Made by a program: the position numbers and the translations under genes. From Bacillota bacterium (GTDB lineage: Bacteria; Bacillota; SHA-98; UBA4971), in NCBI GenBank assembly GCA_030024085.1, contig JASEJE010000015.1:14375-78374 (forward strand): a DNA stretch of 64,000 nucleotides, written 5' to 3'. How positions within the stretch are numbered: position 1 is the stretch's first letter; the number at the start of each line of letters is the position of its first letter. Under the pieces are notes generated by a model. The model was not told the DNA's origin. It saw nothing but the letters and a program-made list of their open reading frames with translations, and did not search any database. This document shows, in pieces, positions 1 to 64,000 of this stretch.

Positions 1-884
1 GATACGTCATTCAAGACGTGGGCCTTTTCCCCCACATGACCATCGCCGAGAACATAGCGGTCGTGCCTCATCTCAAGAAGTGGGACCGCAAGCGCATCGC
101 CGAGCGCGTGGACGAGTTGCTCACGATGATGGGAATGCCCCCAGCGGAGTACCGCAACCGCTATCCACGCGAGTTGTCGGGCGGGCAGCGCCAGCGTATA
201 GGCGTTGCCAGGGCCATGGCCAGCGACCCACCAATACTCCTTATGGATGAACCTTTCGGAGCGCTCGACCCGATCACGCGAGAGAGACTGCAAAACGAGT
301 TTCTCAAGATCCAGGAGAAGCTCAAGAAGACCATCGTCTTCGTTACGCACGACATCGACGAGGCGATCAAGCTTGGAGATAAGGTGGCTATCATGCGTAA
401 AGGAAGACTCATCCAGTACGACGCCCCGTCTGCCGTACTCAACGAGCCGGCCGACGAATTCGTCGCGGATTTCGTCGGTCAGGACAGAACTCTCAAGAGC
501 CTCAGGCTCATCCGAACGTATGAGGTGATGGACGCCGATCCTCCGGCCCTCCACATCCAGGCGTCCGCCGCCGAGGCGCTATCACTGCTCTCCTCCTCCT
601 CAGGCCAAAAGTACGCGTGGGTTGTCGGCGATGCACGTGAGCTGAAAGGCCTGATTGCGCGGAAGGACGTGCTGGAGGCTGACGCGTCAGGGGATGCGAA
701 GATAGCGGATATCGTCAACACAAATGTGGTATCAGTCGAGCGCGATACGACTGTGAAGGACGCGCTTTCAGAGATGCTCTCCTATGGGCTCGCGCGAGTG
801 CCGGTGGTAGGACCGGAAGGACGCTTGGAGGGCGTCCTGACCTTCGACAGCATTCGCAAGGTCCTCGCGAGAATCGACTCCTGA
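1..884 (+). CDS. ABC transporter ATP-binding subunit with C-terminal CBS pair, glycine betaine/carnitine/choline (OpuA/OpuC) type; 5' end lies outside the window
   Basis: ORF 18..884 has the LSGGQRQR ABC signature, Walker B LLMDEPFGALD, H-loop VTHD and a CBS-like C-terminus. Walker A is missing, so the gene starts upstream of position 1. Confidence 0.85.
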   Translation, partial: YVIQDVGLFPHMTIAENIAVVPHLKKWDRKRIAERVDELLTMMGMPPAEYRNRYPRELSGGQRQRIGVARAMASDPPILLMDEPFGALDPITRERLQNEFLKIQEKLKKTIVFVTHDIDEAIKLGDKVAIMRKGRLIQYDAPSAVLNEPADEFVADFVGQDRTLKSLRLIRTYEVMDADPPALHIQASAAEALSLLSSSSGQKYAWVVGDARELKGLIARKDVLEADASGDAKIADIVNTNVVSVERDTTVKDALSEMLSYGLARVPVVGPEGRLEGVLTFDSIRKVLARIDS

Positions 885-914
885 AGTAGGCTGACCGATA
901 GGGGGTGATCGTGG

Positions 915-1568
915 ATGGACTGGGGTCTGCTTTGGGGCGAGATCCAGAGGCTGAGCATCCAGCACATGATCCTGGTGGCAGTAGGTGGCGGCATGGCGAT
1001 CGTCGTCGGCGTGCCTGCTGGCATATTGATCTCGCGCCCCGCATTTGGCCGGTTTGCCCAGACGGTTGTGGGGATCGCGAGCGTGGGCCAGACAGTGCCC
1101 AGCCTGGCAGTGGTGGGCATCATGATGCCTCTGCTTGGCGTCGGGTTCAAGCCCGCCGTATTCGCCCTGTTCGTATACGCTCTTCTGCCCGTCGTGCTGA
1201 ACACTTACGCGGGAATACGGAACATCGACCCCAGCATCATCGAGGCCGGGCGCGGGATGGGCATGACCGGCGCACAGATCCTTTTCAAGGTCGAACTCCC
1301 GCTTGCCTTCTCGGTGATAATGGCCGGGATAAGGACAGCCATGGTCATCTGCGTGGGAACGGCCACGTTCGCCCATCTCATAGGCGGCGGCGGTCTCGGC
1401 GACCTCATATTCCTCGGGATAGCGCTCCTGGACATGACCACGCTGCTCGCGGGAGCGATCTCCGCTGCTATCCTCGCCGTACTCGTGGATTTCCTCTTTG
1501 GTCGTATCGTGCGCGCCTGCACACCCCGGGGCATCGCACCGGCCAGCTCGCCTGAGGCAGCCAAATGA
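915..1568 (+). CDS. ABC transporter permease (OpuCB/OpuBB-like, binding-protein-dependent transport family)
   Basis: 217-aa hydrophobic protein with multiple TM helices and an EAA-like loop (IEAGRGMGMTG). It follows the ATPase after a 30-nt gap. Confidence 0.8.
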   Translation: MDWGLLWGEIQRLSIQHMILVAVGGGMAIVVGVPAGILISRPAFGRFAQTVVGIASVGQTVPSLAVVGIMMPLLGVGFKPAVFALFVYALLPVVLNTYAGIRNIDPSIIEAGRGMGMTGAQILFKVELPLAFSVIMAGIRTAMVICVGTATFAHLIGGGGLGDLIFLGIALLDMTTLLAGAISAAILAVLVDFLFGRIVRACTPRGIAPASSPEAAK

Positions 1569-1629
1569 GGGCCTCGGGGATACCAGATCCACTGAAGTAC
1601 ACTGAAGTAAACGAAAGGGGAGTACAACA

Positions 1630-2538
1630 GTGAAAAGATGCCTGACTCTTCTCATCGTGGGAAGCCTGCTCGTCATGCTCCTCGGCGCAGGAGCGAGCGC
1701 GGCCAAGCCTACGATAGTAGTGGCGTCCAAGAACTTCACGGAGCAAGTGATCCTCGGCAGCATAATGAACATCCTCCTTGAAGAGAACGGGTTCCGGGTT
1801 GACGATAAGCTGGACCTGGGCGGCACGTCCATATGCCGGAAGGCCCTCGAGACGGGGCAGATAGACGTGTACATGGAGTATACCGGCACCGCTCTGGTGG
1901 TGTTCCACAAACACAAGGAAGTGGTCACCGATCCCGAACTCGCGTACAAGCTGGTTTCTGAGGCCGATAAGAAGAAAGGGCTGATCTGGCTCAACAAGGC
2001 CGAGTTCAACAACACTTACACGCTGATGATGAGGCGTGAGGACGCGGAAGCCAAAGGGATCAAGACCATTTCTGACCTGGCGAAATACGTGACCGAGCAT
2101 CCGGAGAAGATCTCCTTCGCCACCGACGCCGAGTTCGTGGCGAGGCCCGACGGCTTCCCAGCGCTGGAAAAGCACTACGGGTTCAAGTTCCCTCGAAACA
2201 AGATCATCAAGATGGACCCGGGCCTTGTCTACCAGGCAATCAAGGAAAAGAAGGTCAACGTCTCCATGGGGTTCGCGACAGACGGTCGCATAGAGGGGTT
2301 CGGGCTCGTGAACCTCATCGACGACAAGCAGTTCTTCCCCGTGTACAACCCGGCACCCGTGGTCCGCAGGGAAGTGCTGGATAAGTACCCGGAGGTGGGG
2401 GGCCTCCTTAACAAGATAGGCCCGTTGCTTGACACGAAGACCATGACACGCATGAACTACCTGGTGGATATCGAGCATAAGGACGCATCGGCCGTGGCCC
2501 GGGATTGGCTCGTGAGCGTCGGTCTGATCGATAAGTAG
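1630..2538 (+). CDS. osmoprotectant (glycine betaine/choline) ABC transporter substrate-binding protein with signal peptide
   Basis: GTG start. N-terminal signal peptide (LLIVGSLLVMLLGAGASA). OpuAC-family features. Third gene of the transporter operon. Confidence 0.8.
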   Translation: MKRCLTLLIVGSLLVMLLGAGASAAKPTIVVASKNFTEQVILGSIMNILLEENGFRVDDKLDLGGTSICRKALETGQIDVYMEYTGTALVVFHKHKEVVTDPELAYKLVSEADKKKGLIWLNKAEFNNTYTLMMRREDAEAKGIKTISDLAKYVTEHPEKISFATDAEFVARPDGFPALEKHYGFKFPRNKIIKMDPGLVYQAIKEKKVNVSMGFATDGRIEGFGLVNLIDDKQFFPVYNPAPVVRREVLDKYPEVGGLLNKIGPLLDTKTMTRMNYLVDIEHKDASAVARDWLVSVGLIDK

Positions 2539-2564
2539 CGACAAACACCGGAAAGTAGCAAGAA

Positions 2565-2601
2565 CTGATGTTGGCCCTCGCTTCGCGAGGGCCAACATCA
2601 G
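2565..2601. terminator. 17-bp perfect GC-rich hairpin (CTGATGTTGGCCCTCGC-ttcg-GCGAGGGCCAACATCAG). Probable bidirectional terminator between the convergent opu operon and ald.
   Basis: Perfect inverted repeat 27 nt after the SBP stop codon. A T-rich run follows on the minus strand (TTCTTGCTACTTTCC). Confidence 0.5.
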
Positions 2602-2881
2602 CATAACAATGTCACCATACCACAGACAGATCCCGAGAAGCGAGCAGCAGCTTCGGGCCCCCAGGCCTTGCGGAATCTTCGCTTCATGCAAACACAGGGA
2701 AGGCCACCATGATCGGCAACCCATTACAGGCACTCTAGGCTTCCGGCCATGAACCTAGCGCCAGCATCTGCAGCAGGCACGCCCAGGCGAGGTGGTCCGA
2801 GAGACTGTGCTTTGTTTCACAAATGCCTACAAACCACTACCTCCCTTAACCCAATTGGGCCGCCGGCACGATCGGGAGAGG

Positions 2882-4018
2882 CTACGCCCCTGCGAGCACC
2901 TGGTCTGGGCTATGGTATTCGATCCCGAAAGCATCCGCCACGCCCTTGCACGTGAGCTTACCCTTGTAAGCGTTCAGGCCGAGCCTGAGGGCCGGGTCAC
3001 GCCTCATGGCCTCCTCGGCGCCGAGGTCCGCGATCTTGATCGCATACGGGAGCGTCACGTTTGTCAGTGCGAACGTGGACGTCCTCGGGAACGCGCCGGG
3101 CATATTCGCGACCGCGTAGTGCAACACGCCGTCCACGAAGTAGGTGGGATTCGCGTGCGTGGTGGGATGGATGGTCTCGATGCACCCTCCCTGGTCAACC
3201 GCGACGTCCACGATGACCGCGCCCTTCTTCATAAGCTTGATCATGTCTCGGGTGACCAGCTTCGGCGCCTTCGCGCCGGGTATCAGGACGGCCCCAATCA
3301 CGAGGTCCGCGTCTGCAAGCGCCGCCTCTATGGAGTGCCTGTTGGAGTACAGTATCTTCACGTTCTTCGGCAATATGTGGGACAGGTACCTCATGCGGTT
3401 GATGGAGACCTCGAACACCGTCACCTGCGCGCCGAGTCCCGCCGCCATTATGGCCGCGTTCGTGCCCACCGTGCCACCGCCGATGACCACGACATGAGCG
3501 GGTTCCACGCCGGGGATTCCGCCCATGAGCACGCCGCGACCGCCTTTCGGCCCCGCAAGGTAGTTGGCGCCCACGATGGCGGCCATCGCGCCGGCCACTT
3601 CACTCATGGGCGAAAGAAGTGGCAGGCTGCCGTCGGAAAGCTGCACGGTCTCGTAGGCGATTGCCACTATGCCGGAGTCCAGCACCGCTCTGGTCAGAGT
3701 CTCGTCGGATGCAAGGTGGAAGTACGTGAACATTGCCTGGCCGCGCTTCATCAGCGGGTACTCGGGCGGCAGAGGTTCCTTGATTTTCATGATCATGTCC
3801 GCCTGCGACCAGAGGGCGGCCACGTTCTCGATGATGCGTGCGCCCGCGCGGGAGTAATCTTCGTCGGATATGCCGCTACCCAGCCCTGCCCCCTTTTCCA
3901 CGAGCACCGTGTGGCCCCTGTCCGCAAGCGCCATGACCCCCGACGGAACGATCGCCACGCGGTTCTCGTTGTCCTTGATCTCCTTCGGGACCCCGACTAT
4001 CAACTCGACCACCTCCAT
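2882..4018 (-). CDS. ald: alanine dehydrogenase
   Basis: 378 aa. N-terminal MEVVELIVGVPKEIKDNENRVAIVP. NAD-binding motif VVVIGGGTVGTNAA. Full-length AlaDH/PNT family architecture. Confidence 0.9.
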   Translation of the reverse strand: MEVVELIVGVPKEIKDNENRVAIVPSGVMALADRGHTVLVEKGAGLGSGISDEDYSRAGARIIENVAALWSQADMIMKIKEPLPPEYPLMKRGQAMFTYFHLASDETLTRAVLDSGIVAIAYETVQLSDGSLPLLSPMSEVAGAMAAIVGANYLAGPKGGRGVLMGGIPGVEPAHVVVIGGGTVGTNAAIMAAGLGAQVTVFEVSINRMRYLSHILPKNVKILYSNRHSIEAALADADLVIGAVLIPGAKAPKLVTRDMIKLMKKGAVIVDVAVDQGGCIETIHPTTHANPTYFVDGVLHYAVANMPGAFPRTSTFALTNVTLPYAIKIADLGAEEAMRRDPALRLGLNAYKGKLTCKGVADAFGIEYHSPDQVLAGA

Positions 4019-4293
4019 AATGACGTCACGAAAACCCGGGATCCGCCCGCTTGTTGTATGATTCTACTCCGGGTATCATAATCCTTCCAGCCCGGCGCAA
4101 AACGCGGACGCCGGGCGCATTCGGTCCGCAACCCGGCTGCTGGTCCCCACCTCGATCGGTCCCTGGCTCACTTGAGTATGGCACGTCGCACACACAACAG
4201 CAAGCTGCGCCTCGCCCTCAGCGAAACGCAGCCTGTCTTCGGACGATTTGTCGGCCTCAAGCCCCCGCAGCCGTGCTCAGGTCGGGGTGCGAC

Positions 4294-4504
4294 CCTAAGT
4301 AGATCGCCACGAATTCGCGCTACTTTTCAGCGCGCAAGTCCTGTCCGGGGTTGCCGGTACTGCCCTCCGGGGACGGCGCGTGCGGTGAGATGCGTTCGAA
4401 TTCGGCGCTCAAGGCTAGCCAAATTCCAGGCGCCCCGCCCTAGCAAGCACCGGCAACCCCAACACCGTCAGGAGAAGGGCGCAAACTCATGGCGCCATAC
4501 TTAG
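4294..4504 (-). repeat. Copy 1 of a structured intergenic repeat family (MITE-like) with TIRs CTAAGTAGATCGCCAC / TGGCGCCATACTTAG
   Basis: Near-identical to the segments at 10840-10984, 12109-12320 and 16348-16533. Contains an internal 13-bp inverted repeat GGGGTTGCCGGTA...CACCGGCAACCCC and a hairpin GAATTCGGC-n-GCCAAATTC. Its terminal CTTAG provides the TAA stop of ORF 4501..5019. Confidence 0.8.
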
Positions 4505-5019
4505 AAGTTCATCCCCACCAGCACGCGGAAAGAGCTTCCGCCATCTCCCGCGCTGCTGTAAAGCCCTTCGCCTGCGAGCCAGAACGGCGACATGATGTTG
4601 GCCTTGACGCCGCCGAGCAGTTCGAACCAGGAGTCGCTGCCGCTCATGAGAGCCACTCCGCCTCTGCCGTACACGTCGATCTGCGGGCTGACCGGCTGCT
4701 GACCGTACACGCCAATCTTGAAGATGTTGGCGTTGTATCCCTCGACCAGCTTCACTCCGCCGAACGCCCCCACTGAGGCGGCGCCGAAGCTCTGGAGAGC
4801 GAGTTTACCATACAGCTCGGTCTCGCTCGCGTTCTCGTGGCCGACGTAGTCGAACCCGAAAGCCACTTTATCAGAAAGGCTGAGTTCTCCGGTCAGCGTG
4901 AGGTGCGACTGATTCTCGTGGAAGTAGTACCCCACACCGATCTTGTTCTCTGCGGATGCGACCCCCGCCACTGCCAGCATCATAACGACGGCGACGGCCA
5001 GGCAAATTGCCTTCTTCAT
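4501..5019 (-). CDS. small secreted beta-barrel outer-membrane-like protein (signal peptide, C-terminal Phe)
   Basis: RBS AAGGAGGG 7 nt before the ATG. Signal peptide MKKAICLAVAVVMMLAVAGVASA. Gly/aromatic-rich alternating pattern. Ends ...VLVGMNF, an OMP-type C-terminal Phe. Confidence 0.5.
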   Translation of the reverse strand: MKKAICLAVAVVMMLAVAGVASAENKIGVGYYFHENQSHLTLTGELSLSDKVAFGFDYVGHENASETELYGKLALQSFGAASVGAFGGVKLVEGYNANIFKIGVYGQQPVSPQIDVYGRGGVALMSGSDSWFELLGGVKANIMSPFWLAGEGLYSSAGDGGSSFRVLVGMNF

Positions 5020-5109
5020 CGATATCCCTCCTTGCTTGAGTTGACTTCACGATATGATTCGACGGGAGGATCGAAACTCCTCCCCTGCCGGGGAAAACAT
5101 TCTCTGGAA

Positions 5110-6081
5110 TCAGACGAGGAACTCCCCGCGCACCACCTCCCACATCGCCGGATCCTCCGAGCCAAGCCGCCAGAAAGCTATCCCGTCGATGCCACGCCCT
5201 TTGACGAGCCTGAGTTTAAGCCTGAGGCTCTCGAGGTCCTCATAGTATATGACGTGCTCTGCGTCGCCGTCATAGTAGCGGATGACCGGACACGCCGCCC
5301 GCTCGTCCCATGCCGGCTGCAGGCCCGGTCTGGCAAGCACTTCCTTCGCCTTTTTCGGGTCCACTCCGCGCCCCTGCGACGCCACCCCTTTCTCGATGGT
5401 CCAGTGGCGGCCATAGAATGGAAGGCCCATCACGATCTTCTCCTTCGGGACACACGTGAGCGCGTAGTCGAGCACCTTCTCGAGCCACCAGAGAGGCGCG
5501 ACCGGTCCCGGCGGCCCTCCCGCCGGTGAATAGTCGTAGCCCATGATGATGAGGTGATCCACAAGCGGGGCAAGGCCGGGATAGTCGTATGCTTGGGCCC
5601 ATCCAGTATCGCCGGGAGCGGGGGGCGCGGTTTGCGCAACCACGTCCACGGAGAGGTGCTTGCCGTGGGGCTTGAGAAGGCGCGCGAGTTCTGCGATGAG
5701 CAGCGCGTACCTCTCCCTGTCTCCTTTCAGAAAGGCGCCCTCGAAGTCCATGTTGATCCCGTCGAAAGCGCGCTCCACGACTAGGGAGGCGATGTTTCCG
5801 GCCGCACGCCGCCTGGTGTCAGCGGTGCGGAGGATCTCGTGAGCGACCTCGGGGCTGAACTTCTCGTTCGCGATCAGAGGCACGAGCACGGTGCCCGACG
5901 ACCTCGCGAACCTTACGGTGTCTCCTTCCTCCTCGCTCTTGATGTCTCCGTTCGCATCCATTGAGTACCAGCAGGGACTGATGTGAGTTATCACATCAGC
6001 GTGTTCTCTGTACGACTGAACGCTGTCCGCAGCGTATGGAACCTGCCAGCCCAACACCAGCCTACCCGCGGATCCACCCAT
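5110..6081 (-). CDS. glycoside hydrolase family 18 protein (YaaH/YdhD-like spore peptidoglycan hydrolase type, no LysM)
   Basis: GH18 catalytic motif DGINMDFEG. RBS GGGGGAGG precedes the start. Confidence 0.7.
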   Translation of the reverse strand: MGGSAGRLVLGWQVPYAADSVQSYREHADVITHISPCWYSMDANGDIKSEEEGDTVRFARSSGTVLVPLIANEKFSPEVAHEILRTADTRRRAAGNIASLVVERAFDGINMDFEGAFLKGDRERYALLIAELARLLKPHGKHLSVDVVAQTAPPAPGDTGWAQAYDYPGLAPLVDHLIIMGYDYSPAGGPPGPVAPLWWLEKVLDYALTCVPKEKIVMGLPFYGRHWTIEKGVASQGRGVDPKKAKEVLARPGLQPAWDERAACPVIRYYDGDAEHVIYYEDLESLRLKLRLVKGRGIDGIAFWRLGSEDPAMWEVVRGEFLV

Positions 6082-6370
6082 CGGGAACCTCCCCCTCCCC
6101 CTTGTAGCGTAAGTCCGCCGCCAGCCGACCCCCTATACCACAAACGGGCGAAGTCGACGGACATTCCCATATTTCGAGATACAGACGACAAAACCTCCTG
6201 ACGTCCTGCAACGCCGCAGCACCGCGACCTTGCGACACTATCGCGACGCGGCATGGCGATGCACCATCGCGGCGCCCCCTCTCGACTTTACATCCCGCCA
6301 CGAGAGGCCTCTTCTCGCCTTTCCGTCCTGTCATCGGTCGCCCAGTATCGACAACATTCTTATGTATTGC

Positions 6371-6399
6371 TTGACAATTGTCTACTTATGCCGTACAAT
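6371..6399 (+). promoter_or_regulatory. consensus sigma-A-type promoter TTGACA-17-TACAAT
   Basis: TTGACA at 6371-6376, a 17-nt spacer, TACAAT at 6394-6399. It points toward the codY-like gene with a ~415-nt leader. Confidence 0.5.
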
Positions 6400-6814
6400 G
6401 TGTCCGGAAAGCTGGACAGTTCCTCCATTCATGGTTAACCAGGGGCGTCATTGCCATTCGCCAGGGGCATGCAGGTGCGTGATGCACCGCTGGGCAACGG
6501 CTCCGTTTTGCAGGTTCGTGTGGGTTATCTCAAAACGAGACGTGCACCCGAACCCTCCTGCAGCACATGATGGCCAGGGCGACGGCGACGTCGCCACGGC
6601 GGCGCGGGGAGGGCGACGCGGCCGGGGCAACGCCGCCGGGTGGGAGCGATTTCCGGTCCACCTCCGTGGGCACCTCGCGCAAAACCAGCCGCCTTCGCTG
6701 ATGCACGCCTCAAGGCGGCGTGGAAGCGACAAGGATGGATGACAGCGAGACGATGGTCATCCAGGCACCAACACCCAGAGCAGAAGCAAAGGAACGAAAG
6801 GAGGAGACGTTGAC

Positions 6815-7747
6815 ATGAAGTGCCGGCAGACGCTCAAAGCAATGGTGGAAATCCTCCGGGAGAGCCCTCCTCAGGCAGGAGGCGACGAAGTGTGCTCCGT
6901 GGTCAGTAGACTCCTTGGCGGCGCCCGCGTCTACTTTGTGGACAGCAGCGGGCGCATAGCAGGAGACTCCGCTGTGACAGCCGACCCCAATCACAGGCAA
7001 GAGCCAGTGGAGGGGATGGAACCAGAGGCCGGGGCCAAGGCAGAGGCAGAGGCGGGAACGGCGACGCGAACTGGAGCAAGGCGTGACGAGTGGCGGTCGG
7101 GAGACACCCTCGCGCCTCGCACCGTGGCCTCGCTCTGGGCCGCCGCGGCAGGCAGCCCTGGAGTCGCACAGCTCGCGCTCGACGGCGAGTGGTACGCGGT
7201 AGCCCCCGTGACGGTGCTGCAGCGAACCCTCGGCCTCGTGGTCGCCCGCCTGACGCGTGAGCCTTCGCGGGACGAGCTCGAGATGCTGGGCCCGATCGCT
7301 ACGGCCGCCGGGGCGGTGCTTGCCGTGGGGTACCAGAGCGAAGAAGACGAGCGTGAACGCAGCCAGCGTGCCGCGCGTTCCGCCATCCAGAGCCTCTCGT
7401 ATTCCGAGATCATAGCCGTCCGGGCCATCCTCGACTCCCTCGACGATGACCAGGGGTTCCTGGTGGCCAGCAGGATCGCCGACAACGCAGGCATGACGCG
7501 CTCGGTGGTGGTGAACGCTCTCCGGAAGCTATCCTCGGCCAATCTGGTCAGGACGAGATCCCTCGGGATGAAGGGCACTTTCGTGAAGCTGCTCAACCCT
7601 GAACTCCGGACAGAACTCGAGGACACCGGGCTCGGACGCGAGGCCCTGCCTGGGCAGAGGTCCACCGATGAGCCCGTTCCACGCGGCGCCGCGGCGGCTG
7701 CAAGAAAGGGCAATGCATCACTTTACCACGGCTCGATTCATGCATAA
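6815..7747 (+). CDS. codY: CodY-family GTP/BCAA-sensing transcriptional regulator (divergent N-terminal GAF-like domain with a low-complexity insertion)
   Basis: C-terminal wHTH ASRIADNAGMTRSVVVNALRKLSSANLVRTRSLGMKGTFVKLLN closely matches the CodY DNA-binding domain. RBS AAAGGAGG. Confidence 0.7.
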   Translation: MKCRQTLKAMVEILRESPPQAGGDEVCSVVSRLLGGARVYFVDSSGRIAGDSAVTADPNHRQEPVEGMEPEAGAKAEAEAGTATRTGARRDEWRSGDTLAPRTVASLWAAAAGSPGVAQLALDGEWYAVAPVTVLQRTLGLVVARLTREPSRDELEMLGPIATAAGAVLAVGYQSEEDERERSQRAARSAIQSLSYSEIIAVRAILDSLDDDQGFLVASRIADNAGMTRSVVVNALRKLSSANLVRTRSLGMKGTFVKLLNPELRTELEDTGLGREALPGQRSTDEPVPRGAAAAARKGNASLYHGSIHA

Positions 7748-7890
7748 CGATCACGCGCGCGTAGGAACATACATCATGAGCATGCCGGTGCCGGCTTCCC
7801 TCCCAGGGGCCGGTGCCGGCGATTGGCGCAAGGAGACCTGGAGCCACCCCGGACGCGGCCGCCGGGCTGGATGAAGGAGGCGCCGGAACG

Positions 7891-8079
7891 ATGGCGAAAG
7901 TGACAGTCGACGAGAACCTCTGCATCGGATGCGGCCTTTGCTCCGAGATATGTCCCGAGGTGTTCGAGATGGGAGACGACGGACAGGCGCACGCGTCTCA
8001 CCCCGAGGAATGCGACAGCCTCCCATGTTGCAAGGAGGCCGCGGAATCTTGCCCTGTGGAAGCCATCAAGATCGAGTGA
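7891..8079 (+). CDS. fdx: ferredoxin, single [4Fe-4S] type
   Basis: 62 aa. MAKVTVDENLCIGCGLCSEICPEVFEM...CPVEAIKIE. CxxCxxC...CP cluster motif. RBS GAAGGAGG 8 nt upstream. Confidence 0.8.
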   Translation: MAKVTVDENLCIGCGLCSEICPEVFEMGDDGQAHASHPEECDSLPCCKEAAESCPVEAIKIE

Positions 8080-8108
8080 CTCGAATACGAGGAGGTCGCC
8101 GGCGCGTC

Positions 8109-8348
8109 ATGAACGCTGATTCAGCAGGCTCCGGCTACGAGAGCACGCTCGTGCTCCATATCGAGGGAATGAGCTGCAATCACTGCCGCATAGCTGTGCA
8201 GCGGGCGCTCCTCCAGGTTCCCGGCGTGAGGACCGCGGAGGTGGACCTTGCATCCGGGACCGCCAAGGTGACGTTCGACCCGACAAGGGCGAACCGCCTG
8301 GAGATGGAGAAGGCCGTCGAGGGGGAGGGCTACCGCGTCTCATCCTGA
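8109..8348 (+). CDS. copZ: heavy-metal-associated (HMA) domain protein, copper chaperone CopZ-like
   Basis: 79 aa with the GMSCNHC (MxCxxC) metal-binding motif. RBS GAGGAGG. Confidence 0.75.
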   Translation: MNADSAGSGYESTLVLHIEGMSCNHCRIAVQRALLQVPGVRTAEVDLASGTAKVTFDPTRANRLEMEKAVEGEGYRVSS

Positions 8349-9391
8349 GGCCGGGGCAGATCGGCGACCACGGAAGGCGGGCCCCCGACCACGTGCACCG
8401 TCGCGCCGCAGGCCGGGCACTTGCCGGCTTTGACCTTGTACGCCACAAGGTCGAACCCGCTTCGCTCGATGAGGGGCTCCCCGCACGTACAGCAATGCGT
8501 GTCGTTGCCCTCGCCGCCGGGCACGTTTCCCATGTACACGTACTTAAGCATCTTGCGCGCGATCCCCACCGCCGTCCGCAGCGTGCTGACGGGCGTCGGC
8601 GGCGCGTCGAACCTGTAAGCCGGGAAATACCTGGAGAAATGCAGTGGCGTGTCGTCCCCCAGCGACGATGCGACCCACTGCACCAGCTTTCGTATCTCGT
8701 CCAGTGAGTCGTTGTGGCCGGGAATCACAAGGTTCGTGATCTCGACGTGGCATCCCGCCGCCTTCGACATCTCGGCCGTCCGCAGGACGGGCTCGAGCTT
8801 GCCATGGCATATCCTCGCGTAAAACGACTCCGTGAACGCCTTGACGTCGATGTTCATGGCGTCGATGTGTGGGAGGAGCTTCCTGAGGGGGTCCTCATTG
8901 ATTTCCCCGTTCGTGACGAGGACGTTTTTCAGCCCGCGCTCGTGCACCAGCTTCGCGGCATCCACCACGAACTCGTACCATATGAGCGGCTCGGAGTACG
9001 TATAGGCCACGCCAATCGACCGGCCGCGCCGGCCATACTCGGCCGCCGCCGCGGCGAGTTCCTCGGGTGTGATCCCCTGTGTCTCGGCATCCTCCTGGGA
9101 GATGTGCCAGTTCTGGCAGAATCCGCACGCGAGGTTGCAGCCCCTGGTGCCTACAGAAAGGATGTCCCACCCTGGATAGAAGTGATAGAGCGGCTTCTTC
9201 TCGATCGGGTCGAGGCCAAAGGACGTGACCTCACCGTAAATGAGGGAATACAGCCGGCCGTCTATGTTCTTTCTGGCCCTGCACACCCCCACCCGGCCAG
9301 GCCTTATCCTGCAGTACTGCGGACAGAGGAGGCACGTCACCACGCCCTCCTCCTGGTTCTCCTTCCGCCAGAATGACGCCTCTCGCATCAC
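8330..9391 (-). CDS. amrS: AmmeMemoRadiSam system radical SAM enzyme
   Basis: CNLACGFCQNW CxxxCxxC radical SAM motif. The N-terminal CPQYC Cys pair is typical of this family. Immediately downstream of the Memo/AMMECR1 gene with a 4-nt overlap. Confidence 0.8.
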   Translation of the reverse strand: MMREASFWRKENQEEGVVTCLLCPQYCRIRPGRVGVCRARKNIDGRLYSLIYGEVTSFGLDPIEKKPLYHFYPGWDILSVGTRGCNLACGFCQNWHISQEDAETQGITPEELAAAAAEYGRRGRSIGVAYTYSEPLIWYEFVVDAAKLVHERGLKNVLVTNGEINEDPLRKLLPHIDAMNIDVKAFTESFYARICHGKLEPVLRTAEMSKAAGCHVEITNLVIPGHNDSLDEIRKLVQWVASSLGDDTPLHFSRYFPAYRFDAPPTPVSTLRTAVGIARKMLKYVYMGNVPGGEGNDTHCCTCGEPLIERSGFDLVAYKVKAGKCPACGATVHVVGGPPSVVADLPRPQDETR

Positions 9392-10812
9392 GTGTACCTC
9401 TTGACCTGGAACCTGAAGAGCTCCACGTCCTCCTCCGGCGCTATACCGGCCTTGCGCTTTGCAATGGCCACCTGCTCGCGGGCGTCGTCGATCCCCTCGA
9501 GGTCCGGCAGCAGCAGGCCGCTCCTGGCGCCCCTCTTGACGATGACTCCATATACCTTCGGGTCCAGCTCAGCGATGCTGGAGATCTGCTCCGCCGGAGT
9601 CAGCACGTCAACAGAATACGTAAGGTCCTCGAGTTCATCGGGCTCCACAGGCACGAACCTGGGATCTTCGGTGGCGGCCGCGATGGCGTTCCTGATTATC
9701 TCCTCGGCGATGCTGTCTCGCGTGGGGTGAATCGTTCCAATGCATCCCCGGAGCTGCCCGGCTTTCTTGATGGAACAGAAGACCCCCGCACGCCCCCTCA
9801 TCTCTTCCGGCTGGTCCTCCGGGGGATCCACCACGCGACCGTTCCTCGTGTATTCCTCGACCGCCCTGCGCGCGAGACGCACAAGGGCGCTTTCCCCCTC
9901 TCTCGTCTTCAGCATCGCCTTCCGGCGCCTCGCAACCAGTCTCTCCAGGATGGCCCTCTCGCCCGCCCTCTCCCCGGGGCGGAACACCGCGACGGCGTAA
10001 CCCACGCCGAAGGGCCCCTCGTATGAGAGCACCTCGGGCTCGAACCTGCGCCCATCGAGGGTCCCGAGGGCCATGATGAGCGACCTGTATCCGCACTCGC
10101 CCGCGTGTTCCACCAGGCCGTTATCGAGCGCGAGGATCCCCTCCACGTCGCCCGCCCGCACCAGCTCGACTATCCGCGCGTCGAACTCGGCGCCGCGCGG
10201 GTCGTAACCGGACGGCGCGCCGCGAGTGAGCCGGTGCGACATGTCGCCGCTGGCGACGACGACAGCCCTCCGCCCCAGCGTCTCCACAGCCCTCGCTATC
10301 GCCGTGCCGAACATGTACAGCTTCTCGCGGGACAGGAACGCCATCCCCATGACGACCACAGGGACCGTGATCCCCGCCCCGACAACGAAGTGCATCGGGA
10401 CCAGGACCCCGTGGTCCAGTCGGCTGTCCACGTGATATGCACGCCGCTCGCGCTCATCGAGGAGGACCGCAGCCACGCCCATGGCGTCGGCCTGATGCGC
10501 GATCTCACGAGCGAGGGCAAGGTCGTTGTCGAATGAGTAGCCGACTTCGCCCGCCATGAAAAGGGAGAAATCGCCTGAAAGGGGATCGTCAGTGTGGATG
10601 GCGACGGCATCCTCGAAAAGAGGCGCATGGGGGCTGATGACGACCACGACCTCAGGACGGGCGTCCTTCACCATGGCCGCCAGCTTCTTCATGGCATCGG
10701 TCGTCTTGCGCACGGCGCCCAGGTCATGCCCGGCGCCGATCTCCGGGATGAGAAGCGGTGGGTGCGGCGCGAGGGCGCATAGCACCACGTCTCCGCTGCC
10801 TACCTTGCTCAT
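9388..10812 (-). CDS. AmmeMemoRadiSam system fusion protein: N-terminal MEMO1/LigB-like (AmrB) domain plus C-terminal AMMECR1 (AmrA) domain
   Basis: 474 aa. N-terminal dioxygenase-class-III/Memo-like region. C-terminal AMMECR1 motif GVFCSIKKAGQLRGCIG. RBS GGGGAGGGGG. Confidence 0.75.
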   Translation of the reverse strand: MSKVGSGDVVLCALAPHPPLLIPEIGAGHDLGAVRKTTDAMKKLAAMVKDARPEVVVVISPHAPLFEDAVAIHTDDPLSGDFSLFMAGEVGYSFDNDLALAREIAHQADAMGVAAVLLDERERRAYHVDSRLDHGVLVPMHFVVGAGITVPVVVMGMAFLSREKLYMFGTAIARAVETLGRRAVVVASGDMSHRLTRGAPSGYDPRGAEFDARIVELVRAGDVEGILALDNGLVEHAGECGYRSLIMALGTLDGRRFEPEVLSYEGPFGVGYAVAVFRPGERAGERAILERLVARRRKAMLKTREGESALVRLARRAVEEYTRNGRVVDPPEDQPEEMRGRAGVFCSIKKAGQLRGCIGTIHPTRDSIAEEIIRNAIAAATEDPRFVPVEPDELEDLTYSVDVLTPAEQISSIAELDPKVYGVIVKRGARSGLLLPDLEGIDDAREQVAIAKRKAGIAPEEDVELFRFQVKRYT

Positions 10813-10839
10813 GAGAATCCCCCTCCCCGGGCGCAGGCC

Positions 10840-10984
10840 CTAAGCAGATCGCCACAAATCCGCGCTACTTTTCAGCGCGCGAGTCCTGTCCAGCCACCCA
10901 GATTCTCGACGCCCCGCTCTAGCAAGCACCGGCAACCCCAACACCGTCAGGAAAAGTGGCGCAAACTTATGGCGCTATACTTAG
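10840..10984 (-). repeat. Copy 2 of the intergenic repeat family (shorter, internal ~70-nt deletion)
   Basis: TIR-like ends CTAAGCAGATCGCCAC / TGGCGCTATACTTAG. Shares the GCGCTACTTTTCAGCGCGC hairpin and the ...GCAAGCACCGGCAACCCCAACACCGTCAGG... core. Its CTTAG end supplies the TAA stop of ORF 10981..12072. It ends ~30 nt before the amr start codon. Confidence 0.8.
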
Positions 10985-12072
10985 CGTCCGGTAACGACCT
11001 TGTGGACGTACGGCGACGTCATGGCGGCGAGGAGACACCCATAACTCATGGTGAACCTGACCTCGTCTCCCACCCGTATCTCGCGGTCAGCGTCCTCCAC
11101 ATCCAGGATCAGGTGGTCGCTGGACGCCCCAAGCACGTCGATGCCCGACTCGAGCGGCTTGAGGCCCTCCGGGTCGATGTCCTGCCTTCCGCAAGCCAGG
11201 ATGGCCCTCCACCTGATGCCCTTGTCTCTGAACGTGCGCACCTTGCCGAAGGCGTCCTGCCCGATCTCTCCCCGCGGCACCGAAGGCTTCCTCGCCACTT
11301 CGATGGCCTGGGCCGCAAACACGAACGCGTCGAGATGCATGCCGGGAAGAGGCCGTCGGTACGTGACGTCACGGCCCAGGAGCATGGACTCGCCGATACG
11401 AAGCTGGTTTATGCCATGCGGCACCTCGCCGGCCCGGACGAGCGGAATAGAGCTGGAATTGCCGCCTGATATCACCTCGAGGTCAATTCCGAGGTCTCTT
11501 CGGATCCGATCCCGCAAGTGCAAGAGCACGCTCATGTTCTCGTGCGTCGGGATCACCCCGCCATAGCATGCTACGTTTGTCCCGATGCCATGCAGCCTGA
11601 TGCCCTCGACGCGCGCCAGGCGGCCCGCTACATCGGGGGCCGCATCGACCGGCACGCCCTCGCGGAGATCCCCCACGTCCACCATGAGGATGACCCTGTG
11701 CTGGACCCCCCGGGCACGCGCCGCCTCGCCAAGGGCTCTTGCAGTCTCCACCGACGAGATGAGGCTCATGTCGGCCACTCTCACGGCCTCGTCGGCCTCG
11801 CCAAGCATGGGGGCGCGCAAGAGAAGGGTCTCGCAGGAGATGCCGGCCTTACGCATGCGAGCCAGGTTCGCAAGGCGCGAGTCGGCAATCCACCTGACGC
11901 CGCCCCTCAGCATGGCTCTTGCCACCTCGGGGTCGCCGCAGGTCACCTTGGTGACCCCCGCCACCTCGGTGCCGCTCCTCCTGCACATCTCCACGACGAC
12001 CCTGGCGTTCTCCTCGATCTTGTCGAGAGATACCTCCACCCTGGGCGCTACCATGGAAGCTGGGACTGCCAC
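10981..12072 (-). CDS. alanine/ornithine racemase family PLP-dependent enzyme (fold type III)
   Basis: 363 aa with alanine-racemase N-terminal barrel features and a C-terminal beta domain. PLP-Lys context VAGVTKVTCGDP. Confidence 0.65.
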   Translation of the reverse strand: MAVPASMVAPRVEVSLDKIEENARVVVEMCRRSGTEVAGVTKVTCGDPEVARAMLRGGVRWIADSRLANLARMRKAGISCETLLLRAPMLGEADEAVRVADMSLISSVETARALGEAARARGVQHRVILMVDVGDLREGVPVDAAPDVAGRLARVEGIRLHGIGTNVACYGGVIPTHENMSVLLHLRDRIRRDLGIDLEVISGGNSSSIPLVRAGEVPHGINQLRIGESMLLGRDVTYRRPLPGMHLDAFVFAAQAIEVARKPSVPRGEIGQDAFGKVRTFRDKGIRWRAILACGRQDIDPEGLKPLESGIDVLGASSDHLILDVEDADREIRVGDEVRFTMSYGCLLAAMTSPYVHKVVTGR

Positions 12073-12108
12073 GTTCGCATCACCCTCGCCGTCCGGCCCC
12101 TCGCCCGT

Positions 12109-12320
12109 CTAAGTAGATCACCACAGATTCGCGCTATCTTTCAGCGCGCGGGTCCTCTTCAGGGTTGCCGGTGTTGCACGCCGGGGACGGCGCGCTTGCG
12201 GAGCGCCTCGTTAGAATTTGGCGCTTAAGGCTAGCCAAATTCTTGACGCCCCGTCGTGCAGGCACCGGCAACCCCAACACCGCCAGAAAAAGTGTCGCAA
12301 ATTCATGGCGCCATGCTTAG
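12109..12320 (-). repeat. Copy 3 of the intergenic repeat family (full length)
   Basis: CTAAGTAGATCACCAC ... TGGCGCCATGCTTAG. Internal IR GGGTTGCCGGTG / CACCGGCAACCCC. Hairpin GAATTTGGC-GCTTAAGGCTA-GCCAAATTC. Confidence 0.8.
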
Positions 12321-12369
12321 GTCGCCCGACCCGTGCAAGACCCATGTAAATGGATTTCTGAACCCACAC

Positions 12370-13110
12370 TCAGAAGCTCTTGACCTGCCGCCTGTAGTGC
12401 GACACCAGCCAGGCGTTCCTCTCGGCGCTGCCCGGCACGTTCGCGCTGGTGAAGACGGGCGGCTCCTGACCCGTGCCGGCAAGCCTTTCCACCGCCCGCA
12501 CGATGACGTTGTTCAAAATGTACGCGCCGAGTATGGTCGACACAGGGCCCGTCTTGAGGCCCGGGTAGCCGGGCACGTCCACGAGGGCATCCCCGGGAGG
12601 CGCGTGGTTGTCGAGCACGATGTCGGCGATCTCGTAAAGCCGGTATCCCGAGGGATGCCTTGGTCGCGCCGCGGCCGAGGCCTGGCGAGAGGTCAGGGCG
12701 ACGAGGACGAGGCTCCTGGCCCGTGCCTCCAGGGCTATCTCTATGGGCACAGGGTTGATTCCGGAGTTTGAAACGACGATGATGGGCTCGCCTGCGGAGG
12801 TCTCGTGATCGCCCATGATCGCGGCGGCATACCCCGGCAGCCGCTCCAGAATCGTGCTCCTCGCGGCCCCGTTGTGCACCATGAGTCCGGCGTCGAACAT
12901 GGCGTTCACCGGCACAAGGCCGCCTGCGCGATAGAATATCTCCTCCGCGAGCATGTGGGAGTGACCTGCGCCGAAGACGTGGAGCACGCCGCCTGCCGCT
13001 ACCGTCGTCGCGACGGCCTCGGCGGTTTTCTCGATGCCCTCCTGCTCGGCCGAGTCGATCTCATCCATGAGGCGCTTTATCGTGGTGGAATACTCGTCCC
13101 TCAGGCTCAC
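12370..13110 (-). CDS. SIS (sugar isomerase) domain protein, UPF0309-like
   Basis: 246 aa. SIS nucleotide-binding fold pattern (VLHVFGAGHSHMLAEE ... IIVVSNSGINP). Confidence 0.65.
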   Translation of the reverse strand: MSLRDEYSTTIKRLMDEIDSAEQEGIEKTAEAVATTVAAGGVLHVFGAGHSHMLAEEIFYRAGGLVPVNAMFDAGLMVHNGAARSTILERLPGYAAAIMGDHETSAGEPIIVVSNSGINPVPIEIALEARARSLVLVALTSRQASAAARPRHPSGYRLYEIADIVLDNHAPPGDALVDVPGYPGLKTGPVSTILGAYILNNVIVRAVERLAGTGQEPPVFTSANVPGSAERNAWLVSHYRRQVKSF

Positions 13111-13336
13111 ACTGCTCTCCCCCTATCTCGTCTCCTGCGAAGGGCCCTCCGTGGACCGGCCGCGTTCGTAAGCCCGCGCCCAGGGCCAGGAGGAGTGTCC
13201 CGGTCCCTACGGTATTCTACACAGGACGAGCATATCCTTTTCACGCCATTCATGTTCCCCGCGAAATCAGGGAACACCCTGTGGGATGGGTAGAAGGGCG
13301 GAACAGGGGCAGAGCATTCCAGGCGCAGGGGGACGG

Positions 13337-14716
13337 CTACTTTGCGAACCTCACCAGGTCGAAGTTGGGCTCAAGGGGCTCATCGAGGATGACGTGCCCC
13401 GCGATGGTCACGGCCGAGGCGCCTTCCACGAGGATCTGGACGCGCTCCACCTCGGGCAGCTCAGCCAGGGTGTTGACTATCGAGTAGACTGTGATCTCCT
13501 CGGCCCTGCTCCCTCCCCAGTGGCTCGACGCAAGCTCCCGGCTGAAATCCACGTAGGCCACTCCGTCTGCGATGCGAAGCGCCCTCAGCCGCGTTCCCTT
13601 CGGGATCGTGGGACACAGCACACTCCCGCCTGCGGGCCCCTTGAGAAGCTCGGCAACGATCTTCGAGGCCCGCTCCTCGGGCGAGGCGGCCTCCGCTATG
13701 CCCGCAGTCTTGCGTATCTCGGGCAGGAGGTCGTCGTCGAAGTTGGTGGGGCCGGCGAAGTAGAGTATGACCTCGTCATCGGCCGGGTTGAGGGCTGCGC
13801 GCACCTTCGACCTCAGCACTGATTCAGCCCCGTCATGGGGTGGCCCCTCGGTCCGCAAGTCTGACACGGGCTCCGCCCCCGCCCGCTGTCCCTCGGCGCC
13901 CCTGCGCCGCTTGTATGACTCCACGAGGTAGTTCACGGTGCCATGGAAGATCGCCTCGGCCACCCGCCTCCGATAGTCAGGCTGGGCAAGAAGCGACTCC
14001 TCTCGCGGGTTTGAAAGGAAACCCGCCTCCACGATGACTGCAGGCATCTTCGATTTCCTGAGCACGAAGTAGTCGTCGCCCGGCTTGGCCTTCCGCAGGT
14101 TCGGACCGAGGCGGGCCACGAGCTCCTTCTGGATGGCCTGCGCAAGGGCCTTGCTCTCCTCGGACTTGCTGTGATAGAACGTCTGCGCCCCCGACCAGAC
14201 AGGCTCGGGGAAGCTATTCGCGTGGACGCTGATGTAAAGGTCGGCCCCGCTCCGGGCGCCAAGGTCCACCCTGCTCTCCAGGTCCAGGCGCTTGCGCTGC
14301 ATGGGGCCGAGGGATCCGTCCCCGGCCAGGTCCTCGTCCTCGTCCCTTGTCATGACGGTGTACACCGCTACGCGGTTGAACAGGCCTGCAAGGTGGCGTC
14401 CGATGTCCAGCACCACATCTTTCTCGGCAAGCCCCGAGCGGCCGCGCGCTCCGCAATCGTCCCCGCCATGCCCCGGGTCTATGACTATGACCTTCCCGCA
14501 TACGGCGTCTGAAAGCGGGGCGCTCACCCTCACAGCGGCGCGGGCAAGCACGAGCAACATGACCACCACCGCCCCTATAGCAGCGGTGGTCACCAGCCAC
14601 GCTCTGGGCGTCCAGACAACCACCACGGGCCGTTTCAACAGGGCTTCACCCTCTGTGACGAGCATCCCGGCGCATGGCGCGCCGTCGCCCGCTGCCCGGC
14701 ACCCTGCACCCAACAC
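13337..14716 (-). CDS. N-acetylmuramoyl-L-alanine amidase (Amidase_3) with N-terminal TM anchor and C-terminal GerMN domains; true start probably internal (~14665)
   Basis: KVIVIDPGHGGDDCGARG...ISVHANS Amidase_3 motifs. C-terminal GerMN-like region. Confidence 0.7.
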   Translation of the reverse strand: MLGAGCRAAGDGAPCAGMLVTEGEALLKRPVVVVWTPRAWLVTTAAIGAVVVMLLVLARAAVRVSAPLSDAVCGKVIVIDPGHGGDDCGARGRSGLAEKDVVLDIGRHLAGLFNRVAVYTVMTRDEDEDLAGDGSLGPMQRKRLDLESRVDLGARSGADLYISVHANSFPEPVWSGAQTFYHSKSEESKALAQAIQKELVARLGPNLRKAKPGDDYFVLRKSKMPAVIVEAGFLSNPREESLLAQPDYRRRVAEAIFHGTVNYLVESYKRRRGAEGQRAGAEPVSDLRTEGPPHDGAESVLRSKVRAALNPADDEVILYFAGPTNFDDDLLPEIRKTAGIAEAASPEERASKIVAELLKGPAGGSVLCPTIPKGTRLRALRIADGVAYVDFSRELASSHWGGSRAEEITVYSIVNTLAELPEVERVQILVEGASAVTIAGHVILDEPLEPNFDLVRFAK

Positions 14717-14831
14717 AGCATGCGGCGCCCGGCACGCGGCTCTGACGCGCCCCGCTCGCTACCAGAGTTATGCATGCCCGCAGTGAAAAATGCCCTTCAC
14801 GAAGGCGCAAGAGCCGCGCCGGGCCTCTGCG

Positions 14832-15371
14832 CTACGGCCCGGCGCTCCCATGCGTGGCGTCGTGTCCAGCTATGCCTTCCATGACGCGATAGCCGCCCCC
14901 CTTCTCCACCTCACGCGCCGTCGGGAATACCTCGGCCAGCTTGCGAAGGAGGCTCTTCGCCCCCTGCTTCGTCTGGGCGACCAGGACCAGCCTCCCTCCG
15001 GGCTCGAGGTGCCTGGCGGCCTCCTCGATGAGTTCGAACAGGACTCGCTTGCCGGCCCGGATGGGCGGGTTGGACAGGACGAGGTCGAACCTCATGCCTT
15101 CCACCGGCCGAAACCCGGCGCCACATCGCACCTCCACATTGGTGACCCCGTTTTGCGCGGCGTTTCTCCGGGCAAGCTCACACGCCCGCTCGTTCACGTC
15201 CACCATGTATACCCGGCATGTCGGACACGCGAGGGCGGCGGCGATGCCGATGGGCCCGTAGCCGCAGCCGAGGTCGAGCACGACCGCGCCCTCGGAGACC
15301 TCCATAGCGCCTATGAGTAGCTGGGTTCCACGGTCCAGTTTACCCCTGGCGAAAACCCCAGCATCTGTCAC
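14832..15371 (-). CDS. class I SAM-dependent methyltransferase, small-domain (RsmC/RlmG-like)
   Basis: VLDLGCGYGPIG SAM-binding motif I and NPP motif (LSNPPI). Confidence 0.7.
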   Translation of the reverse strand: MTDAGVFARGKLDRGTQLLIGAMEVSEGAVVLDLGCGYGPIGIAAALACPTCRVYMVDVNERACELARRNAAQNGVTNVEVRCGAGFRPVEGMRFDLVLSNPPIRAGKRVLFELIEEAARHLEPGGRLVLVAQTKQGAKSLLRKLAEVFPTAREVEKGGGYRVMEGIAGHDATHGSAGP

Positions 15372-15403
15372 AAACCGTAAACGCCGTCTCTTGATGTCGA
15401 CGA

Positions 15404-16342
15404 CTATCTCCTTCTCGGCGCGGGGCGAGGTCGGCGTCTCCGTGAAGTAGTGCTCTCCCAGTATCGGAAGTCACCCCCCACGCCATGGCGCATGATTCGT
15501 GTGAGCACCGGCATCCGCGCCTTGAAGCGCGTCGCCGCAACGCGCGCCTTTACAGCGTCGATGAACTCCGGGTCAAACCCCATGGCGACAAGCTCCGGCT
15601 TCTTCTTTCTCTCATCGATCATCAGGCAGAGAAGCTTGTCCACATCATCGTAGCTGAAGCCGAGCTCCTCCTCGTCGGTCTGGCCTATCCACAGGTCTGC
15701 ACTCGGCGGCTTTGCAATGATCCCCGGCGGCACCCCGAGGTGGCGGGCAAGCGCCCGGACCTGCGTCTTATAGAGATCGCCTATCGGATCGAAGGCGAAC
15801 GCCAGGTCCCCGTGGAGCGTGCCGTAACCCAGGAGAAGCTCGGTCTTGTTGCTCGTCCCTGCCACAAGCCCCCGCTTCACTGCGGAGAGGTCATAGATGG
15901 CGGCCATCCTCTCACGGGCTATCCTGTTGCCGCGCCTGAGCCTGTCTGCGTCCGGCTCGGCCTCGGGTGGCAGCGCCGCAAAGTAAGCGTCGACCGGGCC
16001 CGTGATGTCCATGACGCAATGGTCGATTCCCAGGATGGTAGCAACCTCCCTTGCGTCGGCGAGGCTCGCAGGGTCCGACGTGCGGTAGGGAAGCATCGCA
16101 CCGAACACGTTCTCCGGGCCGAGTGCGCGGACGCACAGGTATGCGACGACTGAGGAGTCGAGTCCCCCGGATAGGTTGATGACCGCCTTTCTGTAGCCTG
16201 CGAGAGCTACCTGCACCCGCACGAACTCCACGAGGGCCGCCTGGACCTCCTCCAGGTCCAGCTCGAGCCCTGGCACCTTGATAGATTCGTACTGCACCGG
16301 TTTTCTAGAACCTCCCCATGCAAATGCCTCTGGTCTGGCCAA
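15404..16342 (-). CDS. nadE: NH3-dependent NAD+ synthetase
   Basis: PP-loop SGGLDSS. Full-length NadE-like architecture. Confidence 0.85.
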   Translation of the reverse strand: MARPEAFAWGGSRKPVQYESIKVPGLELDLEEVQAALVEFVRVQVALAGYRKAVINLSGGLDSSVVAYLCVRALGPENVFGAMLPYRTSDPASLADAREVATILGIDHCVMDITGPVDAYFAALPPEAEPDADRLRRGNRIARERMAAIYDLSAVKRGLVAGTSNKTELLLGYGTLHGDLAFAFDPIGDLYKTQVRALARHLGVPPGIIAKPPSADLWIGQTDEEELGFSYDDVDKLLCLMIDERKKKPELVAMGFDPEFIDAVKARVAATRFKARMPVLTRIMRHGVGGDFRYWESTTSRRRRPRPAPRRR

Positions 16343-16347
16343 GTGTG

Positions 16348-16533
16348 GGAACAGAGATCACCGCCGCTTTTCCAGGGGTTGCAGGTGTTGCACTCCGGGG
16401 ACGGCGCGTGCGGTGAGCCTCGTTCGAATTTGGCGCTTAAGGCTAGCCAAATTCCAGGCGCCCCGCCCTAGCAAGCACCGGCAACCCCAGCACCGTCAGG
16501 GAAGATGGCGCAAACTTATGGCGCCATACCTAG
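16348..16533 (-). repeat. Copy 4 of the intergenic repeat family (5' TIR degenerate)
   Basis: Shares GGGGTTGCAGGTGTTGCAC...GAATTTGGCGCTTAAGGCTAGCCAAATTC...CACCGGCAACCCCAGCACCGTCAGG...TGGCGCCATACCTAG with copies 1 and 3. The left end (AGAGATCACCGCCGCTTTTCCAG) is degenerate. Confidence 0.7.
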
Positions 16534-16557
16534 TGTGCGCAGGATGGGCCGTTACCG

Positions 16558-17394
16558 CTACTTGCCGGTGAACTCGGGCTTGCGCTTCTCGATGAACGCC
16601 TGCACCCCTTCGCGCATGTCCTCCGTGGCGCACGCGTCTCCGAACCAGCGCGCCTCGATCTCTAGGCCCTCCTCGACACCCGCCCCCAGGCCCTCGTTGA
16701 TCGCCATCTTCGCCAGGCGCACGGCAACGGGGGCCTTCGATGCTATGGTGCCCGCAAGGTCGAGGCAGGCATCCATGAGGCGCGCGTGCGGCACCACTGT
16801 GTTCACGAGGCCGATGGCAAGAGCCTCCCGCGCGTCGATGACCCTGCCTGTAAAGAGCAGTTCCTTCGCGACGGCCGGGCCGACGAGCCTGGCAAGGCGC
16901 TGTGTTCCGCCGTACCCCGGGATGAGGCCGAGGTTCACCTCGGGCTGGCCGAACTTCGCAGCATCCGAGGCGATGCGGATGTCACACGCCATGGCAAGCT
17001 CACACCCGCCCCCGAGGCAGAGGCCGTTCACCGCGGCGATGACCGGCCGCGGAAACGCCGCGATCCTGTTCAACACCGCTTGACCCCGTCTCGACATGTC
17101 CACGCCGGCCTCGCGCGTGAGCCCCGGAAACTCCTTGATGTCGGCTCCCGCCACGAACGCGCGGTCTCCGGCCCCCGTAAGGATGACAGCCCGCAATGCC
17201 GGGTCCCCGGCAAGCTGCGCGAAGGCCTGCCCGATCTCGCCCACGGTCTGGAAGTTGAGTGCGTTCACAGGAGGCCGATCGATGGTCACGATCGCTATCT
17301 CCTTGTCCCAGCGCGCCTTCACAAACTCCAACTCCAACTCCAGCTCCACGTCGGACACCTCCCTCGGCGCGTGAGCGCCTCCTCGCGGTCGCAT
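16558..17394 (-). CDS. enoyl-CoA hydratase/isomerase (crotonase family); N-terminus may be shorter than the ORF
   Basis: Crotonase-fold features throughout the protein. Confidence 0.75.
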   Translation of the reverse strand: MRPRGGAHAPREVSDVELELELEFVKARWDKEIAIVTIDRPPVNALNFQTVGEIGQAFAQLAGDPALRAVILTGAGDRAFVAGADIKEFPGLTREAGVDMSRRGQAVLNRIAAFPRPVIAAVNGLCLGGGCELAMACDIRIASDAAKFGQPEVNLGLIPGYGGTQRLARLVGPAVAKELLFTGRVIDAREALAIGLVNTVVPHARLMDACLDLAGTIASKAPVAVRLAKMAINEGLGAGVEEGLEIEARWFGDACATEDMREGVQAFIEKRKPEFTGK

Positions 17395-17395
17395 C

Positions 17396-17923
17396 TCACA
17401 TCTTGCTGCGCCGCGATATCTCCTTTATGGGTGAGAGTCTCGTCACGCCGACCTCCGTCTCTATGGCGCAGGCAAGGCCGAAAGTGCCATCAGGGACTAC
17501 GAAGGCGAACTTGCCCGAGACGCTCCGGCCCGGGTTCACCTGGCGCATCCAGAGGGACTCCTGGCGGTTTACGTAGTACACGCTCGTGCCGCTGGGGAGG
17601 AACACCTGCCCCCGCCTGTCCACAAGTCGCAGGTCCTGGCAGAGGACGACGACGGGGGAGCGGTTCCGGATCTCCATGTCCACTATGAGGAGATCAGGTC
17701 CCCAGAACTCCGCGCTCCTCACGGTCACCTGAAGGGTGCGCCGCAGGCATAGAAGATCCCACAGTATCCTCGCGCGCTCGAGAAACTCGGGCGCGCCGGG
17801 AACGAGCGCGGGTTGCCTGATCACGACGACTCCTGCCACGATGCATGCGGCAACAAGCCACTGCGCCGCGGTCACGAAAACGCGTCGTCGCCGCCTGGCC
17901 CTTCTCGGCACGTACCTCCGCAA
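17396..17923 (-). CDS. hypothetical membrane-anchored protein (Arg-rich N-terminus plus one TM helix)
   Basis: TTG start 6 nt after GGAGGGTG. One TM helix VAACIVAGVVVI. No recognised motif. Preceded by an AT-rich island and a direct repeat. Confidence 0.4.
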   Translation of the reverse strand: MRRYVPRRARRRRRVFVTAAQWLVAACIVAGVVVIRQPALVPGAPEFLERARILWDLLCLRRTLQVTVRSAEFWGPDLLIVDMEIRNRSPVVVLCQDLRLVDRRGQVFLPSGTSVYYVNRQESLWMRQVNPGRSVSGKFAFVVPDGTFGLACAIETEVGVTRLSPIKEISRRSKM

Positions 17924-18334
17924 GATTCACCCTCCAGAGCCGACCACGTTTGGCCGACCACGTTTGCTTGTTGAATAGTTCGGGAAATGGCCCGCATTTC
18001 CTTCCGCGCTGAAGTGGCAGCCCACATTCCGCAGGTAGAATATGCCACATCGTAATTACCGATGGCGCTTGAGCTCATAGATTCACAGAAGATTGCAGCT
18101 TAATGCTTTCACAATCTTCTGATCGACCACAAACCGCGACATAAAGCCATCTGTCAAATTCTACGTGCGGAGAGCCGGCGGCAGGAAGACGACCAGGCTG
18201 CTGGCGGGAGCCCGAGGACATCATGAGAGGGACAAAAGCGGATAGGGAAAACCGGCCCCCCTCCCCGGCGACGGGGCAGGGCGACCGGTTCCTGAATCGC
18301 GCAACATGCTCGCCCTCCGGTGGAGGGCCGCTTC

Positions 18335-18362
18335 TCGGAAAAGGCCGCTTCTCGAAGAGCGG
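18335..18362 (-). terminator. possible intrinsic terminator of the rplM-rpsI transcription unit
   Basis: Minus strand reads CCGCTCTTCGAGAAGCGG followed by CCTTTTCC, starting 5 nt after the rpsI stop. The stem is imperfect. Confidence 0.3.
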
Positions 18363-18366
18363 ACTC

Positions 18367-18777
18367 TTACCTCTTCGAGAACTGAGGAGCCTTACGTGCC
18401 TTCTTGAGGCCGTACTTCCGCCGCTCTTTCATGCGCGGGTCGCGAGTGAGGAGACCTGCTCCCTTGAGAGCCGGACGCAGGTCGGGGTTTACAGCCTGGA
18501 GCGCCCTGGCGATGCCATGGGTAACGGCTCCCGCCTGACCTGTGGGACCGCCGCCCTCGACCTTGGCAACCACATCATACTTGTCGGCGGTCTCAGTAAC
18601 CACGAAAGGCCGCCGTACGAGGATCTCCAGGATCTTCCGACCGAAATACTCAGATACGGGCTTTCCGTTAACAATAATGTCTCCATGGCCAGGTTTCAAC
18701 TGCACCCTCGCCACGGAACACTTGCGCCTGCCTGTCGCGAGCATGGCCGATGCATTGCCGATCTCAGCTAGTGCCAT
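18367..18777 (-). CDS. rpsI: 30S ribosomal protein S9
   Basis: [10 protein letters not shown]...ends [12 protein letters not shown]. Confidence 0.9.
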
Positions 18778-18813
18778 GCCTTACCCCCCTTTCGTGCCTG
18801 TGCCTCGGTCCCC

Positions 18814-19248
18814 TCATTCCTCGATCTCGAGGGGTTTCGGCTTCTGCGCCGCGTGCGGGTGCTCTGCGCCGCGGTATACTTTCAGCTTCTTCCAGAGCGA
18901 ACGCCCAAGCCGATTATGGGGAAGCATACCCCTCACGGCGTGTTCTATGACAGCCTCGGGCCTCCTCGAGATCATGACATCGTAAGGAACGGCCCGAAGC
19001 GCGCCCGGATAGCCGCTGTGTCTGTAATACATCTTGTCCTTCGCCTTGTTGCCGGTGACCCTGACCTTCTCGGCGTTGATGACGATCACGTGGTCGCCGG
19101 TGTCGAGACTGGGCGTGTACGTGGGTTTATGCTTACCCCGTATCACCTTCGCAACCTGGCTTGCGAGCCTGCCGAGGGTCTTTCCCTCGGCGTCCACCAC
19201 ATACCATTCCCCGCCCTGCGCATCGGGCCTGGGCCCACTGCCAGTCAT
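18814..19248 (-). CDS. rplM: 50S ribosomal protein L13
   Basis: [32 protein letters not shown]. Confidence 0.9.
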
Positions 19249-19338
19249 AAAAGATCCACCTCACAACGCTTTGACCTGGTAAATTGCAGAATCGCGGCCA
19301 GAGAAACCAAATGCGGGCCGCAAGCCCCAACGCGTATT

Positions 19339-20223
19339 CTAATATACCCTCGCCAGCGTGTCAAGAACGAACCATGCGCCCCTGCGTCCCTCCTGCGCCC
19401 CTTGCGCCCGCCCCCTGCTGCCCGTGCGGTGGTCGGTCGTGCCAGAGTCGGGGTCGGGGTTGGGATCGGGGTCGAGGTCGGGCTCGCCACCGTAGTCCAC
19501 ACGCACCAGGCAGAGACCTTTCGCCGGAGCCGTGGGACCCGCCAGCCGCCTGTCGCGCCTGTCCCGGATCCGCGCCACGTCACCAGGCGCAAGCTTCCCA
19601 GTGCCCACCATTATCAGAGTGCCCACGATTATCCTCACCATGTTGTAGAGAAACCCGTCGGCCTCCACAGTTACCCTGACGAGGCCCTCCCCGGCCTCCA
19701 GCGCGCAGCGCCTGACCTCGCGAGTGAACGTCTTCGCCCCGCCGTGAGCTGCCGCAAACGACCGGAAGTCATGCCGCCCAACGATATGTCCACACCCCTC
19801 CCGCATCGCCTCCATGTCGAGCGCGAGAGGGATGTGGTGGGCATAGTTCCGGAGGAACACCGATGGGACAGGCCTCGTGTCGATGACGTACTGGTAGGTC
19901 TTCCCCCGAGCATCATACCGCGCGTGAAACTCGTATGGCGCGTCCCCGGCCCCAATCACCCTGATGTCCGCCGGGAGCACGCTGTTCAGCGCGGGGACGA
20001 ACTTCTCCGCCGGCATCCTCGCACCCGTCCGGAAATTCACTACCTGGCCCACCGCATGCACTCCGGCGTCCGTCCGGCCTGCCCCTATGACGTTTGCCGG
20101 CGTCTTCGTTATGACGGCCACAGCGCGCTCCAGCTCAGACTGGATCGTCGGCAGGCCGTCCTGCCGCTGAAACCCGTAATACGCTGTGCCGTCGTATTCC
20201 ACCGTCAGTCTGATGTTCCTCAT
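19339..20223 (-). CDS. truA: tRNA pseudouridine(38-40) synthase TruA with an unusual ~50-aa Pro/Asp-rich C-terminal extension
   Basis: MRNIRLTVEYDGTAYYGFQRQ...GRTDAGVHA catalytic Asp motif. ATG at 20223 chosen (the ORF-track N-extension was rejected). C-terminal DPDPNPDPD tail. Confidence 0.8.
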   Translation of the reverse strand: MRNIRLTVEYDGTAYYGFQRQDGLPTIQSELERAVAVITKTPANVIGAGRTDAGVHAVGQVVNFRTGARMPAEKFVPALNSVLPADIRVIGAGDAPYEFHARYDARGKTYQYVIDTRPVPSVFLRNYAHHIPLALDMEAMREGCGHIVGRHDFRSFAAAHGGAKTFTREVRRCALEAGEGLVRVTVEADGFLYNMVRIIVGTLIMVGTGKLAPGDVARIRDRRDRRLAGPTAPAKGLCLVRVDYGGEPDLDPDPNPDPDSGTTDHRTGSRGRAQGAQEGRRGAWFVLDTLARVY

Positions 20224-20396
20224 AGCCCACACCGGTTGCCGGAGGTTGCCGGTACCCGCACCATGTGGCCGCAGGATTTCGCCGCTTGCCTGCAGCCCGG
20301 ATTCCACGGAGGGAGAACGTCGGCGCCCCTGGACGCAGCACCCGCGACCCCGAGCGCGCCATGCCGGCGACGCGGACTCGTAAGCCCACTCCCCGC

Positions 20397-21197
20397 TCAG
20401 AAATACACCGCCACGAGAGCGAGAACCGCCGTGGACCCCAGAGTCGCCAGAACGTCTCTTGCGCCCGCGCGCAGCTGCTTCATCCTTGTGCGGCCCTGCC
20501 CACCCCGGTAGCACCTGGCCTCCATGGCCATGGCAAGCTCGTCGGCCCGCCGGAACGCGCTCACGAAGAGCGGCACCAGAAGCGGAACGAGGCTCTTCGC
20601 CTTCTGGAGTACGTTTCCGGTCTGGAAGTCGGCCCCGCGCGCCATCTGGGCTTTCATGATCTTGTCGGTCTCTTCGAGGAGAGTCGGTATGAACCTCAGC
20701 GCTATCGTCATCATCATGGCCAGCTCGTGCGCGGGCACTCCCACCAGCCTCGCCGGCGCGAGAAGGCTCTCGATGCCATCGGTGAGCTCAATGGGGGACG
20801 TGCTCAGCGTCAGGATAGACGTCGCCAGCACGAGCAGGACGAGGCGCATCGACATGGCGAACCCCCTGAAAGCTCCCTCATACGTGGCAACCAGCGGACC
20901 GAGCCTGAAGATCACCCGCCCCTCGTTCATGAAGAGATGAAGCCCGAACGTCAGCACTAGGATGAAAAGCAAGGGCCGCACACCGCGAAGCACGAACCTG
21001 GCCGGTAAATGGGCGAGGACCATGGCGCCAAGAATGAAGAGGAGGATGATCCCATACCCCGCCATCGTATGGACCAGGAACAGCACGGTGATGACGGCGA
21101 GAGCGATGAGCATCTTCGCCCTCGGATCAAGCCTGTGCACCGGCGAGTCGCCGGGGATGTACTGGCCGATGGTGACGTTACCGAACACGGCCCTCAC
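20397..21197 (-). CDS. ecfT: energy-coupling factor transporter transmembrane subunit EcfT
   Basis: Multi-TM protein. Position after ecfA1A2 as in Firmicutes. Confidence 0.85.
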   Translation of the reverse strand: MRAVFGNVTIGQYIPGDSPVHRLDPRAKMLIALAVITVLFLVHTMAGYGIILLFILGAMVLAHLPARFVLRGVRPLLFILVLTFGLHLFMNEGRVIFRLGPLVATYEGAFRGFAMSMRLVLLVLATSILTLSTSPIELTDGIESLLAPARLVGVPAHELAMMMTIALRFIPTLLEETDKIMKAQMARGADFQTGNVLQKAKSLVPLLVPLFVSAFRRADELAMAMEARCYRGGQGRTRMKQLRAGARDVLATLGSTAVLALVAVYF

Positions 21198-22044
21198 TCC
21201 TGAGGAGCCTCAGAAGCTCCGCTTTCGCCTCTTCCACTGTGAGCATGTCAGTCCTCACCTGTTTTCCCCGCCTCGCAAGCTCGTGCATGAGTTCGGTGAC
21301 CTGGGGAACACCGAGGCCCGTGTCCCTCAGGAGGTCCGTCATGCAGAACACCTCGCGCACCGGCCCGTCGGCCACCACCCGCCCCTCGTGCATCACGACG
21401 AGCCTTTTGGCAAGCCTGGCAACGTCCTCCATGCTGTGGGACACCAGCACGACCGTGTATTCGAACTCCCGGTGAAGCGTCTCCATCTCTCTGAGCAGCT
21501 CGTCGCGGCCGCGCGGGTCCAGGCCTGATACCGGCTCGTCGAGGACGAGCACCGACGGCTCCATGGCGAGCACCCCGGCTATCGCAGCCCGCCTCATTTC
21601 GCCGCCGGACAGCTCGAACGGGGACCTGTCCCTCACGGCCTCGAAGTCGAGCCCGACCATCTCGATGGCCCGCCTCACGCGCCGGGAGATCTCGTCCTCG
21701 TCGAGTCCCAGGTTCCTGGGACCAAAGGCCACATCCGCAAACACAGTCTCCTCGAAGAGCTGATGCTCCGGGTACTGAAATACGAGGCCGACCTTCTGGC
21801 GGATGTCCTTGAGCCGCACGTCCCTCTGCCAGATGTCCACGGCGTCGACAAGGACCCGCCCCCGCGTGGGCTTCAGGAGCCCGTTGAAGTGCTGTATGAG
21901 CGTGGACTTTCCCGACCCTGTCTCCCCTATGATCCCGATAAACTCCCCGTCGTGTATGTCGAGGTTGACGTCCTCGAGTGCGGCGCGCTCGAAGGGCGTG
22001 CCCGGGTTGTACGTGTAGTAGAGGCCCTCAACCCTTATCGACAC
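21178..22044 (-). CDS. ecfA2: ECF transporter ATPase EcfA2
   Basis: GETGSGKST Walker A, LSGGEMRRAAIAG, VLDEP. Confidence 0.85.
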   Translation of the reverse strand: MSIRVEGLYYTYNPGTPFERAALEDVNLDIHDGEFIGIIGETGSGKSTLIQHFNGLLKPTRGRVLVDAVDIWQRDVRLKDIRQKVGLVFQYPEHQLFEETVFADVAFGPRNLGLDEDEISRRVRRAIEMVGLDFEAVRDRSPFELSGGEMRRAAIAGVLAMEPSVLVLDEPVSGLDPRGRDELLREMETLHREFEYTVVLVSHSMEDVARLAKRLVVMHEGRVVADGPVREVFCMTDLLRDTGLGVPQVTELMHELARRGKQVRTDMLTVEEAKAELLRLLRSEGRVR

Positions 22045-22053
22045 GGCCCTTCA

Positions 22054-23106
22054 TCACCTTCCCCCGCACGAGGCCGCTGCGGCGCGCCCACCGTCAGGCT
22101 CGTCGTCGGCCCGGCTCCCGCACCCGAAGCCTCCGGCCGCGCCGGTCGTCCCAGACGCGCAGGTCGGGCCGCCGGTCGGGCCGGCTGCGGCGCCGGACGA
22201 TCCGTGTGCTCGAGACATCAGGCCCGGCCTGCTGGCCCGCCCATCTCCCGCTGTGGAGTGCAGGTCGCCGCTCGCGCCGGTGACTGCGTCGGCAAACTCC
22301 TCTACGGTCAGGATATCAGGCGGAAGATGCGCCCCACTCCTGTTCAACTCATACGCAAGCTCAGTCACCTGCGGGACGTCCAGGTGCAGTGACCTCAGGG
22401 TCTCCACCTGGCTGAACACCTTGCGCGGACTTCCGTCGAGGACGATCCGGCCCGCCTCCATCACGATCACGCGGTCAGCCTGTACTGCTTCACTCATGAA
22501 GTGGGTGATCAGAATGACGGTGATGCCCTCCTCCCTGTTCAGGCGCGCGACGGTCCGCATGACCTCGCGTCTTCCCGAAGGGTCGAGCATCGCCGTGGGC
22601 TCATCGAGTACGATGCACTCCGGACGCATTGCGATGACCCCTGCAATGGCGATACGCTGCTTCTGTCCCCCCGACAGGAGATGAGGGGCATGCTTCGGGT
22701 ATTCCGCCATGTCGACGCACTCCAGCGCCTCCCGCACCCGCCGCCGGATCTCGGCAGGGGGCACGCCCAGGTTCTCGGGGCCGAAGGCCACGTCCTCCTC
22801 GACGGTCGTGGCGACGATCTGGTTGTCAGGGTTCTGGAACACCATGCCCACCGTCTGACGTATCTTCCACAGGTTGCGCAGGTCGCTGGTTTTCATCCCC
22901 TTGACCCACACCGTCCCTGACGTGGGAACGAGAAGGGCGTTGAAATGCTTGGCCAGCGTGGACTTGCCTGACCCGTTGTGGCCGATGACGGCGACGAACT
23001 CTCCCCGCACGACGGCGAGGTTCACGCCGCGAAGCGCGGCGTGCGCGCCCTCACCGCCGGGCCCGTACTGGTATGCCAGGTTTTCGGCCCTCAGCATCTC
23101 CTCCAA
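22054..23106 (-). CDS. ecfA1: ECF transporter ATPase EcfA1 with ~70-aa Gly/Ala/Ser-rich C-terminal tail
   Basis: [33 protein letters not shown]. In-frame low-complexity C-terminus. Confidence 0.8.
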
Positions 23107-23120
23107 GGAGACGTCCCCCT

Positions 23121-23152
23121 AAAACCCACAAAAAGTGCGCAGTCGCGCACTC
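23121..23152 (-). terminator. intrinsic terminator downstream of rplQ (end of alpha operon)
   Basis: Minus strand reads AGTGCGCGACTGCGCACT followed by TTTTTGTGGGTTTT. Confidence 0.6.
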
Positions 23153-23188
23153 TTGCAGGAAGAGATGGTTCAGCCATCGGGTGAGTCG

Positions 23189-23527
23189 TTACAGCAGTTC
23201 GACTATGACCTCGGATGCGGCATCGCCCTGGCGCTCCCCCAGCTTGACGGTGCGGACGTAACCGCCCTGACGGTCCCTGTATCTCGGCGCAATGGTATCG
23301 AAGAGCTTCTTCGTGACTGCGTCGCTTCTGACATACCCGGCGACGAGCCTCCGGGCATGAAGGTCGCCCCTCTTGGCGAGGGTGATCAGCTTCTCCGCGA
23401 CCGGTTCCAGCTGCTTCGCCTTACCCTCGGTCGTGCGGATGCGCTCGTGCTCGAAGAGCGATGTCACGATGCTCCGGAGCATCGCCTTTCTATGGGCGCT
23501 CGTGCGCCCCAGCTTCGCCTGGTTCAT
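23189..23527 (-). CDS. rplQ: 50S ribosomal protein L17
   Basis: [38 protein letters not shown]. Confidence 0.9.
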
Positions 23528-23617
23528 ATCGAGATCCCTCCCGGACCAGAGGTCCCAAACGCTCTAGTTTCCACACCTGGCCAGCATATCACCGTCGAGA
23601 AAGCCCCGCTGAGTCCA

Positions 23618-24565
23618 CTACTCCTCCTGGTCTTCCGAGGGACGAAGGGATAGGCCGAGATTTGCCAGCTTTCCCTTGACTTCCTCCAGCGACTTCTTCC
23701 CGAGGTTCCTGACCTTCATCATGTCCTCCTCGGTCTTCCTGACGAGCTCCTGCACGGTGTTTATGCCCGCCCTCTTCAGGCAGTTGTAAGACCGCACCGA
23801 CAGATCCAGCTCTTCTATGGGCATGTCCAGAACACTATCCTTCTCATCCTCCGCTTTCTCCACCATCATCTCAATACGGTCGACTGTCTCCGTAAGGCTG
23901 GTGAACAGCGAAAGGTGACTTGCCAGGATCTTCGCCGCGAGGCTCGTGGCCTCCTTCGGCGGGACGCTCCCGTCGGTCCAGACCTCGAGTATGAGGCGGT
24001 CGTAGTCGGTGACCTGCCCGACTCGCGTATTCTCCACCTGGTAGTTCACCTTGCGGACAGGCGTGAAGATGGAGTCCACCGGGATCACTCCGATCACCGG
24101 CTCGCCCCTGCGTTTCTCAGCGGGGACATAGCCCCTGCCCTTCTCGATGGTTATCTCGGCGAAGAGCCTGCCGTTCTTGTCGAGCGTGGCTATGTGAAGC
24201 TCGGGGTTCAGGATCTCCACGTCAGGGTCGGCTATGATGTCCCTGGCCTTGACCTCCCCCTCGCCCTCAGCCTCGATCCTCACGACCTTCGGCCCGCCGG
24301 AATGCAACTTGACAAGGAGGTCCTTGAGGTTCAGGAGAATGTCGACGGTGTCCTCCACGACCCCGGGTATCACGGAGAACTCGTGAAGAACCCCCTCTAT
24401 CTTCACAGAAGAGACCGCTGCCCCCGGCAGGGATGAAAGGAGCACCCTCCGGAGCGCGTTCCCCAGGGTTATCCCGTAGCCCCTCTCGAGAGGTTCCACC
24501 ACGAACTTGCCGTAGTCGCTGGTGGCCTCCTGGCATTCGATTCTGGGCTTCTCTATCTCGATCAT
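23618..24565 (-). CDS. rpoA: DNA-directed RNA polymerase subunit alpha
   Basis: [10 protein letters not shown]... Start ATG at 24565 with RBS GAAGGGAGAG. Full alpha NTD/CTD. Confidence 0.9.
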
Positions 24566-24667
24566 CCGCAGCTCTCCCTTCTGGTTTGTGCGGACCGCGC
24601 GCATGAGAGCCTGTCGCGATATCGCATGTCCCGCCCGGCGGCCGGGCGCGGCTCGTGCGACTACCGG

Positions 24668-25294
24668 TTACCTCGAGTACAGCTCGACAATCATGTGCTC
24701 CTGAACAGGTACGTCGATCTGCTCCCGTGTGGGCAGGCCGAGGATGGTCGCGCTCATGCCGTCGGGGTTGAGAGACAGCCACGCGGGCACCGAGCGACCG
24801 GGGGCGGCCTCCGCAGCCAGCTTGAACCGCGTAAGCTCCCGGCTTCCCTCCCGCACCGACACCACATCGCCTGGCTGCACGAGGTACGACGGAATGCTGA
24901 CCTTGTCTCCGTTTACGGCCATGTGGCCGTGCCTCACCATCTGGCGCGCCTCGGCCCTGGATGTTGCGAGACCCATGCGGTACACCACATTGTCCAGCCT
25001 GGACTCGAGTATCTGGAGAAGCGCCTCGCCGGTGACCCCACGCTTTCTTGACGCCATCTCGAAGTAACGTTCGAACTGCCTCTCGAGGACCCCATATATG
25101 CGGCGAAGCTTCTGCTTCTCGCGAAGCTGAACTGCGTACTCCGACATCTTCTTACGGCCCTGGCCGTGCTCACCAGGTGCATACGGCCGGCGATCGACCG
25201 AACATCTCTCGGTGTAACACCTGTCGCCTTTCAGGTACAGCTTCATGCCTTCGCGCCGGCACAACCTGCATACCGACTCTGTGTACCTGGCCAT
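24668..25294 (-). CDS. rpsD: 30S ribosomal protein S4
   Basis: [26 protein letters not shown]. Confidence 0.9.
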
Positions 25295-25348
25295 CTAGCT
25301 TCCACCTCCTGATATCGTCAATGCTGTGCTGTCTCGCGTCCTGTCTCA

Positions 25349-25738
25349 TCATACCCTTCTGCGTTTCGGCGGCCGGCACCCGTTGTGAGGAATCGGGGTG
25401 ACGTCGCGGATCATGCTCACCTCGAGACCGGTGGCTTGCAGCGATCTGATAGCGGCTTCCCGGCCGGACCCCGGCCCTTTCACGAGCACCTCTATCTGGC
25501 GCATGCCGTGGTCCATGGCTGCCCTGGCAGCCGCCTCCGCCGCCATCTGTGCGGCAAACGGAGTGCCTTTCCTGGATCCTTTAAAGCCCTGCTTGCCGGC
25601 ACTCGACCACGAGACCACTCCGCCCTTCGGATCCGTTATGGTGACGATGGTATTATTAAACGTCGAGCGGATGTGCGCAACCCCGCTCTCGACGTTCTTG
25701 CGCTCACGCCTCTTCGTTCGTGTTGTCTTCCTCGGCAC
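25349..25738 (-). CDS. rpsK: 30S ribosomal protein S11
   Basis: [18 protein letters not shown]. Confidence 0.9.
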
Positions 25739-25756
25739 GCCTCATGCTCCCCTTTC

Positions 25757-26128
25757 TCACTTGGATCTCCTCACACCCACGGTCTTCCTCGGACCCTTTC
25801 TCGTCCTGGCATTGGTCCTGGTGCGCTGACCCCTCACGGGCATGCCCCTCCGGTGGCGAAGCCCGCGATAGGTCCCGATATCGATGAGCCGCTTGATGTC
25901 GGCGGCCTGTTCAGAGCGAAGTTCCCCTTCGACCTTGTACTCCTTGTCTATGACCTCCCGAAGCCGCGTGATCTCTTCCTCCGTGAGATCACGCACCCTG
26001 GTGTCCGGGCTCACACCGGTCTTCTCCAGAATCTCCTTCGAGGTCGTAAGGCCCAAACCGTATATATAAGTCAGAGCTACCTCGATCCTTTTGTCCCTGG
26101 GAAGGTCAACCCCTGCGATCCTGGCCAT
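25757..26128 (-). CDS. rpsM: 30S ribosomal protein S13
   Basis: [24 protein letters not shown]. Confidence 0.9.
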
Positions 26129-26148
26129 TCTTTCATCTCACCTCCAGC

Positions 26149-26262
26149 CTAGCCCTGCCGCTGCTTGTGTTTGGGATTCTCGCAGATAACCCGAAGGACG
26201 CCCTTGCGCCTGATTATCTTGCACTTATCACATATCTTCTTCACCGATGGCCGAACTTTCAT
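26149..26262 (-). CDS. rpmJ: 50S ribosomal protein L36 (zinc-ribbon form)
   Basis: [47 protein letters not shown]. Confidence 0.9.
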
Positions 26263-26333
26263 CTCAAACCCTCCTGGCATTCCCGGTTCATGGCGCTGGT
26301 GAGCCTCACCTTCAAGACGCCATCGAAGCACCC

Positions 26334-26552
26334 TCACTTGAACCTGTAAGTTATCCTGCCTCGCGAGAGATCATAAGGCGAGAGCTCAACGCTTACCCTG
26401 TCCCCCGGCAGAATACGTATGAAGTTCATGCGCATCTTGCCGGACACGTGGGCAAGCACCCTGTGGCCGTTCTCGAGCTCGACCCTGAACATCGCGTTGG
26501 GCAGAGCCTCGATGACGGTTCCCTCGACCTCGATCGCATCCTTCTTACTCAT
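26334..26552 (-). CDS. infA: translation initiation factor IF-1
   Basis: [41 protein letters not shown]... Confidence 0.9.
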
Positions 26553-26862
26553 GAGACCAGTCCGCCTTCCCGCAGGAATCATTATCAACTGCTCTCAAAG
26601 CCTCCCGGACCTCCTCATCGGTGACGCGCACACCTGCAAGCACCTTCGACTCGACGCCGCCGTCCACCTTGCGCGTGGCCATGAGATGGCGCACGTTCTT
26701 CTTCTTCGGGTTGGACACTCGCCGGTAAGTCCCGTCAGCAACGGTGACGAATGTATCGTCGATGACGTGCAGCACGATGTACCGTCTTCCTCTGTCTCTC
26801 CCCGCGATAGACACGACAACCTGGCCTGGTCGCATCTCCACTTGCCCACCGACCTCCCACAT
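26545..26862 (-). CDS. KOW domain-containing RNA-binding protein (YbzG-like, between map and infA)
   Basis: 105 aa. [22 protein letters not shown] motif. Positional conservation with Bacillus ybzG. Confidence 0.7.
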
Positions 26863-26872
26863 GCCTGGACGC

Positions 26873-27622
26873 TTAGAGAGCGGTCAGTATCTCAGGCCCG
26901 TCCTGCGTCACCGCGACGGTATGCTCGAAGTGAGCCGAGAGGGAACCGTCGCGCGTGACGACGGTCCAGTTGTCGTCAAGCGTCACAACATCGAATCCCC
27001 CAGCGTTGACCATCGGCTCGATCGCGAGCGTTGCACCGGCCTTGAGTTCAGGCCCCGGTTCGTGTCGTATCACGAAATTCGGCACCCTGGGCTCCTCGTG
27101 GACGCTACGCCCGATGCCGTGGCCTGCAAGCGCCCTGACCACGGAGAAGCCGTGCGACTCCACATGCTTCTGGATCGCCCTGGAGATATCGACCACTCGG
27201 TTCCCCGCGCGGGCCTGCTCGATCCCTTTGTAGAGAGACTCACGGGTCACCCGGAGAAGGCGCACCGCTTCGCCGGACACATCGCCCACCGGTAACGTCA
27301 CCGCGGAATCCCCATGGAAACCGTCCACCATGGCTCCCACATCGACGCTGACGATATCGCCCTCGTGCAAGCGCCGGCTGCCCGGGATGCCATGAACGAC
27401 CTCATCGTTGACGGAGATGCACGCGCTCGCGGGAAAGCCATACAGCCCCTTGAACGAGGGCGCAGCCCCGCACCCCCTGATGTACTTTTCCACGAACGTG
27501 TCAATCTCACCTGTCGTAAGCCCTGGCCTGATGAAACCGGCCAACTCCTCGAGAAGCCCTGCGAGCACCCTTCCAGCCTTCCTCATGCTGGCGATCTCCG
27601 CAGAGGACTTACATATCACCAT
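26873..27622 (-). CDS. map: type I methionine aminopeptidase
   Basis: MVICKSSAEIASMRKAG... Metal ligands D..D..H..E..E pattern. The start overlaps the adk 3' end by 14 nt. Confidence 0.85.
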   Translation of the reverse strand: MVICKSSAEIASMRKAGRVLAGLLEELAGFIRPGLTTGEIDTFVEKYIRGCGAAPSFKGLYGFPASACISVNDEVVHGIPGSRRLHEGDIVSVDVGAMVDGFHGDSAVTLPVGDVSGEAVRLLRVTRESLYKGIEQARAGNRVVDISRAIQKHVESHGFSVVRALAGHGIGRSVHEEPRVPNFVIRHEPGPELKAGATLAIEPMVNAGGFDVVTLDDNWTVVTRDGSLSAHFEHTVAVTQDGPEILTAL

Positions 27623-28292
27623 CGGGGACACTTTCTTCAACAGCATTGCCTTCTTTGAGTGCTGATATGATTGACGCCGTGACCTCATCGATGTCCCGCT
27701 CGCCGTCAACGGCTACAAGCATACCTTTCCGCCGGTAGAACTCTATCACCGGCTCGGTTTCGACTGCGTAAACCCTGAGCCGTTCCCTTACCGTCTCCTC
27801 CCTGTCGTCATCGCGCTGGTACAGCGCTCCGCCGCACACCGGGCACTTTCCCGGCTCGGGAGGAGGGTTGAACTCCACATGATACACGGCGCCACACTGC
27901 CTGCACTGCCTTCGCCCCGAGAGCCGGCGCACAACCGTCTCCTCACCCGCCTCGATGCTCACAGCGGCATCGAGGCGAGTCCCGACATCCCGCAGCACGT
28001 CCTCGAGGGCACGTGCCTGCACGAGATTGCGAGGGAACCCATCCAGGACGAAGCCCCGCGAGGAGTCCGGACGCCCAAGCCTCTCCCTGACCAGCCCGAT
28101 GGTGACATCGTCAGGCACCAGCTTGCCGGCGTCCATGTACTTCTTGGCGGCAAGGCCCAGGGGCGTCTTCTGCGAAAGCGCCTCCCGGAACATCTCCCCC
28201 GTGGAGATGTGCGGCACCCCGAAATGGGCGCCAAGCCTCGTAGCCTGCGTGCCCTTGCCGACCCCCGGCGGGCCCAACAACACAAGGCGCAT
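27609..28292 (-). CDS. adk: adenylate kinase (Zn-binding lid CxxC...CxxC)
   Basis: MRLVLLGPPGVGKGTQA. CRQCG...CPVCG lid. Confidence 0.9.
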   Translation of the reverse strand: MRLVLLGPPGVGKGTQATRLGAHFGVPHISTGEMFREALSQKTPLGLAAKKYMDAGKLVPDDVTIGLVRERLGRPDSSRGFVLDGFPRNLVQARALEDVLRDVGTRLDAAVSIEAGEETVVRRLSGRRQCRQCGAVYHVEFNPPPEPGKCPVCGGALYQRDDDREETVRERLRVYAVETEPVIEFYRRKGMLVAVDGERDIDEVTASIISALKEGNAVEESVPDGDM

Positions 28293-28312
28293 CGCCAGGA
28301 ATGCCTCCCGTC

Positions 28313-29563
28313 TTACTTCATGAAGCCTTCATACTGCCTCATGAGGAGGTTTGCCTCGATCTGCTTCATCGTGTCCAGGGCCACGCCCACCACGATGAGG
28401 AGGGCCGTGCCACCGAAATAGATGGTGCTGAGCCTCGTAATACTCGTCATGATGTTCGGCAGCACCGCGACGGCAGCCAGGAACAGCCCGCCTACCAGCG
28501 TTATCCTGGTGAGCACCCGATCGAGGTATTCCGCTGTCGGCCTGCCCGGCCGCAGCCCGGGGATGAACCCGCCATACTTCTTCATGTTGTTTGCGACTTC
28601 CGTCACGTTGAACGTGATGGCCGTATAGAAGTACGTGAACGCCACAACCAGGACGGCGTATATCAGCATGTATGATATGCTGTCGCCTCGCAGCCAGTCC
28701 ATGAGGAATCTCAGCCTCGGTACGAACTGCGCGATGGTTAGCGGAAACGCCAGGAGCGACGACGCGAATATGACCGGGATCACGCCCGCTTGGTTCACCC
28801 GAAGCGGGATGTGAGTGGTCTGACCGCCGTAGACACGCCGCCCGACGACCCTCTTCGCATACTGCACCGGGATCCTTCTCGAGCCCAGCGTGATCCATAT
28901 GACCCCGACGATCGACGCGACCCCGAGCACCAGGAACAGCACGACGTTCAGGGGGCTCACACCGCCCCTACCGATACTGATTGCAGTCGTGTGCACCCCG
29001 GCCGGAAGCCTCGCTATGATGCCTGTGAAGATTATGAGCGAGATCCCGTTTCCGATGCCGTGCTCCGAGATCTTCTCGCCCAGCCACATCAGGAACGCTG
29101 TCCCCGCGGTCAGCGTGGTCACGATGAGGAAGACCGGAAGGACCCCCGGATCCTCAACCGCGCCCCGTATCCCCATGGTGATCCCGAGCGCCTGGATGAC
29201 ACCGAGCACCACAGTGCCATACCTGGTCCACTGGGCGATCTTGCGTCTCCCCTCGACTCCCTCCTTCGATAGCTCCTCGAGGCTGGGAATGACTATGGTG
29301 AGCAACTGCAGTATGATCGAAGCGGTGATGTACGGGTTCACTCCCATGGCGAAGACTGTAAACCTCCGCAGCGCTCCACCGGAGAACAGGTCGAGAAACT
29401 GGAAAATCCCTGTCTCGCCGTAGGTCTCGATAAGCCTGGCGACGTTGACGCCTGGAACCGGGATGAACGAGCCGATCCGAAATACCGCGATCAAAAGCGC
29501 GGTGTAAAGGATTTTCTTCCTCAGGTCAGCAACCCTGAAGGCGCTCGCAAGTGCTCCCAGCAA
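28313..29563 (-). CDS. secY: preprotein translocase subunit SecY
   Basis: 416 aa, 10 TM. SecY signature regions. Confidence 0.9.
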   Translation of the reverse strand: MLGALASAFRVADLRKKILYTALLIAVFRIGSFIPVPGVNVARLIETYGETGIFQFLDLFSGGALRRFTVFAMGVNPYITASIILQLLTIVIPSLEELSKEGVEGRRKIAQWTRYGTVVLGVIQALGITMGIRGAVEDPGVLPVFLIVTTLTAGTAFLMWLGEKISEHGIGNGISLIIFTGIIARLPAGVHTTAISIGRGGVSPLNVVLFLVLGVASIVGVIWITLGSRRIPVQYAKRVVGRRVYGGQTTHIPLRVNQAGVIPVIFASSLLAFPLTIAQFVPRLRFLMDWLRGDSISYMLIYAVLVVAFTYFYTAITFNVTEVANNMKKYGGFIPGLRPGRPTAEYLDRVLTRITLVGGLFLAAVAVLPNIMTSITRLSTIYFGGTALLIVVGVALDTMKQIEANLLMRQYEGFMK

Positions 29564-29564
29564 C

Positions 29565-30014
29565 CTATATCACCTCAGCTTTGCCGCCGGCCTGCTCGAT
29601 CTTGTCCTGCGCAGAGCGCGTGAAAGCGTGGGCCCTTACGGTGAGCGGTCGGGTGATGTCTCCGCTCCCCAGTATCTTCACACGGTCGGCGGCTCGCTTT
29701 ATTATACCAGACTTCTTGAGGTCCTCGGGCGAGACGACAGCCCCCTCCTCGAACCCGTTGAGATCCGCAAGCTTGACCTCGGTGTAGGGTTCCCTGAAGC
29801 GGTTCGTGAAGCCGCGCTTCGGAACCCTCCGGACGAGCGGCATCTGGCCGCCTTCGAACATTGCGCCCTTGGCACCGCCTGAACGGGCCTTCTGACCCTT
29901 ATGGCCTTTTCCTGCAGTCTTGCCGTGACCGCTTCCAAGCCCTCGGCCGACCCTCTTGGGATAATGGCGAGCGCCCTCGGGCGGGGCGAGTTCTTCGAGC
30001 CTCAAGTCTGCCAC
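29565..30014 (-). CDS. rplO: 50S ribosomal protein L15
   Basis: KRVGRGLGSGHGKTAGKGHKGQKARSGG. Confidence 0.9.
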   Translation of the reverse strand: MADLRLEELAPPEGARHYPKRVGRGLGSGHGKTAGKGHKGQKARSGGAKGAMFEGGQMPLVRRVPKRGFTNRFREPYTEVKLADLNGFEEGAVVSPEDLKKSGIIKRAADRVKILGSGDITRPLTVRAHAFTRSAQDKIEQAGGKAEVI

Positions 30015-30018
30015 CTCC

Positions 30019-30198
30019 TCACTCCGTGACTTCCTCCACGTCTACCAGATGATCCACCCTCCGCACCATCCCCCGGACCTGAGGGTTATCCGGGAGAAGG
30101 ACGGTCTTATGCAGCCTCGACAGGCCGAGGGCCTGAACCGTCGCCCTCTGCACCCTCGGGGCGCCTATCGTGCTATGCTTCAGCGTGACCTTCAACAT
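30019..30198 (-). CDS. rpmD: 50S ribosomal protein L30
   Basis: MLKVTLKHSTIGAPRVQRATVQALGL. ATG with RBS GAGAGGG. The ORF-track N-extension was rejected. Confidence 0.85.
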   Translation of the reverse strand: MLKVTLKHSTIGAPRVQRATVQALGLSRLHKTVLLPDNPQVRGMVRRVDHLVDVEEVTE

Positions 30199-30256
30199 CT
30201 TCGCCGCCCTCTCGGCAGCGCCGTTCGCGCCTGCGGACACCTGACACACCCCCTCG

Positions 30257-30748
30257 CTAATACAGATCCGACACGGGTTTTCCGCGCAGTCGGGCAACGT
30301 CCTCCGCCCGCTTGAGGGACTTGAGCCCTTTCACGGTGGCGCCAACCATGTTGAACGGGTTGGACGAGCCCAGGGACTTGGTCAGGATGTCCTTCACGCC
30401 GGCAAGCTCCAGGACGGCCCTCACGGGACCGCCGGCGATCACGCCCGTGCCGGGCGTCGCGGGTTTCAGAAGCACCCTGCCCGCACCGAACTCCCCGACG
30501 ATCTCGTGGGGGATGGTGGTCCCGACAACCGGAACGTCGAACATGTTCTTACGGGCCTCTTCGACGCCCTTGCGTATCGCCTCGGCCACCTCCGACGCCT
30601 TGCCGATCCCGGTGCCCACGCGGCCGTTTCCATCGCCCACCGCGACCAGGGCGCGAAAGCTTCGTGTGCGACCGCCCTTGGTCGTCTTGGCCACGGGATC
30701 GATGCTGACGACCTTCTCCTTCAACTCCTGGCTCTCAAACTCCATCAT
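30257..30748 (-). CDS. rpsE: 30S ribosomal protein S5
   Basis: [26 protein letters not shown]. Confidence 0.9.
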
Positions 30749-30774
30749 CGCTTTTTCACCAACTCCCCTGGACG

Positions 30775-31143
30775 CTAGAACTCGAGCCCGCTTTCGCGCG
30801 CGCCCTCGGCCACGGCGGCAATCCTACCGTGGAACAGGTTGCCCCCCCGGTCGAACACCACCTTCTTGATACCCCTCGCCTGCGCGCGCTCACCGATGAG
30901 CTTGCCCACGAGGCGCGCGGCCTCCACGTTGCCCCCGCTTTCGATGTGCTTTCTCACCTCAGGGTCAAGGCTCGATGCGAACGCGAGAGTCGTCCCTGAC
31001 GCGTCGTTGATGACCTGGGCGTAGATGTGCCTCGAGGTCCGCGCCACGGAGAGCCTGGGGACCTCGGACGTGCCGGACACTTTCTTCCTTATGCGCAGGT
31101 GCCGCCTAGCTCTCGCGAGCTTTCTGTCTTTGCGCTTGAACAT
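30775..31143 (-). CDS. rplR: 50S ribosomal protein L18
   Basis: [25 protein letters not shown]. Confidence 0.9.
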
Positions 31144-31172
31144 GGCTCATCCTCACCTCTTCTGCCTCGGCC

Positions 31173-31727
31173 CTACTTCTTTCCGCCCGCCGCTTTGCCG
31201 GCTTTGCCGGCCTTTCTGCGGATGTGCTCGCCCTCATACATGATGCCTTTGCCCTTGTACGGCTCAGGCGGCCGCACGGCGCGGATGTTCGCCGCGGTCT
31301 GGCCGACGAGTTCCTTGTCTATGCCCTTCACCACGATCTTCGTGGGAAGCGGCACCTCTATCTCAAGGCCTTCGGCGGGCTCTATCTCGACGGGGTGGGA
31401 GTATCCCACGCTCAGCACGAGTTTCCTGCCTTGCTTGGCCGCCTTGTACCCGGTGCCGGATATCACGAGCGACCTCTCGTAGCCTTCGGTAACACCCTTT
31501 ACCATGTTCGCCACGAGCGTCCTCGTCAGGCCGTGAAGGGCCCTGTGCTCCTTCTCGTCGCCGGGCCGCTCCACGACGACCTTGTCATCCCGCAAGGAGA
31601 CCTTCATCTCCTTTACGAGCTCTCTCTGAAGTTCACCTTTCGGTCCCTTCACTACGACGGTATTGCCCGCAATTTCAACCTCGACGCCTTTCGGCACTGG
31701 TATCGGCGCTTTCCCTATCCGGGACAT
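31173..31727 (-). CDS. rplF: 50S ribosomal protein L6
   Basis: [30 protein letters not shown]. Confidence 0.9.
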
Positions 31728-31806
31728 CATTTCACCCCCTCACAACCTGCCCGTGAGCGCCGGCCTGCCGGTGCCGCATCGCACGGCCCCCGGCCGCGGG
31801 CGCATC

Positions 31807-32211
31807 TCACCAGACATAACAGATGACTTCGCCGCCCACGCCCTCTTTGCGAGCCTTCCTGTCGGCCATGATGCCCTTGGGCGTGGAGATGACTGCGATC
31901 CCGAGACCCCCGAGGACCCTGGGGAGCTCGTCTTTACCCGCGTAAACCCGCAGCCCGGGCTTGCTTATCCTCTTCAGGCCGGTTATGACCTTCTGCTTGT
32001 TGGGACCATACTTGAGGTAGATACGCAGCGTTCCCTGCTTCCCGTCGCCTATCACCTCAAAGTCCCTGATGAATCCCTCTTCTCTGAGGATCTTCGCAAT
32101 TTCGCGCTTCACCTGCGAGGAGGGGACTTCAACGACGTCCCTTGCCACGATATTGGCATTTCGGATCCTCGTCAGCATGTCAGCGATGGGGTCCGTCGTC
32201 ACCATTCGCAT
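31807..32211 (-). CDS. rpsH: 30S ribosomal protein S8
   Basis: [24 protein letters not shown]. Confidence 0.9.
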
Positions 32212-32248
32212 CGACCTCCTCCACTTGCAGACCTGCCAGGTACGCCTG

Positions 32249-32440
32249 TCACCAGCTCGCCTTGGTCACGCCGGGGATCTCCCCCCGGAGAGCAAGCTTG
32301 CGGAAACAGATCCTGCACATGTCGAACTTCCTCATGTACGCCCTCGGCCGCCCACAAATGGGACACCTGTGATAGGTCCTCACGCGGAACTTCGGCGGCC
32401 GCTTCTGCTTCTCAATCAGACTCTTCTTTGCCAAAGCCAT
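32249..32440 (-). CDS. rpsN: 30S ribosomal protein S14 type Z (zinc-binding, 61 aa)
   Basis: [47 protein letters not shown]. Confidence 0.9.
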
Positions 32441-32559
32441 CCCTCCACCGGAATGCTGGACTCATCGATTGGCCATGACCTGCCATCCCCGTGATATCCT
32501 GCGGATGTGGCGCGCGCCGCGGATACGGGGGCGCGGTCCGCCGCGCATCGTGGTCTTTC

Positions 32560-33102
32560 CTACTTTCTGAAGGGCATCCCCATGGCCTTGAGGAGCTCGT
32601 AGGCCTCCTCATCATTTCTGGCCGTCGTCACGACGGTGATGTCCATGCCCCGTATCTTGTCAACCTTGTCGTATACTATCTCCGGGAAGATGAGTTGCTC
32701 CTTGATGCCCAGGGAGTAGTTTCCCCTCCCGTCGAACCCGTCGGGGGAGACCCCCCGGAAGTCACGGATCCTGGGAAGAGCGACGTTGAACAGCTTGTCG
32801 AGGAAGTGGTACATCCTCTCTCCCCGAAGGGTGACCTTGCACCCTATAGGGACTCCGGCCCTCAGCTTGAAAGCGGCTATGGACTTCTTCGCCCGTGTGA
32901 TGAGAGGCTTCTGTCCCGATATCGCCGTAAGATCCCCTACCGCGGAGTCGAGCATCTTGGGGTCCTGGACAGCATCGCTCACTCCCATGTTCACGATGAC
33001 CTTCTCGACCCTGGGGATCTGCATAACACTCCTGTAGCCAAACTTCTCGCGGAGGGCAGGTGCAACTTCTTTCAAGTATTTCTCCTTGAGCCGCGCCGCC
33101 AC
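32560..33102 (-). CDS. rplE: 50S ribosomal protein L5
   Basis: [40 protein letters not shown]. Confidence 0.9.
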
Positions 33103-33122
33103 TTGCCGTCACCCCCGATGTC

Positions 33123-33452
33123 CTACTTGTCTATCTCGCGCCCGCACTCTCTGCACACCCGCACATGCTCGCCGTCTTCAGCGACGCGCCTCCCTACCCG
33201 TGCGGGCCTGCTGCACTTGGGGCACACCACCATGACCTTGGCCAGGGGCACGGGCTCCGCCTTCTCGATGACGCCTCCCTGGGGGGCCAGTCGCGTCGGC
33301 TTGGTGTGACGCTTGGCCACGTTGACGCCCTCCACCAGCACGCGTCCTTCCGCGGGCAGCACCCGCAGGACCTTGCCTTTCTTGTCCTTGTCTTTGCCGG
33401 ACAGGACGATGACCGTGTCGCCCTTCTTCACGTGGGGTTTCATCTGGCTCAA
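33123..33452 (-). CDS. rplX: 50S ribosomal protein L24 with C-terminal CxxC...CxxC zinc-ribbon extension (TTG start)
   Basis: [28 protein letters not shown]-terminal [12 protein letters not shown]...[21 protein letters not shown] 8 nt before the TTG. Confidence 0.85.
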
Positions 33453-33473
33453 AACGCCCGCCTCCTTGTGGCC

Positions 33474-33842
33474 TTATAGCACTTCAGGGGCGAGAGAGAC
33501 TATCTTCATGAAGTCCTTGTCCCGGAGCTCTCTCGCAACGGGACCGAAAATCCTTGTGCCCCTGGGATTGTTCTGATCGTTGATGATCACCGCGGCATTC
33601 TCATCGAACTTGATGTACGAGCCGTCGGGCCGGGGGATCTCCTTCTTCGTCCTGACTATCACGGCCCTCACGACCTCGCCCTTTTTAACCACGCCCCCGG
33701 GCGCGGCCTCCTTGACGCTCGCGATGATAACGTCGCCGATGCCGGCGAACTTCCTGTTTCCGCCCCCGAGCACCCGTATGCACATGATCTTCTTGCCGCC
33801 GGTATTGTCCGCAACGGACAGCATCGTCTGCGGTTGAATCAT
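33474..33842 (-). CDS. rplN: 50S ribosomal protein L14
   Basis: [38 protein letters not shown]. Confidence 0.9.
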
Positions 33843-33911
33843 CTCGCCTACCCTCCTCGAGAGAGAGCGCACGTCGCACCCGCACCAGACCAGTAGAACC
33901 CGCGCGTGCGA

Positions 33912-34169
33912 CTACTTCGCCCTTTCCACGATCTCCACGACACGCCACCTCTTGTGCTTGCTGAGAGGCCTGGTCTCCATGAGCCGCACCCTGTCGCCGA
34001 CCTTCGCCTGGTTCTCCTCATCGTGTGCCATGAACCTCGTGGTCCTCTTCATCGTCCGCTTGTAAAGCGGGTGCCTGACGGTACGCTCCACGGCGACCAC
34101 GACCGTTTTATCCATGCTGTCGCTGACGACGGTGCCGACGCGCACCTTGCGCATACTCCGGTCATCCAT
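33912..34169 (-). CDS. rpsQ: 30S ribosomal protein S17
   Basis: [23 protein letters not shown]...[44 protein letters not shown] 7 nt before the ATG at 34169. Confidence 0.85.
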
Positions 34170-34182
34170 AACGCAACCCTCC

Positions 34183-34398
34183 TTACGCCTGGCTTGAGCC
34201 AAGCTCCCGCTCGCGCAGGACCGTTTTGACTTGCGCTATGGTCCGGCGGACCTCGCGCATGCGCATGGGATTATCGAGCTGACCGGTGGCAACCTGAAAT
34301 CGAAGGTTGAACAGCTCCTCCTTCAGCGACTCGAGCTTTCGCTGGAGTTCTTCGCTGGTGAGGTCACGAACGTCCTTAACCTTCACTTGCCTCACCAC
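34183..34398 (-). CDS. rpmC: 50S ribosomal protein L29 (start may be an internal GTG ~34380-34386)
   Basis: [54 protein letters not shown]. Confidence 0.85.
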
Positions 34399-34810
34399 CT
34401 ACTTCTTCTCGCTTGACGAACTTGCTCTTCACGGGGAGCTTGAACGCCGCAAGGCGCATGGCCTCCCGGGCGACGTCCTCCGGGACCCCTGCGATCTCGA
34501 ACATGATCCTCCCAGGCTTCACGACGGCCACCCAGTACTCGGGGTTGCCCTTCCCGCTTCCCATACGGGTCTCGGCGGGTTTCTTGGTAACGGGCTTGTC
34601 GGGGAAGATCTTGATCCAGACCTTGCCGCCCCTCTTGGTGTACCTGGTCATGGCTATCCTTGCCGCCTCTATCTGCCGGTCGGTGATCCACCCCGGCTCG
34701 AGGGCCTGGAGCCCGTATTCCCCGAGGAGAAGTTCGGAGCCACGCATGGCTTTGCCCGTCATCCTCCCACGCTGGACTTTGCGGTGTTTGACTCTCTTGG
34801 GCTGCAGCAT
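34376..34810 (-). CDS. rplP: 50S ribosomal protein L16
   Basis: [25 protein letters not shown]. Confidence 0.9.
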
Positions 34811-34812
34811 AT

Positions 34813-35472
34813 TCACCGACTCCCTTCGGCAGCGGCCTTGTTCCTTTCAGGAAGCACCTCGCCCTTGTATATCCATACCTTGACGCCGATCCTGCCGTAA
34901 GTGGTGTGCGCTTCGGCAAACCCGTAGTCTATGTCGGCCCTCAGGGTATGAAGGGGGATCTTCCCCTCGCTGTATCCTTCGGTGCGGGCTATCTCCGCGC
35001 CGGCCAGCCTGCCGCCGACCTTCACCTTCATGCCCTGGGCGCCCATCTTCATGGCCCTCGAAAGGGCCTGCTTCATCGCCCGGCGGAAAGATATGCGCTT
35101 TTCGATCTGGGCAGCGATATTCTCCGCCACAAGCTGGGCGTCGACCTCAGGGTTCTTCACCTCGACGATGTTCACCGAGATGTGTTTGCCGGTGATGGCC
35201 TCGAGGTCGCGCCTGAGCTGCTCAACCTCCTGGCCACCCCTTCCGATGACCATGCCGGGGCGCGCGGTGTGGATGTTGACCTTCACGCGCGTGGCCGCCC
35301 GCTCTATGTCCACCCGGGAGATCCCGGCGTTGTAGAACCTTGTCTTTACGAACTGCCTGATCTCGCGATCCTCGTGGACCAGCTCCTGGTAGCCCTTCTT
35401 GTCGTACCACTTCGCAGACCAGTCCTTGATTATCCCGAGCCTCAGGCCAAGGGGATGAACCTTGTGACCCAT
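34813..35472 (-). CDS. rpsC: 30S ribosomal protein S3
   Basis: [23 protein letters not shown]. Confidence 0.9.
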
Positions 35473-35475
35473 TCC

Positions 35476-35823
35476 TCACCCCTCCTTCTCTTTCAAGACT
35501 ACTGTAATGTGGCTGGTACGCTTCAGGATCCGTGCCGGGATCCCGCGCATCCTCGGCCGCCACCTCTTCATGGTCGGGCCTTCATCGACCTTCGCCTCTG
35601 ATACGTAGAGGTCGCCCTTGTTCATCTCGTAGTTGTGCTCGGCGTTAGCCATGGCCGATTTCAGGACCTTGCTGATGAGCCTCGCCCCTTTCTTCGGGGT
35701 GAACCTCAGAATCGCCATGGCGTCCCCGGCACTCTTGCCCTTAATCAGGTCCATGACCTGCCTCGCTTTTCTCGGTGCGATCCTGACATAACGCGCAACC
35801 GCACGAGCTTCCATGCCAGCCAT
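35476..35823 (-). CDS. rplV: 50S ribosomal protein L22
   Basis: [40 protein letters not shown]. Confidence 0.9.
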
Positions 35824-35847
35824 CCCCTCCAGACCCCGACACGCGCC

Positions 35848-36132
35848 CTACTTGAGGGCCGTGGACCTTTCGGTACGAGCGCCGTGCCCGCGGAAGGTCC
35901 TCGTCGGAGCAAACTCCCCCAGCTTGTGCCCGACCATGTCCTCACTGATGTAGATCGGGACGTGCCTGCGACCGTCATGCACCGCAATCGTGTGGCCCAC
36001 CATCTCGGGGAAGATGGTTGAGGCTCTCGACCACGTCTTGATGACTTCCTTGTGGCCCTTTTCGTTCAACGCGCGGATCCTCGCGAGCAGCCTTTCGTTG
36101 ACGTAGGGGCCCTTCTTGAGCGACCGTGACAT
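35848..36132 (-). CDS. rpsS: 30S ribosomal protein S19
   Basis: [19 protein letters not shown]...[11 protein letters not shown]. Confidence 0.9.
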
Positions 36133-36153
36133 CAGCCCGCCTCCTTCCCCTTG

Positions 36154-36978
36154 CTACCTCCGCCTTCTGACAATGAGCCTGTCCGATGGCTTCCTCTTTC
36201 TGGTCTTATAGCCCAGCGTCGGCTTGCCCCATGGTGTGAGCGGCGAGGCATGCCCTATCGGGGCGCGACCCTCTCCACCGCCATGCGGGTGGTCAACAGG
36301 GTTCATGACGACACCTCGCACCTCCGGCCTCCATCCCATGTGCCGCTTCCTGCCGGCCTTGCCCGTGCGCACGATCTCGTGCTCAACGTTACCGACCTGC
36401 CCGATGGTGGCCTTGCATTCGAGGCGCACCAGCCTGACTTCGCCCGAAGGGAGCCGCACGTGAGCGTAATCGCCTTCCTTCGCCATGAGCTGCGCTCCCA
36501 TGCCTGCAGCGCGGGCGAGCTCGCCGCCCCTGCCCGGGACGAGCTCGAGATTGTGAACGACCGTCCCAACCGGTATATCGCGCAGCGCGAGAGCGTTGCC
36601 CGGCTTTATGTCAGCCCCGGGACCCGATACGACCGTGCCACCCACCTCGAGACCCAGCGGCGCCAGGATGTACCGCTTCTCGCCGTCAGCGTAGTTCAAG
36701 AGGGCGATCCTGGCTGACCTGTTGGGATCGTACTCGATGCTCGCAACCTTCGCGGGCACCCCGTCCTTGTCGCGCTTGAAATCGATGATGCGCAGCTTGC
36801 GCTTGGCACCGCCACCCCTGTGCCTCACCGTAATCCTGCCGTGAGCATTGCGGCCACCTGTCTTCGGGTTGCGCGCGAGGAGAGATCTCTCCGGCTCCTT
36901 CGCCGTGATCTCCTCGAACGTCGGAACGGTCATGAACCGCCTGCCCGCGGTGACCGGCTTATACCTCTTGATTCCCAC
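36154..36978 (-). CDS. rplB: 50S ribosomal protein L2
   Basis: [18 protein letters not shown]...[14 protein letters not shown]. Confidence 0.9.
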
Positions 36979-37053
36979 CTTTCGCCCCTCCTCAACTCAA
37001 GGATACCGCCAGAGGGGGAGCCGACTGCTCTCGCCAGCCGGCTGCTACAGCAA

Positions 37054-37341
37054 CTAGACTCCCTCAAAGAGCGGGATCTTGTGGTCCTTCTCCAGGGTCA
37101 CAACGGCCTTCTTCCACTCGGGGGTCTTCCCCTCGAACCGGCCCATTCGCTTGGTCTTGCCGGGGACACGAAGGGTGTTGACCTCCTTCACCTTGACCTT
37201 GAAGATCTCCTCTACGGCCTCTTTTATCTCTGTCTTGGTCGCGCGGACATCCACCATGAAGGCGTACTTGTTGTCCTCGAGCTGCCTCGTGCTCTTCTCC
37301 GTGACAAGAGGCCGCTTGATCACGTCTCTTGGCGACTTCAC
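37054..37341 (-). CDS. rplW: 50S ribosomal protein L23
   Basis: [26 protein letters not shown]. Confidence 0.9.
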
Positions 37342-37964
37342 CTTGCAAGCACCTCCCCGACAGCATCCACTGCGTCGCGGGTAAAGACGAGCTTCTCGTG
37401 GTCGAGGATGTCATAGACGTTCAGCCCGGACGGGCCGAGAGTTTTCACGCCCGGCAGGTTCCGCGCGGAAAGTTCGATGTTCCTGTCGGGCTCGCGCACC
37501 ACCACGAGGGCTTTCCCTTCAGCGTCGAGCCTCTGCAGCACAGCGGCCATGTCTTTCGTCTTCGGCTCGGCAAGCGTCAGGCTGTCGAGAACCAGTATCT
37601 CGTTGGCCTGGGCCTTTGAGGAAAGCGCTGACAGAAGAGCCAGCCTCCGCACCTTCTTCGGGAGCTTGTACGCGTAATCGCGCGGCACGGGCCCGAACAG
37701 GGTCGCCCCACCCCTCCACAGGGGTGACCTGCGGCTTCCATGTCTCGCACGCCCGGTCCCCTTTTGCCGCCAGGGCTTGATGCCGCCGCCCGCGATCTCC
37801 CCTATGGTCTTCGTCTTCGCGGTGCCTTGCCGCCTCGTTGCAAGCTGCATGACCACAGCCTCATGGAGGACGGCCTCGTTGACCGGGACGCCGAAGATGG
37901 AGTCAGGCAGCTCGTACTCGCCTATCTTGTCACCATTCATGTTGTACAGAGGCGCCATTGGCAT
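37338..37964 (-). CDS. rplD: 50S ribosomal protein L4
   Basis: [34 protein letters not shown]. Confidence 0.9.
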
Positions 37965-37979
37965 ACGTTTCCACCTGCC

Positions 37980-38624
37980 TCACTTCTTCTTTTTCACGGT
38001 GGTCTTGACCGCCTCTTTGACGAGGACCAGACCCCCGCGCCGCCCCGGAACTGACCCCTTGACCAGGAGCAGGTTCCGCTCAGGATCGACCTTCACGACC
38101 TCGAGGTTCTGAATGGTTACCCGCTCTCCCCCCATGCGGCCCGGAAGTTTCCGTCCTTTGAACACGCGCGCCGGATCGGTTGCTCCGAGGGAACCGACTC
38201 TCCGGTGATACATCGAGCCGTGGCCCATGGGGCCTCTCCTGAAATTCCACCGTTTTATGACGCCCGCGTAGCCCTTGCCGAGCGAGGTCCCGACTATGTC
38301 AACGCGGTCGCCCCTGTTGAAGATGTCGACCTTGATCTCAGCGCCCACATCATAGGGGCTGTCGTCCTTGACACGGATCTCCCTGAGATGTCGCCTGGGC
38401 TTGACGTGCGCCCTCTTGAAATGCCCGCGTTCAGGCTTTGTCAGAAGGCTCTCCCGGATATCGCCGAACCCGAGTTGAATCGCTGCGTAACCTTCGTCGT
38501 CCTTCGTCTTCTTCTGCACGACGACACACGGCCCGGCTTCGATGGCGGTCACGGGGATGACCTCCCCCGCATCGCCGAATATCTGCGTCATGCCGAGTTT
38601 TCGTCCGAGTATGCCTTTAGGCAT
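37980..38624 (-). CDS. rplC: 50S ribosomal protein L3
   Basis: [16 protein letters not shown]. Confidence 0.9.
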
Positions 38625-38680
38625 TTACCCCGCACCTCCCTGCTGTACATGTGGCTTGCGCGCCTGCCCGGGCCACACGG

Positions 38681-38989
38681 CTAGAGCTTGATCTCGATGC
38701 CCACTCCGGCAGGAAGGTCCAGCCGTATGAGGTCGTCAACCGTCTTCGGCGTGGGATCGATAATGTCGATGAGCCTCTTGTGGGTCCTCATCTCGAACTG
38801 CTCACGCGAGTCCTTATCCACGTGGACGGACTTCAGCACCGTGAATATGCTCTTCTCGGTCGGGAGCGGAATCGGGCCTGATACCCGCGCCCCGCTACGC
38901 CTGGCCGTCTCGACTATTCTCTCCGCCGACTGGTCGAGCAGCCGGTGATCAAATGCCTTTAGCCTGATCCTGATCCTTTGCTCCGGCAT
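38681..38989 (-). CDS. rpsJ: 30S ribosomal protein S10
   Basis: [37 protein letters not shown] at 38989 with RBS GGGAGGT. Confidence 0.9.
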
Positions 38990-39177
38990 GTTTAGCATAC
39001 CTCCCAGTCATCGCCTGATCACGTTAGCAGACATACTCCGCCGGAATTCCCCTGCCACGCAGGCAACCTCCGGCATCATCGCTGCGAGAGGCAGGCCGGA
39101 CGCGGCCCGCCGGACACCCTGGCCGGCCTGGCCTGCCCCGCTTCTCCGCATCCCGGGCGGCCTGCCCGCTAAATGCA

Positions 39178-40383
<1,206 letters not shown>

Positions 40384-40427
40384 TCTCAAGTCATCCTCCT
40401 TGGCATAGGTCTTGACTCTACAACAAG

Positions 40428-42500
40428 TTACCTCCCGCGCGCGGTGACGGCCTCAGAGATATGCGCGGGAACCTCCTCGTAGCGCATGAAATACATGACG
40501 TAGGTTCCTCTCCCCTGCGTAAGAGACCGGAGATCAGTCGCGTACCCGAACATCTCCGCAAGCGGTATATGAGCCCGGATAATCTGAGAGGGACCTCGTC
40601 TCTCCATGCCCTGCACCCTGCCACGCCTGGCGCCGATGTCGGCGATTACGTCGCCGGTGAACTCCTCCGGCACCACCACTTCCACGCGCATCAGGGGTTC
40701 CAGCAACACGGGGTCAGCCCGCCTCGCCCCGTCCTTCACTGCCATGGACGCGGCTATCTTGAACGCCATCTCGGACGAGTCGACCTCGTGGTAAGAGCCG
40801 CCCAGCAGCGTCACCTTCACGTCCACCAGAGGATACCCTGCGAGCACCCCCGAGTCCATGGACTCGCGGGCGCCGACCTCCACAGCAGGGATGAACTCCC
40901 TCGGTATGTCCCCGCCAGTCACCCGGTCCTCGAACTCGAATCCGCTGCCGGCGGGTAGCGGCGACAAAGTGATCTTCACATGGCCGTACTGGCCGCGACC
41001 GCCTGTCTGCCTGACAAACCTGCCCTCACTCTCCACAGTGGACCGTATGGTCTCCCTGTACGACACCTGGGGCTTGCCCACATTGGCCTCGACCCTGAAC
41101 TCGCGGACGAGCCTATCGATGATGATCTCGAGATGGAGCTCGCCCATGCCCGAAATCACGGTCTGTCCGGTATCGGGATCCTGCCGCACGTGGAACGTGG
41201 GGTCTTCCTCCGACAGCTTGGCAAGGGCAGATGCGAGTCTGTCCTCGTCGGCCTTGGTCTTCGGCTCCACCGCCACTGATATGACGGGCTCCGGGAACTC
41301 GATGGCCTCGAGGATGACGGGCCTCTCCTCGTCGCTCAGCGTATCGCCGGTGGTGACCTCCCTGAAACCGACAGCGGCGACGATATCGCCCGCTCGCGCT
41401 TCCTCCACGTCCTCGCGATGGTTCGCGTGCATTTGAAGGATGCGCGCCAGCCTTTCCTTCTTGCCCTTCGTCGCATTATAGACGTAAGACCCGGCCCGCA
41501 CAACACCGGAGTAGACCCGGAAGTAGGTCAGCTTACCCACGTATGGGTCAGCCGCTATCTTGAATGCGAGGGCGGAAAACGGCTCGTCATCATCCGGCGG
41601 CCTTTCCTCCTCCTCACCAGTCCTGGGGTTGGTTCCCCTGACAGGCGGGAGGTCGTTCGGCGCAGGAAGATAATCCACCACCGCATCGAGAAGAAGCTGA
41701 ACGCCCTTGTTGCGGAAGGCTGCTCCACAGAGCACCGGGACGATCTTCGCATCCACGGTCGCCCGACGCAACGCCTTCTTGAGTTCGCCGACTGTGATCT
41801 CGTCGCCCTCTATATACTTGGACATTATGTCGTCGTCAGTGTCGGCCACAGCCTCGATCAGTTCCTCACGGTACCGCCCGGCCTCGTCAGCGAGTTCGGG
41901 AGGTATGTCAGTCACCTCTCGCTGCATTCCGAGATCATCCAGGTAAAGCACGGCCTTCTGCTCTATGAGGTCTACGACTCCATTGAAACCATCTTCGGCG
42001 CCGATGGGTATCTGGATCGGCACCCCCCTGGCACCGAGCCTGTCGTGAACCATCCTCACCGCGCGCGGGAAGTCCGCCCCGACGCGGTCCATTTTGTTCA
42101 CGAACACGATCCTCGGCACATGGTACCGGTCGGCTTGGCGCCACACATTCTCCGTCTGGGGTTCAACACCGCCTACAGCGCACAGTACCGCAATTGCGCC
42201 ATCTAGCACGCGAAGCGACCGCTCAACCTCCATGGTGAAGTCCACGTGCCCGGGCGTATCTATGATGTTTATGCGATGATCCTTCCAGAAGCACGTGGTG
42301 GCTGCTGCCGTAATCGTGATGCCGCGCTCCTGCTCCTGGACCATCCAGTCCATCGTCGCAGCGCCGTCGTCCACCTCTCCAATCCTGTGCACCCGTCCGG
42401 TATAGAAGAGGATGCGCTCGGTGGTTGTGGTCTTCCCGGCGTCGATGTGTGCCATTATACCAATGTTTCTTGTCCTTTCAAGCGGGAACCTCTCGCCCAC
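40428..42500 (-). CDS. fusA: elongation factor G
   Basis: GTG start 9 nt after [40 protein letters not shown]. The ORF-track N-extension was rejected. Confidence 0.9.
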
Positions 42501-42578
42501 CTTCCATCCCCTCCTTTCATGCCGCAAGATGCCTCGTTGGAAGCGGGACCACGGTCCGACAGCCACACGCTATGTCGG

Positions 42579-43049
42579 TTACCACCTGTAGTGGGCGAAC
42601 GCCTTGTTGGCCTCGGCCATTCTGTGGGTGTCTTCCCTCTTCTTCACGGAAGCCCCTTGCCCGGCCGATGCATCAAGAATCTCCGCCGCGAGCTTCTCCG
42701 CCATACTTCTCTCGGACCTTGCGCGTGCGTTCTGAATAATCCAACGCAGCGCGAGCGCGGTACGTCTCTCGGGGCGCACCTCGACCGGCACCTGGTAGGT
42801 CGAGCCGCCGACCCTGCGGGGCCTCACCTCGAGAACGGGCATTACGTTCTTTACCGCGCGCTCGTAAACCTCCACGGGATCCTTGCCGGTCTTCTCCCCG
42901 ACGATATCCATCGCACGATAGAAGATGGACTCCGCGACGCCCTTCTTGCCCTCGAGCAACAGCTTGTTGATCATCTCGGCCGCCAGGACGTTCCCGAACA
43001 CCGGGTCTGGAACTGTCTCATGCTTGACAACACCGCCCCTCCTGGGCAT
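42579..43049 (-). CDS. rpsG: 30S ribosomal protein S7
   Basis: [33 protein letters not shown]. The ORF-track N-extension was rejected. Confidence 0.9.
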
Positions 43050-43131
43050 CCGCACCCCTCCTTTCAAAGAAGCATCCTCTTTAGTCTCCACACAGCCCGA
43101 CAGGCCCATACCACTGGCACCTGCATAGCAC

Positions 43132-43563
43132 CTACGCCTTGGGCCGTTTGGCTCCGTACTTCGAACGCCCCTGCTTGCGGTTGGCCACTCCGGCTGCATC
43201 GAGGGTCCCCCGGATGATATGGTAACGAACGCCGGGGAGATCCTTCACCCTGCCGCCCCTGATGAGCACCACGGAGTGCTCCTGGAGGTTATGGCCTATC
43301 CCGGGGACGTAAGCCGTCACCTCGAGCTGGTTGGTGAGCCGCACCCTCGCGATCTTGCGCAGTGCGGAGTTGGGCTTCTTGGGCGTGGTGGTCCTCACCA
43401 CGGTACATACTCCCCTCTTCTGGGGAGACCCCTTCGCTGTGTACTCCGACCGCCGGACGTAAGAGTTGTAATGCCACCTGAGCGCAGGCGCTGACGACTT
43501 CCCTGCCGCCTTTTCACGGCCTTTGCGTATAAGCTGGTTGATGGTTGGCACGCGACCTGGCAC
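43132..43563 (-). CDS. rpsL: 30S ribosomal protein S12 (start may be the internal GTG giving VPTINQL)
   Basis: [13 protein letters not shown]...[18 protein letters not shown]...[20 protein letters not shown]. Confidence 0.9.
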
Positions 43564-43662
43564 CTCCTTCCCTTGAGTCCTTCATACACAGAGCATGCCC
43601 CTTCCACCTCAGGGTGCAAGGGGCATGCAGGGTCGTCTGCTTCAGTCCTTGAAACCCCGGCT

Positions 43663-43914
43663 TCACTCCGCCAGGATGGCGGCCGAGGCCGCCCCTACTT
43701 CTATACCGCATGCTTTCCCGAGTTGCGCCATGGTGTCTACGTGGATGACCTGGACACCATTCGCCTTGCACAACTCTATCACGTTCTTTATGACTTTCTC
43801 TTCAGCGTCCCTGGCCAGGTAGATGACTTTCGCCTCTCCCCTTTCGAGAGCCTTGATGGTTTGCTTCGTGCCTACCGCCTTACGCTTCGCCATCTTCAAC
43901 TCGTCGTGGGACAT
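43663..43914 (-). CDS. ybxF: L7Ae-family ribosome-associated protein (YbxF/RplGB-like)
   Basis: 83 aa. MSHDELKMAKRKAVGTKQTIKALERGEAKVIYLARDAEE...LGKACGIEVGAASAAILAE. Lies between rpoC and rpsL as in Bacillus. RBS GGGAGGAGAGAGG. Confidence 0.85.
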   Translation of the reverse strand: MSHDELKMAKRKAVGTKQTIKALERGEAKVIYLARDAEEKVIKNVIELCKANGVQVIHVDTMAQLGKACGIEVGAASAAILAE

Positions 43915-44028
43915 CTTGCGTCCTCTCTCCTCCCTGGAGTTCCTCTGCCAGACCCAGGACACCCGAGGACATGGCTCTTCGCACACGTTCACATTTTAGC
44001 ATCGCCTCGTGGCCCTGTCAAGAAAACT

Positions 44029-47000
44029 TCAAGCCTTAGCCTCGACGTCGTCCTCTGTTCCGGCGTCAGCCCTGGCCTGCGAAAGCTCGCCGAGAGAGCG
44101 GCTCACGGGGCCGGGCACCGTGCCCGCCGACTCGAGGGACGGCCCCCCGGCGTCGCGGACGTCCTCGAGAAGGTCCCCTTCGTCTACCTCCTCACCCTGC
44201 GCAGCCTCTCCATCCTTGCCTGCCCTGTCCCGGGCGCCCTCCTCCGCAGCCACCTCTGCCTCCGCTCCTGCCTGTGCCGCTTCCTTCTCCTCCGCCTCGG
44301 CGACTTCTTCAGGCAGCACGGGTTTGACGTTGCGGTAGCGCGCCATGCCGGTGCCGGCCGGGATCAGCTTCCCGATGATGACGTTCTCCTTGAGCCCGAT
44401 GAGCGGGTCGGAGCGCCCCTTGATGGACGCCTCGGTGAGCACCCGCGTCGTCTCCTGGAAGGACGCAGCCGAGAGGAAGCTGTCAGTCGCAAGCGACGCC
44501 TTGGTGATGCCGAGGATGCCCGGTCGAGCCGTGGCAGGTCGCCCTCCGGCCTCCACCGCACGCCTGTTCTCGTCCTCGAAATCGAACATGTCGACCAGCC
44601 CGCCAGTGAGAAGGTCGGTGTCGCCGGGATCATCCACGCGCACCTTGCGGAGCATCTGGCGAACGACCACCTCGATGTGCTTGTCGTTGATCTCCACGCC
44701 CTGCGATCGGTATACGTCCTGCACCTGCCGCACGAGATAGTTCTGCACCGCCCGGACGCCCTTGACCCGCAGTATGTCGTGGGGGTTCAGCGAGCCCTCG
44801 GTTATCTGGTCGCCGGCGTATATCCTGTCGCCATCCTTGACCTCGAGCCTCGCACCGTACGGCACGGTGTAGGCTTTCTCCTCGCCCTGGTCTGTGCGGA
44901 CGATGACCTTGCGTGTGCCCTTGGTCTCGGTGATCCGCACCACGCCGTCGACCTCGCTTATGATCGCCTGGCCTTTCGGCTTGCGCGCCTCGAAGAGCTC
45001 CTCCACCCTCGGGAGGCCGTGGGTGATGTCGTCGCCCGCCACGCCGCCCGTGTGGAACGTCCTCATGGTAAGCTGCGTGCCCGGCTCGCCGATGGACTGC
45101 GCCGCGATTATGCCGACGGCCTCGCCCACCTCCACCATCCTGCCGGTGGCGAGGTTGCGCCCGTAGCACTTGACGCACACGCCGTACCTGGTGCGACAGG
45201 TGAGGGGCGAGCGTACCTTGACTTCCTCGATGCCCGCAAGCTCCATCGCCTTGGCCTGCTCCTCGACGATCTCCTCGCCGGCTTTCACAAGCACCTCACC
45301 GGTTTCAGGATGGACCACATCCTCGGCGGCGACGCGGCCGACCGCACGCTCCCGGAACGTCTCGACCACATCGTCACCCTGCCGGATGGCGCTCACCACT
45401 ATCCCATCGTCGGTGCCGCAGTCTTCCTCGCGGACGATGACGTCCTGCGCCACGTCCACCAGGCGCCGCGTGAGGTATCCGGAGTCGGCCGTCCGGAGCG
45501 CCGTATCGGCAAGGCCTTTACGCGTGCCGTGGGTCGAACTGAAGTATTCGAGCACCGTCAGGCCCTCGCGGAAGTTGGCCTTGATCGGGAAGTCGATGGT
45601 CCGCCCCGACGGGTCAGCCACAAGGCCCCTCATGCCAGCGAGCTGGCTGAGCTGCGAGATGTTGCCGCGGGCGCCGGACGTGGCCATCATGTACACCGGG
45701 TTGAACTTGTCGAGGTGCGCGATCATCGCTTCCTGGACCCTTTCGCGCGCCTCGGTCCAGCGGTCTATCACGAGCTGGTAGCGCTCATCGCTGGTGATGA
45801 GGCCGCGCTTGTGCTGCTGCTCGATGGCCTCGATCTTCTTTTCGGTTTCCCTGATGATGTCCTGCTTCTCAGGGGGTATGCTGATGTCCTCGATCCCCAC
45901 GGTCGTGCCGGACTGGGTCGCAGACCGGTACCCGATGCGCTTGAGGTTGTCGAGGATGTCAGCGGTCCTCGTGTTCCCATACTTGCGCTGGCACATGGCC
46001 ACGAGCTGCGCAAGGAACCCCTTGCTGGAAGGTCGCGTCGCCGGAGCCTCCCGTATCTGCTCGAGGATGGGCCTGCCCTCCCGCGCGTCGATGACGGTGC
46101 CGGTGAACACGGTCTCGTCCACGGCGTCCTCCACGGCGTTGTTGATGTACGGGAAATCATCCGGGAATATCGTGTTGAAGATGAGCTTCCCGACGGTCGT
46201 CACGAGAAGCTTACCTTTCTTATCGCCGTCGCTTATACCGAGGACGTTCTTCTTCGCAGGCATCCTCACGGCGATGCGCGCGTGCAGGGACACCGCGCCC
46301 TCCCTGTAAGCCATCACCGCTTCGTCAGGGCTCGCGAAGATCTTTCCCTCGCCTCTGCCGCCCTCCTGCTCGAGGGTGAGGTAGTAACAGCCGAGCACCA
46401 GGTCCTGCCCCGGGGTGGCGATGGGCTTGCCGTGAGCGGGCGAGAGGATGTTGTTCACCGATAGCATGAGCAGCCTCGCCTCGGCCTGCGCCTCAGCGGA
46501 GAGCGGCACGTGCACGGCCATCTGGTCGCCGTCGAAGTCAGCGTTGTACGCAGCGCACACCAGCGGGTGAATCTTTATGGCCTTGCCCTCCACGAGCACG
46601 GGCTCGAACGCCTGGATGCCCAGACGGTGAAGGGTGGGCGCGCGGTTGAGGAGCACAGGGTGGTCCTTGATGACGCCCTCGAGCACGTCCCACACCTCAT
46701 CGCGAACCCTCTCCACCATCCGCTTCGCGCTCTTGATGTTGTGGGCGTAACCCCGGTCCACGAGTTTCTTCATGACGAAGGGCTTGAAGAGCTCGAGCGC
46801 CATCTCCTTCGGAAGGCCGCACTGGTGCAGCTTGAGCTCGGGGCCCACAACGATGACGGACCGGCCCGAGTAGTCCACACGCTTGCCGAGGAGGTTCTGA
46901 CGGAACCGACCCTGCTTTCCTTTCAACATGTCGGAAAGTGACTTCAAAGGGCGACTGCCGGGACCCGTAACAGGCCTGCCGCGTCGGCCGTTGTCGATGA

Positions 47001-47883
47001 GAGCGTCAACCGCCTCCTGGAGCATGCGCTTCTCGTTTCTCACGATGATATCGGGCGCCTTCAGCTCGAGGAGCCTTTTCAGACGGTTGTTCCTGTTTAT
47101 CACTCGCCTGTAGAGGTCGTTCAGGTCAGACGTGGCAAACCTGCCTCCGTCCAGCTGCACCATGGGACGGAGGTCGGGCGGGATCACCGGGATGACGTCG
47201 AGAATCATCCTCTCAGGGCGGTTTCCGGACTTACGGAACGCCTCGACGACCTCCAGGCGCCTTGTCGCGCGCAGCCTCTTCTGGCCGGAGGAGTCACGGA
47301 TCTCGGCGCGCAGCTCCTCAGCAAGATCGTCGAGGTCGATCTCCTCGAGGAGCTTCTTTATGGCCTCCGCTCCCATGCCGGCCTCGAAGAGGTTGCCGAA
47401 CCTCTCTCGGTGCTCACGGTACTCGGCCTCGGACAGTAGCTGCTTCTTCGTGAGCGGGGTGTCCCCTGGATCGATCACGATGTAAGATGCAAAGTACACA
47501 ACCTTCTCGAGAGCGCGCGGAGACATGTCGAGGAGCAGCCCCATCCGGCTGGGAATGCCCTTGAAATACCAGATGTGGGTCACGGGCGCCGCGAGCTCGA
47601 TATGCCCCAGGCGCTCGCGCCGCACCTTTGACCGGGTCACCTCGACGCCGCACTTGTCGCAGACGATCCCCTTGTACCGGACCCTTTTGTACTTGCCGCA
47701 ATGGCACTCCCAGTCCCGGGTCGGTCCGAAGATCTTCTCGCAGAACAGACCCTCGCGTTCGGGCTTGAGCGTTCGGTAGTTGATGGTCTCGGGCTTCTTC
47801 ACCTCTCCGCTCGACCATTGCCTGATCTGCTCAGGGGACGCGAGGCCAATACGGATCTTGTCGAAGTTGTTGACGTCTAGCAC
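44029..47883 (-). CDS. rpoC: DNA-directed RNA polymerase subunit beta' with ~100-aa acidic/Ala-rich C-terminal tail
   Basis: 1284 aa. NADFDGDQM catalytic motif. Zn-finger [20 protein letters not shown]. Confidence 0.95.
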
Positions 47884-47907
47884 CGGCCTCTCCTCCTCTC
47901 CCTCACG

Positions 47908-50900
47908 CTATGCGCGCTCGCCGTCATCGTCGCCGGCGTCGTCCTCGTCCTCATCGTCGAAAACGCCCCCCAGGTCGTCTTCCTTGCCTTCGCCTTCCTC
48001 TTCGTCTTCGTCTTCGTCTTCGTCTTCGTCTTCGTCTTCGCCCTCGTCTTCGTTCTCGTCTGCGTAGTAGGCATCGTCTTCCTCGTCTGCTTCGAGCTCG
48101 TCCTCGTACCCGGGTTCGCCTTCGACTTCCGTGTCATCCTCGGCGGCCTCATCGGACACCTCGACCCCCGCGGCAACCCCGGTCGCAGCCGCACCTACAT
48201 CGTCTTCCTCCTCCACGCCTTCCTCATCTTCTCCGGACATCGGTGCCTCGTGAATGGTCATGCCGAGCGCCTCGCCGTCTTCTCCGGCCTCAAGGCCCAC
48301 CTCGTCTCCGTCTTCGTCCATGTCTTCGTCTTCATCTTCTGGAAACCTGGACTCCGCCCGGCGCGGGACGAAGAGGCGTTCCTCAGGGAGCAGTTCGTCG
48401 GTCTCCCTGCCTTCGATGTCGATGCCAAGGTCCCTGGCGGTGTCGGCGATGTCATCGTCGGACTCGCCGATCTCGATCTCGCGTTCGTCCTCGCTCAGCA
48501 CCTTGACATCCAGCGCCAGGCTCTGAAGCTCTTTTATGAGAACCTTGAACGACTCGGGCACGCCGGGCTCGGGCACGTTCTCGCCCTTCACCACGGCCTC
48601 ATACGTTTTCACGCGGCCCACCACGTCGTCGGATTTCACTGTAAGGAGTTCCTGGAGAGTGAAAGCCGCGCCATATGCCTCGAGAGCCCATACCTCCATC
48701 TCTCCAAACCTCTGGCCGCCGAACTGGGCCTTGCCCCCCAGCGGCTGCTGGGTCACGAGGGAGTACGGACCCGTGGATCGAGCGTGGATCTTGTCGTCCA
48801 CGAGGTGGAGCAGTTTCATCAGGTAAGCGTAGCCCACGGTTATCGGGTTGTCGAACGGCTCGCCGGTGCGGCCGTCATACAGAACCGTCTTCCCGTTGGC
48901 CGGCAACCCCGCGTCTTCTAGAGCTTCGAGGATCTCGTTCTCCGTGGCTCCGTCGAATACTGCGCTCGCCACCGGGGTGTCCATGACCTTCGCAACCCAC
49001 CCGAGGTGTGTTTCCAGCACCTGTCCGAGGTTCATTCGAGACGGCACCCCGAGTGGGTTCAGCACCACTTCTATGGGTGTTCCGTCCGGCATGAACGGCA
49101 TATCCTCTTCAGGCAGGATCCTGGCTATGACACCCTTGTTGCCATGACGCCCGGCCATCTTGTCGCCCTCGGAGACCTTACGTTTCTGGGCGATGTATAC
49201 GCGAACGAGGCGGTTCACGCCCGGGCCCAGCTCATCGCCGGCTTCCCGCGAGAACACGTACACCGCCACCACCTTGCCGGACTCCCCGTGAGGCACCCGC
49301 AGAGAGGTATCCCTCACCTCGCGCGCCTTCTCGCCGAAGATGGCGCGAAGCAGGCGCTCCTCCGCGGTGAGTTCCGTTTCACCCTTCGGCGTGACCTTGC
49401 CCACGAGGATGTCTCCGGGGCGCACGTAAGCCCCTGCGCGGATGATGCCCCGCTCGTCGAGGTCCTTGAGGGCCTCCTCGCCCACGTTGGGAATGTCCCT
49501 CGTGATCTCCTCGGAGCCCAGCTTGGTGTCGCGCGCCTCGCACTCGTACTCCTCTATATGAATGGACGTGAAGGTGTCCTCCTTCACCAGCTTCTCGCTT
49601 ATGAGGATGGCGTCCTCGTAGTTGTAACCCTCCCAGGGCAGGAACGCCACGAGCACGTTCCGGCCAAGGGCCATCTCTCCGTTATCGGTCGAAGGGCCGT
49701 CCGCGATGACGTCTCCCCGTTCCACCCGTTCCCCCTTCCGGACGATGGGCTTCTGGTTTATGCACGTCCCCTGGTTCGACCTCATGAACTTGAGAAGCTT
49801 GTATGTGTCAGTGCCACCGGTGTCGGTCTCGATGACGATCTCGTCCGAGGACGCGCTCACCACCTGGCCGCTGTTCCGGGCAAGCACCACAGCGCCGGAG
49901 TCGACAGCGGCCTTGTACTCCATGCCCGTGCCGACGAGCGGAGCCTCACTGCGAACGAGCGGGACGGCCTGGCGCTGCATGTTCGACCCCATGAGCGCGC
50001 GGCCTGCGTCGTCGTTCTCGAGGAACGGGATGAGCGCAGTCGCGATACTCACGATCTGCTTGGGCGACACGTCCATGAAGTCGACCTGATCTCCGGGGAC
50101 CTCCATGATCTGGTCCTTGTAACGGGCAGCGACCTTGGGGTTGGCGAACGATCCGTCCGCGTTGATGGGTTCGTTCGCCTGGGCTATGACGTACTTGTCT
50201 TCCTCGTCGGCCGTGAGGTAGAGGATCTCCTCTGTGACCTTCCCATCGACGACCCTCCGGTAAGGCGTCTCGATGAAGCCGTACTCGTTTATCCGCGCGT
50301 ACGTACACAGCGCGCCGATGAGCCCGATGTTGGGACCTTCAGGCGTCTCCACGGGACACATACGCCCGTAATGCGAGTGGTGGACGTCGCGCACTTCAAA
50401 CCCTGCCCTCTCCCGGCTGAGGCCTCCAGGGCCCAGCGCCGAGAGGCGTCTCTTGTGCGTCAGCTCCGCGAGGGGGTTGGTCTGGTCCATGAACTGCGAG
50501 AGCTGGCTCGACCCGAAGAACTCCTTGATGGCCGCCACCACAGGCCTGATATTGATGAGCGTCTGGGGGGTGACCACGTCCACGTCCTGGATGGTCATCC
50601 TCTCCCTGACCACGCGCTCCATACGGGAAAGGCCTATCCTGAACTGGTTCTGCAGTAGTTCCCCCACGGACTTCAGGCGCCTGTTGCCCAGGTGGTCTAT
50701 GTCATCGGTGCCGCCGACGCCCCGTATCAGGCCGAGCTGGTAGTTGACGGCTGCGATGATGTCCTCACGCGTTATGGTTTTCAGGTCGGGCGACGGGAAG
50801 CCGTTGTCGACGACCTTGACCGGGTTGCCGTCGGGGTCGGCCACCACGGCTGTGAGGACCGTACCTCTCCCCGGTCCCCCGGCCGCCTGCTGAAGGGCCA

Positions 50901-51840
50901 TCGCAGCCTTTCTGTCCACCTTTTGCCCTGCGTCGAGGAGCACCTCCCCTGTGGAAGGGTCGATGAGGGGCTCCAGCAGGGTGAGGCCCACCAGCCTTTC
51001 GCTCAGCGAAAGCTTCTTGTTGAGCTTGTAGCGTCCGACAGCGGCGAGGTCATAGCGCCTGGGGTCAAAGAAGAGCGTCTCGAAGAGCGAGCGCGCGCTC
51101 TCCTCAGTAGGCGGCTCGCCTGGACGCAGACGCTTGTAAATCTCTACGAGGCCGTCAGCCTCTGACTCCGTGTTGTCGCGATCGAGGGTGTTGCGTATAG
51201 CCTCGCTGTCGCCCAGCAGATCGATGATCTGGGCCTCGGTGCCGTAGCCCAGGGCGCGGATGAGCACGGTGACAGGCAGCTTACGGGTACGATCAACGCG
51301 CACCCATATGCACTCCTGGGAGTCCATCTCCAGCTCCAGCCAGGCGCCCCTGTTCGGGATGACGCTGGCCGAAAACAGGGCCTTGCCGTTGGGGTCTATC
51401 GTGCGCCCGTAGTACACCCCCGGCGACCGGACGAGCTGGCTTACGATGACCCGCTCCGCGCCGTTGATGATGAACGTGCCCTTGTCTGTCATGAGCGGGA
51501 ATTCGCCCATGAACACCTCCTGCTCCTTGACCTCGCCCGTCTCCCTGTTGATGAGGCGGACGCGCACCTTGAGAGGAGCGGAGTAGGTTACGTCTCTCTG
51601 CTTGCACTCTTCCACGGAGTACTTAGCGTCGCCGAGCGAGTAGTCCACGAACTCCAGGATGAGGTTGCCGGTGAAGTCCTGGATGGGTGAGATGTCCCGG
51701 AACGTCTCTAGCAGGCCCTCGGAGAGAAACCAGTCGTAGGACCGTTGCTGGATCTCGATCAGGTTTGGAACGTCGAGAACCTCGTCGATCTTGGAGAAGC
51801 TTAGCCGTTGCCGCCTGCCGACCTGTGTCATAACGGCCAT
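47908..51840 (-). CDS. rpoB: DNA-directed RNA polymerase subunit beta with ~190-aa poly-acidic C-terminal tail
   Basis: 1310 aa. Rifampicin-cluster region [34 protein letters not shown]. Tail includes (ED)n encoded by (GAAGAC)n. Confidence 0.95.
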
Positions 51841-52113
51841 CCTGTCACGCTCCTATCTCCCACCGAAATGTGAGCGGATGACAACACTATAAGCAGGTCA
51901 CGAGAAGTTCCCTGCTATCAGCGCCTGAGAAATTTGGTTTGGATGAAGGAAAAGAAGGGTCTCACGTAGTATTAATAAGTCAGATGGGAAAAATGCGCCT
52001 GACTCAGGTTGTCGCATTCTTTAATGCTAACAGACGATCTGAGCCGTGTCAAGCGCAAAGGGGAGCCCGTGTCGCCTTCACGGGCGCCCCTTGTCCGTGT
52101 ACATCGGATCTCT

Positions 52114-52491
52114 CTACTTTATCTCCACGGTTGCCCCTTCTTCTTCGAGTTTCGCCTTTATCGCCTCGGCCTCTTCCTTCTTGACGCCTTCCTTGACAGG
52201 CTTCGGCGCTCCCTCAACGAGCTCCTTGGCTTCCTTCAGCCCAAGACCAGTCAGCTCGCGCACGACCTTGAGGACCGGGATCTTCTTGGCGCCTGCGTCC
52301 ACCAGGATGACGTCGAACTCGGTTTTCTCTTCGACCTCGGCTGCGGGCGCCGCTGCCGCCGCGGGACCGGCAGCGACGGCCACGGGCGCCGCCGCGCTGA
52401 CCCCGAACTTCTCCTCGATTGCCTTTACCAGCTCCGACAGCTCCAGCACGGTCATGTTGGCGATTGCCTCGATAATCTCATCTTTCGTCAT
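52114..52491 (-). CDS. rplL: 50S ribosomal protein L7/L12
   Basis: [43 protein letters not shown] 7 nt before the ATG. Confidence 0.9.
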
Positions 52492-52548
52492 TTCGTATCT
52501 CTCCTTCATTCATAGATCATACATAGATCACAGTCTTCTTCATGCTCC

Positions 52549-53094
52549 TCAGGCGGGTGCCCCTTCTCCTGCCCCTTCCCTCTGGCGCCTCACGGCGTCG
52601 ATAGCATAGGCGAGGTTACGCATTGTGCCCGCAAGGGCGCGAGCAAGACCCGATATGGGTGCGGCCATTGTCGCTGCCACGCGGCCGAGCATGACCTCGC
52701 GGGATGGCAATTCGGCAAGGCTGCGCACATCGTCCGGGCCTATGACCTTTCCTTGCAACGCTCCGCCCTTGATCTCCATCTCCTTGTGCTCGCGGGTGAA
52801 CTCCGAGATGATCTTGGCGGGAGCCACCGGGTCGCCCAGGGCGAACGCGATCGCCGTGGGTCCCTCGAGATACCGTTCCAGGTCGCCCAGGCCGACCTCC
52901 TTCGATGCGATACGGGTAAGCGTGTTCTTGACGACCTTGAGCTCGACGTCAGCCTCACCGAGCTTTCTGCGGAGTTCGGTGAGGGTACTGACGTTCAGCC
53001 CGCGGTAGTTGGTGAGCACGACACCCTGGGACTTCGCGAGTTTCTCCCTGATTTCCTGTACTGCGGCTTCCTTCTCCGGCTTTGGCAATTCCAA
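52549..53094 (-). CDS. rplJ: 50S ribosomal protein L10 (TTG start)
   Basis: ELPKPEKEAAVQEIREKLAKSQGVVLTNYRGLNVSTLTELR. RBS AAAGGAGGTG. The ORF-track N-extension was rejected. Confidence 0.85.
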   Translation of the reverse strand: MELPKPEKEAAVQEIREKLAKSQGVVLTNYRGLNVSTLTELRRKLGEADVELKVVKNTLTRIASKEVGLGDLERYLEGPTAIAFALGDPVAPAKIISEFTREHKEMEIKGGALQGKVIGPDDVRSLAELPSREVMLGRVAATMAAPISGLARALAGTMRNLAYAIDAVRRQREGAGEGAPA

Positions 53095-53307
53095 CTGGCA
53101 CCTCCTTTCGCTCTGTCGCTCAAGTAAGTCGCTCAGGTGACAGGTGAGAACCATTCGGACCTGACACTCGGACCTGCCTCATCGAGACGGCCACATCCCG
53201 CGGCACGGGGCACCATCAACCCCGTCGCGACCGTCAACTCACAAGTGCTTCTGATTCCTGGCTCCTGACCATGCACCTGGTGACCACATACACGTATGCA
53301 TAAACGT

Positions 53308-53338
53308 AAAGAGGCTCCCGCAAGACATGCGGGGGCCT
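53308..53338 (-). terminator. terminator-like hairpin inside the 860-nt rplA-rplJ spacer
   Basis: Minus strand reads AGAGGCCCCCGCATGTCTTGCGGGAGCCTCT followed by TTACGTTTATG. Confidence 0.35.
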
Positions 53339-53953
53339 CTCGACAGGCGCATGAACACCGATGGCATGCCTCGTTCCACGCCGGCTGCCCGCAGCCGTTC
53401 CCCTGGCAGCACAGACACCAGTCTTCCAGCCGGCCCTTGCGGCTGGCGTGCGGCCTGCGCCCAGGTCTCCGACGGCCTGCGCTCATGCTTCCACTACGAC
53501 GCCTGTCCCCCGACCTCGGCGGGCGAGCCTTTGCGCCACTCTGCGCCACTTTGCGCTAGGCCTCTATGCCAGGCCTCTACAAGACATGGCGCCACGCGGC
53601 TCATTAGGTTCGAGTCGCCCGAAGGCGCCCTGGCCCCGGTCTCCTCGAACACCCGCTGTCTTGGGTCATGGAAAGCGCGCTTTTACGCGTATTCACTTTT
53701 CAGTCAACGTCCACCATCCATCGCTCGCAGGCCCTCACCGACCGTGCACGAACTCGCCGATCGGCGCCGCTTTCGCCCTGCCGCTGGATTCGGCACCGAC
53801 GCTCATGCGGCGGGGCCTCAGAACCGCGCCACTCGCCTGCGGGCCATGTCTTGGCGGATGCATCGCGGATGCATCAGAGTCGCTCAGCGCACTGGCTGCG
53901 CGCCACCTCTGCGCCTGCCGTGCACCTGCAGGGATCCTGGCATCAACCTGTTG

Positions 53954-54664
53954 CTATCTTTCGGCAGAGATGGTGGCGGCCTGCACCGGGCTTATCTTGA
54001 CGCCGGGGCCCATGGTCGTCGAGACTACCACGCTCTTAACGTAAGTCCCCCGGGCTGCAGGTGGCTTGGCCTTGATGAGCGCGTCCATGAGGGCTCCCAG
54101 GTTCCCCAGGAGCCTCGAGGCCTCGAACGAAGCCTTGCCGATGGGGACGTGCACGATGCCCGCCTTGTCCGCACGGTACTCCACCTTACCGGCTTTGATA
54201 TCCTGGATGGCCCTGGCGACCTCGAACGTGACAGTGCCGGTCTTCGGGTTGGGCATCAGGCCCCTCGGACCGAGGATGCGGCCGAGCCGACCAACGACGC
54301 CCATCATGTCGGGAGTGGCAACCGCCACGTCGAAATCCATCCAGCCACCCTGAACTCTCTCTGCGAGGTCCTCAGCGCCCACATAGTCAGCGCCCGCGGC
54401 CTCGGCCTCCTTCGCCTTCTCACCCTTGGCGAAGACGGCCACTCTCACGGTCTTGCCGGTGCCGTACGGGAGAACTACCGCCCCTCGAACCTGCTGGTCA
54501 GACCGCTTTGTGTCGATCCCGAGCCTCACCGAGGCCTCCACCGTCTCATCGAACTTGGCTGTCGCCGTCTTCTTCACGATTTCAACAGCCTCGGAAGGTG
54601 AGTAGAGCTGCTGCTTATCGTATTGCTTCAAAGCTTCCTGGTATCTCTTGCCACGCTCTGCCAT
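53954..54664 (-). CDS. rplA: 50S ribosomal protein L1
   Basis: [42 protein letters not shown] 8 nt before the ATG at 54664. Confidence 0.9.
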
Positions 54665-54750
54665 AATCGAACCTCCTTGTGGTCCAGACGGATTGCTCCT
54701 CCCACCAAAACTACGTGTATCGTCGCGCAGCAGCGTCCCATTACATTGCG

Positions 54751-54775
54751 TTCCGTTCCGTTCCGTTCCGTTCCG
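54751..54775. repeat. (GTTCC)5 pentanucleotide microsatellite in the rplK-rplA intergenic leader
   Basis: gttccgttccgttccgttccgttcc read directly from the sequence. Confidence 0.9.
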
Positions 54776-54878
54776 CACCGTCCAGCCCCACCCGGCCTGG
54801 CGAGCGCGGCGAGCCCGGACGCTGCATGGCTGTATGAACATGGGCGTTGCCCTGCGCGAGCTTGAATACCGCGGCGCT

Positions 54879-55307
54879 CTACGCCTCGACCTCCACGCCC
54901 ATGCTCCGCGCCGTGCCTGCGATCATCCGCTCCGCGGCCTCGACGGTTGTGGCGTTGAGATCCTTCATCTTGAGCTCGGCTATCTCGCGCAGCTGGGCGC
55001 GGGTGAGCTTCGCCACCTTATCCCTGTTGGGCTGACCGGAGCCCTTCTCGATGCCGGCTGCCTTCCTGATGAGGAACGAAGCCGGAGGGGTCTTGAGCAC
55101 ATACGTAAAGGACCGGTCCTCGTAGACGGTTATCTCCACCGGGATGATGGTGCCGGCTTGCGCCGCGGTCTTCTCGTTGAACGAGCGCACGAACTCCATG
55201 ATGTTCACGCTGTGCTGCGCCAGAGCCGGCCCCACCGGCGGCGCAGCGGTGGCTTTGCCCGCCGATATCTGTAACTTCACTATTGCGGCTATCTTCTTCT
55301 TGGCCAT
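54879..55307 (-). CDS. rplK: 50S ribosomal protein L11
   Basis: [42 protein letters not shown]. Confidence 0.9.
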
Positions 55308-55399
55308 GAAATGCGTCCCTCCTGCGCGCTTGAAACCCGGCAAACACGTTGCACGGGCCCCGGCCCCGTCCGGGCCCCGCGCGTGTCTCGCGTCTTACC

Positions 55400-56080
55400 C
55401 TACAGCTTCTCGATCTGACTGAAATCCAGCTCCACCGGCGTCTCTCGTCCAAACATCGACACGAGCACGCGGACCTTCCCCTTGTCGGGCTGTATCTCCT
55501 CGATGACCCCGGAAAAGTGCTGGAATGGCCCGCCGATCACCCGCACGCCCTCTCCGACGGAGAAGTCGATCTTCGGGCGCGCTTCCTCGACGCCGATCCG
55601 CCTCAAGATGTCGTGCATCTCCGTTTCCTGGAGCGGAACGGGCCTTGCACCCGACCCGACGAACCCGGTCACGCCGGGGGTGTTCCTGACGACGTACCAC
55701 GAGTCGTCCTCCATCACCATCTCCACCAGCACGTACCCCGGGAAGATCTTCTTCTTGACGACCTTCTTCTTGCCGTCCTTGAACTCGTACTCTTCCTCGG
55801 TCGGAACGAGAACCCGGAAGATCTTGTCTTCCTTCTCCATGGTCTTGACCCGTCTCTCGAGGTTGGCCTTGACCTTGTTCTCGTAGCCTGAGTACGTGTG
55901 GATCACATACCAGTTCTTGTTGGGATTCTCGGGCTCCGGAGACTCCTCGCCTGGCTCCTCCGGAAGTTCCCTGGGGTCCCCGACCGCGTCGCCGGGCACG
56001 CTCTCATGCTGCGCCGGGCCTTCCTCCACGGAGGCTGCGAGTTCATCTTCAGCAGACCGGGTTATCTCTCTTTCCTCCAC
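55400..56080 (-). CDS. nusG: transcription termination/antitermination factor NusG with ~50-aa acidic N-terminal extension
   Basis: NWYVIHTYSGYENKVKANLERRV...KOW. FSVGEGVRVIGGPFQHFSGVIEEI. Confidence 0.9.
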   Translation of the reverse strand: MEEREITRSAEDELAASVEEGPAQHESVPGDAVGDPRELPEEPGEESPEPENPNKNWYVIHTYSGYENKVKANLERRVKTMEKEDKIFRVLVPTEEEYEFKDGKKKVVKKKIFPGYVLVEMVMEDDSWYVVRNTPGVTGFVGSGARPVPLQETEMHDILRRIGVEEARPKIDFSVGEGVRVIGGPFQHFSGVIEEIQPDKGKVRVLVSMFGRETPVELDFSQIEKL

Positions 56081-56145
56081 CTCACGAGGGGCCGCATTGC
56101 CTCACGGCCGCAGCCCTCCACCCCCTACTGAAGTTTTACCGCACG

Positions 56146-56346
56146 TTACCGTATGAATATCTTCAGGCCCTGGGAAAACACGAAATCGATGAGCCCGATG
56201 AATGCGCTGGCCACGACGACCACGGTAACCACGACCACAGTCGAAGACACGAGTTCCTTGCGGTCGGGCCATGCAACCTTCCTCATCTCGGCCCTGACCT
56301 CACGGAGGAACTTGCCCATGCGGCCGAGCCTCTCCTTGATCTGCAT
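56146..56346 (-). CDS. secE: preprotein translocase subunit SecE
   Basis: 66 aa. FLREVRAEMRKVAWPDRKELVSSTVVVVTVVVVASAFIGLIDF. Confidence 0.85.
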   Translation of the reverse strand: MQIKERLGRMGKFLREVRAEMRKVAWPDRKELVSSTVVVVTVVVVASAFIGLIDFVFSQGLKIFIR

Positions 56347-56428
56347 AACGGCTCCCTTCCTCGCCCGCCGGCCCGAACACGGGCCTTCTCAAGTCGGTGG
56401 ATCGGTGAGTCCCTGTCACCAGGCCCTC

Positions 56429-56578
56429 CTACCGGGTCTCCTTGTGGATCGTGTGGGCCCGGCAGAACTTGCAGAACTTCTTCAGCTCCATCCGGTCGGG
56501 ATCGTTCCGCTTGTTCTTCTCAGTGCGGTAGTTCCGCTGCTTGCATTTGGTGCACTCAAGAGTGATGCCCTCGCGCAC
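56429..56578 (-). CDS. rpmG: 50S ribosomal protein L33 (zinc-ribbon form), GTG start; below the ORF-track length cutoff
   Basis: Manual translation gives [56 protein letters not shown] lies 7 nt upstream. Confidence 0.8.
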
Positions 56579-56793
56579 TTCTTCACACCCCCTGGCACGT
56601 CACCCCTAGAATCTAGCATACCGCGGCAGGCGTGTCAATAAGAGACCAAATCCCCAAATCCCCAGATTCCGGGCAAACCCCGGACGAGCCCCGGAAACCT
56701 GCCGGCTGCCTGGCGTCCTGAGCGCCGGGGGGCATGCCCGCCGGTACAAGAAAACAGCGCCGGACCCACAGGCGCCTTGCTGGATTAAAGAAC

Positions 56794-56869
56794 TGGAGCC
56801 CACGGCCGGAATCGAACCGGCGACCCCATCCTTACCATGGATGTGCTCTGCCTGCTGAGCTACATGGGC
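56794..56869 (-). tRNA. tRNA-Thr (anticodon GGU), CCA encoded
   Basis: Manual cloverleaf: acceptor GCCCATG/CGTGGGC. Anticodon stem CATCC/GGATG. Loop AUGGUAA. T-arm GCCGG-TTCGATT-CCGGC. Confidence 0.85.
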
Positions 56870-56883
56870 TCCTAAACATGACC

Positions 56884-56960
56884 TGGAGCGGGAAACGGGA
56901 CTCGAACCCGCGACATTCAGCTTGGAAGGCTGACGCTCTAGCCAACTGAGCTATTCCCGC
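56884..56960 (-). tRNA. tRNA-Gly (anticodon UCC), CCA encoded
   Basis: Acceptor GCGGGAA/TTCCCGC. D-arm GCTC-AGTTGGCTA-GAGC. Anticodon stem TCAGC/GCTGA. Loop CUUCCAA. Confidence 0.85.
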
Positions 56961-56975
56961 TCGACGTAAAATGCC

Positions 56976-57061
56976 TGGTGGAGAGGGGTGGATTCGAACC
57001 ACCGAAGGCTGAGCCAACAGATTTACAGTCTGCCCCCTTTGACCAGCTCGGGAACCTCTCC
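56976..57061 (-). tRNA. tRNA-Tyr (anticodon GUA), class II long variable arm, CCA encoded
   Basis: Acceptor GGAGAGG/CCTCTCC. Anticodon stem GCAGA/TCTGT. Loop CUGUAAA. Variable arm TGGCTCAGCCTTCGG. Confidence 0.85.
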
Positions 57062-57120
57062 ACTAAACCTGTGCGTGTAGGGACCGACACCCTCAGCCCA
57101 GCGTCCCATGCCGCTTTTAT

Positions 57121-57149
57121 ATATTAGCATAGAGGTGCGGCGTACGCAA
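57121..57149 (-). promoter_or_regulatory. sigma-A-type promoter of the tRNA Tyr-Gly-Thr operon (TTGCGT-17-TAATAT)
   Basis: Minus strand: TTGCGT, a 17-nt spacer, then TAATAT, ~55 nt upstream of tRNA-Tyr. A direct repeat CGGCAATTGGCAC x2 lies just upstream at 57150-57181. Confidence 0.45.
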
Positions 57150-57355
57150 GTGCCAATTGCCGCTTGGTGCCAATTGCCGTTTGGGGGCGCGTGTAGCAAT
57201 TGTGGCGCCCAGGGGTTACCTCCACTTTCTGGACAGCGGCATGTCAGGCTACCTTCGCAGGCGATTCCACGGTTTGGTCGCCTGTGAGGCTGGGCTCACC
57301 GCGACCAGGTTGCCCGGCCGGGTCGGTCCGCTGGAGGCCACCCCCGGGCTGCTCC

Positions 57356-57701
57356 TGGATGTCTACGGACCACCCTCGCAGCCTCCATGACCGAGCGGAC
57401 GGTAAGGTGGTCTGTTTGCGACCATGATTAGCATACATTTGGCCGCCTGCCTGCCACTTGGGCAGACATACTGGTCGCCACGAGACCACCTTCGAGCGCG
57501 CGGCGGTGAGGGTGGTCGCTGCGAAGGTGGGTCGCGCGCGCTCAAGGCTGAACGTGAAGTGGTCGTCTGGAAACCACATTCCCGCGCTTCCTGGTCCTCG
57601 ACGGACCACCTCTCGCGACTCGCGTCTATAGGTGGATCCAGTCTGAGCAGGTCGCTCGCGAACATGGTCCCTGGCTGGCCACCCCGGCGAGCACAGCTGG
57701 C
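57356..57701 (+). repeat. three tandem degenerate ~115-120-nt repeat units, each with a GACCACC...GGTGGTC hairpin
   Basis: Units start at 57356, 57472 and 57592 with TGGatgtCtACGGACCACCcTCGCaGCc, TGGTCgcCaCGaGACCACCtTCGaGCG and TGGTCctCgACGGACCACCtcTCGCGaC respectively. Confidence 0.7.
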
Positions 57702-57861
57702 TATCTTCTGACCATTCCAACGCGTGTTCTGGTCGCGTCGTCAGCACTTTGCCTTGTCCAGAGTTACGTTTCGACAGGACTTGCGCCAGCCACGTCGAAA
57801 CCATGGGCGTATCCCAGAGGGAAGGTACTCTTGCTGAGAGTAGAAAAGGAGGCAACGATCG

Positions 57862-59331
57862 ATGCAGGTAGATCTCTCTTTCTGCAGACGGGAGTTTCCC
57901 GCACTCGACCTGCGGGTGAACGGACACATGGCGGCGTACTTCGACGGCCCCGGCGGCACACAGGTCCCGGCCCGGGTGATCAAGGCGATAACCCGGTACT
58001 ACCAGGAAGCGAACGCGAACTGCCACGGTGAATTCGTGACGAGCCGCCGCACTGACGGGACTATAGCCGCTGCGAGGCAGACCGTGGCCGAGATGCTGGG
58101 GGCTGCCTCGCCGGACGAGATCGCCTTCGGCCCCAACATGACCACACTCAATTTCGCCCTCTCGCGCGCCCTGGGGCGCGCACTCACGCCCGGCGACGAG
58201 ATCGTCATCACCGACCTCGATCATGAGGCAAACCGCAGCCCCTGGCAGGCCCTGGAGGAAAGGGGCGTGGTGGTACGGTCCGTCCGTGTGAACCTGCCCG
58301 AGTGCACGCTCGACTACGACGACCTGGAGAGGGCGGTCAACGCGCGGACCAGGGTGGTGGCTCTGGGATACGCGTCCAACGCGGTCGGAACCATCAACGA
58401 CGTGAAGCGCGCGGCCTCGCTCGCCCACTCCGTCGGGGCGGTGTGCGTTGTCGACGCGGTCCACTATGCGTTGCATGGAGCCATCGACGTGCGCGACATC
58501 GGCTGCGATTTCCTGCTGTGCTCCGCGTACAAGTTCTTCGGGCCGCACGTTGGCATCCTTTACGGTCGCCGCGATGCGTTCGAAAGGCTCGCCGCGTACA
58601 GGGTGCGCCCCCAGAGCTCGAAACCGCCGCACAAGATCGAGACCGGAACGCTGAACCACGAGGGCATAGCCGGCGTCATCGCCGCGATAGAGTTCATCGC
58701 GAGCCTTGGGGCTGCCCTGCCCCGGGGGGCGACCGCTGGCTTTCCTCCCATGGACAAAGGGAAATCCGGTGAATACACGACAGCAGCGGCCGGCGGTAGC
58801 CAGCCACCCAGCGCTCCTCATCTGGACGGGTCCGCTTCGAGCGGGTGGGGACGGGCGGGTCAACTGCAGGCAGGCGGACTCGGGACGCCAGCCGATGCTG
58901 CCACGTCCAAAGCCGCCCGAGATAAGGCCGGCGACGCAGAGATGGCGGAGATCCCGGCTCGGAGACCGCACATACTCGCAGGCTTCACCGCCATCGAGCT
59001 CTATGAAAGGCCGCTCTTCGCCATGCTCATGGACGGCCTGGCCTCGATTCCCGGAGTCACGGTGTATGGGCTTCCCGCCGCCGTTGGCGAACGGACCCCG
59101 ACGGTGTCCTTCAGCGTAGCTGGCAAACACCCCGCAGATGTCGCCAGGTTCCTCGGGGACCGCGGCATCTTCGTATGGCACGGCGATTTCTATGCCACCA
59201 CCCTCATCGAGCGCCTCGGCCGCGCCGAGAGCGGCGGCGTGGTGCGGGTGGGCATAGCGCCCTACAACACCACCGAAGAAGTCAGCCGGCTGGTGGAAGC
59301 CCTCAAGGAGTGCGCCGGCCTCTTCTCCTGA
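57862..59331 (+). CDS. class-V aminotransferase-fold PLP enzyme (cysteine desulfurase / selenocysteine lyase family) with ~90-aa low-complexity insertion
   Basis: RBS AAAGGAGG. PLP-lysine motif LLCSAYKFFGPHVG. HEANRSPW. Insertion AALPRGATAGFPPMDKGKSG...DAEMAEIP lies between the conserved blocks. Confidence 0.75.
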   Translation: MQVDLSFCRREFPALDLRVNGHMAAYFDGPGGTQVPARVIKAITRYYQEANANCHGEFVTSRRTDGTIAAARQTVAEMLGAASPDEIAFGPNMTTLNFALSRALGRALTPGDEIVITDLDHEANRSPWQALEERGVVVRSVRVNLPECTLDYDDLERAVNARTRVVALGYASNAVGTINDVKRAASLAHSVGAVCVVDAVHYALHGAIDVRDIGCDFLLCSAYKFFGPHVGILYGRRDAFERLAAYRVRPQSSKPPHKIETGTLNHEGIAGVIAAIEFIASLGAALPRGATAGFPPMDKGKSGEYTTAAAGGSQPPSAPHLDGSASSGWGRAGQLQAGGLGTPADAATSKAARDKAGDAEMAEIPARRPHILAGFTAIELYERPLFAMLMDGLASIPGVTVYGLPAAVGERTPTVSFSVAGKHPADVARFLGDRGIFVWHGDFYATTLIERLGRAESGGVVRVGIAPYNTTEEVSRLVEALKECAGLFS

Positions 59332-59368
59332 ACGACCTCCAGCTGGCCGGACCTGCACGAAGTTAGTT

Positions 59369-60478
59369 CTATGCGTTCCATTCAAGCCGCCGGAGCCGAT
59401 GCCCGAGGGCTCTCTCGATTCCCTGGAGCGCGGCGGCGTCGTCCCCGGTGACAAGGCTCAATGCCTGGCCTGTGGCACCGGCGCGTGCGGTGCGGCCGAC
59501 CCGGTGAACGTAGTCCTCTGGAACAGCCGGCAGGTCGTAGTTGATGACGTGCGTCACGCCCTGGATATCCAGGCCACGCGCGGCGATGTCTGTTGCCACG
59601 AGTACCCGGAAGACGCCCTGGCGGTAGCCCTCGAGGGCCGCCTCGCGCTGCCGCTGAGACCTATCGCCGTGAATGCATGCGGCCTTGACACCCGACCATG
59701 AGAGCCGGCGGGCAAGCCGGTCGGCCCGATGTTTCGTGCGCGTGAACACAAGCACGCTTTCCATGGTCTGGCGCTGAACCAGCTCCAGCAAGGCCGTCGT
59801 CTTCCGGGCGGAGGGAACCATGTAGACAGCCTGTGACACCGTCTCGGGAGGGGTCGCCACACGGCCCACCGCAAGTCGCACCGGATCCTTCATGAACCGC
59901 TCCGCCAGAGCAAGAATCTCCGGCGGCATTGTCGCGGAGAAAAGGAGCGTCTGCCGAGACGCGGGAAGGTGGGACATGATCCGCCGGAGCTCTGGCAGGA
60001 AGCCCATGTCAAACATCCGGTCGGCCTCGTCGAGCACCAGGGTCGATACGTTCTTCAGGTCTATCGTCCCTCTGCCCAGGTGGTCGAGCAGGCGACCCGG
60101 GGTCGCTACGACGATGTCCACGCCGGCTCGCAGCGCCTGCAGCTGGGGTTCATATCCCACCCCCCCGTAGATGGCGGCGCTATTCATCCCGGTGTGGCGG
60201 CCGAGCTTGCGTGCGTGCTGGGCAGTCTGAATGGCTATCTCCCGGGTCGGGCAGAGGATGAGGCCCCTGACACCGCCGCGGGGGCCGGTTGATACGCGCT
60301 CCAGCATGGGCAGAAGGAACGCAGCCGTTTTACCGCTGCCCGTCTCCGCGGTGACCACTATGTCGCGCCCTTCCAGGGCGGGGGGAATGGCAGCACTCTG
60401 GACGGGCGTGGGTTTGATGTAGCCGGCTTTCTTGATGTTCTCGAGGAGAACCAGGCCTAGTCGGAAATCGTTAAACAT
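59369..60478 (-). CDS. DEAD-box ATP-dependent RNA helicase
   Basis: Q-motif plus AETGSGKTAAF, PTRELA, LVLDEADRM, SAT, HRVGRTARAG motifs. ATG at 60478 with RBS AGAGAGGT. The ORF-track N-extension was rejected. Confidence 0.85.
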   Translation of the reverse strand: MFNDFRLGLVLLENIKKAGYIKPTPVQSAAIPPALEGRDIVVTAETGSGKTAAFLLPMLERVSTGPRGGVRGLILCPTREIAIQTAQHARKLGRHTGMNSAAIYGGVGYEPQLQALRAGVDIVVATPGRLLDHLGRGTIDLKNVSTLVLDEADRMFDMGFLPELRRIMSHLPASRQTLLFSATMPPEILALAERFMKDPVRLAVGRVATPPETVSQAVYMVPSARKTTALLELVQRQTMESVLVFTRTKHRADRLARRLSWSGVKAACIHGDRSQRQREAALEGYRQGVFRVLVATDIAARGLDIQGVTHVINYDLPAVPEDYVHRVGRTARAGATGQALSLVTGDDAAALQGIERALGHRLRRLEWNA

Positions 60479-60513
60479 GTGTACCTCTCTTCTCTCTCTT
60501 TCAGCTAGCAAAG

Positions 60514-60542
60514 AGGGGGTGTCAGCCGAGCGCTGACACCCC
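60514..60542 (-). terminator. perfect 12-bp GC hairpin (GGGGGTGTCAGC-gagc-GCTGACACCCCC) followed by TCTTTGCT on the minus strand; terminator or attenuator between ORF 60670..60969 and the helicase
   Basis: Inverted repeat read directly from the sequence. Only ~35 nt upstream of the helicase start codon, so it could instead be a regulatory hairpin. Confidence 0.35.
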
Positions 60543-60669
60543 CTGGCAGCTGTACAGCATTTCGCGTCTTCGCGGGTATCTTATCACATTTGCGGACCAA
60601 CAGCAACGACGATTTCGCGCGACGACGATTTCGCGCGATGGACACGGCCCTATGTCGACGATTCCGACC

Positions 60670-60969
60670 TTACGGAGACGTCAGCATTTTCACGATCTCC
60701 TCGAAGATCTCCCGCGCCTTCGCGGCGTCTTCACTTTCCCTCAAGGCGTCGATGTTGAGGGATACGGTCTTCCCCTGGCGAATCTCGCCGTCCTTCTCCC
60801 AGTCGGGAAGAGACACGTGAAGACGCCCGGCCCTGGGATACCACCTGAGCTTGTTCCTCTCGGTCGTGACCTCAACCGGCGTTTCCTCTTCCCAGTATCG
60901 CGTTGCCGTTATCGACTCCTCCTCGCCTTCCCTGACGGGGTTCTGCCTGCCGCCAACCCAGGTCCCCAC
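60670..60969 (-). CDS. hypothetical protein (99 aa, acidic; no motif recognised)
   Basis: Clean ORF between tRNA-Thr(UGU) and the hairpin. Not identifiable from sequence alone. Confidence 0.35.
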   Translation of the reverse strand: MGTWVGGRQNPVREGEEESITATRYWEEETPVEVTTERNKLRWYPRAGRLHVSLPDWEKDGEIRQGKTVSLNIDALRESEDAAKAREIFEEIVKMLTSP

Positions 60970-61160
60970 TGTTCAGGCACCGGGCATGCCGACTCTCCAC
61001 GATCGCGGCTGGGCGAGCGCTTCTTACAGCCCGAGTTACAGGCTAGATTGCCCGCCGGACACGCGCCTCAACACCACTATAAAGAAACGCGTTCTCAGCC
61101 GATTCTCACCGGAGCGGGTTCCAGGGGCCACCGGCCGGGCCCTGGAACCCGCCAAATAGC

Positions 61161-61235
61161 TGGAGCCGACGGTGGGACTCGAACCCACAACCTGCGGATT
61201 ACAAATCAGCTGCTCTACCGTTGAGCTACGTCGGC
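61161..61235 (-). tRNA. tRNA-Thr (anticodon UGU), CCA encoded; one U-C mismatch in the anticodon stem
   Basis: Acceptor GCCGACG/CGTCGGC. D-arm GCTC-AACGGTA-GAGC. Anticodon loop UUUGUAA. T-arm GTGGG-TTCGAGT-CCCAC. Stem GCTGA/TCCGC has a mismatch at position 29:41. Confidence 0.7.
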
Positions 61236-61417
61236 ATCAGGACTCGTGTCTTCGATTTCGTTCCCTGATAAGATCTTAGCCGCTCACGGCTCCCATGTCA
61301 ACCCGCACGAGCCCGGCGAGCCCGGCCGGATGCACATACACTACCTGGCGTTCAACCGGGCGCATATGCACTACCGGGGTACATGCACGAGTGGGTGCGC
61401 CTCCGCCCAGCCCCGGA

Positions 61418-62074
61418 TCAAGTGACCTCGTCGCGCTTCTCTATGTATCTCTCAAGTTTGCGCTTGACGCGCTGCAGCGCGTTGTCTATGGATTTCACGT
61501 GCCTATGCAATTCGCCGGCGATCTCCTGGTAAGACTTGCCGTCGAGGTACGCAGAGAGCACCTTCCACTCGAGGTCGCTCAGGAACTCGTTCATCTTGGA
61601 CTCGATGTCGACGAACTCCTCTTTGCTTATCACAAGCTCCTCGGGGTCAGTGACCTTGGTGCCGGAGAGAACGTCGAGCAGGGTGCGATCCGACTCCTCG
61701 TCGTATATGGGCTTGTTGAGCGACACGTATGAATTCAGGGGAATGTGCTTTTGCCTCGTGGCCGTCTTGATGGCCGTGATGATCTGGCGAGTTATGCAAA
61801 GCTCCGCAAACGCGCGAAACGATGCCAGCTTGTCGCTGCGGAAATCCCGTATGGCCTTGAAGAGGCCTATCATACCCTCCTGGACGATATCTTCGCGGTC
61901 GGCACCGATGAGAAAATACGAGCGCGCCTTGGCACGGACGAAGTTCTTGTACTTGTTGATTAGGTACTCTTCGGCGGCTCTCTGTCCGCATCTCGCGCTC
62001 TCGACAATATCCTCGTCGAGCATGTCATCGTACAGAGAAGATGGCTGACGCTGCGGTTCGGCACTCATTGACAT
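61418..62074 (-). CDS. sigH: RNA polymerase sigma factor SigH
   Basis: YLINKYKNFVRAKARSYFLIGADREDIVQEGMIGLFKAIRDF...HVKSIDNALQRVKRKLE matches Bacillus SigH almost block for block. Start chosen at MSMSAEP. Confidence 0.85.
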   Translation of the reverse strand: MSMSAEPQRQPSSLYDDMLDEDIVESARCGQRAAEEYLINKYKNFVRAKARSYFLIGADREDIVQEGMIGLFKAIRDFRSDKLASFRAFAELCITRQIITAIKTATRQKHIPLNSYVSLNKPIYDEESDRTLLDVLSGTKVTDPEELVISKEEFVDIESKMNEFLSDLEWKVLSAYLDGKSYQEIAGELHRHVKSIDNALQRVKRKLERYIEKRDEVT

Positions 62075-62237
62075 CGCCCCCTGCTTGTCTGACGTCGCTC
62101 GACTCACAAGGAGATTATACACTTGCGTTTGTGGACAAGTCAAGGAACGCAAGACGCCGCGGAACCTTGCCCCGCGCGCTGCCTGGCCACCCGCGCCAAG
62201 TCACACCAGCCGCGATACCGCCGCGCCCCACATGAGT

Positions 62238-63635
62238 TCAAGGTTTCCCCGCCCGCACCGGGGGGTTGATTGGGCCTGCCCCAGGCTCCGCCTCTCGGTC
62301 TGTACCGATCCGCACGACCGCGTCTCGCGGCCTGTACCTGTCGCGCGATAACACCTCCCTTCTCACGACCTCCCCACCCGTGATGACCAGCCGCTCCGTG
62401 GTCACCTCGCAGCCAGGCTCGCCCTCCTTCTCCACCACGCGCTCCCCTTTCGCGAGCTTCGCGTCCAGGACTTCACGCACGCCAGGCGCAAGGGTCGCCA
62501 CATGGGACGTGATGATGCGCACCTCGCGCCCCTCGGGCCGGTCGCCGAAGAAGCTCACCGTAAGCTTCGGCCCCACCACCTCTGACAGGATGAGGACCGG
62601 TGCGGTCCCGGCGTTCCTGAACCGGAGGTCCTGCGAACCGTAGTAGACTTGCGCGTCCCTCCCCGGCGGGACGTAGCCTGTCAGCCTGGAGTGGTTCTGC
62701 CTCGCGGTGATCCGCATGTCTGCGAGGAGCGCAGCATTGTAGACCGTGGACGAAACCTGGCAGACCCCCCCGCCCACCCCGGGCCTGAACTCGTCCTCCA
62801 CGATCTCTGGCGCCTCGCGGAACCCGAACTCGCGCGTCCTGGGGCCTACCACCTCGTTGAATGAAAACTCCTCGCCCGGCCGGACCATCACCCCGGATAT
62901 CCGGCCCGACGCAAGCCGAATGTTGTGGGCCCGGTTCTCGACCCCGGTGTCGAACGTTGTCGAAAATGATGCCACAAGCTCCCTGATGCCAAGATCCTTC
63001 AGGTCCTGGAGAGTGGTGATGGGTGGCACCCGACGGGACTCGAGGAATACAGCCGGATGCCAGGCGAGACCGAGCGCCTCGCGCACCCGTCGCGTCGACT
63101 CGGCCACGTCCAGTCGTCGCCCCTCCCGCTCAGGGATAGCCCGCCCGGTGCGGACGTCAAACGTGGCATTCCGCGCCTCGATATCAATCTCGGCCGCCAG
63201 TGCCAGTACGGCTTCGAACAGCCGTGCCTCGTCGACCCGGGTGGCTGCGCTCACGCGCCACCCTGCCGTCGCGGCCCGCCAGAGTTCACCCGCCCCTCTG
63301 ACGACGCCCCCCGTCCTTCCCACGCCCGCGACACGCCTCGCCAGCTCCGCCGGATCCGATTCGACGCCCAGGCTCTCCGGGGCGCGCTCCCACCGCTGGT
63401 CCCTGTGGATGAGCACCACCGGCCCTGTGCTCGCAAAGTGGGCCACGCGGCGGGCAACCTCCGCGGCCTCCGCCCGCGTCATGCCGCCGACATCGATCCC
63501 GCCCAGGTTCACGCCGAGAGCAATGCGCCCCCCTTCGCCTGCAAAGAACACGCCCGCCCCGACGGCCGTCCCAGCAACGAGGCAGGCGCCTGCTATCAAA
63601 GCTACCAGGCCTGTCGCAACCGCACGCGGCCGCAC
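62238..63635 (-). CDS. VanW-family protein with N-terminal TM helix and C-terminal G5 domain (start uncertain; GTG ~63635 proposed)
   Basis: VanW core ...FSFNEVVGPRTREFGFREAPEIV...GGGVCQVSSTVYNAAL. C-terminal G5-like region. The ORF-track 5' part overlaps the rlmB 3' end and is probably not coding. Confidence 0.6.
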   Translation of the reverse strand: MRPRAVATGLVALIAGACLVAGTAVGAGVFFAGEGGRIALGVNLGGIDVGGMTRAEAAEVARRVAHFASTGPVVLIHRDQRWERAPESLGVESDPAELARRVAGVGRTGGVVRGAGELWRAATAGWRVSAATRVDEARLFEAVLALAAEIDIEARNATFDVRTGRAIPEREGRRLDVAESTRRVREALGLAWHPAVFLESRRVPPITTLQDLKDLGIRELVASFSTTFDTGVENRAHNIRLASGRISGVMVRPGEEFSFNEVVGPRTREFGFREAPEIVEDEFRPGVGGGVCQVSSTVYNAALLADMRITARQNHSRLTGYVPPGRDAQVYYGSQDLRFRNAGTAPVLILSEVVGPKLTVSFFGDRPEGREVRIITSHVATLAPGVREVLDAKLAKGERVVEKEGEPGCEVTTERLVITGGEVVRREVLSRDRYRPRDAVVRIGTDREAEPGAGPINPPVRAGKP

Positions 63636-63642
63636 CGCGATG

Positions 63643-64000
63643 CTACTCCCCTCTCGCCGCCCCCCGCTGCTTTCCCTGCTCCATCTGTCCCCCTTGCTTT
63701 CTCCGCCCTGCCAGCTCTCTCTGCTCTTTCTGCGCTCTCTGGCGCAACACCTCGAACATGATGACCCCAGCGGCAACCGACGCGTTCAGCGACGATACGC
63801 GACCTCTCGTCGGAATCCGCACCAGGACGTCGCATTTCTCGGCCAGGAGACGCGACATCCCACCCCCTTCCGAACCGATCACCAGGGCGACCGGCCCGGT
63901 GAAGTCCACCTCGTAGATGGTGCGCTCTGCCCCCGCGTCGGCTCCGAACACCCAGAAGCCGTGTTCCTTCAGCCTCTCGACCTCCCGGGGGAGGTTCGCC
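63643..64000 (-). CDS. rlmB: 23S rRNA (guanosine-2'-O)-methyltransferase RlmB/YacO (SpoU/TrmH family), 3' portion; 5' end beyond the window
   Basis: C-terminal SpoU motifs VALVIGSEGGGMS...IPTRGRVSSLNASVAAGVIMFE. Confidence 0.75.
   Translation of the reverse strand, partial: ANLPREVERLKEHGFWVFGADAGAERTIYEVDFTGPVALVIGSEGGGMSRLLAEKCDVLVRIPTRGRVSSLNASVAAGVIMFEVLRQRAQKEQRELAGRRKQGGQMEQGKQRGAARGE

Follow-up and report, generated by a model that had tools for sequence, protein, structure and literature searches.

Four repeats in a 64-kb window

This locus, a 64-kb stretch of DNA (the window) from an uncultured Limnochordia member with a GC-rich genome, raises the question of what four similar intergenic segments are: mobile elements of the Correia or ERIC kind, or a mobile structured RNA module. 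The Limnochordia, a class of diderm Bacillota with GC-rich genomes, are known almost entirely through metagenomes. We conclude that the four repeats are very probably copies of a non-coding MITE family of ~210 bp with a propagated short form of ~145 bp. The segments are listed below.

4295..4504, + strand: MITE copy 1, full length, 210 nt from target C to target G (nhmmer E = 6e-72)
10840..10984, + strand: MITE copy 2, short form, 145 nt, ~68 nt missing internally
12109..12320, + strand: MITE copy 3, full length, 212 nt, in the gap between a SIS-domain gene and a racemase-family gene (nhmmer E = 6e-70)
16339..16533, + strand: MITE copy 4, 195 nt, in the gap between enoyl-CoA hydratase and nadE, with variant left end CCAAGTGTGGGAACAGAGATC
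20231..20373, no strand assigned: possible heavily decayed relic in the ecfT-truA gap; uncertain

The initial annotation had claimed four homologous segments, and all of them aligned, were recovered by an nhmmer profile and are clearly related; of the copies other than 1 and 3, one gave E = 4e-62 and one was matched in two halves (E = 3e-29 and 5e-12). The limits proposed for copies 2 and 3 were correct, while the left end of copy 1 was 1 nt off (4295) and copy 4 starts at 16339 rather than ~16348. The internal deletion in copy 2, put at ~70 nt, is present and measures ~68 nt. Another genome carries this deletion junction at a locus that is not orthologous (L049:2826-2966), so the short form itself has propagated. 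Similarly, the left end CCAAGTGTGGGAACAGAGATC of copy 4 is also present at loci L118, L119 and L087, which makes copy 4 a subfamily variant and not a product of random decay. The profile found no full copies beyond these four in the 64-kb window. A possible fragment noticed earlier at 20230-20262 gave a weak nhmmer match at 20242-20353 on the minus strand (E = 0.03) and is at best a decayed relic; the orthologous ecfT-truA gaps in L089-L091 contain a recognisable degenerate copy.

The window copies share one orientation and all lie between minus-strand genes, in gaps between co-directional neighbours as had been described. Two upstream genes have their stop codons within element ends: the end of copy 1 forms the TAA stop of a 172-aa gene (4501-5019; stop at 4501-4503, minus strand), and the TAA stop of a racemase-family gene (10981-10983, minus strand) lies within the end of copy 2.

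Across at least three genomes and many metagenome contigs, the family gave 118 non-overlapping matches, with 41 distinct full copies and a range of copy lengths from 145 to 219 nt. Conservation begins at a C in 40 of the 41 distinct full copies and ends at a G in 40 of the 41; their flanks are random, and a longer direct repeat is absent. The terminal inverted repeats that had been proposed were found (CTAAGTAGATCGCCAC vs. the reverse complement of CTAAGTATGGCGCCAT). The three hairpins proposed for the interior exist as complementarities, with 91.6% of cells paired over 38 copies, but the 13-bp inner repeat is perfect in the consensus only. When folded, the whole element forms a single long hairpin on either strand, and its hairpin-rich look would follow from its being one long imperfect palindrome. 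No family name was returned by Rfam 15 (gathering and E-value modes) or by a full-text literature search with the terminal sequences, in keeping with the initial annotation, which had recognised no named family. The MITE family is real and apparently unnamed.

Copies insert into CTAG and duplicate TA

The target of the element is CTAG, and TA is duplicated on insertion: empty syntenic sites in close relatives are CTAG, and filled sites are C-TA-[element]-TA-G. This conversion was seen at two independent loci; at a third, the site departs from CTAG by a single mismatch. The empty site in L089 and L091 reads ...GCGCAAA-CTAG-TCGTGATCC..., and its filled counterpart in L090, of the same species, reads ...GCGCAAAC-TA-[AGTG...ATACT]-TA-GTCGTGATCC.... 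The CTAG site of copy 4 was hit independently in L090 by another subfamily. Copy 1 has its TA duplications at 4296-4297 and 4502-4503, and L087 and L089 have ...GAACTTC-TAG-GGTC... as the empty site. Copy 3 is missing from L087, where the site is GCGACC-AAG-ACGGGC, 1 nt away from CCTAGA, vs. GCGACC-TA[...]TA-GACGGGC in the window. L087, a relative with 97% protein identity, has copies 2 and 4 and is without copies 1 and 3, which are lineage-specific insertions; copy 2 is missing from both L088 and L089.

The precise CTAG/TA junctions indicate an origin by DNA transposition, and the presence/absence polymorphism among relatives, with its lineage- and strain-specific insertions, suggests recent mobility of the family. 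The target-site pattern that the initial annotation had proposed looking for was found, in copies that are many and dispersed, and its main reading, a MITE of the Correia/ERIC kind, holds in view of the empty and filled sites and the IS630-family termini described below.

The same junctions bear on whether another class of mobile element could be responsible, such as a MITE of the IS5 group, with its YTAR or TNA duplication, a palindrome-associated element (PATE) derived from IS200/IS605, or a REP/BIME that a RAYT mobilises. IS5-group elements favour CTAG-like targets too, and the subterminal hairpins near both ends of the repeat would suit such origins. However, filled sites are C-TA-AG...CT-TA-G and not CTAG...CTAG, so the duplication is 2 bp (TA) rather than 3-4 bp. 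The repeat also has genuine terminal inverted repeats and duplicates its target, two features that IS200/IS605 derivatives and REPs lack; neighbouring copies within single loci have mixed orientations; and each transposase found adjoining this terminus is IS630-type. We consider these other classes extremely unlikely.

Termini match IS630-type transposons

The terminal 20 nt of the MITE match the ends of ~1.15-kb elements in other metagenome contigs, a match partly imposed by the use of the first 20 nt as the search pattern, and one that stops by ~20-22 nt. One such element (L172, 973-2120, 1148 bp) is itself flanked as C-TA...TA-G, and L177 provides a second example; in both, inverted copies of TAAGTAGGTCGCCAYAAGTT surround ORFs with HTH and DDE_3 domains. 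The ORFs of these elements match HTH_32, HTH_29 and HTH_33 in addition to DDE_3, and the NCBIfam model NF033545 ("IS630 family transposase") with 189 bits (cut-off 100). An IS630-type transposase adjoins the same terminus in ten further contigs. These ~1.15-kb elements come from organisms other than the host clade, and the nearest named relatives of their transposases are in Blastocatellia. As the initial annotation had stated, there is no transposase nearby: no transposase similarity was detected in the 64-kb window. In ~0.5 Mb of MITE-bearing loci of the Limnochordia clade, a partial sampling of the genomes, no autonomous IS630-type element was found.

These matches suggest that the MITE would be mobilised in trans, by cut-and-paste, by a DDE transposase of the IS630/Tc1-mariner family. 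Such an enzyme would recognise the ~20-nt inverted termini (TA)AGTAGATCGCCAC... and (TA)AGTATGGCGCCAT... and integrate the element into the TA of 5'-CTAG-3' with duplication of the TA. This would be in line with what is described for IS630-family elements, which duplicate TA (PMC2170065), and for IS630, for which the same account, citing Tenzen 1990 and 1991, gives a preference for TA within CTAG.

The repeat is very probably not a new structured RNA

A palindrome of this kind could instead be a strand-specific structured RNA that just happens to recur, for instance a leader or trailer with a cis-regulatory role, a small RNA gene, or a riboswitch-like module with alternative folds. The element does fold more stably than shuffled sequences (z = -3.2 on the plus strand and -4.7 on the minus strand), and the four window copies have one common orientation relative to genes. 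Compensatory cells are also slightly overrepresented in the proposed stems: 19 cells carry double changes vs. 9.3 in shuffles, with a single pair of one subfamily contributing most of them, and nine pairs have double changes vs. 5.3 +/- 1.6 after shuffling (nine is reached in 19 of 500 shuffles), again mainly through one pair. Overall, covariation is weak, with an RNAalifold covariation term of -1.39. Against this, the common orientation seen in the window does not extend to the family as a whole, which is mixed between co-directional genes (11 opposite and 7 same) and also has copies between convergent and divergent gene pairs. Mismatches are balanced between G-U (59) and A-C (74), so neither strand is favoured. 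The helix CGGTGTTG/CAACACCG, on which the alternative folds of the initial annotation depended, has covariation no higher than shuffles, and Rfam 15 (in either mode) matched no RNA family. Orthologous copies 2 and 4 differ between the window and L087 by 13-15% mismatches, vs. 8.6% in the genes on either side when four-fold degenerate sites are counted. Together with the precise insertion junctions, which denote an origin in DNA transposition, these results run against the mobile structured RNA module, and we regard an RNA of this type as highly improbable. The element is very probably an ordinary bacterial selfish repeat, not a new structured RNA.

Individual MITE copies might nonetheless have been co-opted, with the hairpin of a read-through transcript acting between operon genes as an mRNA-stabilising, RNase III-processed, terminating or insulating element. 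Elements of the Correia, ERIC and REP types have had such roles proposed for them. RNA-level effects are on record for other bacterial MITEs (PMC2229807). The palindrome would form a stable transcript hairpin in both orientations, copies lie between co-directional genes 0-50 nt past stop codons, and internal core blocks are well conserved. But the copies lack any consensus resembling an intrinsic terminator or a promoter, the shared copies 2 and 4 outpace four-fold degenerate sites, and copies 1 and 3, missing from the 97% relative with the same gene order, are dispensable; recent spread accounts for the similarity between copies. We therefore judge co-option to be unlikely, and a host function is neither required nor indicated.

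A related question is whether the core is itself constrained. Subfamilies with exchanged left ends keep the palindromic core (CCGGGGACGGCG ... GACGCCCCG ... GCACCGGCAACCCC), and some internal blocks, for example CCGGGGACGGCG, are better conserved between subfamilies than the left arm. Given this block conservation and the small excess of double changes, some constraint on the core is possible. That the conserved core is a functional module carried by the MITE, rather than a passive remnant, seems quite doubtful; such a module could, for instance, bind a host or transposase factor, or fold into a hairpin insulating or stabilising neighbouring transcripts. If the core were functional, operon 3' ends in uncultured Limnochordia would be rewired as it spread to CTAG/TAG stop sites.

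Relation to known elements

The nearest known systems are other small repeats and the IS630 family itself. RUP of Streptococcus pneumoniae, with IS630-Spn1 as its proposed driver, is likewise a small non-coding intergenic MITE of a Bacillota genome, with terminal inverted repeats resembling those of an IS630-family insertion sequence, insertion at TA with TA duplication, many copies and presumed mobilisation in trans (PMC2229807). Compared by description, RUP is 107 bp whereas the Limnochordia element is ~210 bp (145 bp in the short form). RUP's host is low-GC and has the cognate insertion sequence in the same genome, in contrast to the host clade here, where none was found, and the strict CTAG context sets the Limnochordia MITE apart. 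IS630 of Shigella sonnei is described as having the same duplicated TA target with 5'-CTAG-3' preferred (PMC2170065, Tenzen 1990, 1991). The IS630/Tc1-mariner group also shares short terminal inverted repeats that start immediately after the TA, and elements with the same 20-nt terminus encode NF033545 transposases. Unlike IS630, the window element is without a transposase and five times shorter, and the MITE interior is unrelated to that of the full-length elements found.

Correia elements are not known to be related in sequence to the Limnochordia MITE, and the Correia/NEMIS host, Neisseria, is an unrelated proteobacterium. The likeness is one of architecture: terminal TA with TA duplication, long and short forms arising by internal deletion, a whole-element stem-loop and an intergenic position near genes (PMC2229807). 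An IHF site, promoter elements and processed transcripts are described for the Correia elements only. The ERIC/IRU elements of enterobacteria are ~127-bp imperfect palindromes in transcribed intergenic regions, also with terminal TA (PMC2229807), but ERIC copies are largely ancient and inherited by descent, in contrast to the lineage- and strain-specific insertions here.

The MITE family opens no new mechanism. It adds to the Limnochordia a MITE family with an exact target, a target duplication, subfamilies and signs of recent activity.

CTAG scarcity and position at gene ends

CTAG occurs 32 times in the window vs. 216 expected, a ~7-fold depletion, and 21 of the 32 sites are outside coding-sequence bodies; the tetranucleotide frequently overlaps a TAG stop codon. 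With CTAG depleted and the surviving sites mostly intergenic or on TAG stops, copies would accumulate just 3' of genes. An insertion into a TAG stop would be tolerated, since its C-TA-AG junction would restore a stop, TAA. Among ~41 gene 3' ends pointing towards an element, 15 have the stop codon within the terminal C-TAA-G. Stop regeneration at CTAG/TAG would thus be a case in which target choice and oligonucleotide depletion jointly confine a transposon to gene ends. In annotation, the MITE provides neighbouring genes with stop codons and can be mistaken for a structured RNA. The family also breaks assemblies, because many short contigs terminate inside a copy.

The element in the window and its target site

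Comparison and alignment of the four related segments picked out in the initial annotation showed them to be one shared element, bordered by the genes that had been described around it.

Table. Copies of the element in the window, the genes next to them, and tRNA genes
4295-4504, MITE copy 1
10840-10984, MITE copy 2
12109-12320, MITE copy 3
16339-16533, MITE copy 4
Copy-neighbouring gene, alanine dehydrogenase
Copy-neighbouring gene, 172-aa protein without a Pfam match
Copy-neighbouring genes, AMMECR1-LigB fusion and radical-SAM protein
Copy-neighbouring gene, alanine/ornithine-racemase-family enzyme
Copy-neighbouring gene, SIS-domain protein
Copy-neighbouring gene, NAD synthase
Copy-neighbouring gene, enoyl-CoA hydratase
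56797-57061 and 61164-61235 (-), four tRNA genes, a tight cluster of three and one apart

A profile derived from the alignment recovered all four copies with nhmmer (E from 6e-72 to 3e-29 in the 64-kb window) and no others in the window, except for a weak match at 20242-20353 (E = 0.03). The terminal inverted repeats and inner inverted repeat reported at the outset are visible in the aligned copies, as are the left hairpin and the central hairpin, GAATTTGGC/GCCAAATTC. Each strand alone folds into a single long hairpin, with free energies of -89.8 and -104.9 kcal/mol (z-scores of -3.2 and -4.7), so the element is one long imperfect palindrome.

For comparison we used five fully syntenic loci, obtained from orthologues of the racemase-family gene with 97%, 82% and 79% protein identity. 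In the gap that separates the enoyl-CoA hydratase gene from nadE, two of the more distant relatives (L089 and L091) have an empty site, ...GCGCAAA-CTAG-TCGTGATCC..., and L090, which is of their species and encodes an identical racemase protein, carries a filled one, ...GCGCAAAC-TA-[about 210-nt element]-TA-GTCGTGATCC... The L090 insertion shares 89% identity with a bioreactor subfamily and only 70% with window copy 4, so the same CTAG was hit twice independently. The empty site of copy 1, in L089 and in L087, the relative at 97% protein identity, reads ...GATGAACTTC-TAG-GGTC..., and L087 also lacks copy 3, where its site is one substitution from CCTAGA. Copies 2 and 4 are common to the window and L087 and missing in the more distant relatives. 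Over 41 copies, conservation runs from the C (40/41) to the G (40/41), with random flanks; a search for direct repeats of 3-9 bp found no target duplication longer than TA. At the sequence level, the empty and filled sites prove that the element is mobile and inserts into CTAG with duplication of TA.

Position at gene ends

The CTAG at the empty site of copy 1 contains the TAG stop codon of the 172-aa gene, and in the window the junction C-TA-AG changes this stop to TAA. About 41 genes have their 3' end turned towards an element, and in 15 of them the stop codon lies inside the terminal C-TAA-G. CTAG itself is ~7-fold rarer in the window than base composition predicts (32 observed vs. 216 expected); 21 of these fall outside the bodies of coding sequences, several of the 21 within MITE copies, which hold 7 of the 32 in all. 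The scarcity of CTAG and the regeneration of the stop codon, together with selection that would act against insertions within genes, explain why copies lie 0-50 nt after a stop codon. The dinucleotide TA is also rarer than expected in the window (1323 vs. 2222). A terminator-like hairpin of 16 pairs with a T-rich tail lies at 4201-4235 (-), transcriptionally downstream of copy 1 by ~60 nt. It is probably the 172-aa gene's own terminator, split from it by copy 1.

Tests of a structured RNA

The initial annotation had offered, as an alternative to a MITE, a mobile structured RNA with alternative folds. A strand-specific RNA of this kind is at odds with the orientation of the copies, which between co-directional genes is mixed (11 opposite, 7 same), and with their occurrence also between convergent and between divergent genes. 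The proposed stems do pair, in 91.6% of cells; double changes in them are barely above those in shuffles and come chiefly from one pair in one subfamily, and RNAalifold gives a covariation term of -1.39 kcal/mol. Covariation in the alternative helix cannot be told from that in shuffles, and this part of the proposal is not supported. G-U and A-C mismatches are balanced (59 vs. 74), so neither strand is favoured, and a scan found no promoter-like or terminator-like consensus inside the copies.

Copies 2 and 4 and their counterparts in L087 (L087:11089-11234 and L087:5728-5933) mismatch at 13-15% of the bases that align and also differ by indels, while four-fold degenerate sites in five flanking genes differ at 8.6%. 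Since the copies diverge faster than these sites, inserted copies are without detectable purifying selection, and the similarity between copies is due to recent spread and not to their being conserved in place. The fast divergence could stem from relaxed constraint, from GC or codon constraint on the four-fold sites, or from a raised rate of mutation or conversion in palindromes. Conservation is higher in core blocks than in the left arm, a contrast that is partly ascertainment because the core and ends served as search patterns; core conservation is the sole feature by which the core might still be functional.

The MITE family has three types of left end, AGTAGATCGCCAC, AGTATGTCGCCAA and AGTGTGGGTTCAG, with core and right end common to all. 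The short form, copy 2, has the same deletion junction as a copy in the genome MAG107 at a non-orthologous locus.

A probable IS630-type transposase

Duplication of TA is established for the IS630/Tc1-mariner family (PMC2170065), and a statement in that paper, citing the Tenzen references, gives TA within CTAG as the preferred target of IS630 (PMC2170065). In 62 metagenome contigs we found the terminal pattern but no MITE body; many of these are clearly repeated elements and some low-GC ones probably chance matches. One, L172, carries two inverted copies of the terminus 1148 bp apart, flanked C-TA...TA-G, and another, L177, an inverted pair ~1160 bp apart. The ORFs inside both encode HTH_32/HTH_29/HTH_33 and DDE_3 domains, and for the joined L172 product the NCBIfam model NF033545, 'IS630 family transposase', gives 189 bits (cut-off 100). 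A protein search with this transposase gave named relatives that bear the annotation IS630 family, the nearest of them from Blastocatellia, and no Limnochordia entries. Ten more contigs have an IS630-type coding sequence directly inside the same terminus. The HTH and DDE_3 parts sit in different reading frames (L172:996-2065, L177:1581-2632), which could be programmed frameshifting or decay.

We infer that the window element would be moved in trans by an IS630-family transposase; a driver in the host lineage would have the ends TA-AGTAGATCGCCAC... and ...ATGGCGCCATACT-TA. Solo termini were sought in the clade loci and none was found, nor was an IS630 transposase gene in the window or the fetched host-clade DNA, tblastn matches being solely in unrelated contigs. 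In a Limnochordia relative (L134:10725-10800, contig Ga0134104_1000008), the gap from an mcsA-like gene to ctsR holds a right-end-like terminus, TAAGTATGGCGCCACGAGTT, with neither a recognisable MITE body nor a transposase. We rejected it as an end of the parent IS, as no transposase adjoins it in this mcsA-ctsR gap; it may be another degenerate insertion.

The terminus TAAGTAGGTCGCCAYAAGTT also occurs with other interiors, in repeated elements of unrelated metagenome contigs (L093, L094, L116, L165, L189, L192, L196, L197, L202, L208, L128:8097-8234 and L111). One such family continues ...CTTTCGACTTTTCCCTTGCTACGAAGGGGCGTCCCCGCCCCG, and a second consists of an inverted pair of 138 bp in L128. 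The IS630 subgroup with this terminus seems to have given rise to several MITE families.

The MITE reading held for the defining features tested and for an IS630-type target, with one exception: a partial sampling of the clade yielded no cognate transposase in the same lineage. The Limnochordia element behaves like pneumococcal RUP with IS630-Spn1, and in form it is similar to the Correia and ERIC elements (PMC2229807); its full-length and short (copy 2) forms recall the long and short forms of Correia. It is a further example of a known MITE class, mechanistically ordinary, and useful for annotating Limnochordia MAGs.

Occurrence and host lineage

As first supposed, the family has no name in Rfam or the searchable literature: Rfam gave no credible match (whole window in gathering mode, copy 3 in E-value mode), a distant blastn search of the PLSDB plasmid collection none, and the literature nothing relevant on the terminal sequences or on Limnochordia with MITE. 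Species-representative genomes were scanned with a core 20-mer; the matches listed were mostly chance ones in unrelated GC-rich genomes, and among them genuine copies came from 'Bacillota bacterium MAG107' (JBLNDE01), in many of its contigs, and from 'Firmicutes bacterium UBA6811'. A terminal 20-mer scan of metagenomes gave 79 further matches in 58 contigs, many from JGI sample Ga0067045 and others from bioreactor assemblies. One Ga0067045 contig has two matches with nhmmer scores identical to window copy 2 (40.7 and 97.1 bits). In total the family has at least 118 non-overlapping matches, at least 41 of them distinct full-length copies.

Exact-protein matching gave no record for the racemase ORF as delimited here, and for the AMMECR1 fusion only a Logan contig of 1.7 kb, with the repeat at its end. 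Short contigs often start or stop within a MITE copy (L086, Logan SRR9855028_187533, and many Ga0067045 contigs); assembly of these genomes from short reads evidently breaks off at copies of the family.

Window RpoB shares 98% identity with its counterpart in a MAG that bears the label Bacteroidota, and 76-77% with those of Limnochorda pilosa, Carboxydochorda and Geochorda; as placed by RpoB, the window is from an uncultured lineage of Limnochordia. The relative L087 (GCA_050260545.1, JBLNCJ010000085.1) carries the source label 'Bacteroidota bacterium', yet it is fully syntenic with the window, its RpoB is 98% identical, and it groups with Limnochordia; its label or binning looks wrong. An Rfam match to the S10-Clostridia ribosomal-protein leader at 39011-39087 (-) (35.8 bits vs. 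a threshold of 35.1), just downstream of an EF-Tu-sized ORF on the minus strand (39178-40389), is consistent with a Bacillota origin.

Follow-up and report, generated by a model that had tools for sequence, protein, structure and literature searches.

A repeat at the ends of two genes

How two genes on one contig come to end within copies of the same repeat is the question raised by a stretch of DNA from a Bacillota bacterium (the window: 64,000 nt, positions 14,375 to 78,374 of contig JASEJE010000015.1, assembly GCA_030024085.1). Positions 4498-4504 of the window read TACTTAG on the plus strand and CTAAGTA on the minus strand. A beta-barrel-like ORF (172 aa, 4501-5019, minus strand) has the 3′ end AAC TTC TAA GTA TGG CGC CAT, and an Ala_racemase_N/D-ser_dehydrat ORF (10981-12054/12072, minus strand, protein end ...VVTGR*) closes in the same manner, with GGA CGC TAA GTA TAG CGC CAT at 10978-10984. 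The TAA stops of both the beta-barrel gene and the racemase-family gene sit within the terminus of a repeat of ~210 nt; on recheck, the minus-strand sequence of both gene ends is as an earlier note on this DNA had given it.

The repeat is present in the window in four copies, with plus-strand coordinates 4295-4504, 10840-10984, 12109-12320 and ~16349-16533, and its 34-nt core has no match in shuffled sequence. Copy 1 lies between the beta-barrel stop and that gene's own terminator-like hairpin, and copy 2 follows the racemase stop and precedes the RBS/ATG of the LigB-AMMECR1 gene. Copies 3 and 4 are intergenic, 49 nt past the stop of a SIS-domain gene and 24 nt past that of an enoyl-CoA hydratase gene, respectively, copy 4 being upstream of nadE; these distances are counted from the terminal G of the copy to the stop of the upstream gene and differ trivially from the 47 and 22 nt given earlier. 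The answer developed here, which is very probably correct, is that the repeat is a TA-duplicating MITE that inserts at CTAG, served in trans by a DDE mobiliser (most likely of the IS630/Tc1-mariner type), and that its purine-first ends keep the stop of the gene that is hit.

Empty and filled target sites

Syntenic loci in relatives were reached via racemase homologs. One of them, L060, has ~95% nucleotide identity to the window and 97% identity in the racemase protein. Copy 1 is absent from L060, where the empty site reads AAC TTC TAG GGTCGCAGCCC, as against AAC TTC TA[AGTATGG...ATCTACT]TAG GGTCGCACCCC at the filled site of the window. Written with the duplicated target set apart, this junction pair (J1) is AACTTC-TA-GGGTCGCA in L060 vs AACTTC-TA-[AGTATGG...ATCTACT]-TA-GGGTCGCA in the window. 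The loci L062, L063 and L065 likewise read AAC TTC TAG GG at the copy 1 site. The C at this site is the third base of a Phe codon, the TA is duplicated, and only A4501 of the TAA comes from the element. The native stop of the beta-barrel gene is TAG, at the same codon.

The earlier note had assigned the TAA, and the whole of CTAAGTA, to the element. Only the A (4501, and 10981 at the racemase gene) belongs there, the C being a base of a sense codon and the TA the duplicated target. Its proposal that the insertion either abuts or replaced the native stop holds for the first part, as the empty sites show; the stop was not replaced but split, into TA+A at one end and TA+G at the other. Of the two targets that it had considered, the empty-site orthologs bear out TA, whereas a 3-bp TAA is excluded by a duplication of 2 bp. 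The comparison with insertion-free orthologs that it had suggested gives an ancestral TAG at the same codon together with this 2-bp TA duplication. The view that the beta-barrel C-terminus is native was sound: four relatives, the orthologs in L060, L062, L063 and L065, have the same ending (...MNF), reached via TTC TAG. The features delimited in this way are as follows.

4504-5019, minus strand: gene for the beta-barrel-like protein, 172 aa, with signal peptide and the end ...VGMNF; C-terminus unaltered by the insertion
4501-4503, minus strand: TAA stop of the beta-barrel gene; T4503 and A4502 from the host, A4501 the first element base
4502-4503: proximal TA target-site duplication of copy 1, identical with bases 1-2 of the beta-barrel stop codon (minus strand)
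4298-4501: MITE copy 1, element proper, 204 nt, full length; imperfect inverted termini AGTAGATCGCCAC... and ...ATGGCGCCATACT
4296-4297: distal TA target-site duplication of copy 1; it re-forms ...TAG GGTCGCA together with C4295 and the adjoining GG (minus strand)
4201-4235, minus strand: terminator-like hairpin of the beta-barrel gene, now ~210 nt 3′ of the stop; conserved in L060 directly after the stop
10981-10983, minus strand: TAA stop of the racemase-family gene; two host bases and the first element base (10981)
10843-10981: MITE copy 2, element proper, reduced to 139 nt by the loss of ~65 nt of its interior; TA at 10841-10842 and 10982-10983, flanked by C10840 and G10984
12112-12317: MITE copy 3, element proper; TA at 12110-12111 and 12318-12319, flanked by C12109 and G12320
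16349-16530: MITE copy 4, left end degenerate and interior partly deleted; right end ...CATAC, then TA (16531-16532) and G16533

The displacement of the terminator-like hairpin by ~210 nt is a consequence of the insertion of copy 1.

Two further sites carry the same signature. Copy 3 is absent from L060, which has GAC-CAAG-ACGGGC where the window has GAC-CTA[...]TAG-ACGGGC (J3); the empty site in this relative is thus CAAG, one substitution from CTAG. When window and L060 are compared by megablast, the two alignment segments that meet at copy 1 share exactly 2 nt of L060, as do those that meet at copy 3. At the site of copy 4 (J4), L062 has AAAC-TA-GTCGTGATCC and L063 has AAAC-TA-[AGTGTGG...CATACT]-TA-GTCGTGATCC; with the TAG shown whole, the pair is AAAC-TAG-TCGTGATCC vs AAAC-TA[AGTGTGG...CATACT]TAG-TCGTGATCC. 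Over 21 kb, L062 and L063 have 99.9% identity once a single 212-nt difference, at the copy 4 site, is set aside. Since they differ by one copy despite this identity, the element must have been mobile recently. The TA target-site duplication is accordingly seen, empty vs filled, at three loci, a 2-bp duplication being formally equivalent to the duplication-free insertion of an A...T-ended element between T and A. The empty sites are CTAG in several relatives, and CTAT and CAAG each in single relatives.

Copy 2 is shared with L060, including its internal deletion, at 83% identity vs 96.5% for the adjacent coding sequence, and is therefore regarded as old and drifting. As a close empty-site ortholog is lacking for copy 2, its pre-insertion sequence, CGC TAG, is a reconstruction; reconstructed CGC TAG GGCCTG aligns with the contiguous intergenic CGC-AGGGCG of L064. 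The racemase stop is found at the same codon position in L061 and two codons earlier in relatives at 80-87% identity, and the 'TGR' tail of the protein is encoded by the host, not by the element. In L060 the stop of the racemase ortholog has drifted to TGA: where L060:11089-11236 is set against window 10840-10984, both TA duplications of copy 2 appear as TG in L060 (CTGAG..., ...CCTGG). The differences between the two versions of this old copy are mostly AT-to-GC transitions, which suggests that DNA free of constraint drifts strongly towards GC here, the stop being kept as TGA.

Proposed mechanism and probable mobiliser

An ordinary transposition pathway accounts for these sites. The MITE, mobilised in trans by a DDE enzyme that is most likely of the IS630/Tc1-mariner type, integrates into the central TA of the palindrome 5′-CTAG-3′ with duplication of the TA. 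Where the C of CTAG closes the final sense codon and the other three bases are a TAG stop, the stop is split after TA. The purine-first end of the element then re-completes the codon as TAA or TAG, leaving the protein unaltered, and at the far end the duplicated TA and the original G re-form TAG. Because CTAG is palindromic and both termini are purine-first, either orientation keeps the stop (NNC-TAG becoming NNC-TA+A/G). Insertions within coding sequence would be lost by selection; it is to selection rather than to site choice that we would attribute the removal of intragenic copies.

Neither ~310 kb of family DNA nor the surroundings of truncated copies nor one metagenome scan yielded an autonomous partner whose inverted repeats match. 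A search with the inverted-repeat termini, allowing up to 3 mismatches, matched only MITE copies, and the truncated copies are bordered by ORFs of ordinary genes. When inverted repeats were sought at spacings of 600-3000 bp, only pairs of MITEs came up, including one of a second family (see below) that flanks dapB in L041. The metagenome scan, which looked for right termini lacking the MITE interior behind them, gave one 50-nt mini-derivative and nothing else. Because this partner was not found, we infer the family of the transposase solely from the target and the duplication. IS630 makes a 2-bp duplication at the target CTAG according to Table 1 of PMC2577343 (which cites Tenzen and Ohtsubo 1991), and the duplication of TA by IS630-family insertions is a hallmark of the IS630/Tc1-mariner superfamily (PMC2170065). 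With IS630 of Shigella sonnei and other IS630-Tc1-mariner elements such as ISY100, the present element has in common the insertion at TA, the 2-bp TA duplication and the terminal inverted repeats. It shares with IS630 itself the preference for TA within 5′-CTAG-3′; in contrast to IS630, it is non-autonomous (~204 bp, without transposase). A place among IS630-derived MITEs is thus suggested by the target signature alone.

The mobiliser might instead belong to the IS5 family (IS427/ISL2-type or PIF/Harbinger-like) rather than to IS630/Tc1-mariner, the events at the target being otherwise the same; this is conceivable, though rather unlikely. IS1301, a member of the IS427 group of the IS5 family, duplicates TA within AYTAG, which is why the family has to be considered. 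IS5-family elements also favour YTAR/CTAG, and IS5 of E. coli resembles the present element in its preferred tetranucleotide YTAR, mostly CTAG (PMC5493358). However, IS5 duplicates all 4 bp of its target (PMC5493358), whereas here the duplication is 2 bp and the arrangement is C-TA-[...]-TA-G, not CTAG-[...]-CTAG; a 3-bp TNA duplication is excluded as well. IS630 is on record as pairing exactly this target, CTAG, with a duplication of TA (PMC2577343), and an IS630/Tc1-mariner-type enzyme remains the preferred candidate.

Several known small elements resemble the repeat in part. RUP, a MITE of S. pneumoniae mobilised by IS630-Spn1 (PMC2229807), is likewise a short non-coding inverted-repeat element of a member of the Bacillota; it targets TA and has numerous copies scattered over intergenic DNA. 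It differs in its length of 107 bp, its low-GC host, its known partner IS and its preferential insertion into IS elements, whereas the niche of the present element is CTAG, including the C+TAG stops of housekeeping genes. The Correia/NEMIS elements of Neisseria are TA-flanked MITEs with a long-hairpin transcript and are often co-transcribed with their neighbours (PMC2229807). Their sequence and host are unrelated, however, and Correia elements have promoters, IHF sites and RNase III sites. In Coxiella burnetii, the MITE QMITE2 has also inserted right where a coding sequence ends, that of enhC (PMC5896051). In that case the protein is lengthened by 33 residues, whereas here the purine-first terminus restores a stop at the same codon.

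Anatomy of the element

The element proper measures 204-206 nt, with deleted forms of 139-185 nt, and is too short to encode a transposase. Its true boundary lies 3 nt inside the apparent repeat. The terminal inverted repeats, of ~21 bp, are imperfect: in the consensus of 62 ends, AGTAGATCGCCACAAGTTCGC and AGTATGGCGCCATAAGTTTGC are identical at 16/21 positions. The tabulation of flanking bases for these 62 ends, another check that the earlier note had in mind, brings out the TA preference: the three successive flanking bases are C in 60/62, T in 49/62 and A in 50/62, and every departure is a transition. The first base of the element is always a purine (A in 51 ends, G in 11). No direct repeat beyond C-TA...TA-G is visible in the tabulated copies. 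The short length, the terminal inverted repeats, the duplication seen between empty and filled sites and the dispersed copies with presence/absence polymorphism identify the repeat as a MITE, a non-autonomous transposon with terminal inverted repeats. It constitutes a new family of a well-known kind, in poorly studied hosts, GC-rich sporulating Bacillota.

As RNA, the element folds into a rod-like hairpin of -103 kcal/mol (z = -4.8). An alignment of 20 copies has 61 consensus pairs with a covariation term of only -0.67 and very few compensatory changes; a stable fold with almost no covariation is consistent with a palindromic mobile element. A search of Rfam 15 gave nothing at gathering score and only sub-threshold chance matches at E<1, and plasmid records hold no similarity to the element. 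No promoter-like site occurs at 4100-4700, and both terminator-like sites of this interval (4199-4235) are outside the element.

The stability of the fold might suggest that the repeat is primarily under selection as an RNA or regulatory element with a function of its own (3′-UTR stabiliser, terminator or intercistronic processing site, for example), to which it would owe its position at gene ends. The same could be said of the arrangement in the window, where 4/4 copies follow genes and would be part of their transcripts, copy 1 between stop and terminator. Yet this explanation is very unlikely, given the lack of an Rfam match, of an internal terminator-like or promoter-like site and of appreciable covariation. 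Moreover, presence or absence of a copy differs between genomes that are 99.9% identical, the copy shared with L060 evolves faster than the flanking coding sequence, and both orientations relative to the gene occur.

Copies in related genomes

A scan of a genome collection with a 21-nt core gave many matches in the Bacillota MAGs MAG107 (JBLNDE01), UBA6811 (DKEX01) and MAG-64 (JACIXY01), and loci of those three MAGs hold at least 35 copies; 0/59 of the genome-scan loci are orthologous to the window. At least 13 of the ~35 copies in related MAGs close a real gene with the terminal stop, via either end of the element, and 15 of ~39 copies supply a stop. Ten of the 13 gene-closing copies were confirmed by Pfam and three were assigned on codon-position GC alone. 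The Pfam-confirmed genes encode RecA, EF-P, GroEL, an M42 peptidase, MutS2/Smr, NamZ, AlaRS, a GFO/IDH/MocA oxidoreductase, DUF1256 and MoeA; in RecA, EF-P, MoeA, NamZ, Smr/MutS2 and AlaRS, among others, the Pfam domain extends to the C-terminal end. Long ORFs that close on element termini, for example those at 11585-12112 and 10556-10843 of the window (both plus strand), are antisense shadows (GC1 < GC2) and were excluded.

Relatives of the element were also noticed. L041:1026-1125 and L041:2132-2256 represent the second MITE family, which is related to the first; its termini are perfect (CTAAGTGAGGGTGC...GCACCCTCACTTAG) and its internal GGGTTGCCGGTG/CACCGGCAACCC hairpin is the same. The pair flanks a dapB-like gene in inverted orientation, a composite-like arrangement, and the copy at L041:2132-2256 also gives a TAA stop to a 303-aa gene (...SDIEIH*). 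The 50-nt mini-derivative mentioned above (L066:882-931, metagenome contig Ga0067045_1073108) joins a family-A terminus to a family-B-like terminus (CCTCACTTAG), and here too a gene next to it (294 aa, ...DELQCS*) has its TAA stop formed by the element. L028:5841-6040 is a chimera of similar make-up. A diverged relative of the element, with ~69% identity to copy 3, lies after rpsI and before the next gene in L062:4233-4409 and L063:4023-4199, starting with ...ttctag|CTAAGTACGCCA.

CTAG supply and the share of stop codons

The tetranucleotide CTAG is scarce in this DNA: the window has 32 sites vs 216 expected from base composition, a ~7-fold (6.7-fold) depletion. Of these 32 sites, 7 are inside or at MITE copies, so that the element itself brings in new CTAG targets. 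The native CTAG sites in 311 kb of family DNA are distributed as follows.

Coding sequence: 90
Intergenic: 48
Stop codons: 21

The expected share of stops among non-coding CTAG is 0.30-0.33, an approximate figure in that the gene calls come from a crude caller based on codon-position GC, and one that assumes purging of intragenic insertions. The observed share is 15/39 (38%; binomial p = 0.3-0.5), and the two match. The stop-codon capture mechanism advanced in the earlier note is thus unneeded, since the observed share fits CTAG availability: target specificity and purifying selection suffice. Many copies are found at stops because CTAG is scarce, because C+TAG makes up about a third of non-coding CTAG and because intragenic insertions are selected out.

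That the transposition machinery actively recognises stop sites (gene ends or terminators) beyond CTAG is highly improbable. The 38% of copies that lie exactly on stops, those of housekeeping genes included, are slightly above expectation, but CTAG availability alone accounts for them within the probability given above; both element orientations are used and stop-unrelated intergenic CTAG sites are hit too. Still less credible, and refuted by the empty sites of L060, L062 and L065, is a terminus CTAAGTA that replaced or captured the native stop (through a TAA target or stop capture) and supplied the whole of the new one, a notion that arises because C-TA-A stands at both ends of all copies and the window alone makes CTA look repeat-derived, but that founders on empty sites already holding C, TA and G, on a duplication of only 2 bp and on the location of copies 3 and 4 and of most of the relatives' copies at intergenic CTAG.

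A repeat that puzzlingly 'supplies' stops is thereby explained by a simple rule, TA duplication in CTAG together with a purine-first terminus. No new mechanism is revealed; retention of the stop is an ordinary result of a known target choice. Where CTAG is rare in a genome, stops account for about a third of the usable targets, and essential genes can bear a transposon on their stop undamaged. Annotators of uncultured GC-rich Bacillota gain a defined repeat family with exact boundaries. A further idea, speculative and on balance unlikely, is that the purine-first termini are an adaptation of the element that makes C+TAG stops harmless landing sites, and that some of the hairpins have been co-opted for mRNA stability or processing. 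If this were true, the family would systematically turn TAG stops into TAA and would plant a stable hairpin of ~200 nt in the 3′ UTR or intercistronic spacer of recA, efp, groEL and alaS.

Further observations on the window and its relatives

Exact-protein look-ups for the racemase and beta-barrel proteins encoded in the window gave no matches, and the 172-aa beta-barrel-like protein (4504-5019, minus strand) has no Pfam match. The latter has an alternating beta-strand-like sequence and a C-terminal Phe, and the protein is conserved across all relatives. The window genome also has sporulation genes (Amidase_3 and Germane at 13340-14716), and the combination of these genes with a beta-barrel-like protein bearing a signal peptide hints at a diderm spore-former. 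The protein source names attached to GCA_050260545.1 (L060) and GCA_050260395.1 (L065) are 'Bacteroidota bacterium' and 'Betaproteobacteria bacterium', respectively; L060 and L065 are probably mislabelled bins, as their gene content and synteny match Bacillota MAGs.

Elsewhere in the window, 47895-48339 is a long run with an imperfect 12-nt period (plus-strand GTCTTC repeats), whose minus strand probably codes for an acidic stretch rich in Asp/Glu. An S10 ribosomal-protein leader and four tRNA genes were found at 39011-39087, 56797-57061 and 61164-61235 (all minus strand). The leader is of the Clostridia type, with a score just above the gathering score, and together with the tRNA genes it is consistent with a ribosomal-protein region of the Bacillota.

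Follow-up and report, generated by a model that had tools for sequence, protein, structure and literature searches.

Judged by its sequence, the region at 57184–57746 of the window (the whole 64,000-nt stretch of DNA that was analysed) is one copy, of ~560 bases with its leader included, of a dispersed non-coding repeat family in uncultured Bacillota. The family consists of dispersed, uncatalogued palindrome arrays, and the reading we prefer, to which we assign a probability of roughly 0.45, is that the window carries a decaying copy of an array that works as phased protein-binding DNA. Each copy comprises a leader followed by a tandem array of 105–120-bp units, each unit built by three 17-bp palindromes whose starts lie 32, 32, and then 41 or 52 bp apart. 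Each palindrome would be bound as duplex DNA by a symmetric dimeric protein; spacings of 3, 4, and 5 helical turns would bring all dimers onto one face of the helix, and dimers so aligned could assemble into a cooperative or wrapped nucleoprotein array. Candidate binders are a host chromatin or partition-type protein, or a factor that spreads the element.

Architecture of the palindrome array

The array lies in a spacer of ~800 bp between a divergent, minus-strand tRNA operon and a plus-strand aminotransferase gene. The tRNA genes (tRNA-Thr, tRNA-Gly, and tRNA-Tyr, 56794–57061, minus strand) are followed on the minus strand by rpmG, secE, nusG, ribosomal protein genes, and rpoB and rpoC, the last two named from their position and size. 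The aminotransferase, a class-V enzyme resembling cysteine desulfurases, is encoded at 57862–59331 on the plus strand behind a strong ribosome-binding site (57845–57852). A DEAD-box helicase and a sigma factor are further neighbours in the window.

The original prediction described three tandem, degenerate repeats of ~118 nt in this spacer, each with a GACCACC...GGTGGTC hairpin. The strings it quoted are all present: the units begin at 57356 (TGGATGTCTACGGACCACCCTCGCAGC), 57472 (TGGTCGCCACGAGACCACCTTCGAGCGC), and 57592 (TGGTCCTCGACGGACCACCTCTCGCGAC); the left parts of the inverted repeats, GACCACC, are found at 57368, 57484, and 57604, and the right parts at 57406 and 57511 (GGTGGTC) and at 57630 (GGTGGATCC). 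The additional pair of unit 2, GAGCGCGCG/CGCGCGCTC, the 95-aa open reading frame (57424–57711), and the ribosome-binding site near 57845 are likewise in the sequence. The tandem repeat is real. Tandem Repeats Finder, at a minimum score of 30, returned no ~118-nt repeat because the repeat is too degenerate, and shuffle tests were therefore used instead. The alignment of the three units has 36 invariant columns versus 18.9 ± 4.0 in dinucleotide shuffles, of which 0 of 200 reach 36, and versus 19.5 ± 4.8 (maximum 28) in 40 real-sequence controls made of consecutive blocks elsewhere in the window. Pairwise unit alignments are weakly significant (z = 3–4.7), with the signal limited to a 27-nt head, and the best ungapped autocorrelation lags of the array are 236 and 120. 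The array is longer than predicted, with four units and a terminal site, and its basic unit is smaller; each GACCACC...GGTGGTC pair combines the right arm of a C site with the left arm of the A site that follows.

The array is built from a 17-bp palindrome, TGGTC-N7-GACCA. Among sites, TGG and CCA are nearly invariant, whereas the sequence of the 7-nt centre and of the linkers is free to vary. Allowing up to three mismatches in the ten arm positions, 12 sites occur in 621 nt, a density that drops to 1.86 per 621 nt outside the array region of the window. At one mismatch or fewer, the 64-kb window has eight sites, six of them within 57291–57681, where shuffles give 2.3 per whole window; the three perfect sites of the window are all inside the array. 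Consecutive spacings of the 12 sites are 33, 32, 52, 32, 32, 88, 32, 41, 32, 33, and 32 bp, so that spacings of 32–33 bp make up 8 of 11; sites placed at random would give 0.42 (at most 5 in any of 5000 trials). Comparison with better-preserved copies revealed one more site, the thirteenth, in degenerate form at 57513. The 13 sites span 57291–57746 as four units and the terminal site, each unit having the order A, 15 nt, B, 15 nt, C, and then 24 or 35 nt, with three sites per 105–120 bp. The A sites start at 57291, 57408, 57513, and 57633; the units as originally drawn start at C, the third site of each triplet.

The features are given below, the palindromic sites without strand; L081 and L089 are the closest relatives at the same locus, and L130, L109, and L138 are copies at other loci.

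57184–57290, plus strand: non-repetitive leader of ~100 nt that accompanies the array, with 68–73% identity to the pre-array sequence of L130/L109
57291–57307: site A1, TGGGC-tcaccgc-GACCA, 1 mismatch; homologous site in L130, L109, and L138-type copies
57324–57340: site B1, CGGTC-cgctgga-GGCCA, 2 mismatches; 33 bp from A1
57356–57372: site C1, TGGAT-gtctacg-GACCA, 2 mismatches; 32 bp from B1; start of unit 1 in the original prediction; followed by a linker of the long type, 35 nt (52-bp spacing class)
57376–57611, plus strand: two-unit block absent in L081 and L089, exactly 236 nt in pairwise and three-way alignments
57408–57424: site A2, TGGTC-tgtttgc-GACCA, perfect
57440–57456: site B2, TGGCC-gcctgcc-TGCCA, 3 mismatches with TGG/CCA retained; 32 bp from A2
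57472–57488: site C2, TGGTC-gccacga-GACCA, perfect; same 17-mer in L130; start of the original unit 2
57513–57529: site A3, TGGTC-gctgcga-AGGTG, degenerate, 5 mismatches and no right arm; 41 bp from C2; counterpart intact in L130 and L109; followed by a 15-nt insertion
57560–57576: site B3, TGGTC-gtctgga-AACCA, 1 mismatch
57592–57608: site C3, TGGTC-ctcgacg-GACCA, perfect; start of the original unit 3
57633–57649: site A4, TGGAT-ccagtct-GAGCA, 3 mismatches; 41 bp from C3
57665–57681: site B4, TGGTC-cctggct-GGCCA, 1 mismatch; unchanged in both L081 and L089
57698–57714: site C4, TGGCT-atcttct-GACCA, 2 mismatches; 33 bp from B4
57730–57746: terminal site, TGGTC-gcgtcgt-CAGCA, 2 mismatches; 32 bp from C4; conserved in L081 and L089

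Copies at other loci and loss of units in the closest relatives

The metagenome collection was scanned with a pattern of three sites, the first perfect and the next two of the form TGG-N11-CCA at steps of 32–33 bp; 36 loci matched, about half of them simple or coding tandem repeats. At least 16 contigs carry the grammar of the window in long runs (for instance 32,32,41,32,32,41,32,32,52); these arrays reach 20 or more sites and have a GC content of 0.52–0.65; among 67 complete units on metagenome contigs, the pattern (32,32,41) occurs 34 times and (32,32,52) 17 times. Because a profile of the unit matches both strands in nhmmer and gives no orientation, arrays were oriented by homology of leader and linkers. 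Two arrays, those of L130 and L109, align colinearly with the array of the window, the ~100-nt leader included, at 77–82% identity, yet their flanks differ from those of the window and have neither tRNAs nor an aminotransferase gene; array and leader together thus constitute a dispersed repeat.

A second subfamily (L138, L140, L121, L123, L133, L136, L137, L131, L139, and L143) is a ~735-nt element with defined left and right ends, whose copies are 73–91% identical. Their neighbours are unrelated genes, which encode a PHP-domain protein, a thioesterase, a PD-(D/E)XK nuclease, and an RNase H-like protein, and into one copy the gene of an IS630-type transposase has inserted. In the low-GC subfamilies (L116, L142, L134, L110, and L125), arms and spacing are kept, but the linkers bear no relation to those found in high-GC copies. 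The arrays of these subfamilies occupy intergenic regions, as can be seen in L116 and L142 and likewise in the window, and the DnaK encoded on one such contig has its best relatives among proteins of uncultured Bacillota MAGs. As to copy number, the 64-kb window has one 13-site array, and a related metagenome has 13 array contigs with at least six distinct flanks. No perfect site was found in ~700 kb of other bacterial loci, a BLAST search of the array against plasmids gave no match, and neither did an exact 23-mer of the array in JGI metagenomes. The literature yielded nothing on the motif, nor on tandem repeats in Limnochordia. A viral scan with the three-site pattern gave 15 matches, 12 of which are coding repeats of 11–12 aa or chance; the remaining three (L098, L100, and L102) are non-coding look-alikes.

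At the locus itself, a search of GTDB genomes with the aminotransferase found no close relative, and all 80 loci were free of sites; a protein database gave access to closer relatives. The closest are two syntenic MAG contigs, L081 and L089, with an aminotransferase 82% identical and other genes 96–100% identical to those of the window. The closest relatives have lost two units: the number of units changes through recombination between sites. The junction of the 236-nt block falls in ACGGACCAC, a string common to sites C1 and C3, and since two dispersed copies, L130 and L109, contain the block, it is the ancestral state and L081 and L089 are deletion carriers. The block was also considered as a MITE and rejected: it is without terminal inverted repeats, and its 9–10-nt direct repeat, ACGGACCAC(C), belongs to the repeated site.

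The same indel bears on the possibility that the region encodes protein, either as the 95-aa frame or as a repeat protein of 11-aa or 35-aa period. Frames are open on both strands, and many look-alike matches in the collection scans are true 33-bp coding repeats; here, however, all six phases are open only through the high GC content, no frame survives the 236-nt indel, neither the prevailing 32-bp spacing nor the 116–120-bp units are multiples of three, as had been noted of the period, and Pfam gives no match. The coding reading is, on this sequence evidence, already refuted and retains next to no probability. The frame appears to be the by-product it had been taken for, coding being excluded by the same periods, indel, and Pfam result.

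The array shows no sign of constraint at this locus. Between the window and L081/L089, the arms differ at 11.4% of positions versus 10.3% for other positions (p = 0.83), and the divergence of the spacer, which is 89–92% identical, is no lower than that of four-fold degenerate sites, at 89–97% identity. This drift, the four-fold-like divergence, and the deletion in L081/L089 lead us to regard the copy as dispensable here, and by sequence comparison it looks dispensable for both the aminotransferase gene and the tRNA operon, and decaying. More distant relatives, with aminotransferase identities of 65–79% (L082, L083, L086–L088, and L090), have no sites and share with the window only two islands, 57088–57178 and 57772–57869, both of them flanking promoter islands; the second, proximal to the aminotransferase gene, lies downstream of the array.

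These comparisons make it very unlikely that the sites are a local operator array for a regulator dedicated to the aminotransferase gene, the divergent tRNA-rpmG-secE-nusG operon, or both. The position would suit an operator, between two divergent promoters, with the first site starting ~140 bp away from the tRNA promoter's -35 element and the last ending 27 nt short of the conserved proximal block. Homologous arrays nonetheless adjoin unrelated genes, the orthologous spacers of relatives are free of sites, no regulator gene is adjacent, and two units are gone in L081 and L089.

A selfish or neutral repeat with no host function is a possible reading, if an unlikely one. It could be a non-autonomous mobile or recombination-spread element of the REP/BIME or MITE kind, or a VNTR in a neutral spacer, and arm conservation would then reflect a requirement for copying only, with copies decaying once inserted. 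The near-neutral drift of the arms, the tolerated loss of units, the many degenerate sites of the window copy, and the dispersed copies with defined ends and unrelated flanks are all consistent with it, as are the breaks of assemblies inside arrays and the presence of another, MITE-like family in the same genome. Against it, neither the ends of the array nor the surroundings of the 236-nt block show terminal inverted repeats or a target-site duplication, and the exact spacing grammar and the arms survive where the linkers of the subfamilies have diverged completely. Such conserved grammar requires sustained selection on the geometry, which a hairpin-recognising transposase would not obviously impose. 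The selfish reading would overlap with that of phased protein-binding DNA if the selecting protein were the mobilising protein.

Duplex DNA or transcript

Between dispersed copies, the arms are 83–88% identical versus 52–60% for the centres and 58–66% for the linkers (Fisher p = 1e-3 and 3e-8), with the caveat that the arms themselves help to anchor the alignments. Spacings at 17 loci fall into classes of 32 (121 times), 33 (12), 41 (35), 42 (3), 52 (9), 64 (3), 73 (9), and 84 bp (12). Among periods of 8–13 bp, the best common spacing period is 10.35–10.4 bp (R = 0.89–0.90), a fit to three independent classes only (32, 41, and 52), the longer ones being explicable by missed sites. The helical repeat of B-DNA is ~10.4 bp. 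Most probably, a symmetric dimer recognises the palindromes as duplex DNA, and all sites lie on the same helical face. The suggestion in the original prediction that the repeats are protein-binding sites thus gains from the conservation of arms over centres and linkers and from the whole-turn spacings, except that the sites belong to a dispersed copy and not to a local operator set.

Its other suggestion, a triplicated cis-regulatory leader RNA or thermosensor of the csd-like gene, is part of a broader alternative, in which a promoter in the leader drives a transcript with hairpins of the form UGGUC-N7-GACCA. The transcript would bind or sponge an RNA-binding protein through these hairpins, or would serve the downstream gene as a long 5' leader. 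The leader is conserved along with the array, and in all copies that allow a determination (5 of 5) the gene upstream of the leader is divergently transcribed. The downstream gene has the same orientation as the array in the window, in L139, and probably in L131, an arrangement that would accommodate a transcript. RNA folding is somewhat better than that of shuffles (z = -1.8 for the plus and -2.7 for the minus strand), but the gain is modest and both strands score alike. Double changes in the arms occur at about the rate expected for independent arms, with the exception of the innermost pair, in which complementary changes account for 25 of the 28, the pattern of a hairpin.

The remaining tests argue against a transcript. 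In Rfam, cmscan returned only tRNAs or chance matches for the spacer (E <= 10) and for six well-preserved arrays (E <= 1), so that the search proposed originally has identified no RNA family in either. There was no covariation support either: the covariation term of RNAalifold on six copies is +7.3, a penalty. Among oriented arm mismatches at 111 distinct sites, 42 are compatible with G·U and 39 are A·C (p = 0.82), without bias to either strand, and at many sites only TGG/CCA is left, not enough to form a hairpin. Scans of the spacer and two leaders found no promoter-like sigma-70 site and, as a terminator, a single weak hairpin (57684–57700) no better than shuffles. The spacing tracks the 10.4-bp helical repeat of DNA, and the block conserved with the aminotransferase gene is downstream of the array. 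Taken as a whole, a multi-hairpin RNA appears improbable. The thermosensor proposal in particular is not borne out: besides the blank Rfam search and the lack of covariation or G·U bias, the array is missing upstream of the same gene in relatives at 65–79% identity, has lost two units in the closest ones, and stands beside unrelated genes elsewhere. One false lead is thereby removed, as the repeats before the cysteine-desulfurase-like gene appear not to be a riboswitch or thermosensor specific to that gene.

Several other identities were tried and set aside. For a riboswitch, T-box, or RNA thermometer, neither an Rfam match nor conservation with the gene was found, and compensatory changes with G·U tolerance were likewise wanting. 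A tRNA pseudogene or T-box had come to mind because of the geometry of a 5-bp stem with a 7-nt loop and because of AGGGTGGTC; ARAGORN, the Rfam tRNA model, and the T-box model were all blank. Sigma-54 enhancer sites, LexA boxes, and DnaA boxes, compared by eye with consensus sequences, do not fit.

Comparison with known repeats and operators

REP and BIME elements of Enterobacteria and Pseudomonas are short palindromes that cluster outside genes (PMC2817692, PMC3333891, PMC3733652), can exceed 100 copies per genome (PMC2817692), carry a GTAG or CGTC tetranucleotide at one end of the palindrome (PMC3733652), and have been reported to bind several proteins (PMC2817692, PMC3333891, PMC3733652). 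The present arrays resemble them as GC-rich extragenic palindromes in regularly spaced composites, at many loci and in variable copy number. They differ in the symmetric 5-7-5 core, in the strict three-site unit of 105–116 bp with its leader, and in the colinear copying of whole multi-unit arrays between loci. Counted up to 8 nt from 171 strong sites, the tetranucleotides GTAG, CTAC, CGTC, and GACG come to 3, 3, 13, and 11; the near absence of the GTAG and CGTC tags also speaks against the selfish reading.

Centromeres of the sopC/ParB type offer a second comparison. The sopC locus of the F plasmid has 12 direct 43-bp repeats, and SopB binds to the 16-bp inverted repeat that each of them carries (PMC3177203). 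Tandem direct repeats with palindromes are common to both systems; the sopC-binding protein is dimeric and forms a large nucleoprotein complex, and such binding is predicted here. Unlike sopC, the arrays are chromosomal, occupy many loci, have three sites per unit, and are without adjoining par genes. No partition or replication-initiator gene, as expected next to a centromere or iteron array, is adjacent to the window array, and the other copies are flanked by assorted housekeeping genes; among the neighbours scanned, no DNA-binding gene is consistently next to the copies.

A further geometrical parallel is found in operators of the Lrp/AsnC family, such as the three regularly spaced palindromic boxes of Ss-LrpB (PMC1802622, PMC2995911). 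Both these operators and the arrays have palindromic boxes of 15–17 bp in triplets, spaced by whole helical turns, and triplets in this arrangement support cooperative binding with wrapping of the DNA. At pap, six Lrp sites are spaced by 32 bp. The arrays differ in that their triplets recur, up to seven or more times, and are dispersed, with an unrelated motif, whereas an Lrp/AsnC operator is a single locus beside the regulated or the regulator gene. GntR-family operators include the FadR type, similar to TGGTC-C-GACCA, and the dre of DasR/NagR, TGGTC-TA-GACCA. The half-site TGGTC/GACCA of the arrays is that of the FadR/DasR operators, but the spacer of 7 nt at every site, compared with 1–2 nt in GntR operators, is off by five bases and puts the half-sites half a helical turn apart from that geometry, and FadR/DasR operators are single sites, not arrays.

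As intergenic tandem repeats whose unit number varies between close strains, the arrays recall the STAR elements of S. aureus and the mycobacterial MIRU-VNTRs, which differ in sequence and architecture and are without palindrome triplets. CRISPR arrays have repeats of 23–47 bp with unique spacers of similar length and usually cas genes nearby. A CRISPR was rejected here, as the core of the repeat measures 17 bp, copies share their 15-nt and 24-nt linkers, and no cas domain was found among the neighbours scanned.

Going beyond the preferred reading, we propose tentatively, as a possibility on the doubtful side, that the arrays are an undescribed class of leader-plus-array repeats, in which a triplet per ten helical turns would support a nucleoprotein fibre with a dedicated DNA-binding protein in Limnochordia-like Bacillota. 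If so, the fibre would be a chromatin-like or centromere-like structuring system and not a REP variant. On the preferred reading, an uncultured Bacillota lineage common in digesters and composts would carry many highly regular arrays, with three dimer sites per ten helical turns repeated up to seven or more times, in a family present in no repeat or RNA catalogue. The arrays may serve as a handle for finding a new nucleoid-structuring, partition, or mobilising protein, for strain typing through the number of units, and for understanding why MAG assemblies of these organisms fragment.

Simple tandem arrays of the same palindrome, at 32 or 33 bp, are also carried by unrelated contigs. On a mobile-element contig (L132), a three-copy 33-bp array of GTGGTC-N7-GACCAC is found 3.3 kb away from the gene for a ParB_N/HTH_ParB protein; the mobile element with this simple array encodes a helicase, a primase, and the ParB-like protein. 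The simple arrays on unrelated contigs hint at a widespread protein family of this specificity.

Probable promoter regions on both sides of the array, and the aminotransferase linker

57121-57149, minus strand: candidate promoter of the tRNA-rpmG-secE-nusG operon, assigned by eye
57150-57183: 17-bp tandem duplication in perfect register (GTGCCAATTGCCGCTTG/GTGCCAATTGCCGTTTG)
57773-57799: conserved block GACAGGACTTGCGCCAGCCACGTCGAA, upstream of the aminotransferase gene
58714-59020: Ala/Gly/Ser/Pro-rich linker of the aminotransferase, residues about 285-385

On the tRNA side of the palindrome array, a TTGCGT hexamer (57144-57149) is separated by a 17-nt spacer from TGC-TAATAT (57121-57129), and both lie within an island kept in all examined relatives. 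Judged from its sequence, this element is likely the promoter of the tRNA-rpmG-secE-nusG operon; it was not among the sites listed by a consensus promoter scan. The 17-bp duplication is situated immediately upstream of the -35 element, and its sequence is present as a single copy in the closest syntenic relatives, the MAG contigs L081 and L089.

On the opposite side, almost every relative at 65-82% identity keeps the block GACAGGACTTGCGCCAGCCACGTCGAA upstream of the aminotransferase gene; the most distant one, L087, keeps just part of it. Its sequence is similar to that of sigma-H-type promoters (AGGAnTT and, after about 13 nt, GAA), and the GTCGAA inside it is Spo0A-box-like. In the clade of the window, the block is bracketed by the inverted repeat GTTTCGAC/GTCGAAAC. 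The downstream product has an Aminotran_5 match in two stretches divided by the Ala/Gly/Ser/Pro-rich linker, which exceeds that of the relatives in length; the protein has 489 residues, against 449-459 in close relatives and 410-440 in most others.

Palindrome arrays on other contigs

L102 = L132, 355-437: simple array
L127, 1103-1185: simple array
L141, 694-842: simple array
L112, 766-910: simple array
L117, 229-373: simple array
L119, 6-86: simple array
L138, 1341-2375: IS630-type transposase gene (DDE_3 and HTH domains)
L098, 5059-5400: look-alike array, phage contig
L100, 12660-12842: look-alike array, phage contig

The simple arrays, found by motif scans on contigs with a GC content of 0.28-0.64, are built from the same palindrome as the window array, (G)TGGTC-N7-GACCA(C), in three to five copies with a period of 32 or 33 bp and unrelated linkers. 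The L132 array adjoins genes for an AAA_25 helicase and a CHC2/Toprim primase, with a ParB_N/HTH_ParB gene 3.3 kb away. In L138, a contig carrying a copy from the dispersed family, the transposase gene has array segments on both sides (452-1263 and 2414-2606), suggesting that it was inserted into an array.

Phage contig L098 bears an array of GGTGGTM-N7-KACCACC palindromes at its end, next to a DUF739 gene and a putative tRNA gene (tRNA-like by reverse-strand translation). Unlike L098, phage contig L100 combines 11-bp AAGTGGTCCAC repeats with GTGGTCCATGGACCAC palindromes, close to terminase genes.

Further elements of the window

60670-60969, minus strand: 99-aa ORF
61161-61235, minus strand: tRNA Thr-TGT, the fourth tRNA
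4293-4504, 10838-10988, 12109-12323 and 16371-16533: four copies of a MITE-like repeat

The fourth tRNA sits in a 900-bp gap (60512-61417) between a DEAD-box helicase gene and a sigma-factor gene, together with the 99-aa ORF, for which a Pfam search gave no match. The copies of the MITE-like repeat, ~160-215 nt long and 82-90% identical, have the termini CTAAGTAG...CTACTTAG and contain the inverted repeat GGGTTGCCGGTG/CACCGGCAACCC; metagenome contig L113 carries a relative of this repeat.
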